Of a DNA stretch of 64,000 nt, positions 1-64,000 are shown one piece after another (position 1 is the first letter of the stretch; every line of letters begins with the position of its first letter). Both the position numbers and the translations under genes were made by a program. The DNA comes from an uncultured Chitinophagales bacterium (lineage in GTDB: Bacteria > Bacteroidota > Ignavibacteria > UBA10030 > F1-140-MAGs086): positions 4,566 through 68,565 of the forward strand of contig CAYHPL010000005.1 of the NCBI GenBank assembly GCA_964358705.1. Direction: 5' to 3'. The notes below the pieces were generated by a model. That model did no database searches, was not told where the DNA came from, and saw only the letters and a program-made list of their open reading frames with translations.

Positions 1-1123
1 TAATATTTTAGGTGAAATTGCAATTGATTCTTCGCAAAACCTATATTTGGGATATGTAAAGACTGGCTCTCCCTACACAGGTTATCTCATCAAATATGAC
101 CAATATGGCGCAATTGTATGGAGTAGAATATTTGACTATAATCTTGATTATATGCGTCTGATTCTCAAAATTGATGTACAAGGTAACATTTTATTAGCTC
201 GCACTGCAAAGCGGAAATTGCGTGGAAGTGATGTTGCGTTAACAAAATTCAATCCCAATGGCGATTCTCTTTGGTCATACGAATATAATATTAGCAAATA
301 CGATTACAGTATTGATGTTGCAACAGATGCTTTAGAGAATATTTTTCTTCTTGCGCATACTAATAATGGACTCATTGCAAAAGAATTAAGAACAATTAAG
401 CTAACAGCAACTGGAAATTTTGAATGGGCATCTAAAATTAATTTTAATCCCAATGGGAGTCTTGAACCTGCACAGATAGGTTTGGATAACTTTAATAATA
501 TATATTCGACTGGTTATTATAAAGATTCAACAAACTCTGTTCATTATTACGTAAAAAAAATGAACCAATCAGGTACAGAACTCTGGAGCAGTGATTTTAA
601 TACAATGAAAAACAATGCAAGAATTCCTGCAATGATGATTGATATTAATAATAATGTCAATATTACCGGCGCACATATTCTCAATTATACTTCCAGCGGC
701 ATTCTACAATACGCACTTGAAAGTTCTGCTGATTTTGCAGGAATTGATGAAAACAGAAATTTATTCGTGGCACATAGGTTTTCAAGTTTATTCACTGTCT
801 CAAAATACCAACTACCCGTGACCGATGTAATTGTATCCGAAGAGAAATCAAGCACATTTGCGCTCAACCAAAACTATCCAAATCCTTTTAACTCTTTCAC
901 TGTAATAAAATTTCAACTTACGCACAATGGCACTGTCTCGCTGACAGTGTTTAATATACTCGGACAAAAAGTAGCAACGATTATTGATAATGAGGAAATG
1001 GAACAAGGCTATCATAGTGTGAACTTTGATGCTTCGCGTTTATCAAGCGGAGTGTATTTTTACCGCATTACGGTGAACAACAACGAATTTGTACAAATGA
1101 AAAAATTACTGCTTCTTAAATAA
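1..1123 (+). CDS. T9SS-secreted protein with beta-propeller-like repeats (5' truncated by window edge)
   Basis: Frame is open from position 2. C-terminus FALNQNYPNPFNS...LSSGVYFYRI...KKLLLLK is a type A T9SS sorting domain; repeated K(Y/F/L)xxxGxxxW motifs. Confidence 0.85.
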   Translation, partial: NILGEIAIDSSQNLYLGYVKTGSPYTGYLIKYDQYGAIVWSRIFDYNLDYMRLILKIDVQGNILLARTAKRKLRGSDVALTKFNPNGDSLWSYEYNISKYDYSIDVATDALENIFLLAHTNNGLIAKELRTIKLTATGNFEWASKINFNPNGSLEPAQIGLDNFNNIYSTGYYKDSTNSVHYYVKKMNQSGTELWSSDFNTMKNNARIPAMMIDINNNVNITGAHILNYTSSGILQYALESSADFAGIDENRNLFVAHRFSSLFTVSKYQLPVTDVIVSEEKSSTFALNQNYPNPFNSFTVIKFQLTHNGTVSLTVFNILGQKVATIIDNEEMEQGYHSVNFDASRLSSGVYFYRITVNNNEFVQMKKLLLLK

Positions 1124-1156
1124 AATAGCATGTTAACTAAACAAAAAAGTACTCTG

Positions 1157-2473
1157 TCATTCTTTTTTGCTTTCTCCGCGATGTACTTCAATTTTAATGC
1201 CGATTTTTTTTAAAAATTCAAACGGAAGTTCGCCGCCTGCAAAAACAAAAACAAAATCATTCGGAAGAATGAGCGTACGACCACTTTCTTCAATCTCCAC
1301 TTCTTTTTCACGAATGTCTTTTACCTGTGAATTAAACATTGCGGAAATTTTTCCTTCTGCAATATTTTTTTGAATGTTCGTTTGATTGCGCGGTTTCAAT
1401 CTGAAAAATGATTCTTTGCGATACGAAATGGTAACCTTGTTTCCTGTCTGATGCGCTAATCCCACAGCCGCTTCTATTGCGCTATCTCCCCCGCCAACTA
1501 CGAGCAAATTATTATTCTGAAATTGTTCCGCTTCAAGCAAGCGATACATAACCTTGGAATGTTGTTCGCCGCGCGCACCTAATTTTCGCGGAGTGCCGCG
1601 TCTTCCAAGTGCAAGAATTACATAACGAGTTTTATATTCACCTTTGGATGTTTTAACAAAAAAACTATCGCGTTCACTCACAATATCCGTTACTTTTTCT
1701 TCAAAGTGTAATTCCAATTTTGTCTTTGCAATAATATCATTCCAGATTTGCAGTAAATTTTCTTTTGTTACTTCCGAAAGATTCAGTTTGCCATACGTTG
1801 GAATTTCTACAGGAGATGTCAGCACAAGTTTTCTGCGCGGATAGTGCAAAATAGAGCCGCCGAAATCTGCTTCCTGTTCGAGCGTTACATAGCGGAGTTC
1901 ATTCTGCACAGCGGCAAGCGACGCACTCAATCCCGATGGACCCGCTCCGATAATCACCACATCAAGAATATTATCATTGCTGGATTTTTTCCGCTTCACA
2001 ATTTCCTGAATTACTTCGCTTCCCTGCTTTATTGCATTGCGGATTAATCCGATTCCTCCCAATTCACCAACAATAAAAATTCCCGGCACGTTTGTTTCAT
2101 AATGTTCATCAACTGTGGGAACTTCCACGCTGTTCGTTGGAGTGCCAAGCACTAATTCAATCGCGCCGACGGGACAATTTGCTGCGCACAATCCGTGTCC
2201 GACACATTTAGCGCCATAAATAACTGCCGCTTTACCATTGATTAATCCAAGCACGTCGCCTTCGGGACAGGAACTGATGCACGTTCCGCAACCAATGCAG
2301 GAAGATTGATTTATGATGGGATGCAATGTTGCAACTTCCGTCATTCCGCTGTCAAGCGCTTTTTGTAAATGGCGTTCAAAGTGTTGTGCCTTTTTTTTAT
2401 GCTGGCGTAAATAGAAAAAAAGAACAGGAATAATTATTACGAGTGCAGCAATGATTGTAATTACTATATCCAT
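1157..2473 (-). CDS. Membrane-anchored ferredoxin / FAD-NAD(P)H oxidoreductase (thioredoxin-reductase-like fold)
   Basis: N-terminal TM helix; CIGCGTCISSCP and CVGHGLCAANCP Fe-S motifs; IIGAGPSG FAD motif; VGGGDSAIEAA NAD(P)H motif; ETNVPGIFIVGE motif. Confidence 0.85.
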   Translation of the reverse strand: MDIVITIIAALVIIIPVLFFYLRQHKKKAQHFERHLQKALDSGMTEVATLHPIINQSSCIGCGTCISSCPEGDVLGLINGKAAVIYGAKCVGHGLCAANCPVGAIELVLGTPTNSVEVPTVDEHYETNVPGIFIVGELGGIGLIRNAIKQGSEVIQEIVKRKKSSNDNILDVVIIGAGPSGLSASLAAVQNELRYVTLEQEADFGGSILHYPRRKLVLTSPVEIPTYGKLNLSEVTKENLLQIWNDIIAKTKLELHFEEKVTDIVSERDSFFVKTSKGEYKTRYVILALGRRGTPRKLGARGEQHSKVMYRLLEAEQFQNNNLLVVGGGDSAIEAAVGLAHQTGNKVTISYRKESFFRLKPRNQTNIQKNIAEGKISAMFNSQVKDIREKEVEIEESGRTLILPNDFVFVFAGGELPFEFLKKIGIKIEVHRGESKKE

Positions 2474-2482
2474 TACAAATTT

Positions 2483-4051
2483 TTAAAACCTGTATCCGAT
2501 TTCAAAAAATATGCGGATGGTATTAGCAGTTACATCGAAATTTTTTTCAATGTTCCCGCTTAAAAAAAGTGAAGAAGAAATAAGCGCGGAAATATCTGCC
2601 CCAACAGTTGTAAGGTGTTTTGTTTCTGAAGTGCTCAGCAATTCATAAGAGTACTGTTCTATCTTAACGGTAGTATGTATTCCGGAAAAAAGTTCACGAC
2701 TAACATCCGCACCCACAGTCATTGCATTTGCGTACAGTCCTTTCAACAATGATATCCGCACACCGGAATTAATCTGTGATGAAAAAATATTACTCACAAA
2801 AACGCCAACGCCATTGTTGATAGATTTTCTCGTATCATTTTCGCGCAGACGAATATTGGAAAATCCATTGAGTGCAATGCCATTTTCCAAACGCACACTT
2901 GCAGAAAAACGAAACCCTTGCTGAAGTGTTTTATCAAAAAGTGAATCAGCAACACTGCTGTTCGTTTCAAATAAATACACATTGCGCGTTGCATCATACC
3001 CTGCAGAAAGCGATAGCCAATCAAGCGGCGCGCTTCCAATGCTGAGATAGGTATTTGTCAAGTGTAATTTTTTTTCAATTTTGCCGCTGTGCATTTCATT
3101 CACATCAATTTCTGTGCTGTGATAGAAATTTAACAAGCGTGATGCATCGAAGGAATTTTGCAGGTAAAGAAATTCGCGGTCAAGTTTTCCTTCACGCATT
3201 TGCTTGGTGTATGCAAGTGTTCCATCGTAGTGGAAATTTTCTGTTGCGTTAAAATGGTAATTGATAAAAGGTGAAAAGCGTGTATTTATTGTTTCAATGC
3301 CGGATGTTTTGTAATTGGGCTGCGAGCCGCCGGAAAAACCAAATGTAAATTCCTGCATTTTGTACATCATTTGCACGCCGTCGAATGCGCCTAATCCCAG
3401 CGCAAGTTTTGATTGAATTCTTCCGAAAGAATAACTCAGCGCCTCATTCGGATTAGCGTATTCAAAAAATAAATTATACAAACGTGTGCGCGAGCGGGAA
3501 GAATTTTTAAATCTCGTCTTGTTTGGAGAGAATGTATATTGCGAATTTGTGTAGAAAGATAAATTCCAAAATGAATTTGCAAGCCGTTGCAATGAAATAT
3601 TTATAATTGCCGATGGCTGATGAAATGAATAATTGTTGTTTGTCGCATTTAATACAGAATTATTTTGCAATGCAATGCGTCCGCGAAGCACATTTCCCGA
3701 TACTGCAACATCCGTTTTATTGTGCTTCGGCTGTGTAATTTGGGGAATATTTTCTCCGGCTCTTTTTTTAAATCCGAGAACTGTATCGCCAACTTTAACT
3801 GCAACCGAATCGGAAATATTTTTTCCGACAATGGACTTGCTGCTTGCGGCAGAAACGATGACAAATGCTATAAGCGAATCATTTCGTGCTATGCTCAATG
3901 TATCTCCTTCACTGCAATCTACATTTGCCGGACGCGCGATGTACACATTTCCGGAAGAGAGAAATGTTACTTTGCTGCTCACGATCTCCTGTGTTTGAGA
4001 ATATGCAACACAGAAAAAGAATAAGCAAAGTAAATATAATTTTATCGTCAT
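2483..4051 (-). CDS. Putative outer-membrane beta-barrel (porin of a porin-cytochrome complex)
   Basis: Signal peptide (AYS-Q), alternating amphipathic strands, C-terminal FFEIGYRF beta-signal; overlaps the cytochrome stop codon (ATGA). Confidence 0.7.
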   Translation of the reverse strand: MTIKLYLLCLFFFCVAYSQTQEIVSSKVTFLSSGNVYIARPANVDCSEGDTLSIARNDSLIAFVIVSAASSKSIVGKNISDSVAVKVGDTVLGFKKRAGENIPQITQPKHNKTDVAVSGNVLRGRIALQNNSVLNATNNNYSFHQPSAIINISLQRLANSFWNLSFYTNSQYTFSPNKTRFKNSSRSRTRLYNLFFEYANPNEALSYSFGRIQSKLALGLGAFDGVQMMYKMQEFTFGFSGGSQPNYKTSGIETINTRFSPFINYHFNATENFHYDGTLAYTKQMREGKLDREFLYLQNSFDASRLLNFYHSTEIDVNEMHSGKIEKKLHLTNTYLSIGSAPLDWLSLSAGYDATRNVYLFETNSSVADSLFDKTLQQGFRFSASVRLENGIALNGFSNIRLRENDTRKSINNGVGVFVSNIFSSQINSGVRISLLKGLYANAMTVGADVSRELFSGIHTTVKIEQYSYELLSTSETKHLTTVGADISALISSSLFLSGNIEKNFDVTANTIRIFFEIGYRF

Positions 4052-6630
4052 CGCATCTGCTTTAAATTATCACCTGTTGGATGACAGTCATAACAAGCAT
4101 TGCTTTGATACTGATAACCACTTACTCCATCATGCTCATTATTCATCTGCGCCTGCGGATGGCAAGATGTTGTACAAGTAAATATTGCAAAATTATTTGC
4201 ATTCTGATGACAATCGCCGCAAACGTTCCATCGTCCCGGACGATGTTTTGTTCCGTTTCCGATAGGAAATTCAGGCGTATGGTTGAAGGTGGAACTCCAA
4301 CTTGAAGTCGAATGGCACTGACTTGTAGTGCAATTATGCGGATAACCTTTCGTAGAATGTTGTGGCGCAGAAGTAAAATCTGAAGTATGGCACGGATAAC
4401 ATTCTGTCGGGACAGTTGTGTAATTTCCATTAATATGACATTGCTGACATCCAACAGTCTGATGCGCTCCTGTTAATGGAAAAGAAGTTACGCTATGATT
4501 GAATGAAGCGCCATCCCAAGTTTGTGTTGTATGACATTGCGTACAATTGTGCGGAAAACTTTGAATAGAATGTGGCGGGTCATTGGCAGTAGTATAATCC
4601 GATTCATGGCAACTCCAGCAATCTGTAGGAACGGTAGAATAATTTCCATTGATATGGCATTGCTGACACGGTGTTGCATTATGCGCTCCTGTTAAAGGAA
4701 AAATTGTATTCGCATGATTGAATGTTGATGGCTGCCAAACACTCGTGTTATGACACGGAGAACAATCGTGAGCAAATTGTGCTGTTACGTGATTCGGATT
4801 TGTTGTTTGTGTAAAATCAGTTTCGTGACAACTCCAGCAATCTGTTGGAAGATTGGTATAATTTCCATTTGTATGGCACTGCTGACATTGTGTTGTCTGA
4901 TGTGCTCCTGTCAATGGAAATTGCGTTAACGAATGGTCAAATAATGCCGGCTGCCATCCTGCTGTTTGATGACACGTTTCGCATTGATGTGAAAATTGTG
5001 CTGTTACGTGATTCGGATTTGTTGTTTGTGTAAAATCTGTTTCGTGACAACTCCAGCAATCTGTTGGAAGATTGGTATAATTTCCATTTGTATGGCACTG
5101 CTGACATTGTGTTGTCTGATGTGCTCCTGTCAATGGAAATTGCGTTAACGAATGGTCAAATAATGCCGGCTGCCATCCTGCTGTTTGATGACACGTTTCG
5201 CATTGATGTGAAAATTGTGCTGTTACGTGATTCGGATTTGTTGTTTGTGTAAAATCTGTTTCGTGACAACTCCAGCAATCTGTCGGAAGATTGGTATAAT
5301 TTCCATTCGTATGACATTGCTGACATTGTGTTGTTGTATGAGTTCCTGTTAAAGGAAATTGCGTTACAGAATGGTCAAATGTTGATGGTTGAAATGCAAT
5401 CGTGTTATGGCACGTTTCACATTGATGAGAAAATTGTGCAGTTGTGTGATTCTGATTTGTTGTTTGTGCAAAATCATTTTCGTGGCAACTCCAGCAATCT
5501 GATGAAATATTTGTATAATTTCCATTTGTGTGGCATTGCTGACATTGAACAGGCAAATGCGAGCCAGTCAATGGAAAATTAGTATTTGCATGATTAAAAT
5601 TGGAAGGCGTCCACGATAAACTTGAATGACACGCTTCACATTGATGCGAAAATAATGCTGTTGCATGATTCGGATTCGTTGTCTGCCCAAAATCATTTTG
5701 ATGGCAGGAATAACAATCTACAGGCAAAGAAGAATAATTTCCATTTGAATGACATTGCTGACATTGTACTGCAAGGTGTGCACCTGCAAGCGGAAACTGT
5801 GTTATTGAATGATTAAAATGTGATGGTATCCATGTATTTGGCTGATGACATGTTGCGCACTGATGAGAAAATTGTCCCGCAAGGTGATTCGGAGTTTGTA
5901 CGTTATTAAAATCTGTTTTATGACATCCATAACAATCTGTAGGAGTACCTGACGTTTTTTTATTATGACATTGTTCGCAAGTTAAATTACTATGCGCGGC
6001 TTGCTTCATAAAAGAAAAAGGCAGATGTTGAAATGTACTACTATTCCATTTTTGCGATGTTACCTGATGACATTCTTCACACGCCATTTTAATTCCAACT
6101 GCAATATGATTTGGCTTTATGGTTTCGTCAAAATCTTTTCTGTGGCAACCCGCGCAATCCAATGGTAATCCGACAAATTCATTTTTTTCAGTATTGGTAT
6201 GGCACTGTTTACAATTTACACTGCGATGAACACCAAGCAATGGAAATCGTGATGCCTGATGTTTTTCCAGCATATCTGTTACAACCCAACTTTTTGTGTT
6301 GTGGCAACGCTCGCATTGCTTGCCCACTTCGCCGCGATGTTGGTCTGTATGGCACGAAATACATTGTTGCGCTTTTCCTTTTTCATCACTAAACACAAGC
6401 GATGTATGGCAACTTTGACACTGCACAATTTTATGCTGTCCGTTCAGTGAAAAATTCGTTTGTATCGTATGGTCAAAACGTGCATCAATCCGCAATTGTG
6501 AAAATGAGGTTGTCGTATGGCAATCCGTACAGGCAATCGTTAAATTACCATGAGGTGATTCCTGTGAAAAAGCAAATGCAAAACAAAACAGGAAGAGATA
6601 AAATCCAAATAAAATGTTAGGAGTATTCAT
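4048..6630 (-). CDS. Giant multiheme c-type cytochrome (32 CxxCH plus CX4CH and CX3CH)
   Basis: Manual count of motifs. Probable start MNTPNILFGF at 6630 with signal peptide AFS-Q (alternative ATG at 6690); 73-aa tri-heme repeats. Confidence 0.93.
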   Translation of the reverse strand: MNTPNILFGFYLFLFCFAFAFSQESPHGNLTIACTDCHTTTSFSQLRIDARFDHTIQTNFSLNGQHKIVQCQSCHTSLVFSDEKGKAQQCISCHTDQHRGEVGKQCERCHNTKSWVVTDMLEKHQASRFPLLGVHRSVNCKQCHTNTEKNEFVGLPLDCAGCHRKDFDETIKPNHIAVGIKMACEECHQVTSQKWNSSTFQHLPFSFMKQAAHSNLTCEQCHNKKTSGTPTDCYGCHKTDFNNVQTPNHLAGQFSHQCATCHQPNTWIPSHFNHSITQFPLAGAHLAVQCQQCHSNGNYSSLPVDCYSCHQNDFGQTTNPNHATALFSHQCEACHSSLSWTPSNFNHANTNFPLTGSHLPVQCQQCHTNGNYTNISSDCWSCHENDFAQTTNQNHTTAQFSHQCETCHNTIAFQPSTFDHSVTQFPLTGTHTTTQCQQCHTNGNYTNLPTDCWSCHETDFTQTTNPNHVTAQFSHQCETCHQTAGWQPALFDHSLTQFPLTGAHQTTQCQQCHTNGNYTNLPTDCWSCHETDFTQTTNPNHVTAQFSHQCETCHQTAGWQPALFDHSLTQFPLTGAHQTTQCQQCHTNGNYTNLPTDCWSCHETDFTQTTNPNHVTAQFAHDCSPCHNTSVWQPSTFNHANTIFPLTGAHNATPCQQCHINGNYSTVPTDCWSCHESDYTTANDPPHSIQSFPHNCTQCHTTQTWDGASFNHSVTSFPLTGAHQTVGCQQCHINGNYTTVPTECYPCHTSDFTSAPQHSTKGYPHNCTTSQCHSTSSWSSTFNHTPEFPIGNGTKHRPGRWNVCGDCHQNANNFAIFTCTTSCHPQAQMNNEHDGVSGYQYQSNACYDCHPTGDNLKQMR
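4774..5307. repeat. Near-identical 219-bp tandem repeat (~2.4 copies) inside the cytochrome gene
   Basis: Sequence from 4774 recurs at 4993 and 5212 with very few mismatches; identical antisense ORFs 4845-5033 and 5064-5252 are offset by 219. Confidence 0.92.
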
Positions 6631-6676
6631 AAACCGAAAAGGATAAAATTGTTTAAAGCACGAAATATTTTTTAAA

Positions 6677-8344
6677 TTATCGCTTAGCATGGCACGATTC
6701 ACACAGAGGTGAAAGCGGTTTATAACGTATAAATTGTTTACTATTTTCAACCACAAGTTTATGGCAATCGCTACAAGGCAATTGTGAGTGTTTCCCATCC
6801 AGTACAAAACGTGATTGCGTATTGTGGTCAAAAGTTATTTTTTTCCATCCTGCAGATGAATGACAAATTTCGCATTGCACTGTTGTCGCTTCATTTCGTA
6901 AAAATTGTTTTTCATGAATATCATCGTGGCACGAAAAACACTGCAATGGTGTATCTGCAAATTGTATCCGCTCAGAATTGCTTCCTAAATCTACAATTTT
7001 ATGACACTCATTGCAAGCAACTGCGAGATGTAATCCTTTCAAAGAAAATTTTGTTTTATCGTGCGCAAAGTTTAGCAACTTCCAATCATTTGTAGAATGA
7101 CACGATTCGCATCCATCTTTTTTTACGCGCTCAGCAAATTGTCCTTTATGGATATCACTATGACACGATGTGCAACTCAATTCTTTCCAGAGAAAGAGAA
7201 TATGCTCTTTCTCTGTTCCTGCAAATTCTTTCGTATGACATTTATTGCACAGTAAATTTTTATGTTTTCCTGCTAAAGGAAATTTTGTTGCGGCATGCTC
7301 CTCCATCGAAAATTTTGAAGGCGTAAATCCATCTACAGTATGGCAACTTTCACACCGACCTTTATCAGAACGTAGCGCAAAATCTCCTTTATGATAATCT
7401 TTATGGCAATCGGAACACGCCGCAAATTTAAGTGCAGTTTTTTTTCCACTGTTTTTTGCTGTTGAAGTATTTTTACGCTCCTGATGGCATTGTTCACATT
7501 TTACAGAAATATGTTTTCCTAATAACGGGAACAACGTTTTTGAATGGTCAAATTTTCCTCCTGCAATGTTTTTAAAACTTTCTTCCGAATGACAGTTGCT
7601 GCAATTTGCTCCAAGTTTTCCGCTATGCACATCACTATGACAATCGCTGCACTGCTGAAATTGCAATGGCTTGAATTTTACTAAATGAAATTTTCCTTCT
7701 CTTAACTCTCCATCGTGACATTTCCCGCATTGCACATTGTTGTGTTTTCCCTTTAGTTTGAATCGCGATGAATTATGAGAAAATTTTTCGGCGCCGCTCC
7801 ATTGATTTTGCGTGTGGCAATCAAGACATTGCGAGGAAAGTTGCTTGCGATGTTCATCTTTATGGCAATCCAAACACTGCGTTCGTAATCCTAAAAAAGT
7901 TTTTTCAAGAAATTTTTCATCCTTGCGAAGAATATCATCATCGCGAATATTTTTCTTCGTATGGCATTGTTCACAACGTAATTGCTGATGTTTCCCATCA
8001 AGTACAAATCCCGCTTCCTGATGATTAAATTTTTCCTTCTCCCAACGCAATAACGACGCATCAATTCCGCGGTGCTCTTTATGGCACGTGATACAATCTT
8101 TTTTTTGCTGCGCCGAATGCATTCCGTGATTTTCTCTGATACGCGCACGTATCTCTTTGTGGCACTCTAAACATTTATCGCCTGAAATTTTATCTCCCAG
8201 TGAATGACACTTAGTGCAATTCGCCATTCCTTCAAGATTTTTGTGAACTGCAGAAAGCTCCCCCGGCGATATTTGCGCAACAGAATTTATTTGTAAAAAG
8301 ACAGTAGCACAACCCCAGAGAAACAAAAGCCTCCCTAATTTCAT
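6677..8344 (-). CDS. 20-heme c-type cytochrome, Lys-rich, probably periplasmic
   Basis: 20 CxxCH motifs counted; signal peptide NSVA-QISPG; recurring FxH..xxFxLxGKH..xCxxCH units. Confidence 0.93.
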   Translation of the reverse strand: MKLGRLLFLWGCATVFLQINSVAQISPGELSAVHKNLEGMANCTKCHSLGDKISGDKCLECHKEIRARIRENHGMHSAQQKKDCITCHKEHRGIDASLLRWEKEKFNHQEAGFVLDGKHQQLRCEQCHTKKNIRDDDILRKDEKFLEKTFLGLRTQCLDCHKDEHRKQLSSQCLDCHTQNQWSGAEKFSHNSSRFKLKGKHNNVQCGKCHDGELREGKFHLVKFKPLQFQQCSDCHSDVHSGKLGANCSNCHSEESFKNIAGGKFDHSKTLFPLLGKHISVKCEQCHQERKNTSTAKNSGKKTALKFAACSDCHKDYHKGDFALRSDKGRCESCHTVDGFTPSKFSMEEHAATKFPLAGKHKNLLCNKCHTKEFAGTEKEHILFLWKELSCTSCHSDIHKGQFAERVKKDGCESCHSTNDWKLLNFAHDKTKFSLKGLHLAVACNECHKIVDLGSNSERIQFADTPLQCFSCHDDIHEKQFLRNEATTVQCEICHSSAGWKKITFDHNTQSRFVLDGKHSQLPCSDCHKLVVENSKQFIRYKPLSPLCESCHAKR

Positions 8345-8985
8345 TTTTCTGATTTCGTATTCAAAGCGGAAATTCCCTGCTGCGCTTTAGTTGCATTTTC
8401 CGATTTTGCATCCGCGGCAATTGTTTTTTCCCACCATTGAATTGCTTCATCATTTTTTCCAATCGTAGCATGGAGTGCGCCGAGATTATACATAGCATTC
8501 GTATTTTTAGCATCGTACGAAAGAATTGTTTTTGTCGCAGCTATCGCTTCATCATATTTTTTTTGATGGTATAATGAAATTGAATAGTCGAGGCGGACTT
8601 CAATGTTTTTGGGTTCTTTATCCACAATCATTTTATAATATTTTTCTGCTTCTGCCATTTGATGCGCATCGAACATAAAATTTGCAAGTTCGTGAAGCGC
8701 GGCAATATTATTTGGGTCTTTCTCAACAGCATGTTTTAATTCATCAACTTTTTTCATTATTTCTTTTGAAACATTCATTTTAGAAGGTGGTTGCACTCCG
8801 CTTCCATCCGGTGATTCCATTTTATCAATCGGCGGATGATTCGGCGGAAGTTTTCCCTCAGAAGTTTCTGCATGCGCTTGTTGTGCTGGAGCGGCAGGTT
8901 TTGGTTCATTGAAAATCGTATAGGCAAGTACGCCAATAAAAACGACGACAAGAACAATATAGAAGAGATTAATTTTGTTTTTCAT
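8341..8985 (-). CDS. Membrane-anchored TPR protein, possible cytochrome c maturation factor (CcmI/CycH/NrfG-like)
   Basis: Start MKNKINLF at 8985; one TM helix, LPPNHPPI motif, C-terminal TPR repeats; lies inside the cytochrome operon. Confidence 0.65.
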   Translation of the reverse strand: MKNKINLFYIVLVVVFIGVLAYTIFNEPKPAAPAQQAHAETSEGKLPPNHPPIDKMESPDGSGVQPPSKMNVSKEIMKKVDELKHAVEKDPNNIAALHELANFMFDAHQMAEAEKYYKMIVDKEPKNIEVRLDYSISLYHQKKYDEAIAATKTILSYDAKNTNAMYNLGALHATIGKNDEAIQWWEKTIAADAKSENATKAQQGISALNTKSEK

Positions 8986-8987
8986 AT

Positions 8988-9884
8988 TTAAAATATCCAA
9001 CGATAACCAAATAAAAATGCAACCACAATATGGATTGCGAGAATAATAAACATAACAATGGTAAAAGGCAAATGGACAACATGCCAATAGTGAAATAATT
9101 TCTGTGTCCCTTCGAGTAATGCAACGCGCTGAAGAAGAATAGCTTTCTTTCGTGCAACGGCAATAATATTTTTTACGTCTTCTTTCTGCACATTTCTCGA
9201 TTTGAGTTGTTCCAGAAGGTGATGTAACGCTGCCCTTCTCTGTGCGCCTTTCAGAAAGAATTCCTTAAAAATCCCATTCCACGAATGTGATTTTTCCCTC
9301 ACTACCGCTCCGATTTTTTCTATTTCTTCAATCAGTGATTCGCTCAAGGAATATTCCTCAAATAATTTTCGTGAATAATCTCGATTCAGGTTTTCCAATT
9401 CATCAAATGTGAGCTCTGTACCTCTGATATTTTTGGGAATTTGTACGTACAAATAGCGACCAATAACACCGCTCAGCACTACTGCAGTCATACTCCAGAA
9501 ACTTACCGAAACAATTCCTCCGAATTTAAATGTAGTATGATATAATACGAATATTGGTCCGACAAGACAGAGAAAAATATGAAACTCCAGCCAGTAACTG
9601 ATTTTTCCCCACGATGATAATGCACGAATTCTTTTTCGCGATGAATACATTGACACGCCAAACACAATCATTGCCGTTCCCAAGAACCCAAGTCCGTGTC
9701 CGTAAAAACCAGTCGGTTTCCATAATTCATAATCGGAATGATACGGACGCTCAGCAATTGAAGTGGAATAGTACGAGCATCCCTTAAATCCAATAACTGA
9801 TACAGAAAGAATACCAAGAAAAAAAAGCAAAAAAACAAAAATTGTGTGAATTGCCTTACTTTGATCGCTTGTATTTTTTCGCAA
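8988..9884 (-). CDS. Inner-membrane protein with candidate heme-b His ligands (ferric-reductase/cytochrome b-like)
   Basis: Probable TTG start at 9884 (the longer ORF runs through a tRNA). About 5 TM helices; GHGLG, WLEFHIF, LYHTT, WHVVHLPF and AIHI motifs. Confidence 0.75.
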   Translation of the reverse strand: MRKNTSDQSKAIHTIFVFLLFFLGILSVSVIGFKGCSYYSTSIAERPYHSDYELWKPTGFYGHGLGFLGTAMIVFGVSMYSSRKRIRALSSWGKISYWLEFHIFLCLVGPIFVLYHTTFKFGGIVSVSFWSMTAVVLSGVIGRYLYVQIPKNIRGTELTFDELENLNRDYSRKLFEEYSLSESLIEEIEKIGAVVREKSHSWNGIFKEFFLKGAQRRAALHHLLEQLKSRNVQKEDVKNIIAVARKKAILLQRVALLEGTQKLFHYWHVVHLPFTIVMFIILAIHIVVAFLFGYRWIF

Positions 9885-9915
9885 AGAGATTTTATTATTT
9901 GTTCTATTGGAAAGT

Positions 9916-9949
9916 AAAATGCAAAATTGATTCTTCAATTTTGCATTTT
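9916..9949 (-). terminator. Hairpin downstream of tRNA-Pro
   Basis: Perfect 15-bp stem aaaatgcaaaattga / tcaattttgcatttt with a 4-nt loop. Confidence 0.6.
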
Positions 9950-9954
9950 TTTTG

Positions 9955-10028
9955 TCGGGATGGGGGGATTCGAACCCCCGGCCTCTTGGTCCCGAACCAA
10001 GCACTCTACCGGACTGAGCCACATCCCG
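9955..10028 (-). tRNA. tRNA-Pro(CGG)
   Basis: CGGGATG...CATCCCG-A acceptor stem, CTTGG-TTCGGGA-CCAAG anticodon arm, GGTTCGAATCC T-arm; CCA not encoded. Confidence 0.95.
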
Positions 10029-10051
10029 AACGAGAAAAAGTGATTATATAA

Positions 10052-11983
10052 TTATTTGTACTTTGTTACGATAACTTTGTTATCTCCATCTCCGCCAGCA
10101 GAAATTATCATTGTATTATTTCCACTTATTGCGACAGAAGTTACGCTTCCTTGATGCAATTTCCATCTCGTGGGCTGAGAATTTGCAACACTCAAATTCC
10201 ACAACACTACTTCTCCATCGCTTGAACCGTAAATCATTTCTGCGTTATCTGATGAAATTGTCTGCGATGTTATGCCATTTGATGAAATCATCATTGATGA
10301 AATTACTTTTCCTGTTGCATTATCCCAAAATAGTGTTTTCCCATTTTCACCGCCGGAAGAAACTATTTTTCCATCCGCACTTATGACAACAGACGTTAAA
10401 ATTGATTCCTGCCCTTTTAAAATATGCTTTACAGTTCCATCATTTGTATTCCATACACGAACAGATGAATCTGCACTTCCTGAAACAAGAAAGCGTCCAT
10501 CAGATGAAATTGCAATAGTCATCACTGCACCGTTATGCCCTGCAAAAGTTTGCTTTAAACTTCCGTCATTTGCATCCCACATTTTTACTGACTTATCATT
10601 ACTTGCAGAAAAAATGTATTTCCCATCTTTAGAAAACACAATTGATGTTATCCAATCTAAATGCGCATCAATTGTTGGAACAGCAGTACGCGGTTCTCCA
10701 GTAAGAAAATTGTAAAAATTAATTTTATTCAGACTGCCGTGAGCAAGAATTTTATCATCCGGTGAAATTGCAACGGTAAGCAACGCGCTTGAATAATCAA
10801 AATACGGTGGTTGCAATAAAATTCCATCATTCAATCTCCACACTTTTGTACTGTTATCGTTTGCCACGGAGGCAATATACTTGCCATCAATTGATATAGC
10901 AACATCGCTAACACCGGAAGTTTGTCCTGAAAAAGTAGCAAGATTTTCGCCAGCAATCGCAGTTGCAAGTTTCTGATTCCATTTTTTATCGCGGGCAATA
11001 TCCATTTGTCTTAGTTCTTCAATTCGTGCGATTTGTTGCTGGTCGCGCCACCAAAACCATCCATAAATCAATCCGCCTATTGCTCCGGCAATCACAATCA
11101 TCATTATTGCGCCGCGGATTGTTTTTGCTTTTTCTTTTGCACGAAATTCTTCGGATAATTTATTTTCATACGGAGTTGAGTCGCCGCCAACGCCGCTAAG
11201 AATATGTAAAAGTTGGCGAACGAGCTCTACATTTCTTTGATTGAACGCAATTGCCATTTCTTTATCAATGATTGCAACTACTTTTTTTGCAATATATTCC
11301 TGCGATGAAGTTACATCTCCGCCGGAAATTGCTGCTACGCCAATATATTTTTCTGTTATTTCATACTTCATGTTATCAAATGAACGCTCCGCCAACCGAA
11401 TTGCTTTTTCTGATAACTGCTGTCGTTGCGGAGTAAGTTCGGGCTGAATTGTTTTAGCAATTAATAAGTATGTTTCAATAACATCTACATCGTCGCCTGC
11501 TAATTTTTCGTCTGCGAGTTGCATCAGGCGCGATTCAAGTTTTTCTTCAAGAGAACGATTTTCATCACTTGCAAGTCGCCCGACATTCAAAAACTTTCGC
11601 ACAAGTCCAACATCACCTTCTTCCAATTTTGTCAAAGCAATATTTAACGCCATTTCGCTAATCCGACGCAAGGTTGATTGCACGTTTGCAATTGTACCTT
11701 TTGCAATCTCGACAAACTCTTCGACAAAATGTGCGCCGCCTTCCTCAAGCGTTTTTTGCGCAAATTGCATCGCTCTGTCTGCTAACATTGTGTGAATTTC
11801 TAAAACATCAAATCCGGATTCATGAATATCTTTCGTTATCGAAAGAACATTATTCATTTCACCAGGATGTTTCATTTCCGGAATTGCTTCCTTGAAATGA
11901 GAAAGGCGTTCTTCTGCCTGTCTTTGAGAATATGCCGGAGCGGATTGTTTTTTGCGTTCTTGTTTGTGTTGTTCGTTATCCAT
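10052..11983 (-). CDS. Single-pass membrane protein: N-terminal helical repeats, C-terminal WD40 propeller
   Basis: TM helix AIMMIVIAGAIGGLIYGWFWW; multiple (G/A)H...V..VA.S.DG...SGS.D.SV.VW repeats. Confidence 0.85.
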   Translation of the reverse strand: MDNEQHKQERKKQSAPAYSQRQAEERLSHFKEAIPEMKHPGEMNNVLSITKDIHESGFDVLEIHTMLADRAMQFAQKTLEEGGAHFVEEFVEIAKGTIANVQSTLRRISEMALNIALTKLEEGDVGLVRKFLNVGRLASDENRSLEEKLESRLMQLADEKLAGDDVDVIETYLLIAKTIQPELTPQRQQLSEKAIRLAERSFDNMKYEITEKYIGVAAISGGDVTSSQEYIAKKVVAIIDKEMAIAFNQRNVELVRQLLHILSGVGGDSTPYENKLSEEFRAKEKAKTIRGAIMMIVIAGAIGGLIYGWFWWRDQQQIARIEELRQMDIARDKKWNQKLATAIAGENLATFSGQTSGVSDVAISIDGKYIASVANDNSTKVWRLNDGILLQPPYFDYSSALLTVAISPDDKILAHGSLNKINFYNFLTGEPRTAVPTIDAHLDWITSIVFSKDGKYIFSASNDKSVKMWDANDGSLKQTFAGHNGAVMTIAISSDGRFLVSGSADSSVRVWNTNDGTVKHILKGQESILTSVVISADGKIVSSGGENGKTLFWDNATGKVISSMMISSNGITSQTISSDNAEMIYGSSDGEVVLWNLSVANSQPTRWKLHQGSVTSVAISGNNTMIISAGGDGDNKVIVTKYK

Positions 11984-12016
11984 AATTTTCCTGTGGATGT
12001 TGAATCAAAATTGGGT

Positions 12017-12024
12017 CAAATATA
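12017..12024 (-). promoter_or_regulatory. Possible Bacteroidota-type -7 promoter element (TATATTTG)
   Basis: Matches TAnnTTTG about 35 nt upstream of the WD40 gene start. Confidence 0.35.
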
Positions 12025-12083
12025 CAAGAAAAGGTTACGTAGAGCAATAATTTTAAAATAAATCTCATCCTGCAAAAATTAGT

Positions 12084-12848
12084 TTATTTTATTGATTTTC
12101 GCTTCCTGACTGCTTCATATAAAACCAACGCAGATGCAACAGATGCATTCAACGATGTAATTTTACCGTACAATGGAATATTCACAATAACGTCACAATG
12201 TTCTGCAACTAATTTTCGCATCCCTTTTCCTTCATTGCCAATAACAATTGCTATCGGTGAAGAATAATCATACTGTGAAAAAGGTAGCTCCGCATTATCT
12301 TTTGTCCCGATAATCCATAATCCTTTTTCTTTCAAATATTCTATTTCCGAAACAATATTTGTAACTTTTGCAATATGGACATATTCTATGGCTCCCGCAG
12401 AAGTTTTTGATACTGTCGCTGTAATGGAGGATGAGTGATGTTTCGGAAGAATAATTCCGTGCACACCGCAACACTCTGCAGTACGGATAATTGCGCCAAG
12501 ATTTTGCGGGTCTTCGATTTCGTCAAGAATAAGAAGCAGCGGTTTCTCCCCTTTCTCTTCCGCATACCGAATCATATCATCTGTATCAACATAATTTTTC
12601 AACGAACGCAACGCGAGAACACCTTGCGTTTCGCTTCCCTGTGAAAGTTCTCGCAACTTTTGAGGAGAAACTTCTGCACAAACAATTCCTTTTTGTTTTG
12701 CAAAATATTTTATCTGCTCCATTGCATTGCCGTGTATTCCATGGAGAATATAAATTTTTTCTATTGCCTGCGAGGAATGGAGGGCTTCAAGAACAGGATT
12801 TCTTCCCGCAATAATATCGGATGAATTATCAACGCGCTCTTTTTTCAA
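12084..12848 (-). CDS. rlmB: 23S rRNA (G2251-2'-O)-methyltransferase
   Basis: GRNPVLEAL, DPQNLGAIIRTAE, IGNEGKGM and SLNASVA SpoU motifs; probable TTG start at 12848. Confidence 0.92.
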   Translation of the reverse strand: MKKERVDNSSDIIAGRNPVLEALHSSQAIEKIYILHGIHGNAMEQIKYFAKQKGIVCAEVSPQKLRELSQGSETQGVLALRSLKNYVDTDDMIRYAEEKGEKPLLLILDEIEDPQNLGAIIRTAECCGVHGIILPKHHSSSITATVSKTSAGAIEYVHIAKVTNIVSEIEYLKEKGLWIIGTKDNAELPFSQYDYSSPIAIVIGNEGKGMRKLVAEHCDVIVNIPLYGKITSLNASVASALVLYEAVRKRKSIK

Positions 12849-12993
12849 GGTAACGTCCCATAGAAAATACGGCAATGCCGATAAAAAAATCGTAGTACAG
12901 CACGGTGAGTTCTGAACCCGTTAAAAATAAAATATATCCTGTTGCAAGTATTGCAATGCCGAGCGCTTCAAATAATTTGGCAACTATTTTCAT
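12829..12993 (-). CDS. Small 54-aa two-TM membrane protein absent from the ORF track
   Basis: Manual translation MKIVAKLFEALGIAILATGYILFLTGSELTVLYYDFFIGIAVFSMGRYLEKRAR; ATGA overlap with the upstream stop; fills the operon gap. Confidence 0.7.
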   Translation of the reverse strand: MKIVAKLFEALGIAILATGYILFLTGSELTVLYYDFFIGIAVFSMGRYLEKRAR

Positions 12994-13235
12994 TGTTCGT
13001 ATTCCATTATTTTTTGCAATAATGCTTTCTCATTTACGCGATACATAAATGATTGTTCGCCCTCAACAAAAACAACCGGCACTTTATCAGAATATTCCTT
13101 AAACATTGGATGCCGTTCTGTTATTTTCGTAATAATTATTTCAAATGGATGTTTTGTGCAAACGCGCTGAATTATTTCCAATGCATCATCGCATAAATGG
13201 CAATCTTCTTTTGAATAAATATGTACACGAACCAT
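12990..13235 (-). CDS. Glutaredoxin-like protein (DUF836 type)
   Basis: YSKEDCHLCDDA redox motif and VPVV cis-Pro motif. Confidence 0.85.
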   Translation of the reverse strand: MVRVHIYSKEDCHLCDDALEIIQRVCTKHPFEIIITKITERHPMFKEYSDKVPVVFVEGEQSFMYRVNEKALLQKIMEYEQ

Positions 13236-13250
13236 TTTTTTTGTATTTAG

Positions 13251-14072
13251 TTATGAAACAGGATGATTGTTAAAATCTGTATTTCTGTTCCAAAATAAAA
13301 TTCCAAGTATAAAAATACCTGCGGAAATTAATTGCGCTTCTGAAAGTCCAAAATAAATTCTTTCATTGATGCGTATGAATTCAATCATAAATCGTTCCGC
13401 GCCGGCAAGCAGTAAATACAACGCAAACATTTTTCCGCTCGCAGAAATTTTACTGCGCATTTTCCACATAACAAAAAAAAGCAATGCGCATATCAAAAAT
13501 TCATAGACGGGCGTGGGATGACACGGAAGATTATCAGGAATAATTCCATCAGGAAAACTGTTTCGAATTTCAGGAAAATCTCTGAATGCTGATGAGGGCG
13601 GATAGGTTCCATTTTCATAATTCGTTCCCCACGGCAAATCTGTCGGATAGCCATAATCGCCATCGCCGGAAAAATGGCATCCTAATCTTGCGATGCCATA
13701 ACCAAGCATCAGCGTCGGAACAATCGCATCAGCGAGAACAAAAAAAGAAAGTCTTTTTATTCTTGCAAAAACATACACCGCAAGAGTTGCAAGAATAAAT
13801 CCGCCATAATATGTTAAACCTGATGGCGAAAAAATCATCTCCACCGGCGCAAGAACAGTGTAGCGCCAGTTTTCAATTACGTACAATAATTTTGAGCCGA
13901 CAATGCCTGCAACCATTGTTATTGCCGTAATTGTATTTACCAAACTTGCATCGAGTTGTTTGCGTTTTATTTCAAGAGAAAGCACATAACTTGCAACAAG
14001 AAATCCAATCGCAACCATTAAACCATAACTGTAAATTGTAAACGGACCAATTTTAAAAAGTATCGGATACAT
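13251..14072 (-). CDS. lgt: Prolipoprotein diacylglyceryl transferase
   Basis: MYPILF..GPFTIYSYG, YYGGF, ARLGC...GD.DYG.PT.LPW, HPTPVYE and RF.IEF.R motifs. Confidence 0.93.
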   Translation of the reverse strand: MYPILFKIGPFTIYSYGLMVAIGFLVASYVLSLEIKRKQLDASLVNTITAITMVAGIVGSKLLYVIENWRYTVLAPVEMIFSPSGLTYYGGFILATLAVYVFARIKRLSFFVLADAIVPTLMLGYGIARLGCHFSGDGDYGYPTDLPWGTNYENGTYPPSSAFRDFPEIRNSFPDGIIPDNLPCHPTPVYEFLICALLFFVMWKMRSKISASGKMFALYLLLAGAERFMIEFIRINERIYFGLSEAQLISAGIFILGILFWNRNTDFNNHPVS

Positions 14073-14103
14073 ACAAATTTACAGCAGCGGAATAAAAAAA
14101 ATC

Positions 14104-14523
14104 TTACTCTTCATTTACAGAAAGTTCTAAAAATTCAAGCGAAGGCATCTTTACAATTTTTCCGATTCCTTTTGCAAATTTAATGGTGAACGAAGATTCA
14201 ACTTTATTCAAATCGAAAACTGAAAAATTATATTCCCCTTTCAAGAGAGGCAATTCTAATACAAATTGTGCAGGACCTGTTTCGGGAATGGAAAGACGAC
14301 TCATCGAAAGTCCTTCTATTGCGAAAGAAAAAGATTTCTTTTCGTGGCGCTCTTTGACAAGCAGATGATAGCGAAAACTGCGGAATATTCTTGTCGTTTC
14401 CAATATAAAAACTGAAAATTCTTTTTGCGAATTTTCATCAAAGCGTGTTTGGATTATAAAACGGTATTCAGCGAGTAGCGTTTCGGGGGGTTTTTTCTTC
14501 TGCATTACATTACTGCGCGTCAA
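14104..14523 (-). CDS. Hypothetical protein
   Basis: 139-aa ORF packed within the operon; start may be MQKKK. Confidence 0.6.
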   Translation of the reverse strand: MTRSNVMQKKKPPETLLAEYRFIIQTRFDENSQKEFSVFILETTRIFRSFRYHLLVKERHEKKSFSFAIEGLSMSRLSIPETGPAQFVLELPLLKGEYNFSVFDLNKVESSFTIKFAKGIGKIVKMPSLEFLELSVNEE

Positions 14524-14983
14524 GATAGAGCGCTTCTGTTTCGCGGAAAATATTCATCACTTCGTGCTGCGATGTTGCGTTTAAAATTCTTTTGCGAAAT
14601 TCTTCCTTGCTCATCAGACGGGAAATTCTGCTTAACAATTTTATATGCGGTCCCACCATATCTTCTCTTCCGACAAGAAGAAAAATCATGCGGATAGGTT
14701 TACCATCAAGTGAATCGTATTCAATCGGATGTTCGGTAACGGCAAATGCAGCAGCAATTGTTGAAACACTGTCTGTTTTTCCGTGCGGAATTGCAAATGC
14801 GTTTCCCACTCCTGTGGACATTTTTCTTTCTCGCTCCCATATTGCTGCGCGCACCCGTTCTTTATTCAATACCGATGGCGATAACGACAAAACATCTATC
14901 AACTGATTGATAACGTCTTCTTTTGTTTTTGCGGGAAAATTTACCCGCACAAGATTTTCATTGAGTATTTCAGAAATTTTCAT
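14510..14983 (-). CDS. PTS IIA component (PtsN/fructose-type)
   Basis: RERKMSTGVGNAFAIPHGK phospho-His motif; DSLDGKP and HIKLLSRISR. Confidence 0.9.
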   Translation of the reverse strand: MKISEILNENLVRVNFPAKTKEDVINQLIDVLSLSPSVLNKERVRAAIWERERKMSTGVGNAFAIPHGKTDSVSTIAAAFAVTEHPIEYDSLDGKPIRMIFLLVGREDMVGPHIKLLSRISRLMSKEEFRKRILNATSQHEVMNIFRETEALYLDAQ

Positions 14984-14995
14984 CCGACACCTTCT

Positions 14996-17509
14996 CTACT
15001 TCAAGTCTCTCCAGTATAATAATTTTTCAACATATTCATCCGCAAGATGATTTGCATCTTCCTGCGTTGCGGCTTCTGCAAGCAAATGGAAGTACGGTTC
15101 TTCTTTGTCAGGAATAACAAGAATAAATTTGGGCGCAGAATTTTCACTGCGAAACGTAATACGAACGCCATCCACAAGTTCACGCGCATATTTTTCTGAA
15201 TCTTTCATCAGATAGCGCATCAGTTTTCCTTTATTTTCCCACGAACATTTTACATCACGCATTTCACTGCACATACTGATTGTTTGTGCATCGAGCGTTC
15301 CCAAACGTTGCTTTGTTTTTGCGAGCAGTTCAAGTATTTTCGTGAACGAATACATTCCATCCACCGCAAAGAAAAAATCGGTAAAGATAAATCCGCCTTT
15401 TGTGCCGCCAACAAATTTCGTACTGGGATCTGATGCCGCTTCCATCATTGCAAGATGTGCAGTTTTTGTTTTTGTAACTTTCACTTTGTGCTCTTCTGCA
15501 ATCATATCTATTTCTGCTGAACCGGAAACAGGAACGGCAATGCGCTGTGTTTGTGTATTGACAGTTAAAAATAATTTCGTTACGAGTGTCAGCAATCTTT
15601 CAGAAGAAATCTCACTTCCTGTTTCATCAATGATGGTAATTTTTTCTCCGCCCGCATCTATAATACAGCCAATATCATATTTCAATGAAGTAACAATTCT
15701 CCCCACTGTTGCAATGGATTCCTGCACTTCCTCCGGTGTTTTTGCAAGACGGTTCGGGTCGAGATACGCATTGAGTGCAACAACTTCGCATCCCAAATAT
15801 CCAAGAATATTCGGAAATATTGTGGAAGCAACGCCATTGGCATAATCCACAACAATTTTCATTTTATCCTTCTGAATATATTCTTCGTCAATATGCTCCA
15901 GAAATTTTATGCGATACGATTCTGCGGTGCGCTGCGGGAAATTGATAGTACCGACATTTTTTGCAGTTGCCCGTACATAATCTTCCCCAAAAAAGAACCG
16001 CTCAATATTTTTTGTACGCTTTTTCGGTAAATCTTTTCCGCCTGCATCAAAGAAAATAATATCCGTTTGTTGCGGATTGCGCGGTGATTTGCGTACGTGA
16101 AATCCTGCGCTTTCTTTTCCCGTCGAAAGTTCGTGGCGCACAAGCGGAATTGGCATTGCCTGTAAATCATTCACATGGCAACCGGCAGAAAGCAAACCGC
16201 AAATCAGCGCTCGGCTCATCATACGTGAAACATTATCCGAATCGTAACTTGCGACAATATATTTCCCCTGTCCGATTGCTGCACCAAATGCAGAACCAAG
16301 TTTCGCGCCAAATTCAGGATTCATTTCAATATTGGAAAGCCCGGAAACACGCGCATCGGCAAATAATTCCCGCAGCCATCGGTCTTCCCACACTAAACTA
16401 TGTGCAAGACGAGCTCCGTCTTCCACTGTTTTCTGTGGCCACAATTTTATATTCGGTGCAAGATGCGCTCCTCTTCCAATCGTACATTTCTCAGCAATGA
16501 AAACAGAATCTGAAATAAAACTTTTCTCGCCAATGTGCGTTGCATTTCCGATTACATCGGAAGAAAGTTGCGCATTACGTTCTATCGTTATATTATTCCA
16601 CAACACGGAATTCCGAATCACTGCGCCGGATTCAATAACACAATTATCACCGAGTACGGAATTACTAATACGCACATTCTCCGCAATTTTGCAATTTTCT
16701 CCAATCACAACCGTACCGGAAAGAAATTCCCATTTTGATTTTATTTCGGTTCCGATGCCAATAAAATGGTCGCCGTTTTCAATGCCGCTGAAACCAACTT
16801 TCACTCTGCGCGAAAGACAATCGAAATGCGCTTCCTGATATTCATTGAGTGTTCCGATGTCGCGCCAATATCCTTCTGCAATGTAGCCGCAGAGTTTTGC
16901 TTTCTGTTCCATTAAAAGCGGAAAGAGATTATTGCTGAAATCAAATTCTTCACGATATGGAATTAAATTCAACACATCCGGCTCAATGATATAAATTCCG
17001 GTATTAATCGTATCGGAAAATACTTCTCCCCACGATGGCTTTTCTAAAAATCGTGTAATATTTCCTTCATCATCAGTAATAACGACACCGAATTGTAATG
17101 GATTCGGAACGCGCGTTAATACAATTGTAACTTTTGCTTTTTGTTCTTCGTGAAATTGAATTGCTTTGGTGAGGTCAAAATCGGTAAGTACATCGCCGCT
17201 GATGACGATGAAACGGTCATTGAGATATTCTGCCGCATTGCGCACACTTCCCGCCGTGCCATAATCCGCTTCTGCGCGCACATAATTGAGCGAGACATCA
17301 AGTTTTTTTCCATCGCCGAAATAATTTGTAATAATTTCCGGCTGATAGAAAAGTGTTGCCACCATTTCATTGATGTTATGATGCCGCAATAACTCAATGA
17401 TATGTTGCATCATCGGTTTGTTCATCATAGGAACCATCGGTTTGGGAATCGAATACGTCAATGGACGCAATCGTGTTCCGAAACCGCCTGCCATAATTAC
17501 CGCTTTCAT
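14996..17509 (-). CDS. Mannose-1-phosphate guanylyltransferase / phosphomannomutase-like fusion
   Basis: MKAVIMAGGFGTRLRPLT NTP-transferase, hexapeptide LbH region, C-terminal PGM/PMM-like domain. Confidence 0.88.
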   Translation of the reverse strand: MKAVIMAGGFGTRLRPLTYSIPKPMVPMMNKPMMQHIIELLRHHNINEMVATLFYQPEIITNYFGDGKKLDVSLNYVRAEADYGTAGSVRNAAEYLNDRFIVISGDVLTDFDLTKAIQFHEEQKAKVTIVLTRVPNPLQFGVVITDDEGNITRFLEKPSWGEVFSDTINTGIYIIEPDVLNLIPYREEFDFSNNLFPLLMEQKAKLCGYIAEGYWRDIGTLNEYQEAHFDCLSRRVKVGFSGIENGDHFIGIGTEIKSKWEFLSGTVVIGENCKIAENVRISNSVLGDNCVIESGAVIRNSVLWNNITIERNAQLSSDVIGNATHIGEKSFISDSVFIAEKCTIGRGAHLAPNIKLWPQKTVEDGARLAHSLVWEDRWLRELFADARVSGLSNIEMNPEFGAKLGSAFGAAIGQGKYIVASYDSDNVSRMMSRALICGLLSAGCHVNDLQAMPIPLVRHELSTGKESAGFHVRKSPRNPQQTDIIFFDAGGKDLPKKRTKNIERFFFGEDYVRATAKNVGTINFPQRTAESYRIKFLEHIDEEYIQKDKMKIVVDYANGVASTIFPNILGYLGCEVVALNAYLDPNRLAKTPEEVQESIATVGRIVTSLKYDIGCIIDAGGEKITIIDETGSEISSERLLTLVTKLFLTVNTQTQRIAVPVSGSAEIDMIAEEHKVKVTKTKTAHLAMMEAASDPSTKFVGGTKGGFIFTDFFFAVDGMYSFTKILELLAKTKQRLGTLDAQTISMCSEMRDVKCSWENKGKLMRYLMKDSEKYARELVDGVRITFRSENSAPKFILVIPDKEEPYFHLLAEAATQEDANHLADEYVEKLLYWRDLK

Positions 17510-17783
17510 TGCTCGATGTTGTTTAGTGAGGAAAAATTGCCGCAAAAAATACAAAAAACTTCAAGGGGTATCAAAGAAAGGAAGAAGAAATTTCTTTGTG
17601 CAATAAAAAAGTTTTATTGCAATGCGTGTGAATACTATTTCTTCTTGCCATAGATAATGAATTGGATTGAGAATGGAATTTTATTTTTTTAAAAAATAAT
17701 AATTGCAGAAAAAGCGTAAATGTTATGAACTATTGACATTGAAAATTTCTGACGTATATTACTCACGAAATTTTTATTAGCAA

Positions 17784-18866
17784 ATGAATTACGATAGTTA
17801 TATGAAAATAATGTTACTGCTCTTTTGCGTTGCGATGATGCAGACGTGCAAAGAGAAACCGGTGGAGAATAATGATGACGACAAACCCGGACGCCGGGAT
17901 TATACGTGGACAATTGATACACTCTCATACCCGGGAAGTTTACAAACTTCTATGTACGATATGTATGCTGTAAATACAAAGAATATTTATGTCGTGGGAC
18001 ATAATGAAGTTGGGGACGGTAAAATGTATCATTATAATGGAATTAATTGGCAACCGGTAAAACTACATCCATCACAAGGTGGGCACATTGAAGGTGCAAT
18101 TGATTTATCTGCCATTTATGGTTTTGGTGCAAATGATATTTGGGCAGTAGGTTATCGTGATTACTTTGATCCGGTGCTTCGTAAATCGCACGATTCTACG
18201 TTAATCATACATTACAACGGAAGTCAGTGGCGCGAGGCGAATATAGATTACGAGAAGGGAGAGTTGCAGGGAGTTTGGGGAAGTGCACCGAATGATGTAT
18301 GGGCGGGAGGTACTTATGGAACGCTCTATCATTATGATGGAAGTGTGTGGAATAAACAATCGTTTGATACAACATTATGGATATCAAATTTTGGTGGTAA
18401 TGCTTCGGAACAATTTGTCAATGCTTATAAAAGAATAGATACGGCCGGATACTTTGCTACAATACATTGTTTGCTTTCCTATAAAGAAACAATCTGGACA
18501 ATTATTGAGAAGTTTGCTGAGATCCCAAATGCACAGTGGACTTTTGGCCATTCTTCAATTCGTTACATTGATAACGAATTCTATAGTGCCGGATATGGTT
18601 TATTTAAGAAAAAGAATGATACGTGGCAGAGGTTATTCGATTCTGGTGCCGATTCTTTTCTTGATGTATTTGGAACTCGAAATAAAAATATCTTTGTGAT
18701 TGGTGTTTATGGAATCGTATATCATTTTAACGGAAACAATTGGAAAAAGCTTGATGAATTATATAATACATCATTATCATACTTCAGTTCTGGCTGGACG
18801 AACGAAAAGGAAGTGTTCTTACTTGCAAGCGATAATTACAAAACATATATCTACCATGGAAAGTAG
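17784..18866 (+). CDS. Putative lipoprotein with Trp-rich beta-propeller-like repeats
   Basis: Signal peptide ending MQT-C; repeated D(I/V)WA.G....H(Y/F)(N/D)G..W; start may be 17802. Confidence 0.75.
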   Translation: MNYDSYMKIMLLLFCVAMMQTCKEKPVENNDDDKPGRRDYTWTIDTLSYPGSLQTSMYDMYAVNTKNIYVVGHNEVGDGKMYHYNGINWQPVKLHPSQGGHIEGAIDLSAIYGFGANDIWAVGYRDYFDPVLRKSHDSTLIIHYNGSQWREANIDYEKGELQGVWGSAPNDVWAGGTYGTLYHYDGSVWNKQSFDTTLWISNFGGNASEQFVNAYKRIDTAGYFATIHCLLSYKETIWTIIEKFAEIPNAQWTFGHSSIRYIDNEFYSAGYGLFKKKNDTWQRLFDSGADSFLDVFGTRNKNIFVIGVYGIVYHFNGNNWKKLDELYNTSLSYFSSGWTNEKEVFLLASDNYKTYIYHGK

Positions 18867-18904
18867 AAAGGAGGATAGTAATATGAGATGAATAAAAAAC
18901 AACA

Positions 18905-18935
18905 CCACAGGTAATGTTGGCGCATCACCTGTGGC
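18905..18935 (+). terminator. Possible hairpin after the lipoprotein gene
   Basis: ccacaggt...acctgtgg inverted repeat; no clear U-tract. Confidence 0.3.
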
Positions 18936-18972
18936 AGTATGCAAATTAAGGCGTGGTAATTACTCTTCATAT

Positions 18973-19144
18973 TTAACCGTAAAGCAATGCAGGGATGATT
19001 TTAGATTTTAGAAGTAAGATTTTAGATTGATTTGTACAACATCCTTTGCGTAACTCTGCATTTCCCTTTGCGTTCTCTGCGTTTAAGGAAAATCGCTTTT
19101 AACCGCGAAGGTCGCAAAGGGTTATCGCAAAGGTGCGCAAAGAG
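18973..19144. repeat. Cluster of cgcaaag-type inverted repeats and gatttta heptamer repeats
   Basis: 19044-19086 is an approximate reverse complement of 19099-19142; gattttagattttagaagtaagattttagatt lies upstream. Confidence 0.7.
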
Positions 19145-19158
19145 GGAAATGTCTGATG

Positions 19159-19273
19159 TATGCCAGTATAGAAATCTATATATAGGCAAAAACTTTTTTT
19201 TATGCCAGTATAGAAATCCATACATAGGGAAAAACTTTTTTTTATGCCTGTATAGAAATCTATACATAAGCAA
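19159..19273. repeat. 42-bp tandem repeat (~2.7 copies) with internal palindrome GTATAG-AAAT-CTATAC
   Basis: Units start at 19159, 19201 and 19243: tatgcc(a/t)gtatagaaatc(t/c)ata(t/c)ata...aaaaacttttttt. Confidence 0.88.
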
Positions 19274-19568
19274 TGAACGTTCAGCGTGGCTATCCAAAAA
19301 TATGGATAGGAACAAAATGCCTTTTTTAGCCTAATTTTAACGTTTCTCATTTATAGAGCATTTCGAATTACGAAATATTTTTTGTGGGCAACCAATTAAA
19401 TGAATTTATACGGAGAGAAATTCATTCGAAAACGGCAATGTTAGAAAATACTCCATTCAATTCAAAAAAATAAGCCCGATATGTCTTATTTCGTTTTTCA
19501 GTTTTGAGAACGATGAATCAATTTTCTGTTTATTCTTCTCGTCTTCGTATATTTTCGCCGAAAATTTT

Positions 19569-20354
19569 ATGAATACTCAACTCTCCCTCAACTATTCCTT
19601 AGTCGAACAAACTCTCGTGAATTTTATTCGCGACGAAATAACCAATGCAGGATATTCCAAAGCGGTGTTTGGTCTTTCCGGCGGCGTGGATTCTGCTGTT
19701 ACTGCTCATCTTGCAGTACGTGCATTAGGAAAGGAAAATGTTTTCGCTGTTTTAATGCCGTATGCAACAAGCAATCCGCAGCACGCAAAGGATGCAATGG
19801 ATATTGTGTACCAACTTGAATGCAATTATCTGCGCATTGAAATCACGCCGATGGTAGATGCATTTTGCGCTTTGGATTCATCAATGACGACATTGCGCAA
19901 GGGAAATATTATGGCGCGTTGCCGTATGATAACGCTGTTTGATTTTTCTGCAAAGGAACATGCAATAGTAGTCGGCACCAGCAACAAGACAGAAATACTT
20001 CTTGGCTACGGAACTTTATACGGCGATATTGCATGCGGCATCAATCCGCTCGGCGATTTATTTAAAACACAAATTTGGGAACTCGCACAGCATCTCGGCA
20101 TACCGAAACACATTATTGATAAAAAGCCCACCGCAGATTTATGGCAGGGACAAACTGATGAAGGAGAATTTGGATTTTCGTATAATGAAGTTGACCAACT
20201 TTTTAATGTTCTGCAACAAAAAGATTTTACACTCGAAGAATTACTCGCACTTGGTTTTAACGAAGATTTTATTTTGAACATACAAGAGCGAGTGATGAAG
20301 AATTTATTCAAATCGAAATTGCCTCCCATCGCAAGCGTTTCACAATGCAAGTAA
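19569..20354 (+). CDS. nadE: NH3-dependent NAD+ synthetase
   Basis: GLSGGVDS, GNIMARCRM, GTSNKTE..LGYGTLYGD and PTADLWQGQTDE. Confidence 0.95.
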   Translation: MNTQLSLNYSLVEQTLVNFIRDEITNAGYSKAVFGLSGGVDSAVTAHLAVRALGKENVFAVLMPYATSNPQHAKDAMDIVYQLECNYLRIEITPMVDAFCALDSSMTTLRKGNIMARCRMITLFDFSAKEHAIVVGTSNKTEILLGYGTLYGDIACGINPLGDLFKTQIWELAQHLGIPKHIIDKKPTADLWQGQTDEGEFGFSYNEVDQLFNVLQQKDFTLEELLALGFNEDFILNIQERVMKNLFKSKLPPIASVSQCK

Positions 20355-21181
20355 TGCAACACACGCAAAAATTAGTTCATCTTCAAAATTATATCCGACA
20401 ATTTCCCAATGCTCTTGTTGCTTTTTCAGGAGGAATTGACAGCGCATTTTTGCTTAAAATTGCCCGCGATGTTCTGGGAAAAGAAAATGTACTTGCTGTT
20501 ACCGCAGTTTCTGCTTCACTTCCGCAAAAAGAAAAAGAACAAACCATTGAAACAGCAACCATTCTTGATGTACGTCATCAATTTATTTACACAGATGAAC
20601 TTGACAATGAAAATTATGTTTCCAATCCGGTGAACCGCTGCTACTTTTGTAAATCCGAACTCTACTCCAAACTCTCGCAACTTACTTTCGATAAAAACTA
20701 CGCAGTAATTTTTAACGGAACAAATGCAGACGACCTTGGCGATTACCGTCCGGGAATTGTAGCGGGAACGGAATATAAAATACTTTCTCCTTTGGCGCAG
20801 TGCGGATTTACAAAAGAGGAAATCAGAACAGAAGCGCGAAAACTCAATATTGAAATATGGAATAAACCCGCGTCGCCGTGTCTTTCTTCACGCATTCCGT
20901 ACGGAGAAAATGTTACGCCGAAAAAACTTTTGCAGATAGAGCAAGCGGAAGATTTTTTACATTCGCTCGGTTTTGAAATTTGCCGCGTGCGTCATCACGA
21001 TACGATTGCGCGTATTGAAATTCCTACGGAAGATTTTATAAAAATTATGGAAGACCAAATGCGAGAGCAAATAAATACCCGATTGAAGGAAATCGGGTTT
21101 TCATTTGTAACATTTGATGCATCAGGATTTTCTTCCGGAAGTTTTAACACCGTCCTTCTCGCATTACCGCAACAAAATTAA
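20345..21181 (+). CDS. larE: ATP-dependent sulfur transferase of nickel-pincer cofactor synthesis
   Basis: AFSGGIDS PP-loop, RCYFCK, DYRPG and KPASPCLSSRIPYG. Confidence 0.92.
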   Translation: MQVMQHTQKLVHLQNYIRQFPNALVAFSGGIDSAFLLKIARDVLGKENVLAVTAVSASLPQKEKEQTIETATILDVRHQFIYTDELDNENYVSNPVNRCYFCKSELYSKLSQLTFDKNYAVIFNGTNADDLGDYRPGIVAGTEYKILSPLAQCGFTKEEIRTEARKLNIEIWNKPASPCLSSRIPYGENVTPKKLLQIEQAEDFLHSLGFEICRVRHHDTIARIEIPTEDFIKIMEDQMREQINTRLKEIGFSFVTFDASGFSSGSFNTVLLALPQQN

Positions 21182-21937
21182 ATGACAGAAGAACAGGTAC
21201 GAAAAATTTATAAAGAAATTCAGGCAAAAAAATTGAGCGAAGATGCATTTGTTCAAAAACTGAAAACGCTTCCTTTTGAAAATATACATTTCGCACATTT
21301 AGACCATCATCGTTCGCTGCGCAATAATATTCCCGAAGTAATTTACGGCGAAAGCAAAAGCGCAAGCGATGTAAAAACAATCGTAAAAAAAATGCTTGCA
21401 AAAAAACTTGATGTGATGATTACGCGGGTAACGAAAGAGCAAATTGCTGCGCTGAAAAATATTCCCCGCTTTACATTTTTTGAAAAGGCGCGCATTATAT
21501 TTTTCCCTTCGCACAAAAGAAAAATAAAATCAGGTAAGATTGTTATAGTTTCCGCCGGCACATCCGATATTCCTGTTGCAGAAGAAGCCGCAGTAACTGC
21601 AGAATTATTGGGAAGCAATGTAAGCAGATTGTTTGATGTTGGCGTTGCAGGAATTCATCGTTTGCTTTTACAACTGGATATTTTTGAAAAAGCCCGTTGC
21701 GTTGTATGCGTTGCAGGAATGGATGGCGCGCTTCCGTCTGTTGTTGGCGGTTTGCTTTCTTGCCCGGTGATTGCTGTCCCGACAAGTGTTGGATACGGCG
21801 CATCGTTTCACGGAGTTGCAGCGCTATTGACAATGCTTAATTCCTGTGCAAGCGGAATTTCTGTAGTAAATATTGATAACGGATTTGGCGCGGGATATCA
21901 GGCGCATTTGATAAATACAATTTCCTTCAATGATTGA
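21182..21937 (+). CDS. larB: Nickel-pincer cofactor carboxylase/hydrolase
   Basis: PEVIYG, AGTSDIPVAEEA, DVGVAGIHRL, AGMDGALPSVVGG, PTSVGYG and VNIDNGFGA. Confidence 0.93.
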   Translation: MTEEQVRKIYKEIQAKKLSEDAFVQKLKTLPFENIHFAHLDHHRSLRNNIPEVIYGESKSASDVKTIVKKMLAKKLDVMITRVTKEQIAALKNIPRFTFFEKARIIFFPSHKRKIKSGKIVIVSAGTSDIPVAEEAAVTAELLGSNVSRLFDVGVAGIHRLLLQLDIFEKARCVVCVAGMDGALPSVVGGLLSCPVIAVPTSVGYGASFHGVAALLTMLNSCASGISVVNIDNGFGAGYQAHLINTISFND

Positions 21938-22205
21938 TTTACTTGTTTTTTATATACACACGGTTGCCATCGTGTATGCATTTACCAAATCGTGGCAGGA
22001 AGATGGCGTGCGCGAAGGAATTCTTTCAGTCGGGTTTGTACTGATAATATTTTCCATTGGCTGGGCGATTTCTACATTACTCATTAGTTACATCGTCCCT
22101 ACAGAAGGATTTGCAAAATGGTTTAATAAAGATACAATGGCGCTTACGATATTAACAGTCGGAGAAGGAATTTTTTATTATTACTATTTGAAAAAAGAAG
22201 CGTAA
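21930..22205 (+). CDS. Small membrane protein (about 3 TM)
   Basis: Hydrophobic 91-aa ORF overlapping the larB end. Confidence 0.7.
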   Translation: MIDLLVFYIHTVAIVYAFTKSWQEDGVREGILSVGFVLIIFSIGWAISTLLISYIVPTEGFAKWFNKDTMALTILTVGEGIFYYYYLKKEA

Positions 22206-22327
22206 GTATTTTCCTCAGCTGCATATCGTTTCTTTTTTTTGAAATTCATTTTTATATCCTCCCTATTTTCATATCTTTTCCCCGCAATTTTTAAATTGTC
22301 TATCCAATCACGACGGAATCTCAGCGG

Positions 22328-22690
22328 TTGAAAACACTCGGCATAAAAAAACTGTACTACTCGATTAGCGAAGTCAGTAAAATTACTGATGTTGAACAAT
22401 ACGTATTACGCTATTGGGAAACCGAATTTGAGACATTGCAGCCGCAAAAAAACCGCGCAGGTAATCGCATATATACGAACAATGACGTAAAACTTGTTCT
22501 GATGATAAAAAAACTCTTGCGCGATGAACGGTACACAATTGAAGGCGCAAAAAAAGTTCTTGAAGAAATGCCGAAACCGACTGGAGAACAATTGGATTTT
22601 CTCGACCCAAAAACTGAAAGAGAAAAACTCCGCACAGATTTAAAAGAAGTGAAAAAGTTTTTGGAAAATCTACTAACCACTTTGGAGTAA
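22328..22690 (+). CDS. MerR-family transcriptional regulator
   Basis: YYSISEVS...YVLRYWETEF..LQP.KNRAGNRIY; typical position just upstream of tRNA-Pro. Confidence 0.9.
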   Translation: MKTLGIKKLYYSISEVSKITDVEQYVLRYWETEFETLQPQKNRAGNRIYTNNDVKLVLMIKKLLRDERYTIEGAKKVLEEMPKPTGEQLDFLDPKTEREKLRTDLKEVKKFLENLLTTLE

Positions 22691-22703
22691 AAATTATTAG
22701 AGC

Positions 22704-22777
22704 CGGAACGTAGCGCAGCCCGGTAGCGTACTTGCTTGGGGTGCAAGGGGTCGCGGGTTCAAATCCCGCCGTTCCGA
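22704..22777 (+). tRNA. tRNA-Pro(GGG)
   Basis: CGGAACG...CGTTCCG-A acceptor stem, CTTGC-TTGGGGT-GCAAG anticodon arm, GGTTCAAATCC T-arm. Confidence 0.95.
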
Positions 22778-22785
22778 CAACAAAG

Positions 22786-22821
22786 AAAAAGCGAATCAAA
22801 ACATTTTGGTTCGCTTTTTTT
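22786..22821 (+). terminator. Rho-independent terminator after the tRNA
   Basis: aaaaagcgaatcaaaa / ttttggttcgcttttt stem followed by a T-run. Confidence 0.75.
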
Positions 22822-23008
22822 GGTAAATATTTTAGAATTGTTGGATTTGATTTGATGATGCTATAATTTTGCTGTGCCTGATTAAATAAAGTTGATGAAA
22901 AATGGGGAAAGGGTATTATGAGTATTAATTTTAGATGGAAATACTTTGAATATTTTACATTCCAGAGAAGTATTTCTTTTTATTTAAAACCAATAGGGAT
23001 AATTATAA

Positions 23009-24379
23009 ATGAATGATATTGCGGAGTGGGTAAATTTTTTTACAGAACAATGGCACAAGAGAACTACTATTTTAATACTTCTTCTAACTATATTAATTGT
23101 CCTTGTTTACCTCGCAACCAATGTTAAGTTGTCAGAAATAGAAAGGCCCTGGTATTTTCTCATACCAATTGTTTTAACAATTACTTTTGTTGTCTGGAAA
23201 ATTACTACCAATACTCCTAAAGTTAAGAAAGGGAAAGTAGGCTTACTAATTGCAATTACACTTGAAAACCCAAAAAGCAAGAACAAAATTAAATTAGATT
23301 TTACTCATACTCTTTCCGAATTACTACAACACGGAAATTTAAGATACCAATTCAAATTGATTGAACTCAATGATTACCATTCTTTAAAAATAACAAACGC
23401 GGAAACTGCAAATTATTATCTAAAAAAATCAAAATGTCATTTTTTATTATATGGTGTCGCTAAGGAAAGAACTATAAAAGGATCACTTCACCACGTCATT
23501 AACCTTAATGGAATTGTCTCCCATAAACCTATTTCCAAAGAAACAAGTAAAGAATTTTCTAAAGAATTTAATGAATTACTTCCACGGAAAATGACTGTAA
23601 GTTTTGAAGGAGACGTATTTGCATTTGAGTTTACGGCTCAATTGATTGATATAGTAGCTCGTTATATTATTGGTATTGCATCTTTACTTTCTTACGATTT
23701 AGAATACGCGAGAGATCTATTTGAAGATTTACAAAAAAAGATTTTGTCAATTGAAACAAAACTACCGGTTGTTACAAAAATAAAAGCAAGATTGCCAAGT
23801 AGGTTGATTACAACATATGTTGAGCAAATTCAATTAATTTATGATTTATGGATAAAAACACATGATAAAAGAGAATTACAAAAAATGGAGCCGATACTTA
23901 GCAAACTTTTAAGTATAGATGCAAAAAACTATAACGGAAATTTACTTTCTGCAATTTGTCATTTTAGTCTCAATAGAGATATTGCGAGTGCAAAAAAGAA
24001 TATTAGAAACTGTAGAAAAACCAAAGATGGTACTTGGAGATATAGTGAAGCATTTTTGTATGCATACGAAGGAAATATGAAAAATGCAAAAAGAAAATAT
24101 TTCGAAGCGTTCCGTTCTTCTAATAATGACATTACAGTACCAATTCAAATAGAAGAATTCATTCTTGACATATTAGATGAAGAACAAGATAAAATCCAAC
24201 TTTATTTTTGTTTAGGTTTGATAAATTATCATTCAAAGCAAGATCGGGAAGCAGCGAAGAGAGATTTTACACAATTCATTTCTATATGTAATAACTCACT
24301 TTTCCAAGAAGAACTAGAAGAAGCATATTCTTATGTAGAAAAAATAAATCAAGAATTGAATTCCCTTGCAAACATTTAA
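23009..24379 (+). CDS. Hypothetical accessory protein: two N-terminal TM helices, helical/TPR-like C-terminus
   Basis: 456-aa ORF, visibly more AT-rich than its neighbours, immediately downstream of a tRNA. Confidence 0.75.
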   Translation: MNDIAEWVNFFTEQWHKRTTILILLLTILIVLVYLATNVKLSEIERPWYFLIPIVLTITFVVWKITTNTPKVKKGKVGLLIAITLENPKSKNKIKLDFTHTLSELLQHGNLRYQFKLIELNDYHSLKITNAETANYYLKKSKCHFLLYGVAKERTIKGSLHHVINLNGIVSHKPISKETSKEFSKEFNELLPRKMTVSFEGDVFAFEFTAQLIDIVARYIIGIASLLSYDLEYARDLFEDLQKKILSIETKLPVVTKIKARLPSRLITTYVEQIQLIYDLWIKTHDKRELQKMEPILSKLLSIDAKNYNGNLLSAICHFSLNRDIASAKKNIRNCRKTKDGTWRYSEAFLYAYEGNMKNAKRKYFEAFRSSNNDITVPIQIEEFILDILDEEQDKIQLYFCLGLINYHSKQDREAAKRDFTQFISICNNSLFQEELEEAYSYVEKINQELNSLANI

Positions 24380-24392
24380 TAATATTTTTTTT

Positions 24393-24475
24393 ATGAACAA
24401 ACTCACTCAACTCACAAATTTTAAACAACAATCCACTCTCGGCGGCGGAGAAAAACGTATCGAAGAAGAGCATAA
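24393..24475 (+). pseudogene. Diverged copy of the 5' end of the carboxyltransferase gene
   Basis: Matches 25192-25274 codon for codon with mainly synonymous changes; ends where the REP-like element begins. Confidence 0.9.
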
Positions 24476-24479
24476 CATC

Positions 24480-24590
24480 GCATTACCGTAAACGATAATG
24501 CTGAACAAAGAAAGAATCATAAATGATTCTGATTTCACCACAGCAAGATTTATCTTACTTTCTTCGTGCAGAAATACCATTTATGGTATT
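24480..24590. repeat. REP/REPIN-like compound palindrome, left of the transposase
   Basis: Hairpins with TAAA/TTTA loops linked by ctgaacaaagaaag and its approximate reverse complement. Confidence 0.85.
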
Positions 24591-24617
24591 GTGCAAAATG
24601 AGTAAACCAAAATTATT

Positions 24618-25037
24618 ATGAGCCAAGTTTTCTACAAAACATTTTATCACATCATTTGGTCAACGTTAAGTCGTCAACCATTGATTACACCAGAAATAGA
24701 AAAAGTATTATTTCCATTTCTTGAAAACAAAGCAAAACGTTTCGACTGCTCGTTGTATGGAATCGGGGGAACAGAAAACCATATTCACATTGCTATTTCA
24801 ATTCCTCCTCCAAAATCAATCAGCGATGTTATCGGGAAACTGAAAGGAAGCAGTTCGTATTTTCTCAACAAAGAATTACAAATAACAGAAAATTTTTCTT
24901 GGCAAGATGGTTTCGGTGTTTTATCTTTTGCGGAAAAAGATTTAAAAAATATTCTCCATTATATTCACAATCAGAAAGAACATCACAACAATGGAGCGTT
25001 AAATGACGCGATGGAGAAAATAGAACAAAATATTTGA
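24618..25037 (+). mobile_element. tnpA: IS200/IS605-family Y1 HUH transposase (TnpA / RAYT-like)
   Basis: YHIIWST, NHIHI (HUH), KLKGSSS, WQDGFG and YIHNQKEHH (catalytic Tyr); no tnpB present. Confidence 0.92.
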
Positions 25038-25040
25038 ATC

Positions 25041-25163
25041 GCATTACCGTAAACGGTAATGCTGAACAAAGAAAGCATAATAAATTATGCTAACCATTTT
25101 ATTATGGTATTTAGAATCATTTATGATTCTTTTTTCGTTCAGCGTAATCATTTATGGTTACGC
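25041..25163. repeat. REP/REPIN-like compound palindrome, right of the transposase
   Basis: GCATTACCG-TAAA-CGGTAATGC and further hairpins; 25038-25075 repeats 24477-24514 with 1 mismatch in 38 bp. Confidence 0.85.
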
Positions 25164-25191
25164 AAACAATAATTCAAACACAAATTACTCA

Positions 25192-26739
25192 ATGAACAAA
25201 CTAACTCAACTCACAAATTTTAAACAACAATCCACTCTCGGTGGCGGCGAAAAACGCATCGAAGAACAACACAAAAAAGGCAAACTCACCGCGCGCGAGC
25301 GTTTGGAAATCCTTCTCGACAACAATAGTTTTGAAGAAGTAGATGCGCTCGTTGTACATCGCTCAAAAGATTTCGGTTTGGAAAAAGAACAATATCTCGG
25401 CGATGGAGTTATTACAGGAAGCGGCACCATTGACGGACGATTGGTTTTTGTATTCAGTCAGGATTTTACTGTCTTTGGGGGTTCACTTTCCGAAGCACAC
25501 GCCGCAAAGATTTGTAAAGTAATGGATATGGCTATGAAAATCGGTGCGCCAATAATTGGACTCAATGATTCCGGCGGCGCGCGAATTCAGGAAGGAGTTG
25601 TGTCGCTTGGCGGCTATGCGGATATTTTTTTACGCAACACGCTTGCATCGGGAGTTGTGCCGCAAATTTCTGCTGTACTTGGTCCATGTGCTGGCGGCGC
25701 AGTGTATTCTCCCGCAATCACCGATTTTATTTTTATGGCGAAGAACACCAGTTATATGTTTGTAACGGGACCGAATGTTGTAAAAACCGTAACGCACGAA
25801 GATGTTTCGTTTGAAGATTTGGGTGGAGCAGTTACGCATGCAACCAAAAGCGGTGTTGCACATTTTGCCTGCGAAGATGAAATCGAATGTCTGCGATTGA
25901 TTCGGAAATTATTCAGCTACATTCCTTCCAACAATATTGATGATGCGCCAACGATGGAAACGAATGATGATTTCAATCGCGAAGATGAGCAACTTAATTC
26001 CATCATTCCGGAAAACTCGAACAAACCGTATGATATAAAAGATGTTATAAAACTTATTGTGGATGATGGAGATTTTTTGGAAGTGCACGAACTCTACGCG
26101 CAAAATATCGTTGTCGGATTTGCGCGACTTGGTGGAAAATCTGTTGGCATAATTGCAAATCAACCTTGCGTTCTTGCCGGCGCGCTCGATATTGATGCGA
26201 GTTTGAAAGGTGCGCGCTTTGTTCGGTTCTGTGATGCGTTCAATATTCCAATTCTTGTGTTTGAAGATGTTCCCGGATTTCTTCCAGGCACGGATCAGGA
26301 ATGGAGAGGGATAATAAAACACGGTGCGAAACTTCTTTACGCTTTCGCCGAAGCAACTGTTCCGAAAATTACGGTCATTACAAGAAAAGCATACGGCGGA
26401 GCATACGATGTTATGAACAGCAAACACATTCGCGGCGATTTTAACTTCGCGTTTCCTTCAGCAGAAATTGCCGTGATGGGACCAAAAGGGGCGGTGGAAA
26501 TTTTATACCGACGAGATGTAAATGGAAAGAGTAAAGAAGAAGCAGAAAAATATTTTGCAGAAAAAGAACAAGAGTATCGCGAGAAATTTGCAAGTCCATA
26601 CATCGCCGCGCAGCGTGGATATATTGATGACGTGATTGAACCGAAAACTACGCGCCCAAAACTTATTCGCGCATTTCAAATTCTCGAAAACAAAGTAGAT
26701 GCAAACCCGAAAAAGAAACACGGAAATATTCCATTGTAA
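25192..26739 (+). CDS. pccB: Acyl-CoA carboxylase beta subunit (propionyl-CoA carboxylase / methylmalonyl-CoA carboxyltransferase)
   Basis: [45 protein letters not shown] and KKHGNIPL; start MNKL at 25192. Confidence 0.93.
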
Positions 26740-26819
26740 TACAAGAAGGTTACTTGTCCGACTTTTCCGTATTTTTCGACCGCAATTTCAATTTAATAAA
26801 CCGTAATTATATAACTACT

Positions 26820-27032
26820 ATGCCACAACAAGCAACGGACACACTTGATATTTTCATTTCCAAAGCGCAACTTATTACTGCAATAAACAAAATGAAAAAG
26901 AAACAACGCAGTGAATTCATTGAAGATTTGCTTGCCGCAACGAGCCCCGAATATTTAGAAAGTATTCGAGAAGCCCGCGAGGATTTTAAAAAAGGAAGAG
27001 TATTTTCTCACGAAGACGTGTTTGGTAAATAG
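26820..27032 (+). CDS. Putative type II antitoxin
   Basis: 70-aa protein ending SPEYLESIREAREDFKKGRVFSHEDVF; stop overlaps the toxin start. Confidence 0.75.
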   Translation: MPQQATDTLDIFISKAQLITAINKMKKKQRSEFIEDLLAATSPEYLESIREAREDFKKGRVFSHEDVFGK

Positions 27033-27289
27033 TGCTCTACAAACTACTCTACACAAAGCGGGCAATTCGGGACATAACAAAATTAGATGAACAATCTAAA
27101 CAACGCATTAAACTTGCTCTGGAAAAATATTCTATCGCGCCATTTCAGTATGCTGAAAAACTAACAAATTCTCAACTCGGGTCTTTTCGTTTCCGCGTTG
27201 GCGATTATAGAATTATATTTGATATAGAAGATGAATCTATTGTGGTTTTGCGAATAGGACATCGGAAGAATATATATCTGAGTAATTAG
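27032..27289 (+). CDS. RelE/ParE-family toxin
   Basis: YKLLYTKRA.RD..KLD, FRFRVGDYRIIF and VLRIGHRKNIY. Confidence 0.92.
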   Translation: MLYKLLYTKRAIRDITKLDEQSKQRIKLALEKYSIAPFQYAEKLTNSQLGSFRFRVGDYRIIFDIEDESIVVLRIGHRKNIYLSN

Positions 27290-27304
27290 AATTTGTAAAA
27301 TATT

Positions 27305-27373
27305 CATTTCAAATTCTCGAAAACAAAGTGGATTCCAACCCAAAAAAGAAGCATGGAAATATTCCATTGTAAT
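27305..27373 (+). pseudogene. Diverged copy of the 3' end of the carboxyltransferase gene
   Basis: 69 bp matching 26672-26740 with 6 mismatches, encoding [21 protein letters not shown]. Confidence 0.92.
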
Positions 27374-27400
27374 TTGCTTCATCAAAAAAAATTTACATAT

Positions 27401-27437
27401 AAAAAACGCTGAAGGCATCAAACCATCAGCGTTTTTT
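27401..27437. terminator. Bidirectional terminator
   Basis: aaaaaacgctga...tcagcgtttttt between convergent genes. Confidence 0.75.
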
Positions 27438-27456
27438 ATTTGTGAATAAGAATCTT

Positions 27457-30441
27457 TTATTTCATCAACAACATTTTCTTGACACTTACAAAATCACCGG
27501 CAGTAAGTTTGTAGATATAAATTCCACTTGGTAAGTTTGCTGCATCCAATTGTACGTTGTAATTTCCTGCATCTTTCTTTTCATTGTTCAAAAGTGTAAC
27601 AACTTCTCTTCCGAGTACATCATAAACCTTCAACGTTACATTTCTAACAGCTAAAAGCGAAAAGCCAATCACCGTTTTAGGATTAAATGGATTGGGATAA
27701 TTTTGTTTCAACAGAAAACGAGAAGGCGTTGCGGCATTTTCTGAAACCCCGACAGGCGGCAAAACATTAATTACGAACGGAATAAATTTCTGCGGATGAG
27801 AAAAATCGTCGCTTTCAATTGTCAAGGACGCATAGTGCATTCCTTCATTTAATAATGAAGCATTAACTGTTACCATAACTTCACTTGATGATTGCGGTGC
27901 AAGTGTTCCGGTGCCATTTGTCAGAGAAATATATGATGTTGTATTTGTAACTAATTCCTGATAAAAAAACCCACTCGGATTATTGAAACCGGAACCGAGT
28001 ACGCTATCTTTCGGCGGATATGCTGCGAGATTATTTGCCGTTTGTCCATGCAAAGCAACTCCGAACGGAACAGAAATTTGCGCAGTCGTACTGTTTCTTC
28101 CGTAAGTAAAGGAAGTAGCCGCAGACCACGTCGAACCGATGTAGTAAAATTTACCTTCTCTGATATTTACACGAATTGCGCCCGAACTTTTCCATCCTTC
28201 TCCATTTGCTTCTGTACGCAATACGCTGAAAATTTTTCTATACACTCCATCGTGTGTATTTCCTTCATACACAAAGAACGACAAATTCGGCGCGGCGGTA
28301 GAATTTCCATAAAAGCGGATTTCTTTCAGAACTGCATTTGTACTTGCCTGATAGACATTTCCTTTCTCTTTTCCGAATTGCGAAGTAACCATATATGCGC
28401 CAACCTGCTGCGCAGAATCGAATGACGCATCTTCAACAGAAATGCTATACGATAAATTTTTTCCGCCTTCTTCAACACCGTTTGTTATTGTAAAAAAAGT
28501 ATTCAATTGTTGGTTCTGTGGAACAGTTAGCGAAAGCGAATCAGACGAAAGAACAAGAACTCCCGCGCGTTTATTTTTCCATTCATCTGTCGGAAATTGT
28601 ATTCCAGAAACATTATCAGCAAATGTTGCAAAATGTGGAAGCACGTTGGAGGGAATTTCATTGTTCAAATACATAATTCCGTTGTTTGCACTTTGCACAT
28701 CGGGATATGAAATACCGTAGCGATAAGAAAATTCTCCGAGCCGTGTATTTTCCGGAAATAAAATTTCCGTTGACCACACATTATCATTTGCAACAGAATC
28801 ACCGTGTGTTCCATCATTAAATAATTGAACAAGTGTTCCGTTAGTTGTATCACTGAACGTCCAGTTGCCGCGCTCTTTTCCAAGCGGAAGGATATTTCCT
28901 TTCAGCCATAAATTTGTTGCTTCAGAAACAGGGAAATTGTTGTAAATATCTCCTCCACCCTGCACATTAATTGAAAAATGAGCAGTTACGGATTGTGAAG
29001 AACCGCGAGTCAGCCATTTATCAGTTGAATACTTTACTACTGTATCAGCGTCGTTAAAATTTTGTGTATGAACAATATTTTCATTCGATTCATTATTCAA
29101 AAATGCAATGCCGCCATTCATTGTATCCACTCCTAAATATGCTGCTCCGTATTTATAGTGAAAAATTCCTTTCACCGTTCCCGCAGGAATAATGATTTGC
29201 CTCGACCAAATATTATCGCTTGCAGATGAATCGCCGTGAGTTCCATCATCGTACAAAGGAATAAGTGTTCCGTTACTTGTATCGGAATAATTCCAATTAC
29301 CATTATTATTTCCAAGTACCGGTAATTCTCCTTTTATGTACACATGAGAAATATTTTGCAATAATAAATCGGTGTGTGAATCAAGACCATGTGCTAAATT
29401 CACAGAAAATGTTGCTCTGACATTTTTTGCACTGATATTTTGAGGACGATATTTATAAATTCCGTCTCCCTGCAAAACAAAAATAGAATTAGTATCAAGC
29501 GCAATAATTCCATCATTAGAAAAAGAGCCCAATCCGGTTGTCGCGAGACGCACCCACGTTTCTCCGCGATTTCTGGACATCCATATTCCGCGCACTGGGT
29601 CAGAACCTCCATACGTTCCCATATACACATAATCAGGATTGGCAACGGATGTTGTAACTCCCCATGTATTTGTTCCGAGAAAAACAGTTGAATTAATATA
29701 GTTCCACGATTCTCCCGCATCTGTTGATTTTAACATTCCGCCGCCACCGCTAAACCGCGTCGCATACACAATATTATTATCAGTTCTGTCATACGTAATC
29801 ATTGGAACTTCGCCTGAAGTCGCATTAAATTTCTGAGACCACGAAGCGCCCGCGTCAGTGCTTTTCCAAATTCCATACCCATTATCGCCAAGTAAGATTT
29901 CATCGCTTCTGTCCGGGCGAATTTCCATATCGCACATTTCATTAAATTGTCCAGAAGGAATTACACTCCGCACTTCCCAAGTCGAACCAAAATCTTCACT
30001 GCGTAAAAAATTAGCCCCGTTCATTGTGTATAACAGTTCCGGATAATTTTTATCCCACTCCAATGGAACGCCGAAATAGGAAAAATTAAACGTACCTGTC
30101 GTAACCCACGTTTGACCGTGATCCGTGGATTTTTTTATGTAATCTCCGCCTTGTTGCGCAACGACAAATTCATTTGTATCAAGCGGATTGACAACGATAG
30201 TAGAAAGTTGATTCCCTCCTGACACAGTGGAAAAAAGAGACCAGTTATTTCCTCTGTCGCGGCTTATCCAAATCTGGTTATTGCCCGGCGCGGAATAAAT
30301 AATATTATCGTTCAATGGATTTGCAATAAATGGATTTCCTAAACCACCTCCCGGCACTTTTTTCAGCCATTGTGCTGATTGTGCGTGAGTTAAAGTAACG
30401 GAAAAACAAAGCAAAACGATGAACAAGAGTGCTTTTGTCAT
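27457..30441 (-). CDS. T9SS-secreted multidomain protein (BNR/Asp-box propeller, two choice-of-anchor-X-like domains)
   Basis: Signal peptide; S(T/R)D.G.(T/S)W Asp-boxes; duplicated L(Y/F)(D/N)DGTHGDS.A.DN.WS; C-terminal LKQNYPNPFNP. Confidence 0.88.
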   Translation of the reverse strand: MTKALLFIVLLCFSVTLTHAQSAQWLKKVPGGGLGNPFIANPLNDNIIYSAPGNNQIWISRDRGNNWSLFSTVSGGNQLSTIVVNPLDTNEFVVAQQGGDYIKKSTDHGQTWVTTGTFNFSYFGVPLEWDKNYPELLYTMNGANFLRSEDFGSTWEVRSVIPSGQFNEMCDMEIRPDRSDEILLGDNGYGIWKSTDAGASWSQKFNATSGEVPMITYDRTDNNIVYATRFSGGGGMLKSTDAGESWNYINSTVFLGTNTWGVTTSVANPDYVYMGTYGGSDPVRGIWMSRNRGETWVRLATTGLGSFSNDGIIALDTNSIFVLQGDGIYKYRPQNISAKNVRATFSVNLAHGLDSHTDLLLQNISHVYIKGELPVLGNNNGNWNYSDTSNGTLIPLYDDGTHGDSSASDNIWSRQIIIPAGTVKGIFHYKYGAAYLGVDTMNGGIAFLNNESNENIVHTQNFNDADTVVKYSTDKWLTRGSSQSVTAHFSINVQGGGDIYNNFPVSEATNLWLKGNILPLGKERGNWTFSDTTNGTLVQLFNDGTHGDSVANDNVWSTEILFPENTRLGEFSYRYGISYPDVQSANNGIMYLNNEIPSNVLPHFATFADNVSGIQFPTDEWKNKRAGVLVLSSDSLSLTVPQNQQLNTFFTITNGVEEGGKNLSYSISVEDASFDSAQQVGAYMVTSQFGKEKGNVYQASTNAVLKEIRFYGNSTAAPNLSFFVYEGNTHDGVYRKIFSVLRTEANGEGWKSSGAIRVNIREGKFYYIGSTWSAATSFTYGRNSTTAQISVPFGVALHGQTANNLAAYPPKDSVLGSGFNNPSGFFYQELVTNTTSYISLTNGTGTLAPQSSSEVMVTVNASLLNEGMHYASLTIESDDFSHPQKFIPFVINVLPPVGVSENAATPSRFLLKQNYPNPFNPKTVIGFSLLAVRNVTLKVYDVLGREVVTLLNNEKKDAGNYNVQLDAANLPSGIYIYKLTAGDFVSVKKMLLMK

Positions 30442-30571
30442 AGTTGTATAAAATAAGTTAGTTGATGGATATTTTCAGAAGTGAAAAATCGGGATTGAAT
30501 ATACAACTTTTCATTTAATTTGAAACTTTCTCCTTAATTACATACTTTTTGCCGTCAAAAATTTAGAAAAT

Positions 30572-31138
30572 ATGATATTTACACAGGAAGACAAATACAC
30601 ACTTCTTCAGATAGCACGTTCTGCAATTGAACGCATTATTGCAGGAAAATTGGAGCGGCAGTTGCCTCCGATTTCTCAAAACATTAAATCTTCTCACGGA
30701 GCTTTTGTTACACTGCGTGAAGAAGGGCAACTACGCGGATGTATTGGATTTATTGACTCAAAAAAACCACTCTATCAGGTTATTCGTGAAGCCGCAGTGA
30801 AAGCAGCAAAAGAAGACCCGCGTTTTTATCCAGTAACGACAATTGAACTTAATAAAATTGATATAGAAATTTCTATTCTTTCCGAACTTGCACCGCTTGC
30901 CTCAATCGAGGAAATTGAAATCGGAAAACATGGCTTGCTTTTAGTGAGCGGTTCTATACGCGGATTGCTTTTACCAAGTGTCGCAACAGAAATGAAATGG
31001 AACAGAGAGCAATTCCTCAATAATGTAGCATTGAAAGCAGGACTTTCCGCAGAAAGCTGGAAATTACCCGACGTAAAATTATTTTCTTTTGTAACAGAAA
31101 CGTTCAGAGAAAACGGACAATTTCGCACGGTGATATGA
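30572..31138 (+). CDS. amrA: AmmeMemoRadiSam protein A (AMMECR1 family)
   Basis: GAFVTL...QLRGCIG, AAKEDPRF, GKHGL and GLLLPSVA. Confidence 0.92.
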   Translation: MIFTQEDKYTLLQIARSAIERIIAGKLERQLPPISQNIKSSHGAFVTLREEGQLRGCIGFIDSKKPLYQVIREAAVKAAKEDPRFYPVTTIELNKIDIEISILSELAPLASIEEIEIGKHGLLLVSGSIRGLLLPSVATEMKWNREQFLNNVALKAGLSAESWKLPDVKLFSFVTETFRENGQFRTVI

Positions 31139-31974
31139 TTTCGGCAAAGAGTATTCGCCCGCCTGCTGTTGCGGGAATGTTTTATTCCAACAATCCCACT
31201 GTCCTCTCAGAAGAAATTACCGCTCTTTTTGAAGAAGCGCTCCCTCCCAAAATTACTGACAACATTGTTGCACTCATATCTCCGCACGCAGGATATATGT
31301 ATTCCGGTTTAACTGCGGCATACGGCTACAAAACTCTTGAACAAAAAAATATCGAAACTGCAATTATCGTTGCGCCAAGTCATTTTGAATTCTTTGAAAA
31401 CATTTCTGTCTATCCGGGAAAAAGTTATGCAACACCATTTGGTGAAATTGAAATAGATGAAGAATTGCGTTCTGAATTACTCAAAGAAAGTTCTCTCATA
31501 ATCAATAATGAAATCGGACATCGGAAAGAGCACGCGATTGAAGTGCAACTTCCTTTTCTGCAATTGTTATTTGGCAACAGAATAAAAATTCTTCCTATCA
31601 TCATCGGAAATCAAACGAGAGAGAATTGTTTTTCGCTCGGTGAATTGCTTGCAAAAATATCAAAAGAAAAAAATGTTGTTCTCATTGCAAGTTCGGATTT
31701 GTCGCATTATTATTCTGCGCTCGAAGCAGAGAAACTCGATGAAATATTTATCAACGACATAAAACATTTCAACGAAGAAAAACTTATGTCCGATTTAGAA
31801 AATAATAGTACTGAAGGTTGCGGCGGAGGTTGTGCCGTTGCAGTGCTTCACACGGCAAAACTTCTCGGCGCAACTTCTGTGAGAATTTTACATCACTGCA
31901 ATTCCGGCGATATTACAGGAGAGCGAGAAAGAGTTGTGGGATATATGTCTGCTGTCGTGGTTCGTGAAGAGTGA
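31135..31974 (+). CDS. amrB: AmmeMemoRadiSam protein B (MEMO1 family)
   Basis: RPPAVAGMFY, PHAGYMYSG, EHAIEVQLPFLQ, SSDLSHY and NSGD...VVGY. Confidence 0.92.
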   Translation: MISAKSIRPPAVAGMFYSNNPTVLSEEITALFEEALPPKITDNIVALISPHAGYMYSGLTAAYGYKTLEQKNIETAIIVAPSHFEFFENISVYPGKSYATPFGEIEIDEELRSELLKESSLIINNEIGHRKEHAIEVQLPFLQLLFGNRIKILPIIIGNQTRENCFSLGELLAKISKEKNVVLIASSDLSHYYSALEAEKLDEIFINDIKHFNEEKLMSDLENNSTEGCGGGCAVAVLHTAKLLGATSVRILHHCNSGDITGERERVVGYMSAVVVREE

Positions 31975-32017
31975 ATCGTGGTTCGTTATTAGTATTAGAT
32001 TCAAATAATAAAACACT

Positions 32018-32557
32018 ATGAATATGATTTTAATAAAAATACTCATCATCTTTTGTTTTATACAAAATGCAGATTTGTTGTTTGCACAACAAGATTCCGT
32101 TTCATTAGGAAATTACAATAAAAACATACATTTACTCGTCGGCTTCGGGAATATTGAATTTATAAATGTCGGCACTAGCATCCTATTCTATCATGGTTTA
32201 TATTGTAATGTAACAGGAGGAGAAGCTTTTATTCAAGGCGAAGGCTTTATTATTCCTGAGACAGGAAGCTTTTTAAAATTGGGAATTTCATATAGAATTT
32301 CAGAACAAAAAGTAAGTCCGATGTTTTCCATAGACGCAGGAAAGCTGTTTTTACATGTGCAAGAATCTGTATTTCCCCTTAAAATTTCAAATGAAGCGTA
32401 TATAGCATCAGTAATGGGTGGAGTCGAATGGCGGTATGAAAATGGGTGTAATCTCGGAGTATTATTAGGAGGACGTTACAGCGCAAGAAAATATTATGCG
32501 GATAAAATTATATATGGGTTTCAGATTTATATAGGTTATAGAGCTGATATATGGTAA
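32018..32557 (+). CDS. Hypothetical small outer-membrane beta-barrel-like protein
   Basis: Signal peptide (LFA-QQ), about 8 amphipathic strands, aromatic C-terminus; flanked by a 16-bp direct repeat. Confidence 0.65.
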   Translation: MNMILIKILIIFCFIQNADLLFAQQDSVSLGNYNKNIHLLVGFGNIEFINVGTSILFYHGLYCNVTGGEAFIQGEGFIIPETGSFLKLGISYRISEQKVSPMFSIDAGKLFLHVQESVFPLKISNEAYIASVMGGVEWRYENGCNLGVLLGGRYSARKYYADKIIYGFQIYIGYRADIW

Positions 32558-32642
32558 ACAATTTTTTTAATCATTATTTACAAAAAATATATTATGAATA
32601 AACTATTAGATTCAAATAACAAATGCAACATTATGAAATATG

Positions 32643-32764
32643 GAAACCATTTGAAAAACTACTAGTACAGACATTTTTTGTCTGTACAGAATTGAGAAAT
32701 TAGTATAAAAATAACAGTCAAGAATGTCTGTTCTATCAAATAATGGAGTTTTTCAAAGGATTCT
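32643..32764. mobile_element. MITE-like non-coding element
   Basis: Terminal inverted repeat tttgaaaaact / agtttttcaaa; internal hairpin gtacagaca-ttttt-tgtctgtac. Confidence 0.55.
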
Positions 32765-32820
32765 AATATTCTCTGCGCAATCACTCAAATACTCCATGGC
32801 TCCATTACTCCAATTTTAGA

Positions 32821-33717
32821 ATGAACAAATTACCAAAAATAATTTCTGTTATCGGCGTGGGAAAAGTCGGCTCAACGCTTGCTTCCATTTTGTATGATAA
32901 TGGATTTGAAATTGTTTCTATTATTTCACGCACAAAAGGATCGGCAAAAAAAACTGCTAAACTTGTTCATTGCAAAAACATTTCTATTTCTGTAAAAGAT
33001 ATATCTCCACAAACAGAATTAATTCTCCTCGCTGTTCCCGATGGAGTGTTAAAAAATGTTGCGGATGAAATTGCTAAAAGCGCACAATTAAATTTCAAGA
33101 AAATAATTGTCGCGCATGTTTCCGGAGTTCATTCTGTTGATGTGCTTTCTTCAATCAAAAAGAAAGGTGCGAGCGTTGCCGGAATTCATCCCATTCAAAC
33201 ATTTCCAAAACAATTTTCCATTCAACAATTGAAGAAAATTGTTTCACACAATATTGTTTTCGGAATAGAATGTGAAAAGAAATTACAGCCAACGTTGAAA
33301 GAACTCGCAAAAAAAATGAACGGAAAACCATTTGTAATTCCCGCGAAAGCGGGAATCAAACCCCTTTACCATCTTGCCTGCGTTGTCTCCTCCAATTTTT
33401 CCGTCGTACTTTTGAAAATGCTTGAAGAAATCTCTTCCAGTTTTTCTTTTTCAAATGAATGGAAAGATATTTTCTCTCCATTACTCCAATCATCCATCAA
33501 CAACGCTCTCTCCACATCACCAGTGGCTGCACTTACAGGTCCATTCACTCGCGGTGATGTAAAAACTATTGCAATGCACTTGAACGCATTGCAAAAATTT
33601 TCTCCACAGTTGATTACCATTTATAAGGAATTGGGAATACTTGCTGCTTCTATTGCTAAAGAACGAGGAAGTATTTCGGAAATGGAAGAGAAGAGTATTT
33701 TATCTACTCTGAAATAG
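32821..33717 (+). CDS. Rossmann-like DUF2520 oxidoreductase
   Basis: IGVGKVG, LLAVPD, HVSG, HPIQTF, LYHLACVVSSN and LTGPFTRGD. Confidence 0.88.
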   Translation: MNKLPKIISVIGVGKVGSTLASILYDNGFEIVSIISRTKGSAKKTAKLVHCKNISISVKDISPQTELILLAVPDGVLKNVADEIAKSAQLNFKKIIVAHVSGVHSVDVLSSIKKKGASVAGIHPIQTFPKQFSIQQLKKIVSHNIVFGIECEKKLQPTLKELAKKMNGKPFVIPAKAGIKPLYHLACVVSSNFSVVLLKMLEEISSSFSFSNEWKDIFSPLLQSSINNALSTSPVAALTGPFTRGDVKTIAMHLNALQKFSPQLITIYKELGILAASIAKERGSISEMEEKSILSTLK

Positions 33718-33763
33718 TCAAAATGACTATCATTAAAAGGAAATTCAATCCTAAATTTTTTCG

Positions 33764-33771
33764 TATTTTTG
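33764..33771 (+). promoter_or_regulatory. Possible -7 promoter element (TATTTTTG)
   Basis: TAnnTTTG about 25 nt upstream of the ATG at 33797. Confidence 0.35.
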
Positions 33772-33796
33772 TCAGCAAAAATTCTGAACAAAAATT

Positions 33797-34861
33797 ATGA
33801 AAGCACTCATTGCAAGCGGCGGACGCGGAACACGACTTCGACCGCTCACGCACACACAAAACAAACATCTCATCCCCATCGCGAATAAACCGATTTTGCA
33901 TTACGCAATCGAACACGCAGTTGATGCCGGAATAAAAGAAATCGGCATCGTTGTGAATGAAGACGATGTTGAAGTTCAAAAAACAATCGGCAATGGCGAC
34001 AAATGGAATGTGAAAATAACATACATTCCGCAAGTTGTTCCCGGCGGACTTTCGCAAGTTGTGCAACTCGCAGAAAAATTTATCGGCAAAGAAAATTTTA
34101 TTTTTTATCTCGGCGATAATATGGTTGTCGGCGGCATAAAACGTTTCATTGACGAATTTGAAAAAAGTAAATGCGATTGTTTTCTCACGCTTGCAAAAGT
34201 GAAAGACCCGGAGCGATTCGGTGTCCCCGAAATCAAGAATGGAAAAATTATCGGCGTAGAAGAAAAGCCGAAAGTTCCGAAAAGCCAATTTGCCGTTTCG
34301 GGAATTTACATTTACAATCATCATATTTTTGAAGCGGTGAATAGCATCAAACCATCAGCGCGTGGTGAGTTGGAAATTTCCGATGCACATCAGTATTTGA
34401 TTGACAAAGGTTTTACGATTGGTTATGCGGAAATTACCGGCTGGTGGAAAGACACGGGAAAACCAAATGATTTGCTCGAAGCGAATCGTCTTGTGCTTGA
34501 TAATATCGAAACAAAAATTTCCGGCAATGTTGATTCGCTTTCTACGATTGCGGGAAAAGTGATTGTAGAAAGCGGCGCGAAAATTATCAACTCGATTGTT
34601 CGAGGTCCCGCAATCATTGGAAAAAATTGTGTACTCGAAAATAGTTACATCGGTCCGTTCACTTCTATTGGCGATGATTCGCTCGTAAAAAATAGCGAAG
34701 TGGAATACAGCATCGTAATGACAAAATGTAAGATTGAAAACGTGAACATTCGCATTGAAGGAAGTATTCTCGGCAACGAGGTGGAAATTGTTGAAGCAAT
34801 AGGAAAGCCGCGCGTGCATCGTTTTATGATTGGCGACCAAAGCAGAGTGGAAGTTGCGTAA
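33797..34861 (+). CDS. Glucose-1-phosphate thymidylyltransferase, long form
   Basis: GGRGTRLRPLT, YLGDN, EEKP, SARGELEISD and WWKDTG plus an LbH tail. Confidence 0.92.
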   Translation: MKALIASGGRGTRLRPLTHTQNKHLIPIANKPILHYAIEHAVDAGIKEIGIVVNEDDVEVQKTIGNGDKWNVKITYIPQVVPGGLSQVVQLAEKFIGKENFIFYLGDNMVVGGIKRFIDEFEKSKCDCFLTLAKVKDPERFGVPEIKNGKIIGVEEKPKVPKSQFAVSGIYIYNHHIFEAVNSIKPSARGELEISDAHQYLIDKGFTIGYAEITGWWKDTGKPNDLLEANRLVLDNIETKISGNVDSLSTIAGKVIVESGAKIINSIVRGPAIIGKNCVLENSYIGPFTSIGDDSLVKNSEVEYSIVMTKCKIENVNIRIEGSILGNEVEIVEAIGKPRVHRFMIGDQSRVEVA

Positions 34862-35368
34862 CGCGATATGAGATGTGAGATGTGCGATATGAGTTTAATC
34901 AGCTTATCGTTGATTTGAATCATGGAAAAAGGTTATGAGAAATTAGAAATTTATAAACTCTCACGTGAACTTGCAATTAAAGTTCATCAAATGAGTTTTA
35001 TTCTTCCTAAATTTGAAACCTACGAAGAAGGAAGTCAGATACGTCGCTCATCAAAATCAATTACAGCAAACATTGTAGAAGGATACTGTTTGCGAAGGCA
35101 TAAAAATGAGTACTTGCAGTATTTACATCGCGCTTTTGGTTCCTGCGAAGAAACAGTTTTACATTTAAATATTCTTTAGGAAACTGAATCTCTCAAAGAC
35201 AAACAAATATTTGACGAACTTACTGAGAAGTACGACCATCTTGGAAAAATGTTATTTCGTTTTATTGAATCAGTTCAATCAGAACATCTCTCACCTTCGT
35301 ACGTGAAAGAAAAAACCACAGAATATCAAGCATAAATAACGCACATCGCACATCCCATATCTCACATC
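34862..35368. repeat. Inverted heptamer arrays flanking the four-helix-bundle gene
   Basis: (gatatga/gatgtga/gatgtgc)n at 34862-34893; (cgcacat/cccatat/ctcacat)n at 35340-35368. Confidence 0.8.
34922..35335 (+). pseudogene. Four-helix-bundle protein (23S rRNA IVP / bAvd-like) with internal TAG stop
   Basis: YEKLEIY...[27 protein letters not shown]; TAG at 35177-35179, after which the frame continues ETESLKDKQIFDELTEKYDHLGKMLFRFIESV to TAA 35335. Confidence 0.85.
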
Positions 35369-35376
35369 AAAGAATC

Positions 35377-36159
35377 ATGAATTTTCAAACTTTACTTTTC
35401 TCAACTACAAACAAAATCGCAACCGTTACAATCAATCGCCCCGATAAATTGAACGCATTAAACGCTCAAACAAAATCGGAATTGAAAGAAGTTTTTTTTT
35501 ACATCAAAAATGCAACCGATATTGATGTCGTTATACTTACCGGCGCGGGAGAAAAAGCGTTTGTTGCCGGAACGGATATCGGCGAACTCACTTCACTCAA
35601 TGGAAATTCGGGAAAAGAATTTTCTGCACACGGACAAGAAATTTTTGATATGATTCAACATCTCGGAAAGCCTGTCATCGCGGCAATCAATGGTTACGCG
35701 CTTGGCGGTGGCTGTGAACTTGCACTTGCGTGTCATATTCGCATCGCAAGTGAAAATGCAAAATTCGGACAGCCCGAAGTAAATCTCGCAATTCTACCCG
35801 GTTATGGTGGAACGCAGCGTTTACCAAGAATTATTGGCGTGGGAAAAGCAATGGAAATGATTCTCACAGGAAATCCGATTGATGCGAATGAAGCGTTGCG
35901 CATTGGACTTGTTACCAAAGTAGTTCCGCTTTCTGAATTACTGAAAACTGCAGATGAATTCGCACAAACAATTGCGTCGAAAGGACAACTTGCAATTCGT
36001 ATGTCGCTCAAAGCAATCAATATGACACTGGAAACTCCACTCAGCGAAGGATTGAAATTGGAAGCAAGTTTGTTTGGCGTGTGTTGCGATTCTTCCGATA
36101 TGAAGGAAGGGACGAAAGCGTTTATGGAGAAACGAAAAGCGAATTTTATTGGAAAGTAA
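35377..36159 (+). CDS. Enoyl-CoA hydratase / crotonase
   Basis: NRPDKLNAL, AFVAGTDI, NGYALGGGCELA and QPEVNL...PGYGGTQRLPR. Confidence 0.93.
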   Translation: MNFQTLLFSTTNKIATVTINRPDKLNALNAQTKSELKEVFFYIKNATDIDVVILTGAGEKAFVAGTDIGELTSLNGNSGKEFSAHGQEIFDMIQHLGKPVIAAINGYALGGGCELALACHIRIASENAKFGQPEVNLAILPGYGGTQRLPRIIGVGKAMEMILTGNPIDANEALRIGLVTKVVPLSELLKTADEFAQTIASKGQLAIRMSLKAINMTLETPLSEGLKLEASLFGVCCDSSDMKEGTKAFMEKRKANFIGK

Positions 36160-36217
36160 TTAGTCATTGGTAATTTGTCATTCGCTCATTGAGTTCAAAT
36201 GATAAATTAAAATAGAT

Positions 36218-36841
36218 ATGAAACTCCCTAAACAAATTTATATTCGACTCATTGCAATTTTTTTATTTACAGTTGCTTGTTTTTTACTTTCACTAAAAAG
36301 CAGTGCGACAAATATTCTTCCGTTTTTGGAGCCATCTCCAGAAATTTATTCACCGACATACACACAATTATTTAATCAACTCAATCACGACATAGATTCC
36401 GTTTTTCGTCATTATGAAATTCGCGAGCATTGGGTGAAGAAAAAAGTACAAATATTGAATAATGACAGCAGCGTACAGCGTGTATTGCAGGAAGTGTACA
36501 CTCCAATTCCTTCTGCAAATGACACCGTATTAAAGGCAGTAAATCTTACTTTGCTCAATAAGAGTTTACAGGATGTTGCGCTGAATAATTATTTCACTGC
36601 ATCCGCAAGACAGGATTTGGAAAATAATACGATTACCACTTCAATCGGCTTCGATGGATTACTGATTGAAAAACTGACACTGATGAAAACAAAGTTTCTC
36701 CCCCAACCGCCGAAACAGAAAGCAGAAAAGAAAAAAATTGTAAAATCATCCGTAAGGCAAAAAGCAAAAAATACTCTCGTAAAAAAAAGCGGAAAGAAAC
36801 CCGTGAAGAAAAAGGCGACAAAAAAAATAAGAAATAAATAA
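36218..36841 (+). CDS. Hypothetical exported/membrane protein with Lys-rich C-terminal tail
   Basis: N-terminal hydrophobic helix; KKSGKKPVKKKATKK tail. Confidence 0.7.
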   Translation: MKLPKQIYIRLIAIFLFTVACFLLSLKSSATNILPFLEPSPEIYSPTYTQLFNQLNHDIDSVFRHYEIREHWVKKKVQILNNDSSVQRVLQEVYTPIPSANDTVLKAVNLTLLNKSLQDVALNNYFTASARQDLENNTITTSIGFDGLLIEKLTLMKTKFLPQPPKQKAEKKKIVKSSVRQKAKNTLVKKSGKKPVKKKATKKIRNK

Positions 36842-36937
36842 ATCACTATTACAAATGAATTGAAATAAGAAATTTAAGATTACGCAAAAAATATCATCTC
36901 AAAAAATTATTAATATCAAGCTTAACACTGTTTTATA

Positions 36938-38398
36938 ATGCCAAAACAACAAGAAAACATAATGGATAAAATCGTCTCGCTCGCAAAACGGCGGGGCTTC
37001 GTCTTTCAATCATCGGAAATTTACGGCGGACTCAACGGCTGTTGGGATTACGGTCCGCTCGGCGTTGAACTTTTGCGCAACGTGAAAGATGCGTGGTGGA
37101 AAGCGATGACGTTTCGCGACAACATCGAAGGACTTGACGCTTCAATACTTATGCATCCGCGCGTGTGGGAAGCATCGGGACACGTAGAAAATTTTACCGA
37201 CCCGATGGTAGATTGCAAAAGTTGTAAAGCGCGTTATCGTGTAGATATTTTGCTCGATGAACTTTCGACGAAAAAGAAAAAAGAAACTCTGCGCGAAATG
37301 TTTCCGGGAAAATTTGAAGGACAACAAAAAGATGAAATCATCGAAAGTGAATTTGCTAAAATCGCAAATGATGATAATGCTCTCCGCACTTTACTTGTTG
37401 CACTTTCTTGTCCGCAATGTGGAAACAAAAGCACGTTCACCGACGCGCGCAAATTTAATTTGATGTTCAAAACATTTATCGGTCCGATGGAAGATTCTTC
37501 CGCTGTTGTGTATCTGCGACCGGAAACTGCGCAAGGAATTTTCGTGAACTTTCTCAACGTGCAATCAGCATCGCGGCAAAAAATTCCATTCGGCATTGCG
37601 CAAATCGGAAAAGCGTTTCGCAATGAAATCAACACGAAAAATTTTCTGTTCCGCACGCGCGAGTTTGAACAAATGGAAATGCAGTTTTTTGTAAAACCGG
37701 AAACCGACGAAATGTGGTTTGAATACTGGCGCGAACAGCGTATGCAATGGTTTCTCGATTTAGGAATGAGAAAAGAAAAATTGCAATGGCACAAGCACGA
37801 TAAACTTGCGCATTACGCTCGCAATGCTTACGATATTGAATATCAATTTCCGTTTGGCTGGGGAGAAATTGAAGGCATACACAATCGCACGAATTTTGAT
37901 TTGTCGCGTCACGAAGAATACAGCGGAAAGAGTTTGAAATACTTTGATGAAGAAGCGAAAGAAAAATATGTTCCGTTCATCATCGAAACATCTGCGGGAG
38001 CGAGCCGTTCTTGTATGGCGTTTTTGATTGAAGCGTATCGTGAAGAAGAAGCGCGCACTTCAAATGGCGAAATGGAAACACGCGTTGTATTGAAATTCAA
38101 TCCGAAACTTGCGCCGATTAAAGCCGCAATTTTTCCGCTTGTCAATCGCGATGGAATGCCGGAGATTGCGAAAATAATTGAACACGATTTGCGTCCGAGT
38201 TTCCGCGTGTTCTATGATGATAGCGGCGCAGTGGGAAGAAGATACAGAAGACAAGATGAAGTAGGAACGCCATTTTGTATTACTGTTGATTCGGAAACGT
38301 TAGAAAATCAAACAGTAACAATTCGCGAGCGAGATTCGATGGAACAAGTGCGAGTGAATATTTCGCAATTGAAAAGTTGGTTGAGTGAGAGGTTGTAA
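36938..38398 (+). CDS. glyS: Glycine--tRNA ligase, dimeric type
   Basis: WDYGPLG, YLRPETAQG, GKAFRNEI, FRTREFEQME and GRRYRRQDEVGTP. Confidence 0.96.
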   Translation: MPKQQENIMDKIVSLAKRRGFVFQSSEIYGGLNGCWDYGPLGVELLRNVKDAWWKAMTFRDNIEGLDASILMHPRVWEASGHVENFTDPMVDCKSCKARYRVDILLDELSTKKKKETLREMFPGKFEGQQKDEIIESEFAKIANDDNALRTLLVALSCPQCGNKSTFTDARKFNLMFKTFIGPMEDSSAVVYLRPETAQGIFVNFLNVQSASRQKIPFGIAQIGKAFRNEINTKNFLFRTREFEQMEMQFFVKPETDEMWFEYWREQRMQWFLDLGMRKEKLQWHKHDKLAHYARNAYDIEYQFPFGWGEIEGIHNRTNFDLSRHEEYSGKSLKYFDEEAKEKYVPFIIETSAGASRSCMAFLIEAYREEEARTSNGEMETRVVLKFNPKLAPIKAAIFPLVNRDGMPEIAKIIEHDLRPSFRVFYDDSGAVGRRYRRQDEVGTPFCITVDSETLENQTVTIRERDSMEQVRVNISQLKSWLSERL

Positions 38399-38410
38399 AT
38401 TGAATTATTC

Positions 38411-38490
38411 ACCACGGATTACACGAATACTACACGGATTTTCACGAATCAATCTGTGCAGATTCGTGTTTCATCCGCGTAATTCGTGGT
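38411..38490. repeat. 80-bp compound palindrome of cacggat/cacgaat units
   Basis: accacggattacacgaat... pairs with ...atccgcgtaattcgtggt. Confidence 0.8.
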
Positions 38491-39251
38491 TAATTTTCTT
38501 CTTTCCATTCCTCGTTTTCTCCCAATCGAGAACAGAAATGGAAAAGAAAATTGAAAATGCAATTCCACTTATTTATCATTGCAAGTTTGATGAAGCAGAA
38601 TGTAATTTCGATTCGATAAAAAAAAATTATCCTTCTGCCCCTGAGGGATATTTTTTTTCTGCGATGGTAACATATTGGAGAATACTGATGGACAGAGAGA
38701 ATAAACAGTTTGATGAAAAATATTTTTTGCAAATAGAAAAAACAATTGAAGTTTGCGATAAAATATTAGACACGAATGAAAACGACGCGCAAGCTATTTT
38801 TTATAAAGGAGGCTCTCTCGGTTATCGCGGACGGTTGGAAGTACATCGCAAAAATTGGTTCTCTGCTGTAAGCAATGGAAGAAAGGGCTTGTCGTTGATG
38901 CTCGAAGCATACGAGCGGGATAAAGAAAATACCGACACATATTTAGGAATGGGTTTATATCAATATTACGCTGAAGCAATTCCCGAAGAATTTCCAATTG
39001 TGAAACCGTTGATGTGGTTTCTTCCTGACGGAGACAAAAAACAAGGCATTGATTTTTTAACGAAAGCAACACGTCAAGGAAAATTTACCAATATTGAGGC
39101 AACATATTTTCTCCTCCAGATATATTTTCGCTTTGAAAAAAATTATGAAAAGGCACTGCCTGTCGCTGATAAATTGCATAACGAGTTTCCAGAGAATCCG
39201 ATGTTTAAAAGGATTTATAATAAATGTAAAGAATCTTTAAAAAATAATTAG
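38466..39251 (+). CDS. Exported TPR-like protein
   Basis: Helical repeats (DTYLGMGLYQYY); signal peptide ends LVFS-Q; start uncertain (GTG 38466 or TTG 38400). Confidence 0.75.
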   Translation: MFHPRNSWLIFFFPFLVFSQSRTEMEKKIENAIPLIYHCKFDEAECNFDSIKKNYPSAPEGYFFSAMVTYWRILMDRENKQFDEKYFLQIEKTIEVCDKILDTNENDAQAIFYKGGSLGYRGRLEVHRKNWFSAVSNGRKGLSLMLEAYERDKENTDTYLGMGLYQYYAEAIPEEFPIVKPLMWFLPDGDKKQGIDFLTKATRQGKFTNIEATYFLLQIYFRFEKNYEKALPVADKLHNEFPENPMFKRIYNKCKESLKNN

Positions 39252-39298
39252 TCATTTGTAATTTGAAATTTACCACTGACAATTTTAAAAAATAAAAA

Positions 39299-40030
39299 AT
39301 GTTAAAAATTATCCTACTTGGATTGCTTGCGTCTCTTGCAGAACTGCTTGGAGGTATTGTAGTTGTTCAGGGGAAAAAATGGCTCGGACACATTCAGGAA
39401 TATTTGCTTGCACTCTCTGCCGGATTTCTGCTCGCACTTGTATTTTTTGAACTCATCCCAGAAAGCATCGCTTCCATAGGAACATCTGCACCGCTCTATA
39501 TTCTGCTTGGATTTTCTTTTCTCCATTTTTTTGAACATACTATTGTCGGTCATTTTCATTTCGGGGAAGAAATACATCATCACGAAATTGTCAAACCATT
39601 CGCTGGAATTTCTGCTGTACTTGGACTTGCAATTCACGCTTTTTTTGACGGACTTTCCATTTCTTCCGCAATGCTCTTCAATGAAAACATCGGCATACTT
39701 GTCTTCATAGCAATTTTACTACACAAATTTCCTGAAGGATTAACTGTCGCATCCATTACGCTTGCATCAAATCGCTCCACACAATACGCAATTGCTTCGG
39801 CGGTTGGATTAGCGTTAGCAACGCTTGTTGGTATTCTTGCAGTATTTATGTTCACGAATATCAATGCAAACTTTATCGGCATTACGTTTGCATTTTCTGC
39901 GGGAACTGCAACGTATGTTGGCGCAAGTGATTTGATTCCGGAAATCAACCATTCCAAAAACCGCATTACACCGCTAGTGGTGTTTGGCGGAATGGCGTTG
40001 TTTTATTTGAGCACACTTTTGCTTAAATAA
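39299..40030 (+). CDS. ZIP-family metal transporter
   Basis: HFHFGEEIHHH loop, IHAFFDG, LHKFPEG and ASDLIPE. Confidence 0.92.
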   Translation: MLKIILLGLLASLAELLGGIVVVQGKKWLGHIQEYLLALSAGFLLALVFFELIPESIASIGTSAPLYILLGFSFLHFFEHTIVGHFHFGEEIHHHEIVKPFAGISAVLGLAIHAFFDGLSISSAMLFNENIGILVFIAILLHKFPEGLTVASITLASNRSTQYAIASAVGLALATLVGILAVFMFTNINANFIGITFAFSAGTATYVGASDLIPEINHSKNRITPLVVFGGMALFYLSTLLLK

Positions 40031-40051
40031 TATTGCATTTTTCTGAAAAAT

Positions 40052-40096
40052 AAAAAACCCTTGCTTCATTATAAAAAGCAAGGGTTGTATTTTTTT
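40052..40096. terminator. Bidirectional terminator
   Basis: aacccttgctt...aagcaagggtt with A/T flanks between convergent genes. Confidence 0.75.
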
Positions 40097-40110
40097 GTGA
40101 GAGAGTTGTT

Positions 40111-42645
40111 TCAATTCATCTGTATTTCCGTAGTCATGCTATTTTCTGTTGATGTCAGTTCTGCGGAGATTTCTGATGCGGTAACAGGGGTTGCGTTTTC
40201 TAATTCCTTCAACACATCTATAAATTTCAACCCTTCGCTTACGCTGTCGTAATCCACCTGCACTTTACTGTTATCGCCGATATTTTTATTGAGTATCTCT
40301 TCGGCAAGCGGGTCTTCGATGTGCTTCTGTATCATTCTTCGCAACGGACGTGCGCCAAATTCTTCATTGTATCCTTCCGATAAAAGAAAATTCAACGCGG
40401 GTTCTGTGAGTTCCAGAGAAACATTCAAATGCGTCATTCGTTTCGTTAATTCTTTTATCTGCAAAAGAATAATCTGCGCAATATGCTCTCTTGATAGACG
40501 ATGAAATACTATGAGTTCATCAACGCGGTTCAGAAATTCCGGGCTGAACACTTTTTTCACTGCACCTTCAATAGTTGATTTCATTGAAGAATATTTGTCC
40601 TTCGGTTCGTCTGCGCCAAATCCTAAGCCGCCGCCAAGTTTAATTTCTCTTGTACCAATATTGGATGTTAAAATAATAATTGTGTTTTTAAAATCAACTT
40701 TTCTTCCAAGACTATCAGTAAGTATTCCGTCTTCAAGTACCTGCAGTAAAATATTAAACACATCGGGATGCGCTTTTTCTATCTCATCGAGCAACACAAT
40801 GGAATACGGTTTGCGCCGCACTTTTTCGGTAAGTTGACCGCCCTCTTCATAGCCGACATAACCGGGAGGTGCGCCCACTAATCGCGACACAGAAAATTTT
40901 TCCATATACTCACTCATATCAATGCGAATCAAAGCGTCTTCAGTATCAAATAAATATTTCGCAAGCACTTTCGCGAGTTCTGTTTTTCCAACGCCGGTAG
41001 GACCTAAAAAAATGAAGGAGCCAATAGGACGCTTCGGGTCCTTCAATCCTGCACGCGAGCGGCGAATTGCTTTGGCGAGTTTTTCTATGGGTTCATTTTG
41101 CCCGATGATGAGTTTCTTTAATTCATCGGACATTTTTAAAAGTTTTTCTGATTCGGATTGCGCAACTTTATTAACGGGAATTCCCGTCATCATTGCAACA
41201 ACATCTGCGACGTGGTCTTCTGTAACATTAAACACTGTTTCTTCTGTACGTAAATCCCATTCCCGTTTTGCAATTTCCAAATCGCTGAGCAGTTTTTTTT
41301 CCAAATCGCGCAGACGAGCGGCTTCTTCGAAATTCTGGTTGCGCACAACCTGATTTTTGGATGATTTAATTGCTTCAATTTGCTCTTCGAGTTCAACAAT
41401 TTCTTTCGGGACGTGGATGTTTTCTAAATGCACGCGCGAACCTGATTCATCCATTACATCAATTGCTTTGTCCGGAAAATGTCTGTCGGTAATATAGCGG
41501 TCGCTCAGTTTTACTGTTTCTTCAATTGCTTTATCGCTGTAATGCACACCATGATGCGTTTCATATTTGTGTTTAATATTTTTTAAAATGGTAATTGTAT
41601 CATCAACACTTGTCGGCTCAACCATTATTTTTTGAAATCGCCTGTCAAGCGCACCATCTTTTTCGATGAATTCTCGGTATTCATTTAATGTTGTTGCGCC
41701 GATGCACTGCAATTCGCCACGCGCCAGCGCAGGTTTAAACATATTGGAAGCATCAAGCGAACCGGATGCGCCGCCTGCTCCAACTATTGTGTGCAATTCA
41801 TCAATAAATAAAATTACATCGCGCGATTTTTCCAACTCATTCATTACTGCTTTCATGCGCTCTTCAAATTGTCCGCGATATTTTGTGCCCGCAACAAGAG
41901 CGGCTAAATCAAGCGTAACAACGCGCTTATCGTGCAACACACGCGAAACTTTTTTCTCAACAATGCGCACTGCTAATCCTTCTGCAATGGCAGTCTTCCC
42001 TACGCCTGGCTCTCCGATTAAAACCGGATTATTTTTCTTTCTCCTGCTGAGAACCTGCGCAACACGTTCAATTTCTTTTTCGCGTCCTACAATTGGGTCT
42101 AACTTATCTTCACGAGCAAGCCGAGTTAAATCGCGTCCGTATGTATCAAGTACGGGCGTTTTGGATTTTTCTTGTTTCTTTTCTTTTGTTGGAGGTGGTG
42201 TGCTCGGTTTTCCTTGAATAATATTATCTAATTCCTGCCGAACGGTGTCGTAATGAACGTTGTATTGATGGAGAATTTGCGCCGCAATATTATCATCATC
42301 GCGCAAGAGAGAGAGAAGCAAATGTTCCGTTCCGATAACTTCGGATTTGTAAAGCTTTGCTTCGAGATAGGTGATTTTTAAAACTTTTTCTGCTTGCTTT
42401 GTCAGTGGAATATTGCCAACAGTTAATGTGCCTCCGGAAATGCGCACGCTGTCTTCAATGGATTTTTTCAAGCGATACAAATCCACGCCGAGATTCCGTA
42501 AAATTTTTACAGCAATTCCTTCGCCTTCACGAATAATGCCAAGTAATAAATGTTCTGTACCTATATAATCGTGCCCAAGCCGAAGCGCTTCTTCCCTGCT
42601 TAAACGAATTACATCTTGTACGCGATTGGAAAAATTACCTTCCAT
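40111..42645 (-). CDS. clpC: ATP-dependent Clp protease ATP-binding subunit
   Basis: Clp_N repeats, GEPGVGKT and GPTGVGKT Walker A motifs, UVR coil. Confidence 0.96.
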
Positions 42646-42770
42646 ATATAGTCTGTTGTATTAAAAAAGTGGTTTATAGGTCAAATTTTGTGTGTAGAAT
42701 ATAGGTAAAAAGGGATGTGAGGACAAACGATGTTTTATCTGAAAAAGGATGAAATTTTTCCTCTAAATTT

Positions 42771-43784
42771 TTACTCCAAAACATATTTCATACTGTGCTC
42801 AATTTCCTTTTCATTTCTTTCAGATATTTTTCTTGCATACCAGTCAATTGTTTGAAAGACTTCTTCTACGGTAACATATTTCATAAGTTCTGCACGCAAC
42901 GCAGCAACAGAATGTGCAGAGCGCAAATATCCGCTATAATATTTTCGGAATTCAAGTACACCGCGTCGCTCTCCTTTATGCTCAGTGGCAATTTTCAAAT
43001 GCTCCTTCATCGTTTCTATTTTATCGAAAATTGTTATCGGAGGAAGCAATTCACCTGTTTTCAGATAGTGTTTTATTTCCTGAAAAATCCATGGATTATT
43101 TATTGCGCCGCGACCAATCATTATTCCGTCGCATCCTGTTTCATCAAAAACTCTTTTTGCTATTTGCGGAGATGTTATATCGCCATTCACCACAATAGGA
43201 ATCTGCACTGCGTTTTTCACTTCGGGAATCCAACGATAATCAGCTGTTCCTGAATGCCCCTGAGCGCGTGTGCGGCAATGGATTGTTAGTGCTTTTGCAC
43301 CGCAATCTTCCACCATTTTTGCGACATCTACAATCTGAATATTTTTTTCATCCCAGCCAAGCCGTGTTTTAACTGTAACGGGTATTGTAACAGCGTTTAC
43401 TGTTGTGGAAATAATTTCACGCATTTTTGGTAAATCGCGAAGCAATCCTGCTCCCGCTCCTCTGTTTGCAACATTTTTCACCCAGCACCCGCAGTTAATA
43501 TCAATTATATCGGGATGAAGTTCTTCTGCCATTTTCGCTGCGTTTTCCATCGAACACTCATTGCCGCCATAAATTTGTATGCCGAATGGTCGTTCCTCCT
43601 CGAGAAAGAACATTTTTTGATACGTCTTGTTCGATTTGCGTGAGAGTCCTTCTGCATTGACAAACTCTGTGTACATAATATCTGCGCCAAGTTTTTTGCA
43701 TACTAAGCGAAAAGGAAGATCCGTAACATCTTCCATTGGCGCAAGTAACAATGGTTTTTCTATTTCAACATTTCCGATATGCAT
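42771..43784 (-). CDS. dusB: tRNA dihydrouridine synthase
   Basis: LAPMEDVTD, DINCGC, TVKTRLGW, NGDI and MIGRGA. Confidence 0.93.
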   Translation of the reverse strand: MHIGNVEIEKPLLLAPMEDVTDLPFRLVCKKLGADIMYTEFVNAEGLSRKSNKTYQKMFFLEEERPFGIQIYGGNECSMENAAKMAEELHPDIIDINCGCWVKNVANRGAGAGLLRDLPKMREIISTTVNAVTIPVTVKTRLGWDEKNIQIVDVAKMVEDCGAKALTIHCRTRAQGHSGTADYRWIPEVKNAVQIPIVVNGDITSPQIAKRVFDETGCDGIMIGRGAINNPWIFQEIKHYLKTGELLPPITIFDKIETMKEHLKIATEHKGERRGVLEFRKYYSGYLRSAHSVAALRAELMKYVTVEEVFQTIDWYARKISERNEKEIEHSMKYVLE

Positions 43785-45938
43785 CTATGCCATCTCGCTT
43801 TCTCTGCGACCCGTTCTGCCAACGAACATTTCAAGCAGTGCAAATACCAATGCGCATAGGATAAAAAATTTCCACAACTCTACGCCATATCGTGATTCAA
43901 GCACAGCAGACATAACTTTTTCCGAAGAAGAAATTGCAGAGACATTTTTTGCTTCTAATCCGTTTGACGAATAAAATTTTTCCATTTCTTCATCAAGAAT
44001 TGAACGTAAATCTGATTCGCGCGCTTCTATATTCACTGAAAAAGAAGCTAATTTTTTTTCGCCTGATACTACAAAATAATTCCCCACAGTCATTCGCGGC
44101 GATAGTGTTGCAAGAAGCCGAAGCGAATTTCCTGATGTATCTTTTGCAAGGTCAATAAATTCTTCATCTCCCGTTAATTTTTCTGCAGGAATAATTTGCA
44201 ATTGTTTCTCCTGCGAAATCTTTCCACGCTGCAGTTGCAGTGTTGGCGATTCTGCGATACAATACGTGTTGCTTTTCTCTGTTCGTAATGCTGCATAAAG
44301 TATTGAGCGATACATTAGCGGAACGAACATTCCTTTGCGCGGCAATTCACTCCACGACAGTGTCGGCGCAATTGCATAGAGTAACATCACGCCATCATTG
44401 AAACGTAATTCGCTCAGCACGGGAGTATTTGATTGAGTAGCAATAATGCTCACTTCAGATTTATCGGGCAACCGCTGTAAGAAAGAAAAAACAGATGGTG
44501 ATTCGTGCGCTGTTTGTTTTTTCGTCAACAATTCATCATAAACGCCTGAAAACAATGGATGCTGATAATCAATTTTTTCCATTGATGCAATGGAAATTCC
44601 CTTTTGCGCAGTTCGCACAATTTGCGTAACGGGCATAATTTTCAGCGGGGAGAAAAATAATGTATTCCACTGTGTAGGAATGGTATTATCGCCCGGGAAA
44701 AAAATTATTCCGCCACCGCGTTGAAGAAATAATTTTAACTGCTCCGTTTCCGTTGTGGTTACTGATGCAAGATTCGAAAGAACAAGCACATCTGTTGCAT
44801 TCAAATTCACACGTGAAAGCGATGAATGTAAATATTTCTGTATAATAAACAATGAGCGCACGCTATCATTGTTCACAGAAAGCGCAAGAAGGGGAAATTG
44901 TATATCGCTTTCCTGTTCCGCAACAAATGCAACGGAAATATTTTCAGGTACATACAGCGAAAAATACTTCGTGTTATCTTCATCCAACGCATCTGATTCT
45001 ACTTCCACTTTGCCGCTGAGCCAACCATTTTCTTTGGGAATGATTGAAAAAGTTTCGGTATGTATTCCCCATTTTGTTATGGAAATATTTTTTTGCGCAA
45101 CCCGTGTCCCGTTCAAAAAAATGCTGACCGCATTATCGCGAACTTCATTTTCAGAATAATTATGAATTGTAACGGCAATTGCAACCGGCTTTCCCTGTTC
45201 GATAATAGATGTTTGTACGGCAATGGAATCAATAGTTACATTAGATTGTTGCGAGAAAATTTTTGAAGCAAATATTCTGACATTTTCTGCAAATAATTTT
45301 TCTGCTGCAGCATTTCGATGCGTCCATTCCGTCGTTTGAAAATCACTCAAGAGGTATAACTCTTTATTATAATTTTGAGATTTTTCCAATAATGATGCCG
45401 CAAGCCCGATTGCATCATTCAACGATGAATGGCGAAAACTGATGGTTGTTTCTCTGATAAGCGTTTTGAGCATAGCAACATCGTGCAACGGTGTTTCTGT
45501 AACAGCAAATGGAATTTCCGACGAGCGAATAAGAAACATTTCATCTCCTTCTTTCATCACATCAACAAGATTGATTGCTGTTTCTTTCGCTTGCTGTAAT
45601 AATTGCCCTTGCTCATTTTGTGCGCTCATACTTAATGTATTATCGAGAAGAATAACCGAAGTAGTACGTGCGCGTGTTCCGACTGCATCACCGATAGAAC
45701 CTTTCAAAGCAGGGCGGGCAAATGCTAACACGATGGAAATGATGATGAGTGTCCGTAAAAGCAGTAATAAGAATTGACGGAGTTTAAGCCGGCGAATTTT
45801 CGTCGTCTGTAATTCTTTTAAAAATGTCAGAGTAGAAAATTCCACTGTGCGGAGTTTGCGGAGGTTCAGCAAATGGAGAATGACAGGAATAGCCGCGCCT
45901 GCAAGCCCGACAAGTACAAATGGATTGAGAAATTGCAT
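43785..45938 (-). CDS. BatA N-terminal / VWA / CARDB-like membrane protein
   Basis: MQFLNP...PVILHLL...FSTL.FL; DNTLSM MIDAS-like motif, LSDFQ; C-terminal ELWK TM helix. Confidence 0.85.
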   Translation of the reverse strand: MQFLNPFVLVGLAGAAIPVILHLLNLRKLRTVEFSTLTFLKELQTTKIRRLKLRQFLLLLLRTLIIISIVLAFARPALKGSIGDAVGTRARTTSVILLDNTLSMSAQNEQGQLLQQAKETAINLVDVMKEGDEMFLIRSSEIPFAVTETPLHDVAMLKTLIRETTISFRHSSLNDAIGLAASLLEKSQNYNKELYLLSDFQTTEWTHRNAAAEKLFAENVRIFASKIFSQQSNVTIDSIAVQTSIIEQGKPVAIAVTIHNYSENEVRDNAVSIFLNGTRVAQKNISITKWGIHTETFSIIPKENGWLSGKVEVESDALDEDNTKYFSLYVPENISVAFVAEQESDIQFPLLALSVNNDSVRSLFIIQKYLHSSLSRVNLNATDVLVLSNLASVTTTETEQLKLFLQRGGGIIFFPGDNTIPTQWNTLFFSPLKIMPVTQIVRTAQKGISIASMEKIDYQHPLFSGVYDELLTKKQTAHESPSVFSFLQRLPDKSEVSIIATQSNTPVLSELRFNDGVMLLYAIAPTLSWSELPRKGMFVPLMYRSILYAALRTEKSNTYCIAESPTLQLQRGKISQEKQLQIIPAEKLTGDEEFIDLAKDTSGNSLRLLATLSPRMTVGNYFVVSGEKKLASFSVNIEARESDLRSILDEEMEKFYSSNGLEAKNVSAISSSEKVMSAVLESRYGVELWKFFILCALVFALLEMFVGRTGRRESEMA

Positions 45939-46053
45939 TATCGGTTGAAAAAATTATTCGATAAAATTTTCACAAAATAAAGGGAAATAGTGTTCACCAT
46001 AATTTATAAACAAAGAAGCACACATTGTATTGCGTGCTTCACAGAAAACGGGT

Positions 46054-48096
46054 CTAAAATCGTTTCTTCTTCTTCTTTGTAAATTTATTATCACGAAGAT
46101 AAATGTATTTATCGAAAGCAGAACTTCCTGCACCATATCGTTTCTTTTGTTCATCCTTTTCCTTTCGCTCTTTCATTTTATCAGCATATTCCTGATGTAC
46201 CGGCTGTACATTGGAGATTGTCAATTTCTTTTTTTTCTTGAATTGTCTTTCTGCGGATTCTCCCTGAGAGGCAGTTATATTTTTCTCCCTCTTTTCAAAA
46301 TGCTGATGTTTCTTTTCAAATAACGTCCGATAATCTTTTTTCTCAGAATTTATTTTCCCTTCTTCATTCGGCGGTTGATGAGAAAAAGAATCACGAGGTT
46401 GATTGTTATCTTGTGAACTTCTATTAGGTCTTCCAAATCTGTCATCATTCCGACGGTCGCGGCGTTCAAATCCGCTACCACGGGAATCATTGCGCCTATC
46501 CGGTCTTCCCGCACTTTCTGATCGCGGACCACCACTGCGTTCACGTCTGCCAAATCCTTCTTTGTGTTCTCGTTGCCCAAACCCTTCTTTACGCTCTCCA
46601 CTACTTCGTTCACGCTGTCCGAACCCTTCGCGAGATTCTCCGCCACTTTGTTCACGTCTTCCAAATCCCTCACGGCGTTCTCCTCCACTTCGCTCGCGTC
46701 TTCCATAACTCTCGCCTCGGTTACCTTCTCTTCTGTCGCGTTGAAAGGGTTTCTTTCGCGGCGAAGATGGTGAATCCTGCTCCTTTGGGTGTTCACTTGT
46801 GAGCGGCTGACCAGAATGTGTTTCTGTACGTTTTTTCTTGGGAAAGCGTTCATCATGTTGCGATGAGCGTGGATGTTCATTACTTAAAGGCTGCATTGGT
46901 AATTCCTCAAAATGTTCTTTTTTTTCAATACGTTGAATAGGGGCGGCGTTTGTAAACCCTTCATATTTCTTTTTTTCAAATTTTTTTCCGATAAATTTTT
47001 CGATGCTTTTCAAATACTTTTCTTCTTCACGCGAAACGAATGTCAGTGCGTCTCCTGTTGCAGAAGCGCGTCCTGTTCGACCGATGCGATGAATATAATC
47101 TTCTGCAAATGTCGGCGTATCATAATTGATGACGTGGGAAATTCCTGTTATATCAATACCGCGTGCGGCGATATCTGTTGCAACAAGAACATTGTAATGC
47201 CCGCGTTTGAATCCCTCCAATGCACGTAATCGCTGACTTTGTGAACGATTGGAATGTATTGCTATTGCTTTTATTTTTTGCTGCTCCAATCGCTTGGTAA
47301 TTTTATCTGCGCCATGTTTTGTGCGCGAAAATACAAGCACGCAATCGAGGTTTTGCGAAGTAATAATGTGATGAAGCAGCGACAATTTTTGGTCTTGTGA
47401 AACAGCATAAAAATGCTGTTGAACACTCTCCACCGGATTATGCGGCTTGCCAACCTGAATTAATTTCGGATGCGTCAGAATTCCTGCCGCAAGTTGCTGA
47501 ATTTCTTTCGACATTGTTGCGGAAAAAAGCATTGTCTGACGCTCTTTGGGAATGAGTGCAACGATACGCTTCACATCGTTGATGAATCCCATATCAAACA
47601 TTCTGTCTGCTTCATCAAGCACAAGAATTTCAATATTGGAAAGATTGATTGTTCTTCGCTGAATATGGTCAAACAAACGTCCCGGTGTTGCTATGATAAC
47701 ATCAACTCCTTTATCTAATGCGCGGAATTGTTTATCCATACTCACACCGCCATACACCGTAACGCTTTTCAGCCGTAAAAATCGTCCGTAGTTTTTCAAC
47801 GATTCTTCTATTTGTAATGCGAGTTCGCGCGTTGGAGTTACGATGAGCGCACGTGTAACACGCTGCGTAATTTTAGGTCCCTTGTGTCCGAGTTCATCAT
47901 ATAACGAAAGTCGCTGTAAAATCGGTAATACAAACGCAGCGGTTTTTCCGGTTCCTGTTTGTGCAATTCCAATTATATCTTTCCCTTCGACTCCAATGGG
48001 AATAGCGTGAGATTGAATTTCTGTTGGCGCTTCATAACCTGTTGCAAGAATTCCCTGTACAAGTTTATCGGCAAGCCCAAGTGATTTAAATGGCAT
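46054..48096 (-). CDS. DEAD-box RNA helicase (RhlE-like) with a long charged tail
   Basis: AQTGTGKT, PTRELA, DEAD, FSAT and HRIGRTGR; about 300-aa low-complexity C-terminus. Confidence 0.95.
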   Translation of the reverse strand: MPFKSLGLADKLVQGILATGYEAPTEIQSHAIPIGVEGKDIIGIAQTGTGKTAAFVLPILQRLSLYDELGHKGPKITQRVTRALIVTPTRELALQIEESLKNYGRFLRLKSVTVYGGVSMDKQFRALDKGVDVIIATPGRLFDHIQRRTINLSNIEILVLDEADRMFDMGFINDVKRIVALIPKERQTMLFSATMSKEIQQLAAGILTHPKLIQVGKPHNPVESVQQHFYAVSQDQKLSLLHHIITSQNLDCVLVFSRTKHGADKITKRLEQQKIKAIAIHSNRSQSQRLRALEGFKRGHYNVLVATDIAARGIDITGISHVINYDTPTFAEDYIHRIGRTGRASATGDALTFVSREEEKYLKSIEKFIGKKFEKKKYEGFTNAAPIQRIEKKEHFEELPMQPLSNEHPRSSQHDERFPKKKRTETHSGQPLTSEHPKEQDSPSSPRKKPFQRDRREGNRGESYGRRERSGGERREGFGRREQSGGESREGFGQRERSSGERKEGFGQREHKEGFGRRERSGGPRSESAGRPDRRNDSRGSGFERRDRRNDDRFGRPNRSSQDNNQPRDSFSHQPPNEEGKINSEKKDYRTLFEKKHQHFEKREKNITASQGESAERQFKKKKKLTISNVQPVHQEYADKMKERKEKDEQKKRYGAGSSAFDKYIYLRDNKFTKKKKKRF

Positions 48097-48217
48097 AAGT
48101 AAGTTGTAGTATTATTTTGAGTTGTGATTGTGATATCGTTTCACTCAAAGGACAATTACTATATGCAGTGGAGTGAGATGATGAGTTAATAAGGTTGTTA
48201 AAAATCAAATTGTAAAA

Positions 48218-49609
48218 TTATTTGTGCTTTGTCTGCTCTATTGTTTTTGCGAGTGCTTCTCCTAATTCACTTGCAGGGATTTTGAGCGATGAAATTCCCT
48301 TTTCTATTGCATCGGCTTCTTTTTTGGCAATGCCTTTGGATGTTGCGGAAACAGTTCCGAGAATTTTTTGCGATGCTGCTTCACGCACTTCAAGAGCAAG
48401 AGCAACATCCTGCGCAAACATTGTGCCTCCCATTCCTTCAACTGCGCCTGCGCTTGTAGCACTGAGGATTGCTTTTATAAGAATCGGCGCGTCCGTTGCT
48501 ATACTCATTCCATTTTTCTCAAGCGATTGTATAAGTTTCTTCTGAAAATTATTTTTGGCTTTTACTGAGCCAATTCCTTCAATACTTACCATACACGGCG
48601 TTGATGTTTGTGCGAAAGAAAAATCAAATGAGACGGTAGTATTTTTCTGCACCATCGTACGAATTTCGCCGCTAACATTCGGAAGTTCTAATGATGCAGT
48701 TACTTTTCCTTTTCCACCTTGCGTACCTTCTGTCTGAACAAGGAAACTACATTGTGTCATGCCATTCTCATCTGAAACGTTTTTACCAACGCTTAATCTT
48801 CCAAGTTTAAACGACACAGTAACTCCTTTGAGCGGTTCAATGTTTGTACTTGTCTTCACTGTAACTTTTACTATTAAAGGCAAAGAAAGATTTTTTCCGA
48901 TTTCACCTTCTTGAGAATTGCCTGAAACAATACTCATTGAAATTCCGCCTGCAATTGTTTTGAGTTTTGCGTCAATTCCCTCCGGAGTAATTTCTGACGG
49001 AAGTGCATAAAATGACGAAGCGATACTGTTATAAAAAACTATTTTGGGAAAAATATTTTTCAGTTCATTCAGCGCATCAAGATAAGATAGAATAGAGCCG
49101 CTGATGTTTACTGCATTAAACATTTCATTTGCAGATGTAACTGTTTGCTGAATACGATGCGTAGGTTCATCAATGGAATTTTTTATAAATCCGATAAACG
49201 CCTGCTTTTCCAGTGCAACAAGAACGTATGTTTGATTGTCATTTTTTGCAATTTCTGTTTTTACGGTTTTCGCGCCGACAAGTTCTGTTTTTTCAATTAT
49301 ACTCTCGGTGCGGTTTTCAATATTTTGCGACAGCGACGAATTCCCTCCCATTCGCATTTCTGTTTGCAACGTACTTATTTTTGAAGAAATACTTACTTTA
49401 AATTGCGATGCAATATCTTTTCGCGCATTGTTTGTGGCTTGTTCAAGTGCAGTATTGTCATTTCCTTTTGCGCTTCCTACACCAATCCAGTATTCGCCCG
49501 CAGAATATTCCTTCACAGAGCGGTCAAGATACCATTGCGGTATTTGCGGAAATAATAATCCAACGGCACACAAATTCAGAATGAATGTTGAGATGAAAAT
49601 CTTTTTCAT
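48218..49609 (-). CDS. LPP20-like exported protein
   Basis: IPQWY...YWIGVGSA...A.NNARKDIASQF.VSISS LPP20-type N-domain; start MKKIF. Confidence 0.65.
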   Translation of the reverse strand: MKKIFISTFILNLCAVGLLFPQIPQWYLDRSVKEYSAGEYWIGVGSAKGNDNTALEQATNNARKDIASQFKVSISSKISTLQTEMRMGGNSSLSQNIENRTESIIEKTELVGAKTVKTEIAKNDNQTYVLVALEKQAFIGFIKNSIDEPTHRIQQTVTSANEMFNAVNISGSILSYLDALNELKNIFPKIVFYNSIASSFYALPSEITPEGIDAKLKTIAGGISMSIVSGNSQEGEIGKNLSLPLIVKVTVKTSTNIEPLKGVTVSFKLGRLSVGKNVSDENGMTQCSFLVQTEGTQGGKGKVTASLELPNVSGEIRTMVQKNTTVSFDFSFAQTSTPCMVSIEGIGSVKAKNNFQKKLIQSLEKNGMSIATDAPILIKAILSATSAGAVEGMGGTMFAQDVALALEVREAASQKILGTVSATSKGIAKKEADAIEKGISSLKIPASELGEALAKTIEQTKHK

Positions 49610-49613
49610 ACAA

Positions 49614-50849
49614 TTACTCCGCATTTTCTACACCAATAAGTAAAAGTTTTCTGTTCATATTAATGCGCTTCAGTTTTCCGCTCGCACCAATAAAATCCTT
49701 ATTGTCTTTCATTCTCTTATCAAGTTCGCGAAACATTTTTGCAGGACTTTCAAATTGTTTTTGCCAGACGATATAGTCCATTGTTTTATCCGTTACAATA
49801 TTTTGTTTTCGTTTTGCCGTTATGCTTCCCAGTTCTTCATCTATTCCATCCTGTACAATCGTTACATCTTCAAATACGCCAGAGATGGTAAAAATTATTT
49901 TGTATTGTTGACCGCGAACAGCATCTTCTTTCCAATATGCACTTATGCGACTCAACACTTTATCAACTGCATCATTCATTGCTTCTTCAATTACTGCTGC
50001 ATCCGGTACTGAGGTGCGCTCTGGGCTGTATCCGGTTTCTGTGCCGAGGAGTTTTGCTGTCGTTGTTTCATACGCACGGCACCCGACAACACCCTTTTTT
50101 CCGATGGAACCTTTTTCAACTTTAACATTGTATGTAATGTACACATCGCTGCCAATAGAAAGAGCAAGTTGATATGCAACATCTTCCTCACCGCCTGCAA
50201 CAGCATGTTGGGCAGACGTTAATTCATTCAACACATTCATTTGTTCCGGCACTAATACATCGTATTTGCGTGCAGTAAGAAAACCTTCGATCACCTCAGC
50301 GCCTTTTTTTATGTTCGCATCTGTCTGCAGTTTTTCAATTGGATTTTCACCCTTCGCAACTTCCGGCAACACCATAATCATGGGCATTCCTGCATCACTT
50401 GCAACTTCTTCTCGCGCTTTAATGATTCCTTTTTCAGATAAATATTTTATGAGATTTTCTTTATGTACGCGCACAAGTTTTTCCACTCTTACTCCATCAG
50501 TTATTTTAACACGACGCAGTACATCCACTCCAAAAAAAGAAATGAAGAGTTCATAATTTCCTTTCGCGAAAAAACTCTCCTTCATTTGCTCAAATGCAGA
50601 TTTCTCTTCTGCTGTTTGCAAAACAGGGTCGCTCATTGTTGTGAGGACAAAATAAATTGCTTCTTTCTTCGCATCAACTTCTGCATTTTCAACATCTGAA
50701 CCAACGCCCCATGCTTTCACCGTTACTTCGGAAGGCGAATATGTTTCCACAAATACTGCCTGTGTGGATTTTGGAGCGTTTTGCGCAGTAATATGTGTTG
50801 CACTGCAGGAAATAAATAAAAAATAAAATAAAAATATTGTGTATTTCAT
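49614..50849 (-). CDS. Lipoprotein, DUF6175-like
   Basis: Lipobox FIS-C; PMIMVLP and AYETTTAKLLGTETGYS motifs (family recalled from memory). Confidence 0.6.
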   Translation of the reverse strand: MKYTIFLFYFLFISCSATHITAQNAPKSTQAVFVETYSPSEVTVKAWGVGSDVENAEVDAKKEAIYFVLTTMSDPVLQTAEEKSAFEQMKESFFAKGNYELFISFFGVDVLRRVKITDGVRVEKLVRVHKENLIKYLSEKGIIKAREEVASDAGMPMIMVLPEVAKGENPIEKLQTDANIKKGAEVIEGFLTARKYDVLVPEQMNVLNELTSAQHAVAGGEEDVAYQLALSIGSDVYITYNVKVEKGSIGKKGVVGCRAYETTTAKLLGTETGYSPERTSVPDAAVIEEAMNDAVDKVLSRISAYWKEDAVRGQQYKIIFTISGVFEDVTIVQDGIDEELGSITAKRKQNIVTDKTMDYIVWQKQFESPAKMFRELDKRMKDNKDFIGASGKLKRINMNRKLLLIGVENAE

Positions 50850-50922
50850 ATGTTTGTAGTTGTGTGTATATGCGATGATAAATAAAGTTACTCTGTTTCC
50901 TTTTTCATCAAAAGATATGTAC

Positions 50923-52074
50923 CTATCGAATTGCCTTCAATATATAGTCTTCTAAAAACTCTATCGGCTTTTCTTCGTTCTGTTCGTAATTCCCGCTGGT
51001 AGCGACTACCACCAAATTATATTTGGGAATGAGAAATATATACTGTCCGCCCCATCCCCAGGCAAATCGTATATCTCGTGTAGTCGGTGTATGTCCGCTA
51101 AGATGTTCAATTGGTTTCATCCACCATTGAAATCCATAAGAGTACGCACCGTCATTTAATGTAGTCGAAGGTGTTGTTGCAGAATCTATCCACGCCTTAG
51201 TGAGAAGTTCTTTACCATTCCACTTACCATTATTGAGCACAAGATACCCAATTTTCGCCATATCTCTCGACAATAAATGCAATCCCCATCCAGTATTTGT
51301 GATATTATTTGGTCCCGTTTCCCATTGCCATTGAGTTATTCCCAACGGAGTAAAGAGGTTTTCTTTCGCAAAATCATCTGCGCGTAAGCGAGTTTTTTTA
51401 CGCAATACTCCGGAAAGAAGAATTGAACATCCGCTATTATAAGTAAAATGAATACCGGGAGCATATTTCATTCTTCTATCAAGCATAAATTTTATCCAAT
51501 CTCCGCTGTGTGCAAGTTGATACGTTGGATTTTCAGGAACACCGTAAGGCATCGAAGATTCATCCCAATCGAATCCCGCTCTCATTGCTAACACATCGCG
51601 TAATGTTATTCTTTGCTTGTTGGAATCAAAATTTGCAGTTGATGTGTATTCACTGAAAATATCCAGTATTCTGGTTTGCGTTGAGGTTATGCTTCCTTTA
51701 TCTTTCGCAATGCCAACCAAAAGCGACGTTACAGATTTTGTTACTGAGTACACTGGATGAAGAATATTCCTTGATGCGCCACGATAATATTTTTCAAAAA
51801 TTATATATCCGTTTCGAATAATGAGTGTACTGTGAATTTCTCCAAATTCACCAGATAAAATCTTTTCTGAGAGCATATTGAGTACAGAATCATTCATTCC
51901 TTGCACAAGTGGAGTAGATGTTTTCCATCCATCGGAGAGCATTGGCTCCTGATGCTCAAAACATCCCGCAAAGAGAAGAACGCAAACAAAAAATAAATAT
52001 TTTTTTCGCACAAGAATTACTATTCCATCAAATAAATGAATTGATGTTTGTGCAATATTTTTTTTAGTAATCAA
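50923..52074 (-). CDS. Serine hydrolase, class C beta-lactamase-like lipoprotein
   Basis: SVTK and YNS motifs, WGWGGQYI; lipobox FAG-C; true start probably slightly downstream. Confidence 0.88.
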   Translation of the reverse strand: MITKKNIAQTSIHLFDGIVILVRKKYLFFVCVLLFAGCFEHQEPMLSDGWKTSTPLVQGMNDSVLNMLSEKILSGEFGEIHSTLIIRNGYIIFEKYYRGASRNILHPVYSVTKSVTSLLVGIAKDKGSITSTQTRILDIFSEYTSTANFDSNKQRITLRDVLAMRAGFDWDESSMPYGVPENPTYQLAHSGDWIKFMLDRRMKYAPGIHFTYNSGCSILLSGVLRKKTRLRADDFAKENLFTPLGITQWQWETGPNNITNTGWGLHLLSRDMAKIGYLVLNNGKWNGKELLTKAWIDSATTPSTTLNDGAYSYGFQWWMKPIEHLSGHTPTTRDIRFAWGWGGQYIFLIPKYNLVVVATSGNYEQNEEKPIEFLEDYILKAIR

Positions 52075-53773
52075 TATCCTTTGCTGTCAATCCTGCAAAC
52101 GGGTCAACTGACAAACTTGGCAAAGCGTAAGTTAGACCAATCGAAAAACTTACACCGCTAAAATCCGGAATCGGGTCTCCAGCAATAAAATCATCTTCTT
52201 TAAATTCTTCACCCTTTATTTTTAGTTCATATTTGGTTGGTTCAGAAGACATTTTATAGGAAGCATTGACATTGAAAATCCAATCAGGTGAAACTAAATA
52301 TTCAAATCCTGCTCCGAGTTGAAATCCAAGTGTAATTATTCGTAATTCCTCAAATGTACCATCAATTGCCTTTGTATCGGTGAACCATAAAACATCGCCG
52401 CCCACTTTTCCAGAAAGCGCAAGATTCATTCTACCGAACCAAAATTTATCTGTTATACCTGTATAAACATTTCCGTATATCGTTGAAAGACTCGGCTCGT
52501 ATGGATAAAGTACTACGTCATCGAGAGTATTTTCTGTTGCATTCACCGCGCCAAAGAATGCATCAATATCAAAAAACAATTGGCGCACTTGCGTCATCTT
52601 TGCAATGTTGAATGAAAAACTTCCCTCTATGCCAATTGCTGTTGTTACATCTTCTTTCCAGGGATACACAAAATCAGTGTTTATATCAAGCCCCATTGTG
52701 AACGGTAATGTCAGTTCTTTTGGAACTTTTATTGAGGATTGTTTCAAGCGCACTGCAACATCTATCCCCAGCCTCGCACGCTCTCGTATTACCAAACCTC
52801 GTTCAAACGCACCTCCAATATATTTCCGGAAACGTGAGTGCGGTGAATTATCATTTGTATTATCCGAAACTTTATCTGCGCGCACAAAACCTATTTCCTT
52901 CGTTACAATATTTCCATTTCTGTCTTCAACATCTTCGAGTACATCATATCCCTCATCCAACGACACTCCTTCTTTTTTTCCAAGATTCACTTCTATAAAA
53001 TTTCCTTCAACATTTTTCACTTCGCCGCCAAGCTGAAACGCTGAAATATTTTTCATTGCCACTGCAAGATTTTTTGCCCACGTATTCGCTGCAATTATTT
53101 TTGCAAATTCTGTTCCATTCACGGAACGATTTTTCAAACGATACGATTCGGATGGATTTCCACTTCCGCTTCCTTTTTGATTTGCAGATGCCTCTTTCAA
53201 TTTTTCTACACGCGCTTTTCCATTCTGTTGAATGATTCTGTACCACGCAACATATCCTTCAATGGATGCGGAACTATCATCTGCATTCCAACTCGTTACA
53301 ACCGGAAGATAGAGATACGCAGAGTTCATAACACTCCTGATATCTTCCGCGGTCAAACCGCTTCCCTTCATTTTATCAACAGCCGCACGTGCGATATCTT
53401 CTTCCGTCAAATTTCCTTTCGCACGTTCTTCTGCAACAGCATTTACAGCAAGTGCAATTTGATGAACAATTGTTTCATCAAGAGCCTTCGCTATGCTTGA
53501 TGGTGATAAATCCGTTGAGTTTGCTTTGCGAACAAACTCTCCCGATGCATCTGTTGAAAGACTGTTGTAATCGAAACGCGAAACTTCAAGATGTGCCTTC
53601 AAACGATTGTTGATGAGTTTCACAAGTTCCGGCGCTTGTGTTGTCTTAAATAGCACCGCGCCAAGTGATGTTACCGATTTTCTTTCATACTGACGTGTCT
53701 GAGAAATCGCAATCGAAAAAAAAATCACCGTGCAAATAAAAAATATTTGTGCTGATGTTGATACATTTTTCAT
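52064..53773 (-). CDS. Hypothetical exported protein with C-terminal beta-barrel-like region
   Basis: Signal peptide AIS-Q; VNLGKKEGV..D small beta-domain; amphipathic strands ending SFSIGLTY. Confidence 0.7.
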   Translation of the reverse strand: MKNVSTSAQIFFICTVIFFSIAISQTRQYERKSVTSLGAVLFKTTQAPELVKLINNRLKAHLEVSRFDYNSLSTDASGEFVRKANSTDLSPSSIAKALDETIVHQIALAVNAVAEERAKGNLTEEDIARAAVDKMKGSGLTAEDIRSVMNSAYLYLPVVTSWNADDSSASIEGYVAWYRIIQQNGKARVEKLKEASANQKGSGSGNPSESYRLKNRSVNGTEFAKIIAANTWAKNLAVAMKNISAFQLGGEVKNVEGNFIEVNLGKKEGVSLDEGYDVLEDVEDRNGNIVTKEIGFVRADKVSDNTNDNSPHSRFRKYIGGAFERGLVIRERARLGIDVAVRLKQSSIKVPKELTLPFTMGLDINTDFVYPWKEDVTTAIGIEGSFSFNIAKMTQVRQLFFDIDAFFGAVNATENTLDDVVLYPYEPSLSTIYGNVYTGITDKFWFGRMNLALSGKVGGDVLWFTDTKAIDGTFEELRIITLGFQLGAGFEYLVSPDWIFNVNASYKMSSEPTKYELKIKGEEFKEDDFIAGDPIPDFSGVSFSIGLTYALPSLSVDPFAGLTAKDIDY

Positions 53774-53799
53774 AACTATAAACTACAATTTTTTTGGAA

Positions 53800-54408
53800 T
53801 TAAAACTTCAATAATGTGTACGAAATATACGCAAGACCAAGTTGCGAAAGAACAAGTGAAATTGCAGAAACCGTATCTAAACGTCTGACTTCATTTCGCA
53901 ATGTTTCATTTTTTATTCCGTCGTCATTCCATTCTGCTACATATTGTTCATATAATTTATCAGAACGCAACTTTGCAGTAGCAGACGCTACACCGGCGAG
54001 AATTGTTCCTGCGCCAACAAGATACAAAGGGGTTGTATTGATTTGTAGTTCGGTAAATTCGATTGGAACATTCATCGGAACGAGCGGCGGCTGTACAGTA
54101 TGTGCATTTACATTGTACATCAAATTATTCACACGATGCGATTCAAATTTTATTTTTTTATTTGATGCAATCGTATCGTGTTGCGGAAAATAATTCCAGT
54201 TGCGAACGGAGTGGAGATAAAACCAATAGCGCATATCAGGCGAAGCATCAAATTCTATCGGCGTTTTTCCGTAGTACATAGAATCTGAAACCAGTCCAAC
54301 GCTATCCGGCTCTGTAGCAACATAGATAGAAAAACTATTTTGTTTTTCCTGAGGAAAAGCAATAGCGCAAAATTGTAACAAGAAAACTATTTGAAACAGT
54401 ATTTTCAT
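53800..54408 (-). CDS. Hypothetical protein with PEGA-like N-domain and C-terminal hydrophobic helices
   Basis: TEP....V.D..YYGKTP motif; start MKILF. Confidence 0.6.
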   Translation of the reverse strand: MKILFQIVFLLQFCAIAFPQEKQNSFSIYVATEPDSVGLVSDSMYYGKTPIEFDASPDMRYWFYLHSVRNWNYFPQHDTIASNKKIKFESHRVNNLMYNVNAHTVQPPLVPMNVPIEFTELQINTTPLYLVGAGTILAGVASATAKLRSDKLYEQYVAEWNDDGIKNETLRNEVRRLDTVSAISLVLSQLGLAYISYTLLKF

Positions 54409-54409
54409 T

Positions 54410-55618
54410 TTATTTTTTCTTTGCAATATTCTTAGGCGTTTGAAATACCATGACAGTTCTGTCTTCAACAAATGCAACGAGACAATCATTCCACGCTATG
54501 AGATTTGTTTTTACTCTTCCTTCTAATGGAAATTTCCACATCATCGTTCCGTTTTTAACATCAAGCGCAAAAATATTTCTGTCCAGTGTTCCAAAAAAAA
54601 TATTTTTTTCGTTTGCAACCGGCGCTGTATTGATGCCACTTGATGTTTGATATTCCCACACTTTTGTTCCCTCGCGTTTCCGCAACGCAGTAATTTTTCC
54701 ATCTGAGGAAGGAAGAAAAACAAAATTGCTATTCACACCAACGCCGCCATACAAAGGAACGCCTGCATCGTATGTCCAGATATCAATTTCAAAAGAGCGT
54801 AAAAATGAATAGCATTTCCCCGCAGTTGTTGTGCAGTACAAATACAATGAATCAATAACCGGTGAAGCAAGCATACTTCCCTCCATTTGAAATGACCACG
54901 CAAGGTAACCGCTGTCCGCATCAACCGCATATAACATTCCATCATCGTTTCCGAAATAAATTCTCGTACTATCGCATACAGGAGATGAAAATGCGCGACT
55001 TCCTTTCTTTTTTGTTTTCGGTTTAAACGTCCAGAGAATTTCTCCTGAATGTTTTTTCACTGCGATTAATTTACTTTCAACCGTCAAAACAATAATAGCA
55101 TTTTCCGTCAGCAAAGGTTTCGTCTCAATATCGCCAAGCTGAATTTTCCATTCTGTTTTTCTTTCAGCAAAATTATATGCAAAAAGCGAATGTTTATCAT
55201 TAGCGACGGGAACAATAACACGATTGCCCTCCACTAACGGCGCACCTGCGACAGCGTTACCTGCATCAAAATATCCATATGATTTTTCTGTGAAAATATT
55301 ATACGCTTTTACTTCACCGTTCAGTGTGCCGATAAATAGTACGGAATCCTGCAACGTTCCGGCATCTTTCGGAAATCCTGCAACAACAGAAATTTCAAAA
55401 ATTTTTTCGAGCGGCGGTTCAAGACTCGGAAATCTCAAAAAATTCTGCTCGCGAACAAACGAATGTTGCAACTGAATTCCCCCGCATCCATTTACTACAC
55501 TTATCATCACGATAAATAACAGTAATTTTTTGAAAGTGCGTCTCAGTTCGTAGAACGTGAATCGTATTCCTTGATGAGCGAAAAAATAATTCTTACGTAA
55601 CAACATCAATAATCCCAT
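54410..55618 (-). CDS. PQQ-like beta-propeller lipoprotein (BamB-like)
   Basis: Repeated LYA.D..SG...W.F; possible lipobox VNG-C; start uncertain. Confidence 0.82.
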   Translation of the reverse strand: MGLLMLLRKNYFFAHQGIRFTFYELRRTFKKLLLFIVMISVVNGCGGIQLQHSFVREQNFLRFPSLEPPLEKIFEISVVAGFPKDAGTLQDSVLFIGTLNGEVKAYNIFTEKSYGYFDAGNAVAGAPLVEGNRVIVPVANDKHSLFAYNFAERKTEWKIQLGDIETKPLLTENAIIVLTVESKLIAVKKHSGEILWTFKPKTKKKGSRAFSSPVCDSTRIYFGNDDGMLYAVDADSGYLAWSFQMEGSMLASPVIDSLYLYCTTTAGKCYSFLRSFEIDIWTYDAGVPLYGGVGVNSNFVFLPSSDGKITALRKREGTKVWEYQTSSGINTAPVANEKNIFFGTLDRNIFALDVKNGTMMWKFPLEGRVKTNLIAWNDCLVAFVEDRTVMVFQTPKNIAKKK

Positions 55619-58425
55619 CCGAAAAAGAACTGGTAGAACAAACCATTGCTGAGTTTTGAAAAATTATTTTCAATCCGCTTGCCAACATCGTACCGCAATA
55701 CAAGAAAATTGCCAAAATTCATACGCACGCCGCCACCAATACTTCCATACGTTTGATTGTATTTTTTTGTCCACACACTGCCCGCATCGAAAAATAATGC
55801 GCCGCGAATTGCAACAAACGAAAGTCCGCCAAAAGGAAATTGAAAATGAATCGCATCAAGAAACGGAAACCGTAACTCATTACTCGACAACCACAATTTT
55901 GTCCCACGCAATGAAAATCTCGGATAGCCGCGTAAATCCCAACTGCCTCCCATAAAAAATCTTCGTGCTTCCTGCCCCTCATTGAAAAACGTCCAGAGTC
56001 GTGTTGCAAATGTTGAGCGTTGCGCTATTCTGAAATAGTGGCGGTAATCGAAAATAAATGAATAATAATTCGCGTTGGAATTTTGAATATCTGTTGTGTA
56101 CGCAATTGTGGAACTGAAACGTTTTCCATCCAATGGTCCGCTTGGTCCCCACAACGCATTATCAAAGACATAACTTATTCCATTGGAGAGAAACAATGCA
56201 CGGCGTTCAAAAATGCTGTTGAAATATTGTTCCTTTGCAGAATTGGTAATGCTTGTTGAAAATTCAATGCGCTTGAATGTGGAAAACGGATAACTCAATT
56301 CAAAAAATCCGCCGAAAGAACGCTCGTAAAAAAATAAATCGGGGTCAGTTAAATCGTAGCGCGGACCTGAAAAACGAAATATTCCATACGAATAATTTGA
56401 ACGATGTTCAAGAGATGTGCGCGAAATTACTATGTTAAAACTCTGCAGCACTTCATTCTGTTCGCGCGCGGTATTAAAGAGCAGAAAATTATATCGTTCA
56501 TTGCCAAGTACATCGCTTAATCCTAAAAATGCGCCGCCAACAGTTCCGAATAATGGCTGCGTGGAAATCTGACTTTGCGCAACATCAATTGCATATTCTC
56601 CTACGTATTCACCGGAAACTGAAACTGCAGTATCAGAGAGTATTTTTGGTTTCCAAACGTTTTCCATCGGCAAAACATTTCTTCTGAATTTCTGCACGGT
56701 TGAATCCGCAAGTTCATTCAATGAAAGCAACTGCAATTGAAAACGATATCCTTCAAAAGTCGTAACCACAATTTCATTGCTGTCTGTAAATGTCGGGTCG
56801 AATGCCGCAGTTACGTAATTCGTTATTCTTTTAAAAGCAAAACGATATTTCGTAGTATCTTCAATTTCTGTTGTGCGAAGAAAATAAATATTGCGCGCAC
56901 CATTTTCATCAGAAATATACGCCAGCGTTTTTCCATCGGGAGAAAAGACAGGCGATGACTGAATATTATTTCCAAGCGTTATGTAATCAATTGTAAAACG
57001 CTCGCGGTCATACACAAAAATATTATTTGCGCCTTTTTCTCCGTACATCGTTCTATCGCTCACGAAATATATTTTCTTTCCGTTCGGAGAAAATACCGGC
57101 TCGTGGTCATCGTAAATATCGTTTGTAATTTTTGTGAGTGTAGTATCCGTTCGATTGAAAATATACACATCGCTTAACCCGGATTTATCAACGGAAGAGA
57201 AAACAACTTCATTTCCATCCGAAGAGAAAGAAGGCGAAGAAATTAAAACAATATTGGGAAAAGAATATGTTGCGATGAGTTTTTTCTGTTCAACATCAAA
57301 AAAATGCAGCGCATCTGTTTCACCGCTTTTTGTAGAAAAGACGAGAACTCCTTCATGGGAAATATCAATCTTACTTTGAAACAAATGAAACGCTTCAAAG
57401 TCATCCGATTTTTCTCCTTCGACAACTAATTCTGGTTTCGCTTGCAAAGAGTCAGCTGCGATACGATAAATGCCCGTATAGCCGGTTCTGTTGCCGACAA
57501 AATAAATTTCTCTCTTTTCCCCTCTTCGGTAAAAGACGGGCTTTGTGCTGAATCCATCCAATGTAAGCGCTTCTGAAACTTGTGTCGGAAATTCATTTTC
57601 CTTGAGGAGTGGATAATATTTTTTTTGCAAAGAATATATCCAGCCATCATCAAACTTTTTAAAATCATCACCGAGCGTAAAACGAAATATTTCTTCAAAC
57701 GATTGACTTCTCCAGAAATTTTCGAGCAGCAATAAAATTTTTTCTTCGCCGTATTTTTTTCCAATGTAATTGCAAATTGATTGCCCTTCTTTGTACATAA
57801 GAAACGAACCAGCGATGCGATTTATTTCTGCCAACGGGACAACGTATCCATTCAATGTTGCATCACGCAATAACATTTCCGCTTGCGTATCCCAATCTGT
57901 TGACCAGTATTCTGCCAATCCCTCGATAAACCACAACGGCGGTAATCTATCCTGCACCTGACGATGGTCAAGTAAAACGCGGCTGACTTTACTATGCGTA
58001 AATACGTGCACAAGTTCGTGGCGAATAACGTGCTTGAATCCTGCAAGAGAGCCATTGAAAGGAATTACCACGCGCCCTTTTATAAATTCAAAAAATCCAC
58101 CGACACCCTCGGGAATAAATCCGGAGGTTGTGTTTGTCTGCTCGAAATGCAAATGCGAACTGTAAAAAACAAGCGGAATTCTGTTTGCGACGTTGTGATT
58201 GAATTTCTGCTCGAGAAGTTTGTAACTCTCTTCCGCAAAATACGCGCCATAATTTGCAAGCGATTCCATTTCCGGATAGTAATAAATATCGAAATGCTCC
58301 GTTTTCAAGATGTGCCAGTTAAATTCCGTGTACTGCACTTTGTTTCGACCGAATGAGAAGAATTGGGCATTTACATTGATTGTAAATAAAAATAAAAAAA
58401 TGAAAACAAAATAATAACGTTTCAT
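55606..58425 (-). CDS. Peptidase-MA + PD40 propeller + Omp85/BamA barrel fusion
   Basis: FGRNKVQY, HELVH and WFIEGLAEY zincin motifs, P.FSPDG repeats, LRGY and terminal FFFGWDY. Confidence 0.88.
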   Translation of the reverse strand: MKRYYFVFIFLFLFTINVNAQFFSFGRNKVQYTEFNWHILKTEHFDIYYYPEMESLANYGAYFAEESYKLLEQKFNHNVANRIPLVFYSSHLHFEQTNTTSGFIPEGVGGFFEFIKGRVVIPFNGSLAGFKHVIRHELVHVFTHSKVSRVLLDHRQVQDRLPPLWFIEGLAEYWSTDWDTQAEMLLRDATLNGYVVPLAEINRIAGSFLMYKEGQSICNYIGKKYGEEKILLLLENFWRSQSFEEIFRFTLGDDFKKFDDGWIYSLQKKYYPLLKENEFPTQVSEALTLDGFSTKPVFYRRGEKREIYFVGNRTGYTGIYRIAADSLQAKPELVVEGEKSDDFEAFHLFQSKIDISHEGVLVFSTKSGETDALHFFDVEQKKLIATYSFPNIVLISSPSFSSDGNEVVFSSVDKSGLSDVYIFNRTDTTLTKITNDIYDDHEPVFSPNGKKIYFVSDRTMYGEKGANNIFVYDRERFTIDYITLGNNIQSSPVFSPDGKTLAYISDENGARNIYFLRTTEIEDTTKYRFAFKRITNYVTAAFDPTFTDSNEIVVTTFEGYRFQLQLLSLNELADSTVQKFRRNVLPMENVWKPKILSDTAVSVSGEYVGEYAIDVAQSQISTQPLFGTVGGAFLGLSDVLGNERYNFLLFNTAREQNEVLQSFNIVISRTSLEHRSNYSYGIFRFSGPRYDLTDPDLFFYERSFGGFFELSYPFSTFKRIEFSTSITNSAKEQYFNSIFERRALFLSNGISYVFDNALWGPSGPLDGKRFSSTIAYTTDIQNSNANYYSFIFDYRHYFRIAQRSTFATRLWTFFNEGQEARRFFMGGSWDLRGYPRFSLRGTKLWLSSNELRFPFLDAIHFQFPFGGLSFVAIRGALFFDAGSVWTKKYNQTYGSIGGGVRMNFGNFLVLRYDVGKRIENNFSKLSNGLFYQFFFGWDY

Positions 58426-58429
58426 ACAA

Positions 58430-59023
58430 TCATTTTTTTCCACAATACTTCTCAAACAATGCTCTCTTCACAATCCTGTACGATGGTTTATTTGCTTCCT
58501 GATATTCATACGAATGATGAACGGGAAAAATCATTCCCTGATTCAGAAACGCCTGCTGGATTGTTTCGATGTCAGTTTTTTCGAGCGCTATTTTTTTATC
58601 CTGCTGCAATTGCAAAATACTATTCCACTCTTTATAAAAAAGAGCAGTATCTTTTTTCATTTCTTTTGCTGTTTGGACAATTGCGCGTATCAATCCTATT
58701 AATGGATATTTTTTATCACGAAACGGACGAAGATTCACGCGAACAATTTCATTATTGACAGTGAGTTGTTCATAAAGTTCCTCGGAAGAATCTGTCGGAA
58801 TTTTTTCCTGGTCTTTCATTTCCTCCAGAAGTGCTTTTGCCATTTGTGCGGAATCAACCACGAAATGCTCAACGCCAAACGTTCCCTGATACACTAATTT
58901 ATAACAATCAAACGCAGCCATATTCTTTTTTGTACGAAATTGTTCAAGAACAATTTCTTCAAATGAAGAATAGTGTTTTTCTTTTTGTAATGGTAAAAAA
59001 AATAAAAGAATGATGGAAAGCAT
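58430..59023 (-). CDS. Conserved hypothetical protein
   Basis: D.YKL.YQ..FG.EH, RVNLRPF and HHS..Y....KPSYR motifs; start MLSII. Confidence 0.7.
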   Translation of the reverse strand: MLSIILLFFLPLQKEKHYSSFEEIVLEQFRTKKNMAAFDCYKLVYQGTFGVEHFVVDSAQMAKALLEEMKDQEKIPTDSSEELYEQLTVNNEIVRVNLRPFRDKKYPLIGLIRAIVQTAKEMKKDTALFYKEWNSILQLQQDKKIALEKTDIETIQQAFLNQGMIFPVHHSYEYQEANKPSYRIVKRALFEKYCGKK

Positions 59024-59027
59024 AATG

Positions 59028-61112
59028 CTATTTAACAATACTTCCTTCTGCAATTTCTTTTTCCGGCGTAACGAAACATAAATTTCCATTCGTATCACTT
59101 GCGGCAAGCATCATTCCCTGTGATTCGTTTCCCATTAATTTTGCTGGCTCTAAATTTGCAACTACGACAATTTTTTTTCCAATCAAATCTTCCGGTTTGT
59201 AATGTTCTGCAATACCTGCAAGGATTTGTCTCTCTTCCGTTCCGATTGTTACTTTCAACTTCAACAACTTTTTTGATTTCGGAATCAGCTCGCACGAAAG
59301 AATTTTTGCAACGCGCAATTCTATTTTCTTGAAATCGTCAATCGTTATTTTAGTTGGCTCGTTCGTTGGTTTGTTCGTTTGTTCGTTGGCTGGTTGATTT
59401 GTTGGTTGTTCCATTTTCTTTAAAATATTTTCTATTGCATCGTCTTCAATTTTTGCGAATAATATTTCTGGCTGCAACACTTGATGTCCCTCTTCTAATC
59501 GCAATTCTCTTGCACTGTCCCAATTATTTTCATTCAATGAATTTTTGATATTCAACATTGTAAAAATCTTCTCCGATGTAAAAGGGATAATCGGCTCAAT
59601 TAAAATAGCAAGTGAACGAATGGTCTGCACACATAAATTCAAAGTAGTAGCGCATTGCTGCGGATTATTTTTGAGTGAACTCCACGGCGCGTTATCATTG
59701 AAATATTTATTTGCAAAGCGTGCAAGATTCATTGCTTCTGCAACTCCATCGCGAAATTTATACGCATCAAAATATTTCCCAACTGCATCTGGCGCAGTAT
59801 TGAGTATTGAAACCAATTGTGTATCCAACGCATTGTGTTCTCCTCGTTTCGGAATTTTCCCTTCAAAATTTTTATGAAGAAACGTGAGTGTGCGATGAAT
59901 AAAATTTCCAAGAATATCTGCAAGTTCGCCATTGATGTGCGCCTGATAATCTTTCCAGTAAAAATCCGAATCAGCATTTTCTGGAGAAATTGTCGCAAGA
60001 TAATACCGCAACAAATCCGCCGAAAAAAGCGAGAGAAAATCGTCAACATCAATTCCCCAGTGCTTGCTTTTGGAAAATTTTTGTCCTTCAAAATTCAGGA
60101 ATTCATTCGCGGGAACATTTGTGGGCAAAACATATTTCCCTGCGTTAATATCGTTCCACGCCATAATCATCGCGGGAAAAACAATGCAGTGAAACACAAT
60201 ATTATCTTTGCCGATGAACGCAACGTATTTTGTATTTTCATCGTGCCAATACTCATTCCACAAATTTTCCTTGCCGATTTTTGTGCTCCATTCTTTCGTT
60301 GAAGAAATATAACCGAGCACCGCTTCAAACCACACATACAATACTTTTGTATCGTATCCCTCAAGCGGAACAGGAACTCCCCAATCCAAATCGCGTGTAA
60401 CTGCTCTATCGCGTAAACCATCATTGAACCAACCTTTGCATGAACTCAGCACATTGTCTTTCCATTTTTCTTTTTCATTGCTTACTTTTAAGTATTCTTC
60501 CAATCGCTGCTGATACTTTCCGAGCGGAAAATAAAAGTGCGTCGTGTCGCGAAGTGTTGGAGTTTCGCCGCTGAGCTTGCTTTTCGGATTTAATAATTCC
60601 GTTGCACTGTAATACGAGCCGCATTTTTCGCATTGGTCCCCGCGCGCTTCGGAATTTGCGCACACGGGACAAATTCCTTCCACATATCTATCCGGAAGAA
60701 ATTTTTGTTTTTTTTCGTCAAAATATTGTTGCTCTTTTTTTTCAACAAGAATGTTGCTCTTGAAAAATTCAAGAAAAAATTCTTTCGCAGTTTCGTGATG
60801 AAGTGGAAGCGATGTTCGTGAATAATTATCAAACGACATTCCGCATTTTTCAAACGTCGCTTTGTTTTGAAAATGAACTTTATCTACAACATTTTGCGGC
60901 GATGTGTTCTCTTTTTCTGCTGTAATCGTAATAGGAACGCCGTGTTCATCCGAGCCGCAAATAAAAATTACATCGCGTTTCATCGAGCGTTGGTAGCGAA
61001 CATAAATATCCGCAGGCAAATACGCTCCCGCTAAATGTCCAAGGTGAATTTTTCCATTTGCATACGGAAGCGCAGCAGTTACGAGTATTTTTTGTGAGTG
61101 TGTTTCTTTCAT
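59028..61112 (-). CDS. metG: Methionine--tRNA ligase
   Basis: ALPYANG.IHLGH, zinc knuckles, KFSKS, C-terminal tRNA-binding domain. Confidence 0.97.
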   Translation of the reverse strand: MKETHSQKILVTAALPYANGKIHLGHLAGAYLPADIYVRYQRSMKRDVIFICGSDEHGVPITITAEKENTSPQNVVDKVHFQNKATFEKCGMSFDNYSRTSLPLHHETAKEFFLEFFKSNILVEKKEQQYFDEKKQKFLPDRYVEGICPVCANSEARGDQCEKCGSYYSATELLNPKSKLSGETPTLRDTTHFYFPLGKYQQRLEEYLKVSNEKEKWKDNVLSSCKGWFNDGLRDRAVTRDLDWGVPVPLEGYDTKVLYVWFEAVLGYISSTKEWSTKIGKENLWNEYWHDENTKYVAFIGKDNIVFHCIVFPAMIMAWNDINAGKYVLPTNVPANEFLNFEGQKFSKSKHWGIDVDDFLSLFSADLLRYYLATISPENADSDFYWKDYQAHINGELADILGNFIHRTLTFLHKNFEGKIPKRGEHNALDTQLVSILNTAPDAVGKYFDAYKFRDGVAEAMNLARFANKYFNDNAPWSSLKNNPQQCATTLNLCVQTIRSLAILIEPIIPFTSEKIFTMLNIKNSLNENNWDSARELRLEEGHQVLQPEILFAKIEDDAIENILKKMEQPTNQPANEQTNKPTNEPTKITIDDFKKIELRVAKILSCELIPKSKKLLKLKVTIGTEERQILAGIAEHYKPEDLIGKKIVVVANLEPAKLMGNESQGMMLAASDTNGNLCFVTPEKEIAEGSIVK

Positions 61113-62245
61113 TATTTTCCCTGTAAAATCAGAGTGCGTAAATCAATTGCAAGCGTTGCTATGAGTAAACGAATATACACATTTTTGTCATTGAGTGAAA
61201 GAGCGTTTTCAAGCAATGCAATTGCATGTGCAACCTGAAAATTCGGATAGCGTGCAGCAAATTTCTGAAGAGAATCCTGCTGGTCAATATTAAAAATAGC
61301 GCCGCTGTGTTGCAGTGCAAAAACATCGCGAAACCAAAAAAGCAACAGAAGAATAAATTGCTTGAATGAAGCGCGGTCAAATTCTTTCGTCAGTTTTTCT
61401 GCATCATCAACTACTTCGCCCTCTGTTTTTGTTACAAGCGAGCGAAGAAAATCAAGGATGTGCAATCGTTCCGCAGGCAGATTTTCCCCGAGCAATTCAA
61501 GCGCGCGTCCGTAATTTCCAAAAGAGAGTTGTGCAATAAGTTTGGCATCTGTCTGTGAAATATTATTTTTTGTTGTAAGAGAATTTGCAATTTCACTCGA
61601 TTGTAAAATCTCGAATGGCACTTGCTGACAACGTGAAATTATCGTAGGCAATAGATTATTCAGATTTGATGTTGTAAGAATGAGAACAGTATTTGCAGGA
61701 GGTTCTTCGAGTGTTTTTAAAAACGCATTTTGCGCCTGCACATTCATCAGATGTGCATCAAAAATAATGACCACCCTTTTCCCTCCCGAAAAGAGTGAAA
61801 GCGAAAGTTCTTTTTTAACATCGCGTATTGTTGCAATGCGTATTGCTGTCGCTTTCGGAATTGCAATATGAACATACGGATTCTGTGCTTTCGCTGCTAT
61901 CTGCGCCTGTATTTCTTCAATAATATCTTTCGACGCTTTTGAAGTTACATCATCATCACTGCTATCGTCATCATTTTCACTTTTTACTGTTGGCATTGCA
62001 AACACTAATTTTAAATTCTGATGCTGCAATTTTGCAATGCGTTTACAGTTAGCACATTCATCGCATGCATTTCCATTTTCACTAATTGAACAGTTAAGCG
62101 CTTTCGTAAATTCAATTGCCATTGCATCTTTTCCGGTGCCATCGCTGCCATAAAAAAGATATGCCTGAGCAAATTGTTTGTGTAATATTGCGTTCTGCAA
62201 TATTTTTTTAACGCGCTCTTGTCCGACAATTGAAACCCAACTCAT
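61112..62245 (-). CDS. holB: DNA polymerase III delta-prime
   Basis: AYLFYG..GTGK, C....ACDECANC, AQNAFLKTLEEPP and TIISRCQ. Confidence 0.92.
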   Translation of the reverse strand: MSWVSIVGQERVKKILQNAILHKQFAQAYLFYGSDGTGKDAMAIEFTKALNCSISENGNACDECANCKRIAKLQHQNLKLVFAMPTVKSENDDDSSDDDVTSKASKDIIEEIQAQIAAKAQNPYVHIAIPKATAIRIATIRDVKKELSLSLFSGGKRVVIIFDAHLMNVQAQNAFLKTLEEPPANTVLILTTSNLNNLLPTIISRCQQVPFEILQSSEIANSLTTKNNISQTDAKLIAQLSFGNYGRALELLGENLPAERLHILDFLRSLVTKTEGEVVDDAEKLTKEFDRASFKQFILLLLFWFRDVFALQHSGAIFNIDQQDSLQKFAARYPNFQVAHAIALLENALSLNDKNVYIRLLIATLAIDLRTLILQGK

Positions 62246-62249
62246 TATT

Positions 62250-64000
62250 TTAAAAGGCGTGTCCTATACCAAAATGATATACTGCATCGCGAAACGTTTC
62301 ACCGAAAAATTGCCGCTGAAAAATAATTTGTTGTCCTTGTGCGGCGGAAGGGTCGTATGCTTTTAATCCGACATCAAACCGAAACGGACCGAAAAAAGTG
62401 TTGTAGCGAATGCCAAAGCCAGTCGCAACAGCAAGATAATTAATATTAAAATCCGTCAACTGACTCCACACATTGCCAACATCAAAAAAAGTAACAAACC
62501 ACACTTTATCCAATTCGAGAAATAAAAATTTTCCAAACCCACGAGTTATATTTATGCGCTCTTCAATATTCCCTTCAATCAAAAAGTTTCCTCCAAGGAC
62601 AAAATTTTCAGGCAGCGCTCCTAAATCTCTTGCACGCCAGCCGCGCACACTTCCGCTTCCACCGGCAAAATATCTTCTGTTAATTGGAATTTTTCGCGAT
62701 GTATCTGATTTACTTTCTCCGTACTTATCCTGATATCCTATTTTCATTTTTGCCGCGAGAACTGAAAAATTATCTCGTCCTGTTTCAAAGTACCATCGCC
62801 CGAGAACTGATGCGTTGTAGAATTGTGTAAAAGGTAAATCCGGTTGAATACTTTGAATGAGCAAAGGAAGAATTCCGGATTCCTCCAGCGTAACAGAATG
62901 GAAAAAACCAGACGACGGAGAAAAAATATCATTTGTTTTATCGCGCTGAAGTGTTGCGCTCAAAATTGAGTTAAACTGCGGACGTGTTTCCTCTCTCTCG
63001 TTAAATTTGTACCCTTCACTCGGAATTGTATCAACAAGAAACTCGACCTGCGAACGTTCAAGCGTCCATTCTAAAAATCCCTGCGTGTATGTTGCAAACT
63101 GATTTGTAATTCCGAATTTACTTCGAATAATATTTTGAATGTACTCAGGAAGTTTTTCTATGCGAAATGATAAACTTGTATTTGCGCTCATTGCGCGGCT
63201 GAAAACATACGGCTGTGTAACTGAAAAAGTCAAATCCACGCCGCCCACAACGGTTGGGTCTTTCAAACCATATTTCCCAAACACATTTGAAAAATTCCAT
63301 TGTTGCAATGATTGAAAACGAAACGTAAGCCGCGAACGAAAATTTCTTGCGCTGCCGTAAAAATTTCTATCTGTGTATCCGCCACCCAATCCAATATTGA
63401 ACGCATTATTCTCATCTGAAAAAGAAACTTCCGGGGAGAGGTCATACTTCGGACGCAGTGTGCCGACTATATTTATTGATGCATTTTTGGATTTAACAGA
63501 ATCAGGCGGAAAAGTAACATCAAGCCGTGCGGCTTCAAAAACTCCGAGCCGATTGAGATTGCGCTCAGATGAATTTTTTTTTTCGACACTGTAGAGTTCT
63601 CCTTTTTGAAAATCCATTTGATTTTCAAAAATTTCAAAATCCAACGTATCAATGGTAGAAGAACGCACCGCAAAACTTGTGCTACCGAAAATAAATTCTT
63701 TGTCGGTTTCAAACCAAAGATTAACAACGGCGCGACGATGAGAAATATATTTGAGAATGGAAGAACTATCTTTTATATACCGCGCTAATGGATAGCCACT
63801 ATTTTGCAGCAAAGAAATGATACGGGAAATTTCACGATTTAATGTTTGAATGACAAGTGGCGTTTTTTTTTGAAGCACGGATGCACTCACTATTTCTTGC
63901 CTTAAATTATCAGGAATTTTCCCTACTCCCAAAATTGCGATTGAATCAATAATGACCGGTTCATTTTCCGTTACCGAAATGGAAAGTGAAACATAATTTT
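62250..64000 (-). CDS. BamA/TamA-family outer-membrane protein (5' truncated by window edge)
   Basis: Frame is open to the window edge; POTRA-like region, FAGGSGSVRGW, GPFRFD and terminal HFGIGHAF. Confidence 0.9.
   Translation of the reverse strand, partial: NYVSLSISVTENEPVIIDSIAILGVGKIPDNLRQEIVSASVLQKKTPLVIQTLNREISRIISLLQNSGYPLARYIKDSSSILKYISHRRAVVNLWFETDKEFIFGSTSFAVRSSTIDTLDFEIFENQMDFQKGELYSVEKKNSSERNLNRLGVFEAARLDVTFPPDSVKSKNASINIVGTLRPKYDLSPEVSFSDENNAFNIGLGGGYTDRNFYGSARNFRSRLTFRFQSLQQWNFSNVFGKYGLKDPTVVGGVDLTFSVTQPYVFSRAMSANTSLSFRIEKLPEYIQNIIRSKFGITNQFATYTQGFLEWTLERSQVEFLVDTIPSEGYKFNEREETRPQFNSILSATLQRDKTNDIFSPSSGFFHSVTLEESGILPLLIQSIQPDLPFTQFYNASVLGRWYFETGRDNFSVLAAKMKIGYQDKYGESKSDTSRKIPINRRYFAGGSGSVRGWRARDLGALPENFVLGGNFLIEGNIEERINITRGFGKFLFLELDKVWFVTFFDVGNVWSQLTDFNINYLAVATGFGIRYNTFFGPFRFDVGLKAYDPSAAQGQQIIFQRQFFGETFRDAVYHFGIGHAF

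What the first reader, a model, noticed from the sequence alone, without database searches (positions are those of the whole stretch)
1157..9884. Six-gene trans-envelope electron conduit: porin-cytochrome complex coupled to a NAD(P)H flavoprotein
Seen: six tightly packed co-oriented genes (overlapping, or gaps up to ~46 nt) encode a His-rich inner-membrane protein, a TPR protein, a 20-heme cytochrome, a 32-34-heme cytochrome, a beta-barrel and a membrane-anchored ferredoxin-flavoprotein. Known: an inner-membrane protein plus two large multiheme cytochromes plus a porin is the architecture of the PCC3-type porin-cytochrome clusters proposed for extracellular electron transfer; these are largely uncharacterised. 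Inference: the added Fe-S/FAD/NAD(P)H enzyme would wire the cytoplasmic pyridine-nucleotide pool through heme b and more than 50 c-hemes to the cell exterior. That would be a self-contained, possibly quinone-independent EET module in an Ignavibacteria-like organism.
Basis: partly seen in the sequence, partly recalled or inferred. Interest (0 to 1): 0.9.

Follow-up and report, generated by a model that had tools for sequence, protein, structure and literature searches.

The report
Porin-cytochrome cluster with NAD(P)H flavoprotein
A conserved gene cassette in Ignavibacteria-like and Bacteroidota bacteria joins a two-heme membrane protein, two giant multiheme cytochromes and an outer-membrane barrel to a membrane-anchored iron-sulfur flavoprotein, which suggests, but does not prove, a wire from cytoplasmic NAD(P)H to the cell exterior that bypasses quinones.

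Summary
Six co-oriented, tightly packed minus-strand genes lie at 1157-9884:
- A, a 298-aa membrane protein
- B, a TPR protein
- C, a 20-CXXCH cytochrome
- D, a cytochrome with 32 CXXCH, one CX3CH and one CX4CH
- E, a 522-aa protein that models as a 22-strand beta-barrel
- F, a TM-anchored Fe-S/TrxR-like flavoprotein

A carries every motif published for the PCC3/PCC4 inner-membrane protein: five TM helices, SGXXG on TM4, and HX13H on TM3 and TM5. The cluster is therefore PCC3-like in architecture.

- E is a large barrel.
- F was present in 60 of 80 related loci. The other 20 loci all end within 1.4 kb of the last cluster gene. F keeps its linkage in three different gene orders.

B is optional (23 of 80 loci), so the core has five genes.

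Other members of the same membrane-protein family sit beside non-homologous cytoplasmic Fe-S or flavin reductases, and one is fused to a 2x[4Fe-4S] domain.

My best reading is NAD(P)H -> FAD -> Fe-S -> two b hemes -> about 54 c hemes -> outside (confidence about 0.5). Quinone independence, direction of flow and physiological role are inferred. PCC4/Ptd clusters already combine such parts, so this is a new variant of a known kind.

The parts
8988..9884 (-). A: inner-membrane protein (IMP), 298 aa, putative di-heme b transmembrane electron carrier
   Evidence: Five TM helices with a ~100-aa helical insert between TM4 and TM5 (model pLDDT 85). H102/H116 (TM3), H271/H285 (TM5), W267 and S138-G139-x-x-G142 (TM4) are invariant in 84 homologues. 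These are the PCC3/PCC4 IMP motifs of He et al. 2017. No Pfam family reaches its cut-off.
8341..8985 (-). B: membrane-anchored TPR protein, 214 aa, an optional accessory
   Evidence: TPR_19, TPR_17 and other TPR families; weak similarity to the CcmH/CycH TPR domain (26 bits, below the cut-off of 42). Present in 23 of 80 related loci and 5 of 20 relatives' loci. A role as a chaperone for apocytochromes is a guess.
6677..8344 (-). C: 20-heme c-type cytochrome, 555 aa, signal peptide, presumed periplasmic
   Evidence: 20 CXXCH. Cytochrome_C7 and c3 families. The DmsE/MtrA family scores 65.5 bits, below its cut-off of 192.2. 56 complete C-like ORFs in the 80 loci have exactly 20 motifs, by far the commonest count.
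4048..6630 (-). D: 32-34-heme c-type cytochrome, 860 aa from Met68, signal peptide, presumed outer or extracellular
   Evidence: 32 CXXCH, 1 CX3CH and 1 CX4CH. MtrC/MtrF domain II/IV family at 65 bits, above its cut-off of 30, in 5 stretches. 219-bp (73-aa, three-heme) tandem repeat at 4592-5547. Location not tested; by eye I saw no lipobox and no T9SS C-terminal domain.
2483..4051 (-). E: outer-membrane beta-barrel, 522 aa, signal peptide, small N-terminal beta domain (20-97) plus 22-strand barrel (121-521)
   Evidence: AlphaFold2 on 62 homologues: pLDDT 86, pTM 0.75, 22 strands after residue 121. Foldseek best matches are the FimD/PapC ushers, E 1e-10. VIA best matches include the 22-strand TonB-dependent receptors, Z about 15. 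Ends in Phe (F522 invariant).
1157..2473 (-). F: membrane-anchored Fe-S flavoprotein, 438 aa: N-terminal TM helix, two Fe-S cluster motifs, TrxR-like FAD/NAD(P)H domains
   Evidence: Pyr_redox_3 at 164 bits plus Fer4 families. Nearest solved structures are YpdA/Bdr 7a7b (2.4e-26), thioredoxin reductases and TrxR-type ferredoxin-NADP reductases. C59, C65, C69, C90, H93, C96, C100 and both GxGxxG-type motifs are invariant in 68 homologues. C62 is Cys in 52, Ser in 15 and Val in 1. There is no Cys in the flavin domain. The basic stretch after the TM helix places the catalytic domains in the cytoplasm (inference).
9954..10028 (-). tRNA-Pro(CGG), upstream boundary of the cluster; a palindromic hairpin at 9916-9949 lies between it and A
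   Evidence: ARAGORN; terminator-like hairpin. Not part of the module; it marks the module's 5' limit.

Best explanation
The five conserved genes (A, C, D, E, F), with optional B, most likely encode one trans-envelope electron conduit.

Proposed path (inferred):
1. F, anchored by one helix with its domains in the cytoplasm, oxidises NAD(P)H at its TrxR-like FAD domain. The motif SYRK suggests NADPH.
2. F passes single electrons through its two Fe-S clusters. One cluster has an invariant His ligand.
3. A carries the electrons across the inner membrane on two bis-His b hemes. H102/H271 lie near the cytoplasm and H116/H285 near the periplasm.
4. The 20-heme cytochrome C bridges the periplasm and enters or docks at the 22-strand barrel E.
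5. The ~34-heme cytochrome D extends the chain to an external acceptor such as Fe(III)/Mn(IV) minerals, humics or an electrode.

The logic is that of a split NADPH oxidase or ferric reductase feeding a PCC3-type porin-cytochrome complex, without need of the quinone pool.

Shown:
- gene content
- motifs
- the barrel fold of E
- strict genomic linkage of F with A

Inferred:
- heme b binding
- contact between F and A
- direction of electron flow
- the location of D
- quinone independence

Such a route would not itself build a proton gradient. Its likely use is as an electron sink (redox balancing) or for reductive dissolution of minerals rather than classical respiration.
For: 1. Linkage.
- F is present in 20 of 20 loci fetched around E homologues in relatives.
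- F is present in 60 of 80 loci fetched around A homologues in named genomes. The other 20 loci end within 1400 nt of the last cluster gene. No locus shows a complete cluster lacking F.
- The two sets share some genomes.

2. Linkage survives rearrangement.
- F lies after the barrel in 38 loci.
- F lies directly after A (or A-B) in 16 loci.
- F is divergent upstream of A in 4 loci.
- F is upstream on the same strand in 2 loci.
- Flanking genes are not conserved.

3. A has the di-heme signature, invariant in 84 sequences. Its charge distribution puts both His pairs on parallel helices (sequence reading).

4. F has intact FAD and NAD(P)H motifs, 6 Cys plus 1 His invariant in the Fe-S domain, and no redox-active Cys in the flavin domain. 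It therefore resembles a ferredoxin-fused FNR rather than a disulfide reductase.

5. The same family pairs with other reductases.
- Distant A homologues occur on Methylophaga and Legionella plasmids (profile E 2.1e-17 and 3.4e-15; same motifs).
- There the gene for a TM-anchored FAD_binding_6/NAD_binding_1/2Fe-2S protein precedes A and overlaps its start by a few bases. A 7-heme cytochrome gene follows.
- In relatives G009 and G051 a cNMP-binding 2x[4Fe-4S] protein precedes a 278-aa A paralogue and a decaheme cytochrome.
- Ptd/PCC4 clusters list a FAD/NAD(P) oxidoreductase, a 2x[4Fe-4S] protein and a ferric-reductase-like membrane protein.

6. A natural fusion exists. P0151 (746 aa) joins a 2x[4Fe-4S] domain to an A-type C-terminal part (hhalign probability 99.8%, E 2e-30).

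7. E is a large barrel of the size of plug-holding TonB-dependent transporters.
Against: - Members of the same membrane-protein family work without any adjacent flavoprotein. Proteobacterial PCC3 is described as four genes. Short A paralogues in G024 and G141 sit beside a decaheme cytochrome alone. The authors of PCC3 proposed exchange with the quinone pool.
- The genome has futalosine-pathway, UbiA-family and NuoD genes, so a quinone route is possible.
- A shows no detectable homology to the ferric-reductase domain. PF01794 finds nothing in this genome, and hhalign against six local FRD proteins gives probability 0.4%. It also has no sequence relative among solved structures. Heme b binding therefore rests on motifs alone.
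- The P0151 fusion is a single sequence on one 3.8-kb contig.
- An outward NAD(P)H route conserves no energy, which is odd for an apparatus of about 54 hemes.
- Nothing shows that D is outside the cell.
- No expression or biochemical data exist for any member.
Confidence: 0.5

Rival explanations
1. A is a quinol dehydrogenase or quinone reductase, as first proposed for PCC3. The conduit then links the menaquinone pool to the outside. F is an auxiliary input or regulatory enzyme, for example keeping A or a bound quinone reduced, or serving another substrate.
For: The PCC3 authors' model. F-less units of the same family exist. The genome has futalosine-pathway, UbiA-family and NuoD genes. All well-studied EET routes pass through quinones (my own knowledge, not from a call).
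Against: This does not explain why F is never missing from complete clusters and stays next to A when the order changes. It also does not explain why three unrelated Fe-S or flavin reductase types, and one fusion, accompany this family. No quinone-site motif was identified, and none was searched for.
Confidence: 0.25
2. The same chain runs inward. Electrons from an external donor (Fe(II), Fe(0), a cathode, reduced humics) pass through D, C, A and F to reduce NAD(P)+ for biosynthesis.
For: PCC3 was first found in iron oxidisers and proposed for electron uptake. FNR-type enzymes are reversible (my own knowledge). Carriers include MAGs labelled Prolixibacteraceae. I recall that some members of that family corrode iron; no call tested this.
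Against: Reduction of NAD(P)+ from most external donors is uphill, and inward electron movement works against the membrane potential (established bioenergetics). Carriers appear to be heterotrophs such as Emticicia. PCC3 genes were not induced by Fe(II) in Sideroxydans.
Confidence: 0.12
3. The genes are co-inherited but do not form one electron chain. For example, F and A could be a periplasm-directed reductase for cytochrome maturation or redox repair, and C-D-E a separate surface structure.
For: B resembles cytochrome-maturation TPR proteins weakly. The Emticicia cluster starts with ccsA. No physical interaction has been shown.
Against: The genes have overlapping or near-abutting starts and stops. 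The cassette is conserved across a phylum and on a plasmid. C keeps 20 hemes in nearly all loci, which suits a fixed-length bridge.
Confidence: 0.08

Closest known systems
PCC3 porin-cytochrome clusters of Proteobacteria (He et al. 2017, PMC5566968; e.g. Slit_0867-0870 of Sideroxydans lithotrophicus ES-1)
   Same: There is a ~300-aa inner-membrane protein with five TM helices, SGXXG on TM4 and HX13H on TM3 and TM5. There is a periplasmic cytochrome of about 21 hemes and a second, repeat-built cytochrome of about 34 hemes. There is a porin. Function is untested.
   Different: PCC3 is described as four genes with no flavoprotein, in Alpha-, Beta- and Gammaproteobacteria, with a model ending at the quinone pool. 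Here F is always present, and the hosts are Ignavibacteria-like organisms and Bacteroidota. I could not fetch PCC3 sequences, so homology of C, D and E, and of A beyond shared motifs, was not tested. PCC3 porins are said to have up to 42 strands; E has 22.
PCC4 (He et al. 2017) / ptdABCDEFG (bioRxiv 10.1101/2023.11.21.568154)
   Same: [quoted passage not shown] Function is stated to be completely unknown.
   Different: Ptd has 4-, 5- and 10-heme cytochromes and no giant outer cytochrome. Its Fe-S and flavin functions are on two proteins of other families: a cNMP-binding Fe-S protein and a flavohemoprotein-like reductase. Here one TM-anchored fusion of a ferredoxin domain to a TrxR-like flavoprotein does both.
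MtrCAB of Shewanella
   Same: The overall logic of periplasmic multiheme cytochrome, barrel and outer multiheme cytochrome. D carries MtrC/MtrF domain II/IV-like units.
   Different: C is below the MtrA/DmsE family cut-off. E has no Pfam family. The heme numbers are 20 and about 34 instead of 10 and 10. Mtr is fed by quinol through CymA (my own knowledge).
NADPH oxidase / ferric reductase (NOX, FRE): FRD membrane domain plus FAD/NADPH domain
   Same: The same proposed logic: cytoplasmic NAD(P)H, then flavin, then two stacked bis-His b hemes on two parallel helices with HX13H spacing, then an acceptor on the far side. He et al. noted the motif likeness.
   Different: No detectable homology exists. 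A has five helices, not six. The dehydrogenase is a separate TrxR-like protein with Fe-S clusters. The acceptor is a cytochrome chain.
TrxR-type ferredoxin-NADP+ reductases and YpdA/Bdr
   Same: F's flavin part aligns with YpdA (7a7b, 2.4e-26) and with TrxR-type FNRs. It lacks the CxxC of thioredoxin reductase.
   Different: F scores below the YpdA equivalog cut-off (171.8 against 339.9 bits). It has an N-terminal TM helix and a fused two-cluster ferredoxin domain. A GD-like FAD motif appears to precede the first Rossmann motif, which may indicate a permutation; this was not tested.

Membership tests
PCC3 (He et al. 2017) | About 300-aa inner-membrane protein with five TM helices, SGXXG on TM4 and two (W)X3HX13H motifs on TM3 and TM5 | tested here: met
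   H102/H116, H271/H285, W267 and S138-G139-G142 are invariant in 84 homologues. The helix pattern is seen in the model. The Trp before the TM3 motif is not invariant.
PCC3 (He et al. 2017) | Periplasmic multiheme cytochrome with about 21 hemes | tested here: met
   C has 20 CXXCH. 20 is the count in 56 complete orthologues. Periplasmic location is inferred from the signal peptide only.
PCC3 (He et al. 2017) | Very large, repeat-built second cytochrome (median 34 hemes), predicted extracellular | tested here: inconclusive
   The heme number (32+2) and 73-aa three-heme repeats are met. Extracellular location is not testable here. The repeat number is not confirmed by independent contigs.
PCC3 (He et al. 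2017) | Adjacent outer-membrane beta-barrel porin | tested here: met
   22-strand barrel model, pLDDT 86. Barrel matches.
PCC3 (He et al. 2017) | Sequence homology to the proteobacterial PCC3 proteins | not tested
   No PCC3 sequence could be fetched. Genome search cannot be centred outside the window's phylum. Supplementary tables are closed.
PCC3 (He et al. 2017) | Four-gene composition without a cytoplasmic redox partner | tested here: not met
   F is present in all 60 loci that extend beyond the cluster, and in 20 of 20 relatives' loci.
PCC4 / Ptd | Three periplasmic cytochromes of 4, 5 and 10 hemes and no extracellular cytochrome | tested here: not met
   This cluster has two cytochromes, of 20 and about 34 hemes.
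PCC4 / Ptd | IMP accompanied by FAD/NAD(P) and 2x[4Fe-4S] proteins | tested here: inconclusive
   The same cofactor set is present, but fused in one protein of another family.
MtrCAB | MtrB/PioB-family porin and MtrA/DmsE-family decaheme cytochrome | tested here: not met
   E matches no Pfam family at E <= 0.01. That Pfam holds an MtrB_PioB model is recalled, not checked. C scores 65.5 bits against the TIGR03508 cut-off of 192.2.
Ferric reductase domain (Pfam PF01794; NOX/FRE/MsrQ) | Match to the FRD profile | tested here: not met
   There is no PF01794 match in the window's genome, though controls ring. hhalign of A4 against six FRD proteins of relatives gives probability 0.4%. The fold comparison is inconclusive.
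TrxR-like two-dinucleotide-binding flavoproteins (Pyr_redox_3; YpdA, TrxR-type FNR) | FAD and NAD(P)H Rossmann motifs; family profile above its cut-off | tested here: met
   Pyr_redox_3 scores 164.3 bits against a cut-off of 30. G176/G178/G181 and G327/G329/D330 are invariant. F is not a YpdA equivalog (171.8 against 339.9 bits) and has no CxxC.
Geobacter Pcc (OmaB-OmbB-OmcB) | OmbB-like porin with an 8-heme periplasmic and a 12-heme outer cytochrome | not tested
   No profile for OmbB was at hand. The heme numbers differ. The Pcc cluster reported for Ignavibacterium album (IALB_1837-1840, 14-heme) is a different cluster by its description.

The most novel reading that the evidence does not exclude
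A family of about 300-aa di-heme membrane proteins, with no Pfam family and about 3,900 cluster representatives, is a general 'socket'. Through it cytoplasmic NAD(P)H-dependent Fe-S flavoproteins of at least three unrelated types inject electrons directly into periplasmic and outer multiheme cytochromes. The cassette described here would then be the first complete quinone-independent route from the pyridine-nucleotide pool to the cell exterior in a diderm. In effect it would be a bacterial split NADPH oxidase wired to a cytochrome nanowire. It is also mobile, since one copy lies on a plasmid.
Probability: 0.35. Interest if true: 0.85.

Novelty: new variant of a known kind. Interest (0 to 1): 0.66.

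Why it matters
Every well-studied extracellular electron transfer pathway takes its electrons from the quinone pool (my own knowledge). A module that draws on NAD(P)H directly would be a new way for fermenters and aerobes to dump reducing power on minerals, humics or electrodes. It would change how EET potential is read from genomes, because FeGenie-type searches look for cytochromes and porins rather than the flavoprotein. It would also give synthetic biology a compact, self-contained cassette.

The finding extends PCC3-like clusters from Proteobacteria to Ignavibacteria-like organisms and Bacteroidota. It names a cultured carrier, Emticicia oligotrophica DSM 17448 (plasmid pEMTOL02), in which the untested function of PCC3-type systems becomes directly testable.

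Tried and rejected
Complex prediction: complex prediction of A (alignment A1) with F (alignment A3) gave no verdict (score 0.29, mark 0.32; controls not run). It counts neither for nor against binding.

Fold of A:
- Foldseek against the PDB gave nothing at E <= 0.001.
- VIA-align wide gave Z <= 8.4, within the noise for helical models.
- No cytochrome b, FRD or NOX chain appeared in either list. This is not evidence of a different fold.

Sequence of A:
- The A4 profile against PDB sequences gave nothing below E 0.8.
- The Pfam DUF4405 hit (E 0.0099, 16.8 bits against a cut-off of 26.7) covers only TM1, so I dropped it.

Fold of E: MtrB did not appear among the Foldseek or VIA rows shown. That is not evidence against an MtrB-like role.

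Expression and public runs:
- The look-up of sequencing runs listed no RNA holder. All 15 runs are DNA, and those with an organism on record are groundwater metagenomes.
- Read laying showed near-identical contig pieces in four runs. No listed piece lies across 4804-5438.

Other attempts:
- P0026 (418 aa: A residues 1-228 plus the C-terminal half of a Pyr_redox_3 domain) looks like a chimeric or broken gene call. I did not use it as a fusion.
- P0037 (513 aa) carries an unrelated N-terminal DUF6572-like part.
- I tried to centre a genome search on Gammaproteobacteria in order to reach true PCC3 clusters. It was not possible.
- The ESM Atlas gave only unnamed clusters, commonest in Acidobacteriota and Gemmatimonadota.
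- Supplementary files of He et al. 2017 were not seen. Tables 3-6 and Figure S4 list PCC3/PCC4 hosts and the 'other redox proteins'. They may already list Bacteroidota hosts or these reductases.

Literature searches for prior description:
- 'Ignavibacteria' + 'PCC3': 0 papers.
- 'Ignavibacteria' + 'porin-cytochrome': 10 papers. The three I read passages of describe OmbB-like, MtrB-like, pcc-like or mto-like clusters and none mentions a flavoprotein.
- 'multiheme' / 'ferric reductase' / 'HX13H'.
- 'Melioribacter roseus' + 'multiheme' + EET.
- 'Bacteroidota' / 'multiheme cytochrome' / 'porin' / 'NADPH' / EET. This search led to the Ptd preprint.
- I found no paper that describes this flavoprotein-bearing cluster. 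Subscription journals are not covered.

Full report
**What is there**

The minus strand of window 1157-9884 carries six ORFs with overlapping or near-abutting ends.

A (8988-9884):
- It must start at the TTG at 9884, because the longer ORF runs through tRNA-Pro(CGG) at 9954-10028.
- This start keeps a His that is invariant in 84 homologues. A public gene call that starts 18 codons later would lose it.

The other five genes:
- B (8341-8985) is a TM-anchored TPR protein.
- C (6677-8344) has exactly 20 CXXCH.
- D (4048-6630 from Met68) has 32 CXXCH, one CX3CH and one CX4CH. It contains a 219-bp, 73-residue, three-heme tandem repeat.
- E (2483-4051) has no Pfam or NCBIfam family.
- F (1157-2473) has an N-terminal TM helix, a two-cluster ferredoxin domain and a Pyr_redox_3 flavoprotein part.

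The B/C and D/E junctions are 4-nt ATGA overlaps. The largest gap is 46 nt, between C and D.

The neighbours are a convergent T9SS-sorted protein, a WD40 protein and a SpoU methylase. They are unrelated and are not conserved next to the cluster elsewhere.

The barrel:
- AlphaFold2 with 62 homologues models E with pLDDT 86 and pTM 0.75.
- The model has a small N-terminal beta domain (20-97) and a 22-strand barrel (121-521).
- Foldseek ranks the 24-strand ushers FimD and PapC first (E 1e-10, TM about 0.4).
- VIA-align's top rows include 22-strand TonB-dependent receptors (Z about 15, 350-370 residues aligned), among smaller porins.
- E is thus a large-lumen barrel of the size that holds a ~150-residue plug in those transporters. 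Whether C threads it is not shown.

Conservation of the flavoprotein, relatives' set:
- E homologues occur in 24 of 61 genomes of the same order.
- In the 20 loci fetched around them, F is present in 20 of 20.
- The order A-(B)-C-D-E-F is kept wherever the contig allows.

Conservation of the flavoprotein, named-genome set:
- A scan of species-representative genomes with the A alignment found 278 relatives. The 80 loci kept come from MAGs labelled Ignavibacteriales, Ignavibacteriota or Bacteroidota. Some carry labels such as Prolixibacteraceae, Draconibacterium or Flavobacteriaceae, and one is Candidatus Chrysopegis kryptomonas.
- F is present in 60 of the 80. The other 20 loci all end within 1400 nt of the last cluster gene.
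- No locus has a complete cluster without F.

Gene orders among the 60:
- F follows the barrel in 38 loci. In one of these it is split into two ORFs.
- F follows A (or A-B) directly in 16.
- F is divergent upstream of A in 4.
- F is upstream on the same strand in 2.

The two locus sets share some genomes, and kin are not independent. Even so, linkage that survives three rearrangements is good evidence of a functional tie, specifically to A.

Other conservation figures:
- B is present in only 23 of 80 loci.
- C keeps 20 hemes in 56 complete orthologues.
- D-like ORFs vary from 2 to 58 motifs, a range that includes fragments and second copies.

**What the parts are**

A:
- It meets each feature that He et al. 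(2017, PMC5566968; passages and section 16 read) give for the conserved inner-membrane protein of PCC3 and PCC4. These are about 300 residues, five TM helices, SGXXG on TM4, and WX3HX13H on TM3 and TM5.
- In 84 homologues H102, H116, H271, H285, W267, S138, G139 and G142 are invariant.
- From the charge distribution, TM3 and TM5 both run from cytoplasm to periplasm. H102/H271 would then hold a heme near the cytoplasm and H116/H285 one near the periplasm.
- A ~100-residue helical insert between TM4 and TM5 faces the cytoplasm (model).
- The family is large and unnamed: 3,944 representatives at E <= 1e-3 and 680 at E <= 1e-30 among 1.84 billion clusters.
- It is patchy in the phylum. It was found in 47 of 401 sampled genomes at E <= 1e-10, and a few of those hits are short paralogues.
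- The window's genome has one copy.
- It is not detectably related to the ferric-reductase domain. PF01794 finds nothing in this genome while controls ring. hhalign against six FRD proteins from relatives gives probability 0.4%.
- It has no clear structural neighbour. The NOX/FRE likeness is therefore one of logic and motif, not of membership.

F:
- Its flavin part is nearest to YpdA/Bdr (7a7b, 2.4e-26), to thioredoxin reductases and to TrxR-type ferredoxin-NADP+ reductases.
- Both dinucleotide motifs are invariant.
- The flavin part has no Cys at all, so it is not a disulfide reductase.
- The first Fe-S motif is C59-x2-C62-x2-C65-x3-C69-P, with C62 replaced by Ser in 15 and Val in 1 of 68 sequences.
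- The second Fe-S motif is C90-x2-H93-x2-C96-x3-C100-P, with the His invariant.
- The basic stretch RQHKKK after the TM helix and the lack of a Tat motif place the domains in the cytoplasm (inference).

**Evidence from other forms of the family**

- Emticicia plasmid. A tblastn of A against plasmids found the whole cassette on pEMTOL02 of the cultured Emticicia oligotrophica DSM 17448. The order is ccsA, A, F, a 635-aa and a 1001-aa cytochrome c3 family protein, and a 538-aa hypothetical protein in E's position.
- Gammaproteobacterial plasmids. The same search found distant A homologues on plasmids of Methylophaga pinxianii and two Legionella. The Methylophaga plasmid and the L. pneumophila plasmid were examined further.
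  - Support is 24% identity, profile E 2.1e-17 and 3.4e-15, and the same HX13H/SGXXG/WX3HX13H pattern.
  - Each sits in a three-gene unit. A 612-630-aa protein with one TM helix and FAD_binding_6, NAD_binding_1 and 2Fe-2S domains overlaps the start of the A homologue by a few bases. A 7-heme cytochrome follows.
  - The surroundings are metal-resistance genes.
- Relatives G009 and G051. A cNMP-binding 2x[4Fe-4S] protein precedes a 278-aa paralogue and a decaheme cytochrome. This recalls PtdE-PtdF-PtdG of the ptd operon (bioRxiv 10.1101/2023.11.21.568154, passages read), which also has a FAD/NAD(P) oxidoreductase, and PCC4 subgroup II.
- Fusion. One 746-aa protein, P0151, fuses a 2x[4Fe-4S] domain to an A-type C-terminal part (hhalign 99.8%, E 2e-30). 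It is a single sequence on one short contig.
- Units without a reductase. Short paralogues in G024 and G141 sit beside a decaheme cytochrome with no reductase nearby. Proteobacterial PCC3 is described as four genes without one.

**Reading**

The simplest account of strict A-F linkage, the cofactor set and the recurrence of unrelated cytoplasmic Fe-S or flavin reductases beside this family is the following. A is a transmembrane heme-b wire. It is fed from the cytoplasm by F and delivers to C, E and D.

Outward flow from NAD(P)H is thermodynamically easy and is helped by the membrane potential, but it conserves no energy. An electron-sink or mineral-dissolving role therefore seems more likely than respiration. 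I put this at about 0.5.

The main rival is the quinone-coupled model of the PCC3 authors, with F as an accessory (about 0.25). The F-less units support it, as does the presence of futalosine-pathway, UbiA-family and NuoD genes in this genome. The classical menA model found nothing.

Inward flow to NAD(P)+ (about 0.12) and non-chain readings (about 0.08) remain possible.

**Comparison and novelty**

By architecture and by A's motifs this is a PCC3-type cluster. It differs from PCC3 in host range and in the obligatory flavoprotein. It differs from PCC4/Ptd in its cytochromes and in having the Fe-S and flavin functions fused in a TrxR-like protein.

Its parts do not reach the family thresholds tested for Mtr. 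By its heme numbers it is not the OmbB-like Pcc reported for Ignavibacterium album.

My searches found no paper on this variant. Supplements and subscription journals were not covered.

I rate it a new variant of a known kind. Its interest comes from three things:
- the possible quinone-independent input
- the family-wide pattern of reductase partners
- the availability of a cultured, plasmid-borne example for testing

**Limits**

- There is no expression, localisation or interaction evidence.
- Heme b binding is inferred from motifs.
- D's repeat number is unconfirmed.
- Homology to true PCC3 proteins is untested.

Noticed in passing
window 9884-10028: The longest ORF of gene A runs through tRNA-Pro(CGG) (9954-10028, minus strand) and a perfect hairpin (9916-9949). 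A public gene call for A starts 18 codons after the TTG at 9884 and would drop the invariant His13.
   Followed up: partly
window 4592-5547: A 219-bp tandem repeat (4.4 copies, 86% matches) encodes 73-residue three-heme units of D, two of them identical at protein level. No listed contig piece of four public runs spans 4804-5438, so the copy number and heme count may be an assembly estimate.
   Followed up: partly
window 1157-2473 (F residues 90-101 and 119-140): The second Fe-S motif is CxxHxxCxxxCP with the His invariant in 68 homologues. A GD-like FAD motif (ETNVPGIFIVGELGG) lies before the first GxGxxG, which hints at a circular permutation relative to YpdA/TrxR.
   Followed up: partly
L122 (NC_018749.1, Emticicia oligotrophica DSM 17448 plasmid pEMTOL02, 78197-89995): The complete cassette ccsA-A-F-C-D-E lies on a 100-kb plasmid of a cultured aerobe from warm spring water. 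The module is therefore mobile and testable in culture.
   Followed up: partly
L123 (Methylophaga pinxianii plasmid) 8073-11427; L124 (Legionella pneumophila plasmid) 6034-9505: A three-gene unit lies among copper and heavy-metal resistance genes. It has a TM-anchored FNR-like 2Fe-2S reductase with a ~200-aa periplasmic N-terminal part, a 252-aa A-type di-heme protein and a 7-heme cytochrome. Its function is unknown.
   Followed up: partly
L130 (G024) 5025-6502; L131 (G141) 5924-7407; L132 (G009) 3950-8194; L133 (G051): Short A paralogues (192-278 aa, same His and SGXXG motifs) are paired with decaheme cytochromes. In G009 and G051 a cNMP-binding 2x[4Fe-4S] protein precedes them, as PtdE does. 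In G024 and G141 there is no reductase nearby.
   Followed up: partly
P0151 (746 aa); P0026 (418 aa): P0151 is a natural fusion of a 2x[4Fe-4S] domain with an A-type membrane part. P0026 joins a truncated A to the C-terminal half of an F-like domain and is probably a broken or chimeric call.
   Followed up: partly
G000 contigs C16 (10-47 kb), C1 (218-227 kb), C25, C8: The genome has 22 ORFs with four or more CXXCH. They include further clusters with 19-, 13-, 12-, 11- and 10-heme proteins, so this organism probably has other electron-transfer systems.
   Followed up: no
G000 whole genome: The classical menA model (TIGR00751) finds nothing, but three MqnA-family (PF02621) genes, four UbiA-family genes and two NuoD genes are present. 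Menaquinone is therefore probably made by the futalosine route.
   Followed up: partly
window 47-1123 (+) and 10052-11983 (-): The neighbours are a T9SS-sorted beta-propeller-like protein (Por_Secre_tail) and a 643-aa protein with one TM helix and WD40 repeats. Neither is conserved beside the cluster.
   Followed up: partly

Follow-up and report, generated by a model that had tools for sequence, protein, structure and literature searches.

A pccB gene nested between diverged copies of its own two ends: possible scars of integrase-free recombination in an Ignavibacteriales genome

In the genome analyzed here (G000), an intact pccB gene lies between diverged partial copies of its own two ends, and the account we favor, to which we give a probability of about 0.5, is that these stubs are scars of homology-assisted recombination that proceeded without an integrase. 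They would then be neither functional elements nor traces left by a self-mobile element. The pattern is real and recurs across the genome, and on our best reading it is of an already described kind, insertion with long target duplication.

Organization of the pccB locus

The locus occupies positions 28958-31938 of contig C5, which correspond to 24393-27373 of the window, the whole 64,000-nt stretch of DNA that was analyzed. A repeat search paired 24393-24475 with 25192-25274 (83 nt, 76/83 identical) and 27305-27373 with 26672-26740 (69 nt, 63/69 identical). The 5' pair starts exactly at the ATG of pccB and the last base of the 3' pair lies 1 nt past its stop codon; both stubs are bounded exactly at the gene termini and adjoin unrelated DNA. 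The 5' stub (24393..24475, + strand) comprises pccB codons 1-27 and the beginning of codon 28, and its frame runs on into the neighboring REP sequence, ending after 32 codons. The 3' stub (27305..27373, +) holds the last 22 codons and the stop. Whole-genome self-BLAST found neither stub copied elsewhere and no further pccB-like fragment.

On the 5' side the stub is followed by a left REPIN, a multi-hairpin REP doublet (24476..24592, +; listed as a repeat from 24477; z -3.1), an IS200/IS605-family Y1 (HUH) transposase gene whose surroundings are RAYT-like (24618..25037, +; PF01797, E 3.6e-26), and a right REPIN (25038..25166, +; z -7.8), with 25 nt between the latter and the pccB start codon. 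The intact gene (25192..26739, +) encodes an acyl-CoA carboxyltransferase of the pccB/mmdA type with 515 aa (PF01039, Carboxyl_trans, E 1.9e-198), which scores 823.9 bits against TIGR01117, under the cut-off of that subfamily. It was matched in 41/41 relatives, with amino acid identities of 96% to G003 and 92% to G001. Downstream of its stop lie the motif ACTTTTCCGTATTTTTCGACCGCAAT (26761..26786, +), an antitoxin candidate of 69 aa counted from the ATG (26823..27032, +; longest ORF from 26754; no family match), and a type II toxin of the ParE/RelE superfamily (27032..27289, +; 85 aa; PF05016, ParE_toxin, E 9.5e-13). The interval within the 5' repeats measures 716 nt and contains the Y1 gene, and that within the 3' repeats measures 564 nt and contains the toxin-antitoxin (TA) pair alone.

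Beyond the 3' stub, a hairpin terminator (27391..27447, no strand assigned; -17.3 kcal/mol, z -7.6) is common to this side and to a convergent T9SS-cargo gene (27457-30441, -; Por_Secre_tail). Upstream of the locus are a tRNA-Pro(GGG) gene (22704..22778, +; ARAGORN; Rfam tRNA, 64.7 bits) and, as the last gene of the upstream block, a 456-aa ORF (23009..24379, +) whose stop lies 13 nt before the 5' stub. This ORF had no match in Pfam, NCBIfam or PADLOC and no DNA match in G001, G002 or G003, and it is unrelated to a Schlafen-like ORF of G003. The Rfam search matched the tRNA alone, and scores of the promoter and terminator scan were not above those of shuffles.

The TA assignment is a prediction from the toxin domain and a small overlapping partner upstream: base 27032 belongs both to the stop of the antitoxin and to the start of the toxin, the toxin reaches 28.0 bits against TIGR02385 (cut-off 27.9), and in 12/80 fetched loci the toxin relative is immediately preceded by a homologous ORF. 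None of these 80 loci, whose toxin relatives are at most 62% identical, has a pccB-like gene.

Divergence between the stubs and the intact gene

The differences between stub and intact copy fall at first, second and third codon positions in the numbers 1, 0 and 6 at the 5' end and 1, 0 and 5 at the 3' end. Third positions therefore hold 11 of only 13 differences (p=0.0002 against 1/3; p=0.011 against a generous null of 0.5), and 9/11 changed codons are synonymous. Divergence is near-equal for the two stubs, at 8.4% and 8.7%. When the differences were polarized with G003 and G001, changes appeared on both the stub and the intact lineage, and those assigned to the stub lineage, polarized by eye on the alignment, again favored third positions (6/8, p=0.02). 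An acetate-kinase stub elsewhere in the genome gave stub-derived changes of 3, 1 and 7 at the three positions and intact-derived changes of 0, 0 and 5; pooled with pccB, 13/19 stub-derived changes are at third positions (p=0.002). Over 12 comparisons, comprising 10 further loci and both pccB ends, the pooled differences number 26, 11 and 58.

Because 11/13 differences lie at third codon positions, both copies derive from working alleles, and the proposal in the initial annotation that the stubs diverged while still coding is upheld even against the 0.5 null. Its further proposal, that each cassette supplied a replacement gene end, fares less well; the synonymous pattern agrees with it but does not prove it, because an in-place duplication followed by later allelic replacement gives the same pattern. 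A diversity-generating retroelement was considered as a source of the differences and rejected, since A occurs in the stub at only 2/13 differing sites and in the intact copy at 5, and the changes are mostly synonymous.

Gene order in relatives

Synteny with G001 and G003 stops just past tRNA-Pro(GGG). In G001, which belongs to another genus (g2), the order is hbd-REP-tnpA-REP-pccB with no stub, the tnpA ortholog lying upstream of pccB, and the unit is 82% identical to that of G000 over 2310 nt. Since the REP-tnpA-REP-pccB adjacency is kept in another genus, it is old. In G000, hbd lies 26.4 kb upstream, and what differs here is the 26.4-kb block with the stub on its outer side. The novelty of the 5' side is thus the junction with the upstream block, and the earlier suggestion that the HUH transposase module hitchhiked on pccB as cargo is not borne out, as the same unit exists in G001 without a stub. 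G003, consulted for the polarity of the hbd-side rearrangement, has an IS-type transposase gene after hbd. For the pccB ends, G001 carries one copy of each; its flanks, however, are not homologous, and its contig ends 250 nt past the gene.

In G003 the order is pccB-hydrolase-stub A (123 nt)-DUF4160/DUF2442-stub B (about 69 nt), that is, two serial pccB 3' stubs with other cargo. The repeat around DUF4160/DUF2442 covers the gene end and about 45 nt downstream. The 3' stub of G000 and stub B of G003 share their left boundary at the same base (-69), +/-1, and the slot at -69 occurs in two genera with the same boundary and motif, occupied by ParE/RelE in G000 and DUF4160/DUF2442 in G003. The site at -69 carries CATTTCAAATTC. 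Between G000 and G003, pccB is 89% identical at the nucleotide level, and neighboring blocks are 65-80% identical.

The motif ACTTTTCCGTATTTTTCGACCGCAAT that follows the intact pccB stop in G000 recurs behind both G003 stubs; in the comparisons, shuffles reached the observed score in 7/1000, 23/1000 and 0/1000 cases. Its likely identity is an ancestral downstream region or promoter. A genome-wide repeat was ruled out as its identity, since TCCGTATTTT occurs 35 times, mostly within genes. Because the cargo side opens with a motif native downstream of G003 pccB, it is suggested that the pccB end, the motif and the TA pair arrived as one piece.

Donor alleles, and the empty alleles for which the initial annotation had proposed a search, were looked for in metagenome contigs. 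The best 80 pccB loci were at most 79% identical and included no donor, empty or same-species allele, so the two alternatives of the initial annotation, replacement of the gene interior by a foreign allele and entry of a cassette at each terminus, are inseparable on these data. An order-wide search with the pccB 3' end covered 277 genomes, 227 of them with a match; 10 of the genomes with extra matches were inspected and held paralogs or contig-edge fragments, so that among the genomes inspected pccB stubs were seen in G000 and G003 only. Two short frames were seen among the extra matches (G042:C187 and G190:C119). A search of relatives for dprA stubs next to a displaced downstream block found none.

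A recombination model and duplication in place

The structure itself, its occurrence in independent samples, the allele-like divergence, the synteny with relatives, the recurrence across the genome and the lack of integrases are observations; which way the DNA moved, in how many events and by which enzymes is inferred, as follows. The central 2.8-kb segment, from the REPIN-tnpA-REPIN unit through pccB and the motif to the TA pair, would be one continuous piece of a single haplotype, in the old type of arrangement. A short way inside each pccB end, it would have been joined to the flanks of a pccB allele about 8-9% diverged, whose neighbors would be the 456-aa ORF 13 nt upstream and the terminator and T9SS gene downstream. 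Because pccB is the best-conserved part of a very variable neighborhood, it may have served as the homologous anchor for DNA from related strains, and beyond the non-homologous cargo the joint would have been illegitimate or made via short terminal homology only (Campbell or ends-in type). Such a joint would leave a short duplicate of the gene end, and the survivors would be the products that kept one intact pccB. A single event that replaced the interior of the resident gene, or one event per end, would fit the data equally. Once in place, addiction to the TA pair would be expected to oppose its loss via recombination between the 69-nt repeats.

The pccB anchor and the allele-like divergence are consistent with homology-facilitated illegitimate recombination, which combines one homologous anchor, an illegitimate joint at a microhomology and uptake of foreign DNA. 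Against the scar reading stands the outcome of the allele search, in which no intact allele of donor or resident type and no empty site was found. Nor would independent illegitimate joints predict that the 3' stub of G000 and stub B of G003 begin, to within one base, at the same position; this suggests instead that the slot has a common ancestry or that the site is preferred.

The stubs might instead have arisen in place, with insertion of a cassette copying 69-83 nt of its target and the live pccB later being overwritten, through ordinary homologous recombination, by that of a diverged strain. The copies would have been identical at birth, and the stubs would keep the old allele. The synonymous pattern is expected from this course as well, and the repeats at C4:56272/56969 (88 nt, 100% identical) fit either duplication in place or a nearly identical donor. 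The G003 repeat around DUF4160/DUF2442, with its extension past the gene end, resembles a simple window of target sequence, placed independently of the stop codon, and such insertions have been described without a known mechanism (PMC2853133). In contrast, the native motif at the opening of the 3' cargo side suggests one contiguous arrival, the contiguity of REP-tnpA-REP-pccB in G001 means that nothing was inserted between the 5' stub and the gene, and the equal divergence of the two stubs would need a replacement tract across the whole gene. We hold duplication in place to be possible, if doubtful.

The REPIN-tnpA unit

The Y1 protein scores 72.5 bits against the IS200/IS605 model NF033573 (cut-off 55) and 25.9 bits against the RAYT model NF047646, under its cut-off of 80. 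A Y1 HUH transposase with subterminal hairpins agrees with an IS200/IS605 element; its presence as a single DNA-level copy, at the same position in G001, does not. The 83-nt flanking repeat is no duplication of the transposon type, and IS200/IS605 insertion is not known to duplicate its target. REP/RAYT systems are single-copy Y1 transposase genes flanked by REPINs. The unit in G000 resembles them in that REPINs flank the Y1_Tnp gene, related REPIN copies occur at 13 other places, spread over 9 contigs, and the position is kept in another genus. It differs in that the protein passes the IS200/IS605 model and fails the RAYT model, and in that the REPIN family is small.

A REP-related activity may have contributed to the 5' joint, if the Y1 transposase or a hairpin nuclease cut the REPIN at its outer edge, or transferred a strand there, and thereby joined pccB +83 to it, with homologous recombination in pccB completing the event. 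In favor of this, the joint with the 5' stub lies exactly at the left REPIN's outer edge, the same edge that adjoins hbd in G001. The stub-REPIN-gene layout is repeated at mqnC (C3:58000/58206) and at metH, the latter with three stubs and two REPINs in tandem; copies of a 33-nt hairpin lie on either side of a REPIN on contig C10, and the genome has 6 Y1_Tnp matches. The 5' stubs beside REPINs at pccB, mqnC and metH hint that REP-specific breakage may shape the joints there. Against it, four REP edges compared by eye showed no evident conserved target motif, no REP is present at the 3' stub or at most other loci, and the apparent lack of target duplication in IS200/IS605 insertion does not fit. 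As an explanation of the 5' joint, we consider it rather unlikely.

Recurrence across the genome and recombination enzymes

The genome-wide scan for gene-end duplications that the initial annotation had proposed was positive, with at least 12 further curated loci at which duplications of 37-173 nt surround small cassettes. Four of the 12 carry TA-type pairs (three PIN-based, one DUF433/DUF5615); the other cargo includes DUF3800, ORF6N, Bro-N, REPINs and larger genes. In a test for 3' ends, ten direct-repeat loci passed, against one inverted-repeat locus.

The genome holds only 2 tyrosine-recombinase genes, matched by PF00589 (C17:69676 and C5:71798), the nearer about 40 kb from the locus, and none lies in the 7.7-kb variable region. 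Ku (PF02735) was not matched in this genome, rated 100% complete, and Ku-type end joining was rejected on that ground. Two competence genes, dprA and one like comM, are present, and competence of the lineage is a possibility. An integrase-free route, as had been suggested, thus looks to be the case.

Integration with a replacement gene end is known from prophages. Phage 21 and e14 integrate at the 3' end of icd and carry a replacement gene end, an integrase-driven process that yields an intact gene, cargo, and a 3'-end stub differing mainly at synonymous sites. The pccB locus shares this order of intact gene, cargo and own 3'-end stub with mostly synonymous differences, but neither the insert nor its surroundings hold a gene for a tyrosine integrase, and the cargo spans just 564 nt. 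If islands had inserted site-specifically into each pccB end, supplying a replacement end, and had then lost all but the TA pair or the transposase, the opening of the 3' repeat, a 25-nt block of identity followed by diverged sequence, could be taken for an att core, the boundary shared with G003 stub B for a fixed attachment site, and the serial stubs of G003 for tandem accretion at it. This course is very unlikely: besides the scarcity of tyrosine integrases, the same scar at no fewer than 12 other gene termini would need many site specificities, and pccB stubs were seen in only two of the genomes inspected.

Soundness of the assembly

The source is a metagenome assembly of 57 contigs and 3.58 Mb. 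Logan contigs from three studies bridge every junction with 0 differences, namely, in X2, 23600-24442, 24501-25207, 26490-27282 and 27269-27709; in X3, from a separate study, 24009-24442, 24413-24529 and 26703-27709; and in X8, from a third, 24837-25219 and 27282-27592. Parts of the stretch have no contig cover in X5 and X8. Because contigs from three studies bridge every junction, the structure is not a misassembly, and the check on chimeric assembly that the initial annotation had called for came out in its favor. Strain-mixing during metagenome assembly, or the decay of three tandem pccB paralogs, is therefore extremely improbable, given also that no other pccB-like fragment exists in the genome and that the stubs stop exactly at gene termini next to unrelated DNA. 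None of the listed Logan joints bypasses the TA cassette or the interval with the transposase, but contigs cannot show that pop-out forms are absent.

Relation to described systems

For restriction-modification (R-M) gene complexes, insertion with long target duplication was reportedly described by Nobusato et al. in 2000. The account given by Furuta, Abe and Kobayashi (2010; PMC2853133) describes R-M gene sets without an integrase or transposase of their own, bounded by direct repeats of a single-copy target, longer than 30 bp and reaching about 420 bp; some of the repeats overlap 3' gene ends. Cases are defined there by repeats >30 bp, an insert of <20 kb without a mobility gene, and an uninterrupted target in a relative; most come from naturally competent species, and the mechanism is given as unknown (PMC2853133). 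The pccB locus is alike in its small, addiction-type gene set without an integrase and in the direct repeats of a gene end, which at 83 and 69 nt exceed 30 bp; the 564-nt 3' insert carries only the TA pair, and the 716-nt 5' interval includes the Y1 transposase gene. It is unlike the described cases in several respects: the cargo is a ParE/RelE TA pair here, and PIN-based TA, DUF3800 and ORF6N elsewhere in the genome, rather than R-M; both termini of one gene are involved; and the repeats differ at 8-9% of their positions, nearly always synonymously.

A second parallel is found in the T6SS effector-immunity arrays of Vibrio cholerae, where homology-facilitated illegitimate recombination displaces 3' ends, and for which Kirchberger et al. 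(2017; PMC5361080) cite the orphan tips of Rhs/CdiA as the same idea. The likeness lies in a conserved upstream anchor, an illegitimate, non-homologous end and an old 3' end displaced as an orphan, with successive events building arrays as in stubs A and B of G003. In that account the tips encode different toxins and their polymorphism is selected, whereas here the same core metabolic protein is encoded throughout and a 5' end was displaced as well.

Implications for gene entry in this lineage

The locus is a clean, read-supported case of the entry of TA pairs and other small accessory genes into a genome with almost no integrases: conserved genes take them in at their ends, and short duplicates of those ends are left behind. 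It goes beyond single published examples in that both ends of one core gene are involved, serial stubs at this gene occur in related genera, and at least 12 further loci are found in one 3.6-Mb genome, a data set from which the mechanism behind insertion with long target duplication could be worked out. The mostly synonymous differences between the repeats are a useful clue, since they show that two working alleles gave rise to the two copies, and this links the process to DNA exchange among related strains.

We also raise, tentatively and as a less probable extension, that the stubs are reusable homology arms, and that a gene end, its cassette and the stub together form a mobile unit without an integrase in this Ignavibacteriales family. 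RecA-type recombination would be enough for such a unit to pop out and return, or to be exchanged between strains, and addiction modules would hold it in place. The pccB slot at -69 speaks for this possibility, as its boundary and post-stop motif are common to two genera and its TA cargo differs between them. If this is true, the ends of conserved core genes would be general landing pads for accessory genes.

Organization of the pccB locus

The genome analysed (G000) is a 3.58-Mb metagenome-assembled genome of 57 contigs, and the runs containing the window (C5:4566-68565) come from groundwater metagenomes. The initial annotation had placed intact pccB between diverged copies, or stubs, of its own two ends, and a repeat finder returned exactly these two pairs at the same coordinates, namely 24393-24475 with 25192-25274 on the 5' side (76 of 83 nt identical) and 27305-27373 with 26672-26740 on the 3' side (63 of 69 nt identical). 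The 5' pair starts at the pccB ATG and the 3' pair ends 1 base past the pccB stop codon. Intact pccB (25192-26739) encodes a full-length carboxyltransferase of 515 aa (PF01039, E 1.9e-198) whose nearest type is mmdA/pccB, and the gene was found in 41 of 41 relatives searched. A Y1 transposase gene (24618-25037) and two multi-hairpin REPINs lie between the 5' stub and pccB, and a two-gene toxin-antitoxin (TA) module of the ParE/RelE type lies between pccB and the 3' stub, which is followed downstream by a strong bidirectional terminator. The partner ORF of the TA module is conserved: 12 of 80 fetched loci have it upstream of a toxin relative. No further copy of either stub appeared in a self-BLAST of G000.

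The joint between the toxin gene end and the 3' stub carries an 8-bp inverted repeat (AGAATTTG / CAAATTCT, 27288-27317) with a weak fold (z -2.4). The joint together with the stub's first 24 nt (27288-27328) is also 76% identical over 41 nt to 24692-24732 inside the Y1 transposase gene, both encoding an F..LENK peptide, a likeness that may be due to chance.

To the region 23600-28200 we aligned Logan contigs from four runs in three studies. Pieces from X3, a run of another study, joined the upstream ORF to the 5' stub (24009-24442), the 5' stub to the REP (24413-24529), and the pccB end, TA module, 3' stub, terminator and next gene (26703-27709). Because these joints were also bridged by runs X2 and X8, with 0 differences in every listed piece, a misassembly, which the initial annotation had wished to exclude, is unlikely, and the locus is not an artefact.

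Divergence of the stubs from the live gene

Differences between stub and intact gene at codon positions 1, 2 and 3 number 1, 0 and 6 on the 5' side and 1, 0 and 5 on the 3' side, and 9 of the 11 changed codons in both stubs together are synonymous. Third positions thus hold 11 of 13 differences (p=0.0002 against random placement; p=0.011 against a null of 0.5, which allows for synonymous drift of the live copy). When polarised with the related genomes G003 and G001 as outgroups, changes fell on both the stub and the live lineages, and 6 of the 8 on the stub lineage were at third positions (p=0.02, alignment polarised by eye). Given this bias on both tests, the earlier proposal that the stubs diverged while still coding holds, and the differences are allele-like, with small counts at this locus alone. 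The two stubs differ from the live gene by 8.4% and 8.7%, a similarity that would fit a single pair of lineages, again on small counts.

The locus in related genomes

G001 belongs to another genus, and its pccB protein is 92% identical to that of G000. Its gene order is hbd, REPIN, an orthologous Y1 gene, REPIN and pccB, without a stub, and the stretch between the outer REP edge and the pccB end is 82% identical over 2310 nt in the two genomes. Homology breaks off at two points, the hbd stop codon and the first REP base; in G000, hbd (contig C5, 1708-2550) is separated from the REP edge by a 26.4-kb block and the 83-nt stub. Since the stubless G001 order implies long adjacency, the Y1 gene is an old neighbour of pccB and not recently entered cargo, and the initial view of REP-tnpA as mobile cargo is not upheld.

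MerR and tRNA-Pro, the final genes of the 26.4-kb block, keep their synteny in G001 and G003; the 456-aa ORF and everything past tRNA-Pro do not. Past tRNA-Pro (22704-22778) each of the three family members differs in gene order, with ddl in G001, motA/motB-like genes in G003, and the 456-aa ORF and pccB nest in G000. The G001 contig carrying pccB (C105, loci L003/L032) ends in 250 nt with several palindromic repeats of the GGAGTCCACC / GGTGGGCTCCATC type downstream of the gene.

In G003, whose pccB protein is 96% identical to that of G000, pccB is followed by a 302-aa hydrolase gene, a 123-nt stub A, a DUF4160/DUF2442 pair, a stub B of ~69 nt and a radical-SAM gene. Stub B is more decayed, with 6 of 10 changed codons non-synonymous, and its left edge matches the start of the G000 3' stub to ±1 base. 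The motif CTTYTCCGTATTTT and its flanks occur downstream of both G003 stubs and of the intact G000 stop codon, and the motif scores were equalled by 0, 7 and 23 of 1000 shuffles. Because of this shared motif, the G000 pccB end, motif and TA module look like one contiguous segment of ancestral type; the 3' stub and terminator look as if derived from another context. A search of 277 genomes, with inspection of 10 of those having extra matches, recognised no other pccB stubs in the order. The radical-SAM gene that follows the G003 stubs lies on another contig in G000 (C17:32493-33230), preceded there by a small retropepsin-like ORF and one of 115 aa.

Gene-end duplications across the genome

The genome-wide scan for gene-terminus duplications that had been suggested gave a positive result. 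Self-BLAST of G000, filtered for repeats abutting ORF ends and followed by inspection and Pfam annotation, yielded 12 further loci in which a small cassette separates a gene from a 37-173-nt copy of its own start or end. These loci (L113-L124), all on G000 contigs outside the window, are at C3:181523/182114, C4:56272/56969, C4:128889/129858, C5:120426/121182, C13:33348/33964, C18:15001/15733, C3:63500/64150, C7:98165/98972, C11:27402/30874, C3:154988/157360, C15:75385-76835 and C3:58000/58206. Their cargo comprises four TA-type pairs, DUF3800, ORF6N, Bro-N, REPINs and two large genes.

Copies of 3' ends belong to a ComM-like gene (44 nt; a 176-aa ORF without family match), Peptidase_M2 (88 nt, 100% identical; a DUF433/DUF5615 pair), DprA (37 nt; PIN toxin and antitoxin), a fumarase-type lyase (37 nt; ORF6N), acetate kinase (142 nt; a 1035-aa T9SS protein) and an anti-sigma-like gene (173 nt; a 720-aa glycosyltransferase). 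Copies from the 5' side belong to a formiminotransferase (112 nt; DUF3800), a xanthine-dehydrogenase-type gene (5' region, 95 nt; a weak Y1-like ORF with hairpins), an ABC ATPase (125 nt; a Phd/PIN pair), an MqnC-like gene (79 nt; a REPIN) and metH (three stubs; two REPINs and a Bro-N gene), and a UbiD-like gene has a 72-nt copy with a PIN pair. At the metH locus (L123, C15:75301-78700) three diverged copies of the first 75-95 nt lie upstream of metH, two of them within a 202-nt tandem unit of stub and REPIN, and the Bro-N gene follows the third. A candidate on C10 was rejected as a gene-end scar, its REPIN being enclosed by a duplicated hairpin. Elsewhere, a GxxExxY-type small gene (C20:20599-21156) sits between 71-nt repeats of a AACCGCAGAGTACGCAAAGG-type element, also found in tandem at C16:3780-4100, which looks like a separate repeat family and not a gene-end scar.

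As the filter chose gene-end repeats, the match between repeat edges and gene termini at these 12 loci is not independent evidence. In a control with a stricter 3'-end test, 10 direct-repeat loci passed versus 1 inverted-repeat locus. Pooled over 12 comparisons (10 of the 12 further loci, omitting the UbiD-like and ABC loci and dropping two extra metH stubs, with the two pccB ends and the C10 locus), differences number 26, 11 and 58 at codon positions 1, 2 and 3. For acetate kinase, polarised with the same outgroups, stub-lineage changes number 3, 1 and 7 and live-gene changes 0, 0 and 5. At the ABC locus (L147 on C7 of G000) G003 shares the stub, cargo and joint (L157, C126) and G001 has a single copy (L158, C13); this locus shows that such structures can be old. 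Over compared columns, G000 and G003 are 58% identical in the stubs and 83% in the live copies.

Possible origins of the stubs

In our reading, the stubs are scars left when related but structurally different haplotypes recombined with the help of homology and without an integrase. DNA identity between G000 and G003 is 89% in pccB and 65-80% in neighbouring syntenic blocks, which would make pccB a natural start or end point for pairing of diverged genomes. On one side of each event, pccB would serve as the homologous anchor; on the opposite side, the joint would form just inside the gene end, illegitimately or via short terminal homology, and only products keeping one intact pccB would survive. 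A single step may have replaced the interior of the resident gene with a 2.8-kb central segment, or the two ends may have been hit separately. Both routes had been proposed initially, each as integrase-free.

The main rival is a long target duplication made in place, after which allelic replacement changed the live gene. The synonymous pattern would be the same, and the Peptidase_M2 locus, with its 100%-identical repeats, favours this rival. At pccB, two signs of contiguity speak against it, namely the CTTYTCCGTATTTT motif past the stop codon and the REP-tnpA-REP-pccB unit in G001. A breakage step at REP edges may shape the 5' joints, as the stub-REPIN-gene layout at three loci would suggest. 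Decayed integrase islands are unlikely; G000 has two PF00589 genes (C17:69676 and C5:71798), the nearer ~40 kb from the pccB locus. The genome also holds six Y1_Tnp matches, DprA and a ComM-like gene, and no Ku was found in it.

The closest described phenomenon is insertion with long target duplication, for which the original paper reportedly dates from 2000. In a later account, this involves restriction-modification genes between direct repeats of >30 bp to ~420 bp, without mobility genes, with repeats that sometimes overlap a gene 3' end, a bias to competent species and a mechanism given as unknown (PMC2853133). Among the papers listed on toxin-antitoxin and long target duplication, none appears to report TA cassettes inserted in this way. 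For T6SS effector-immunity arrays and Rhs tips, homology-facilitated illegitimate recombination that displaces old 3' ends downstream has been proposed, which offers a second comparison (PMC5361080). The phenomenon at pccB is of a kind already known. The finding itself is real and well documented, and the pattern is richer than initially described in its genome-wide extent, its recurrence in relatives and its allele-like divergence.
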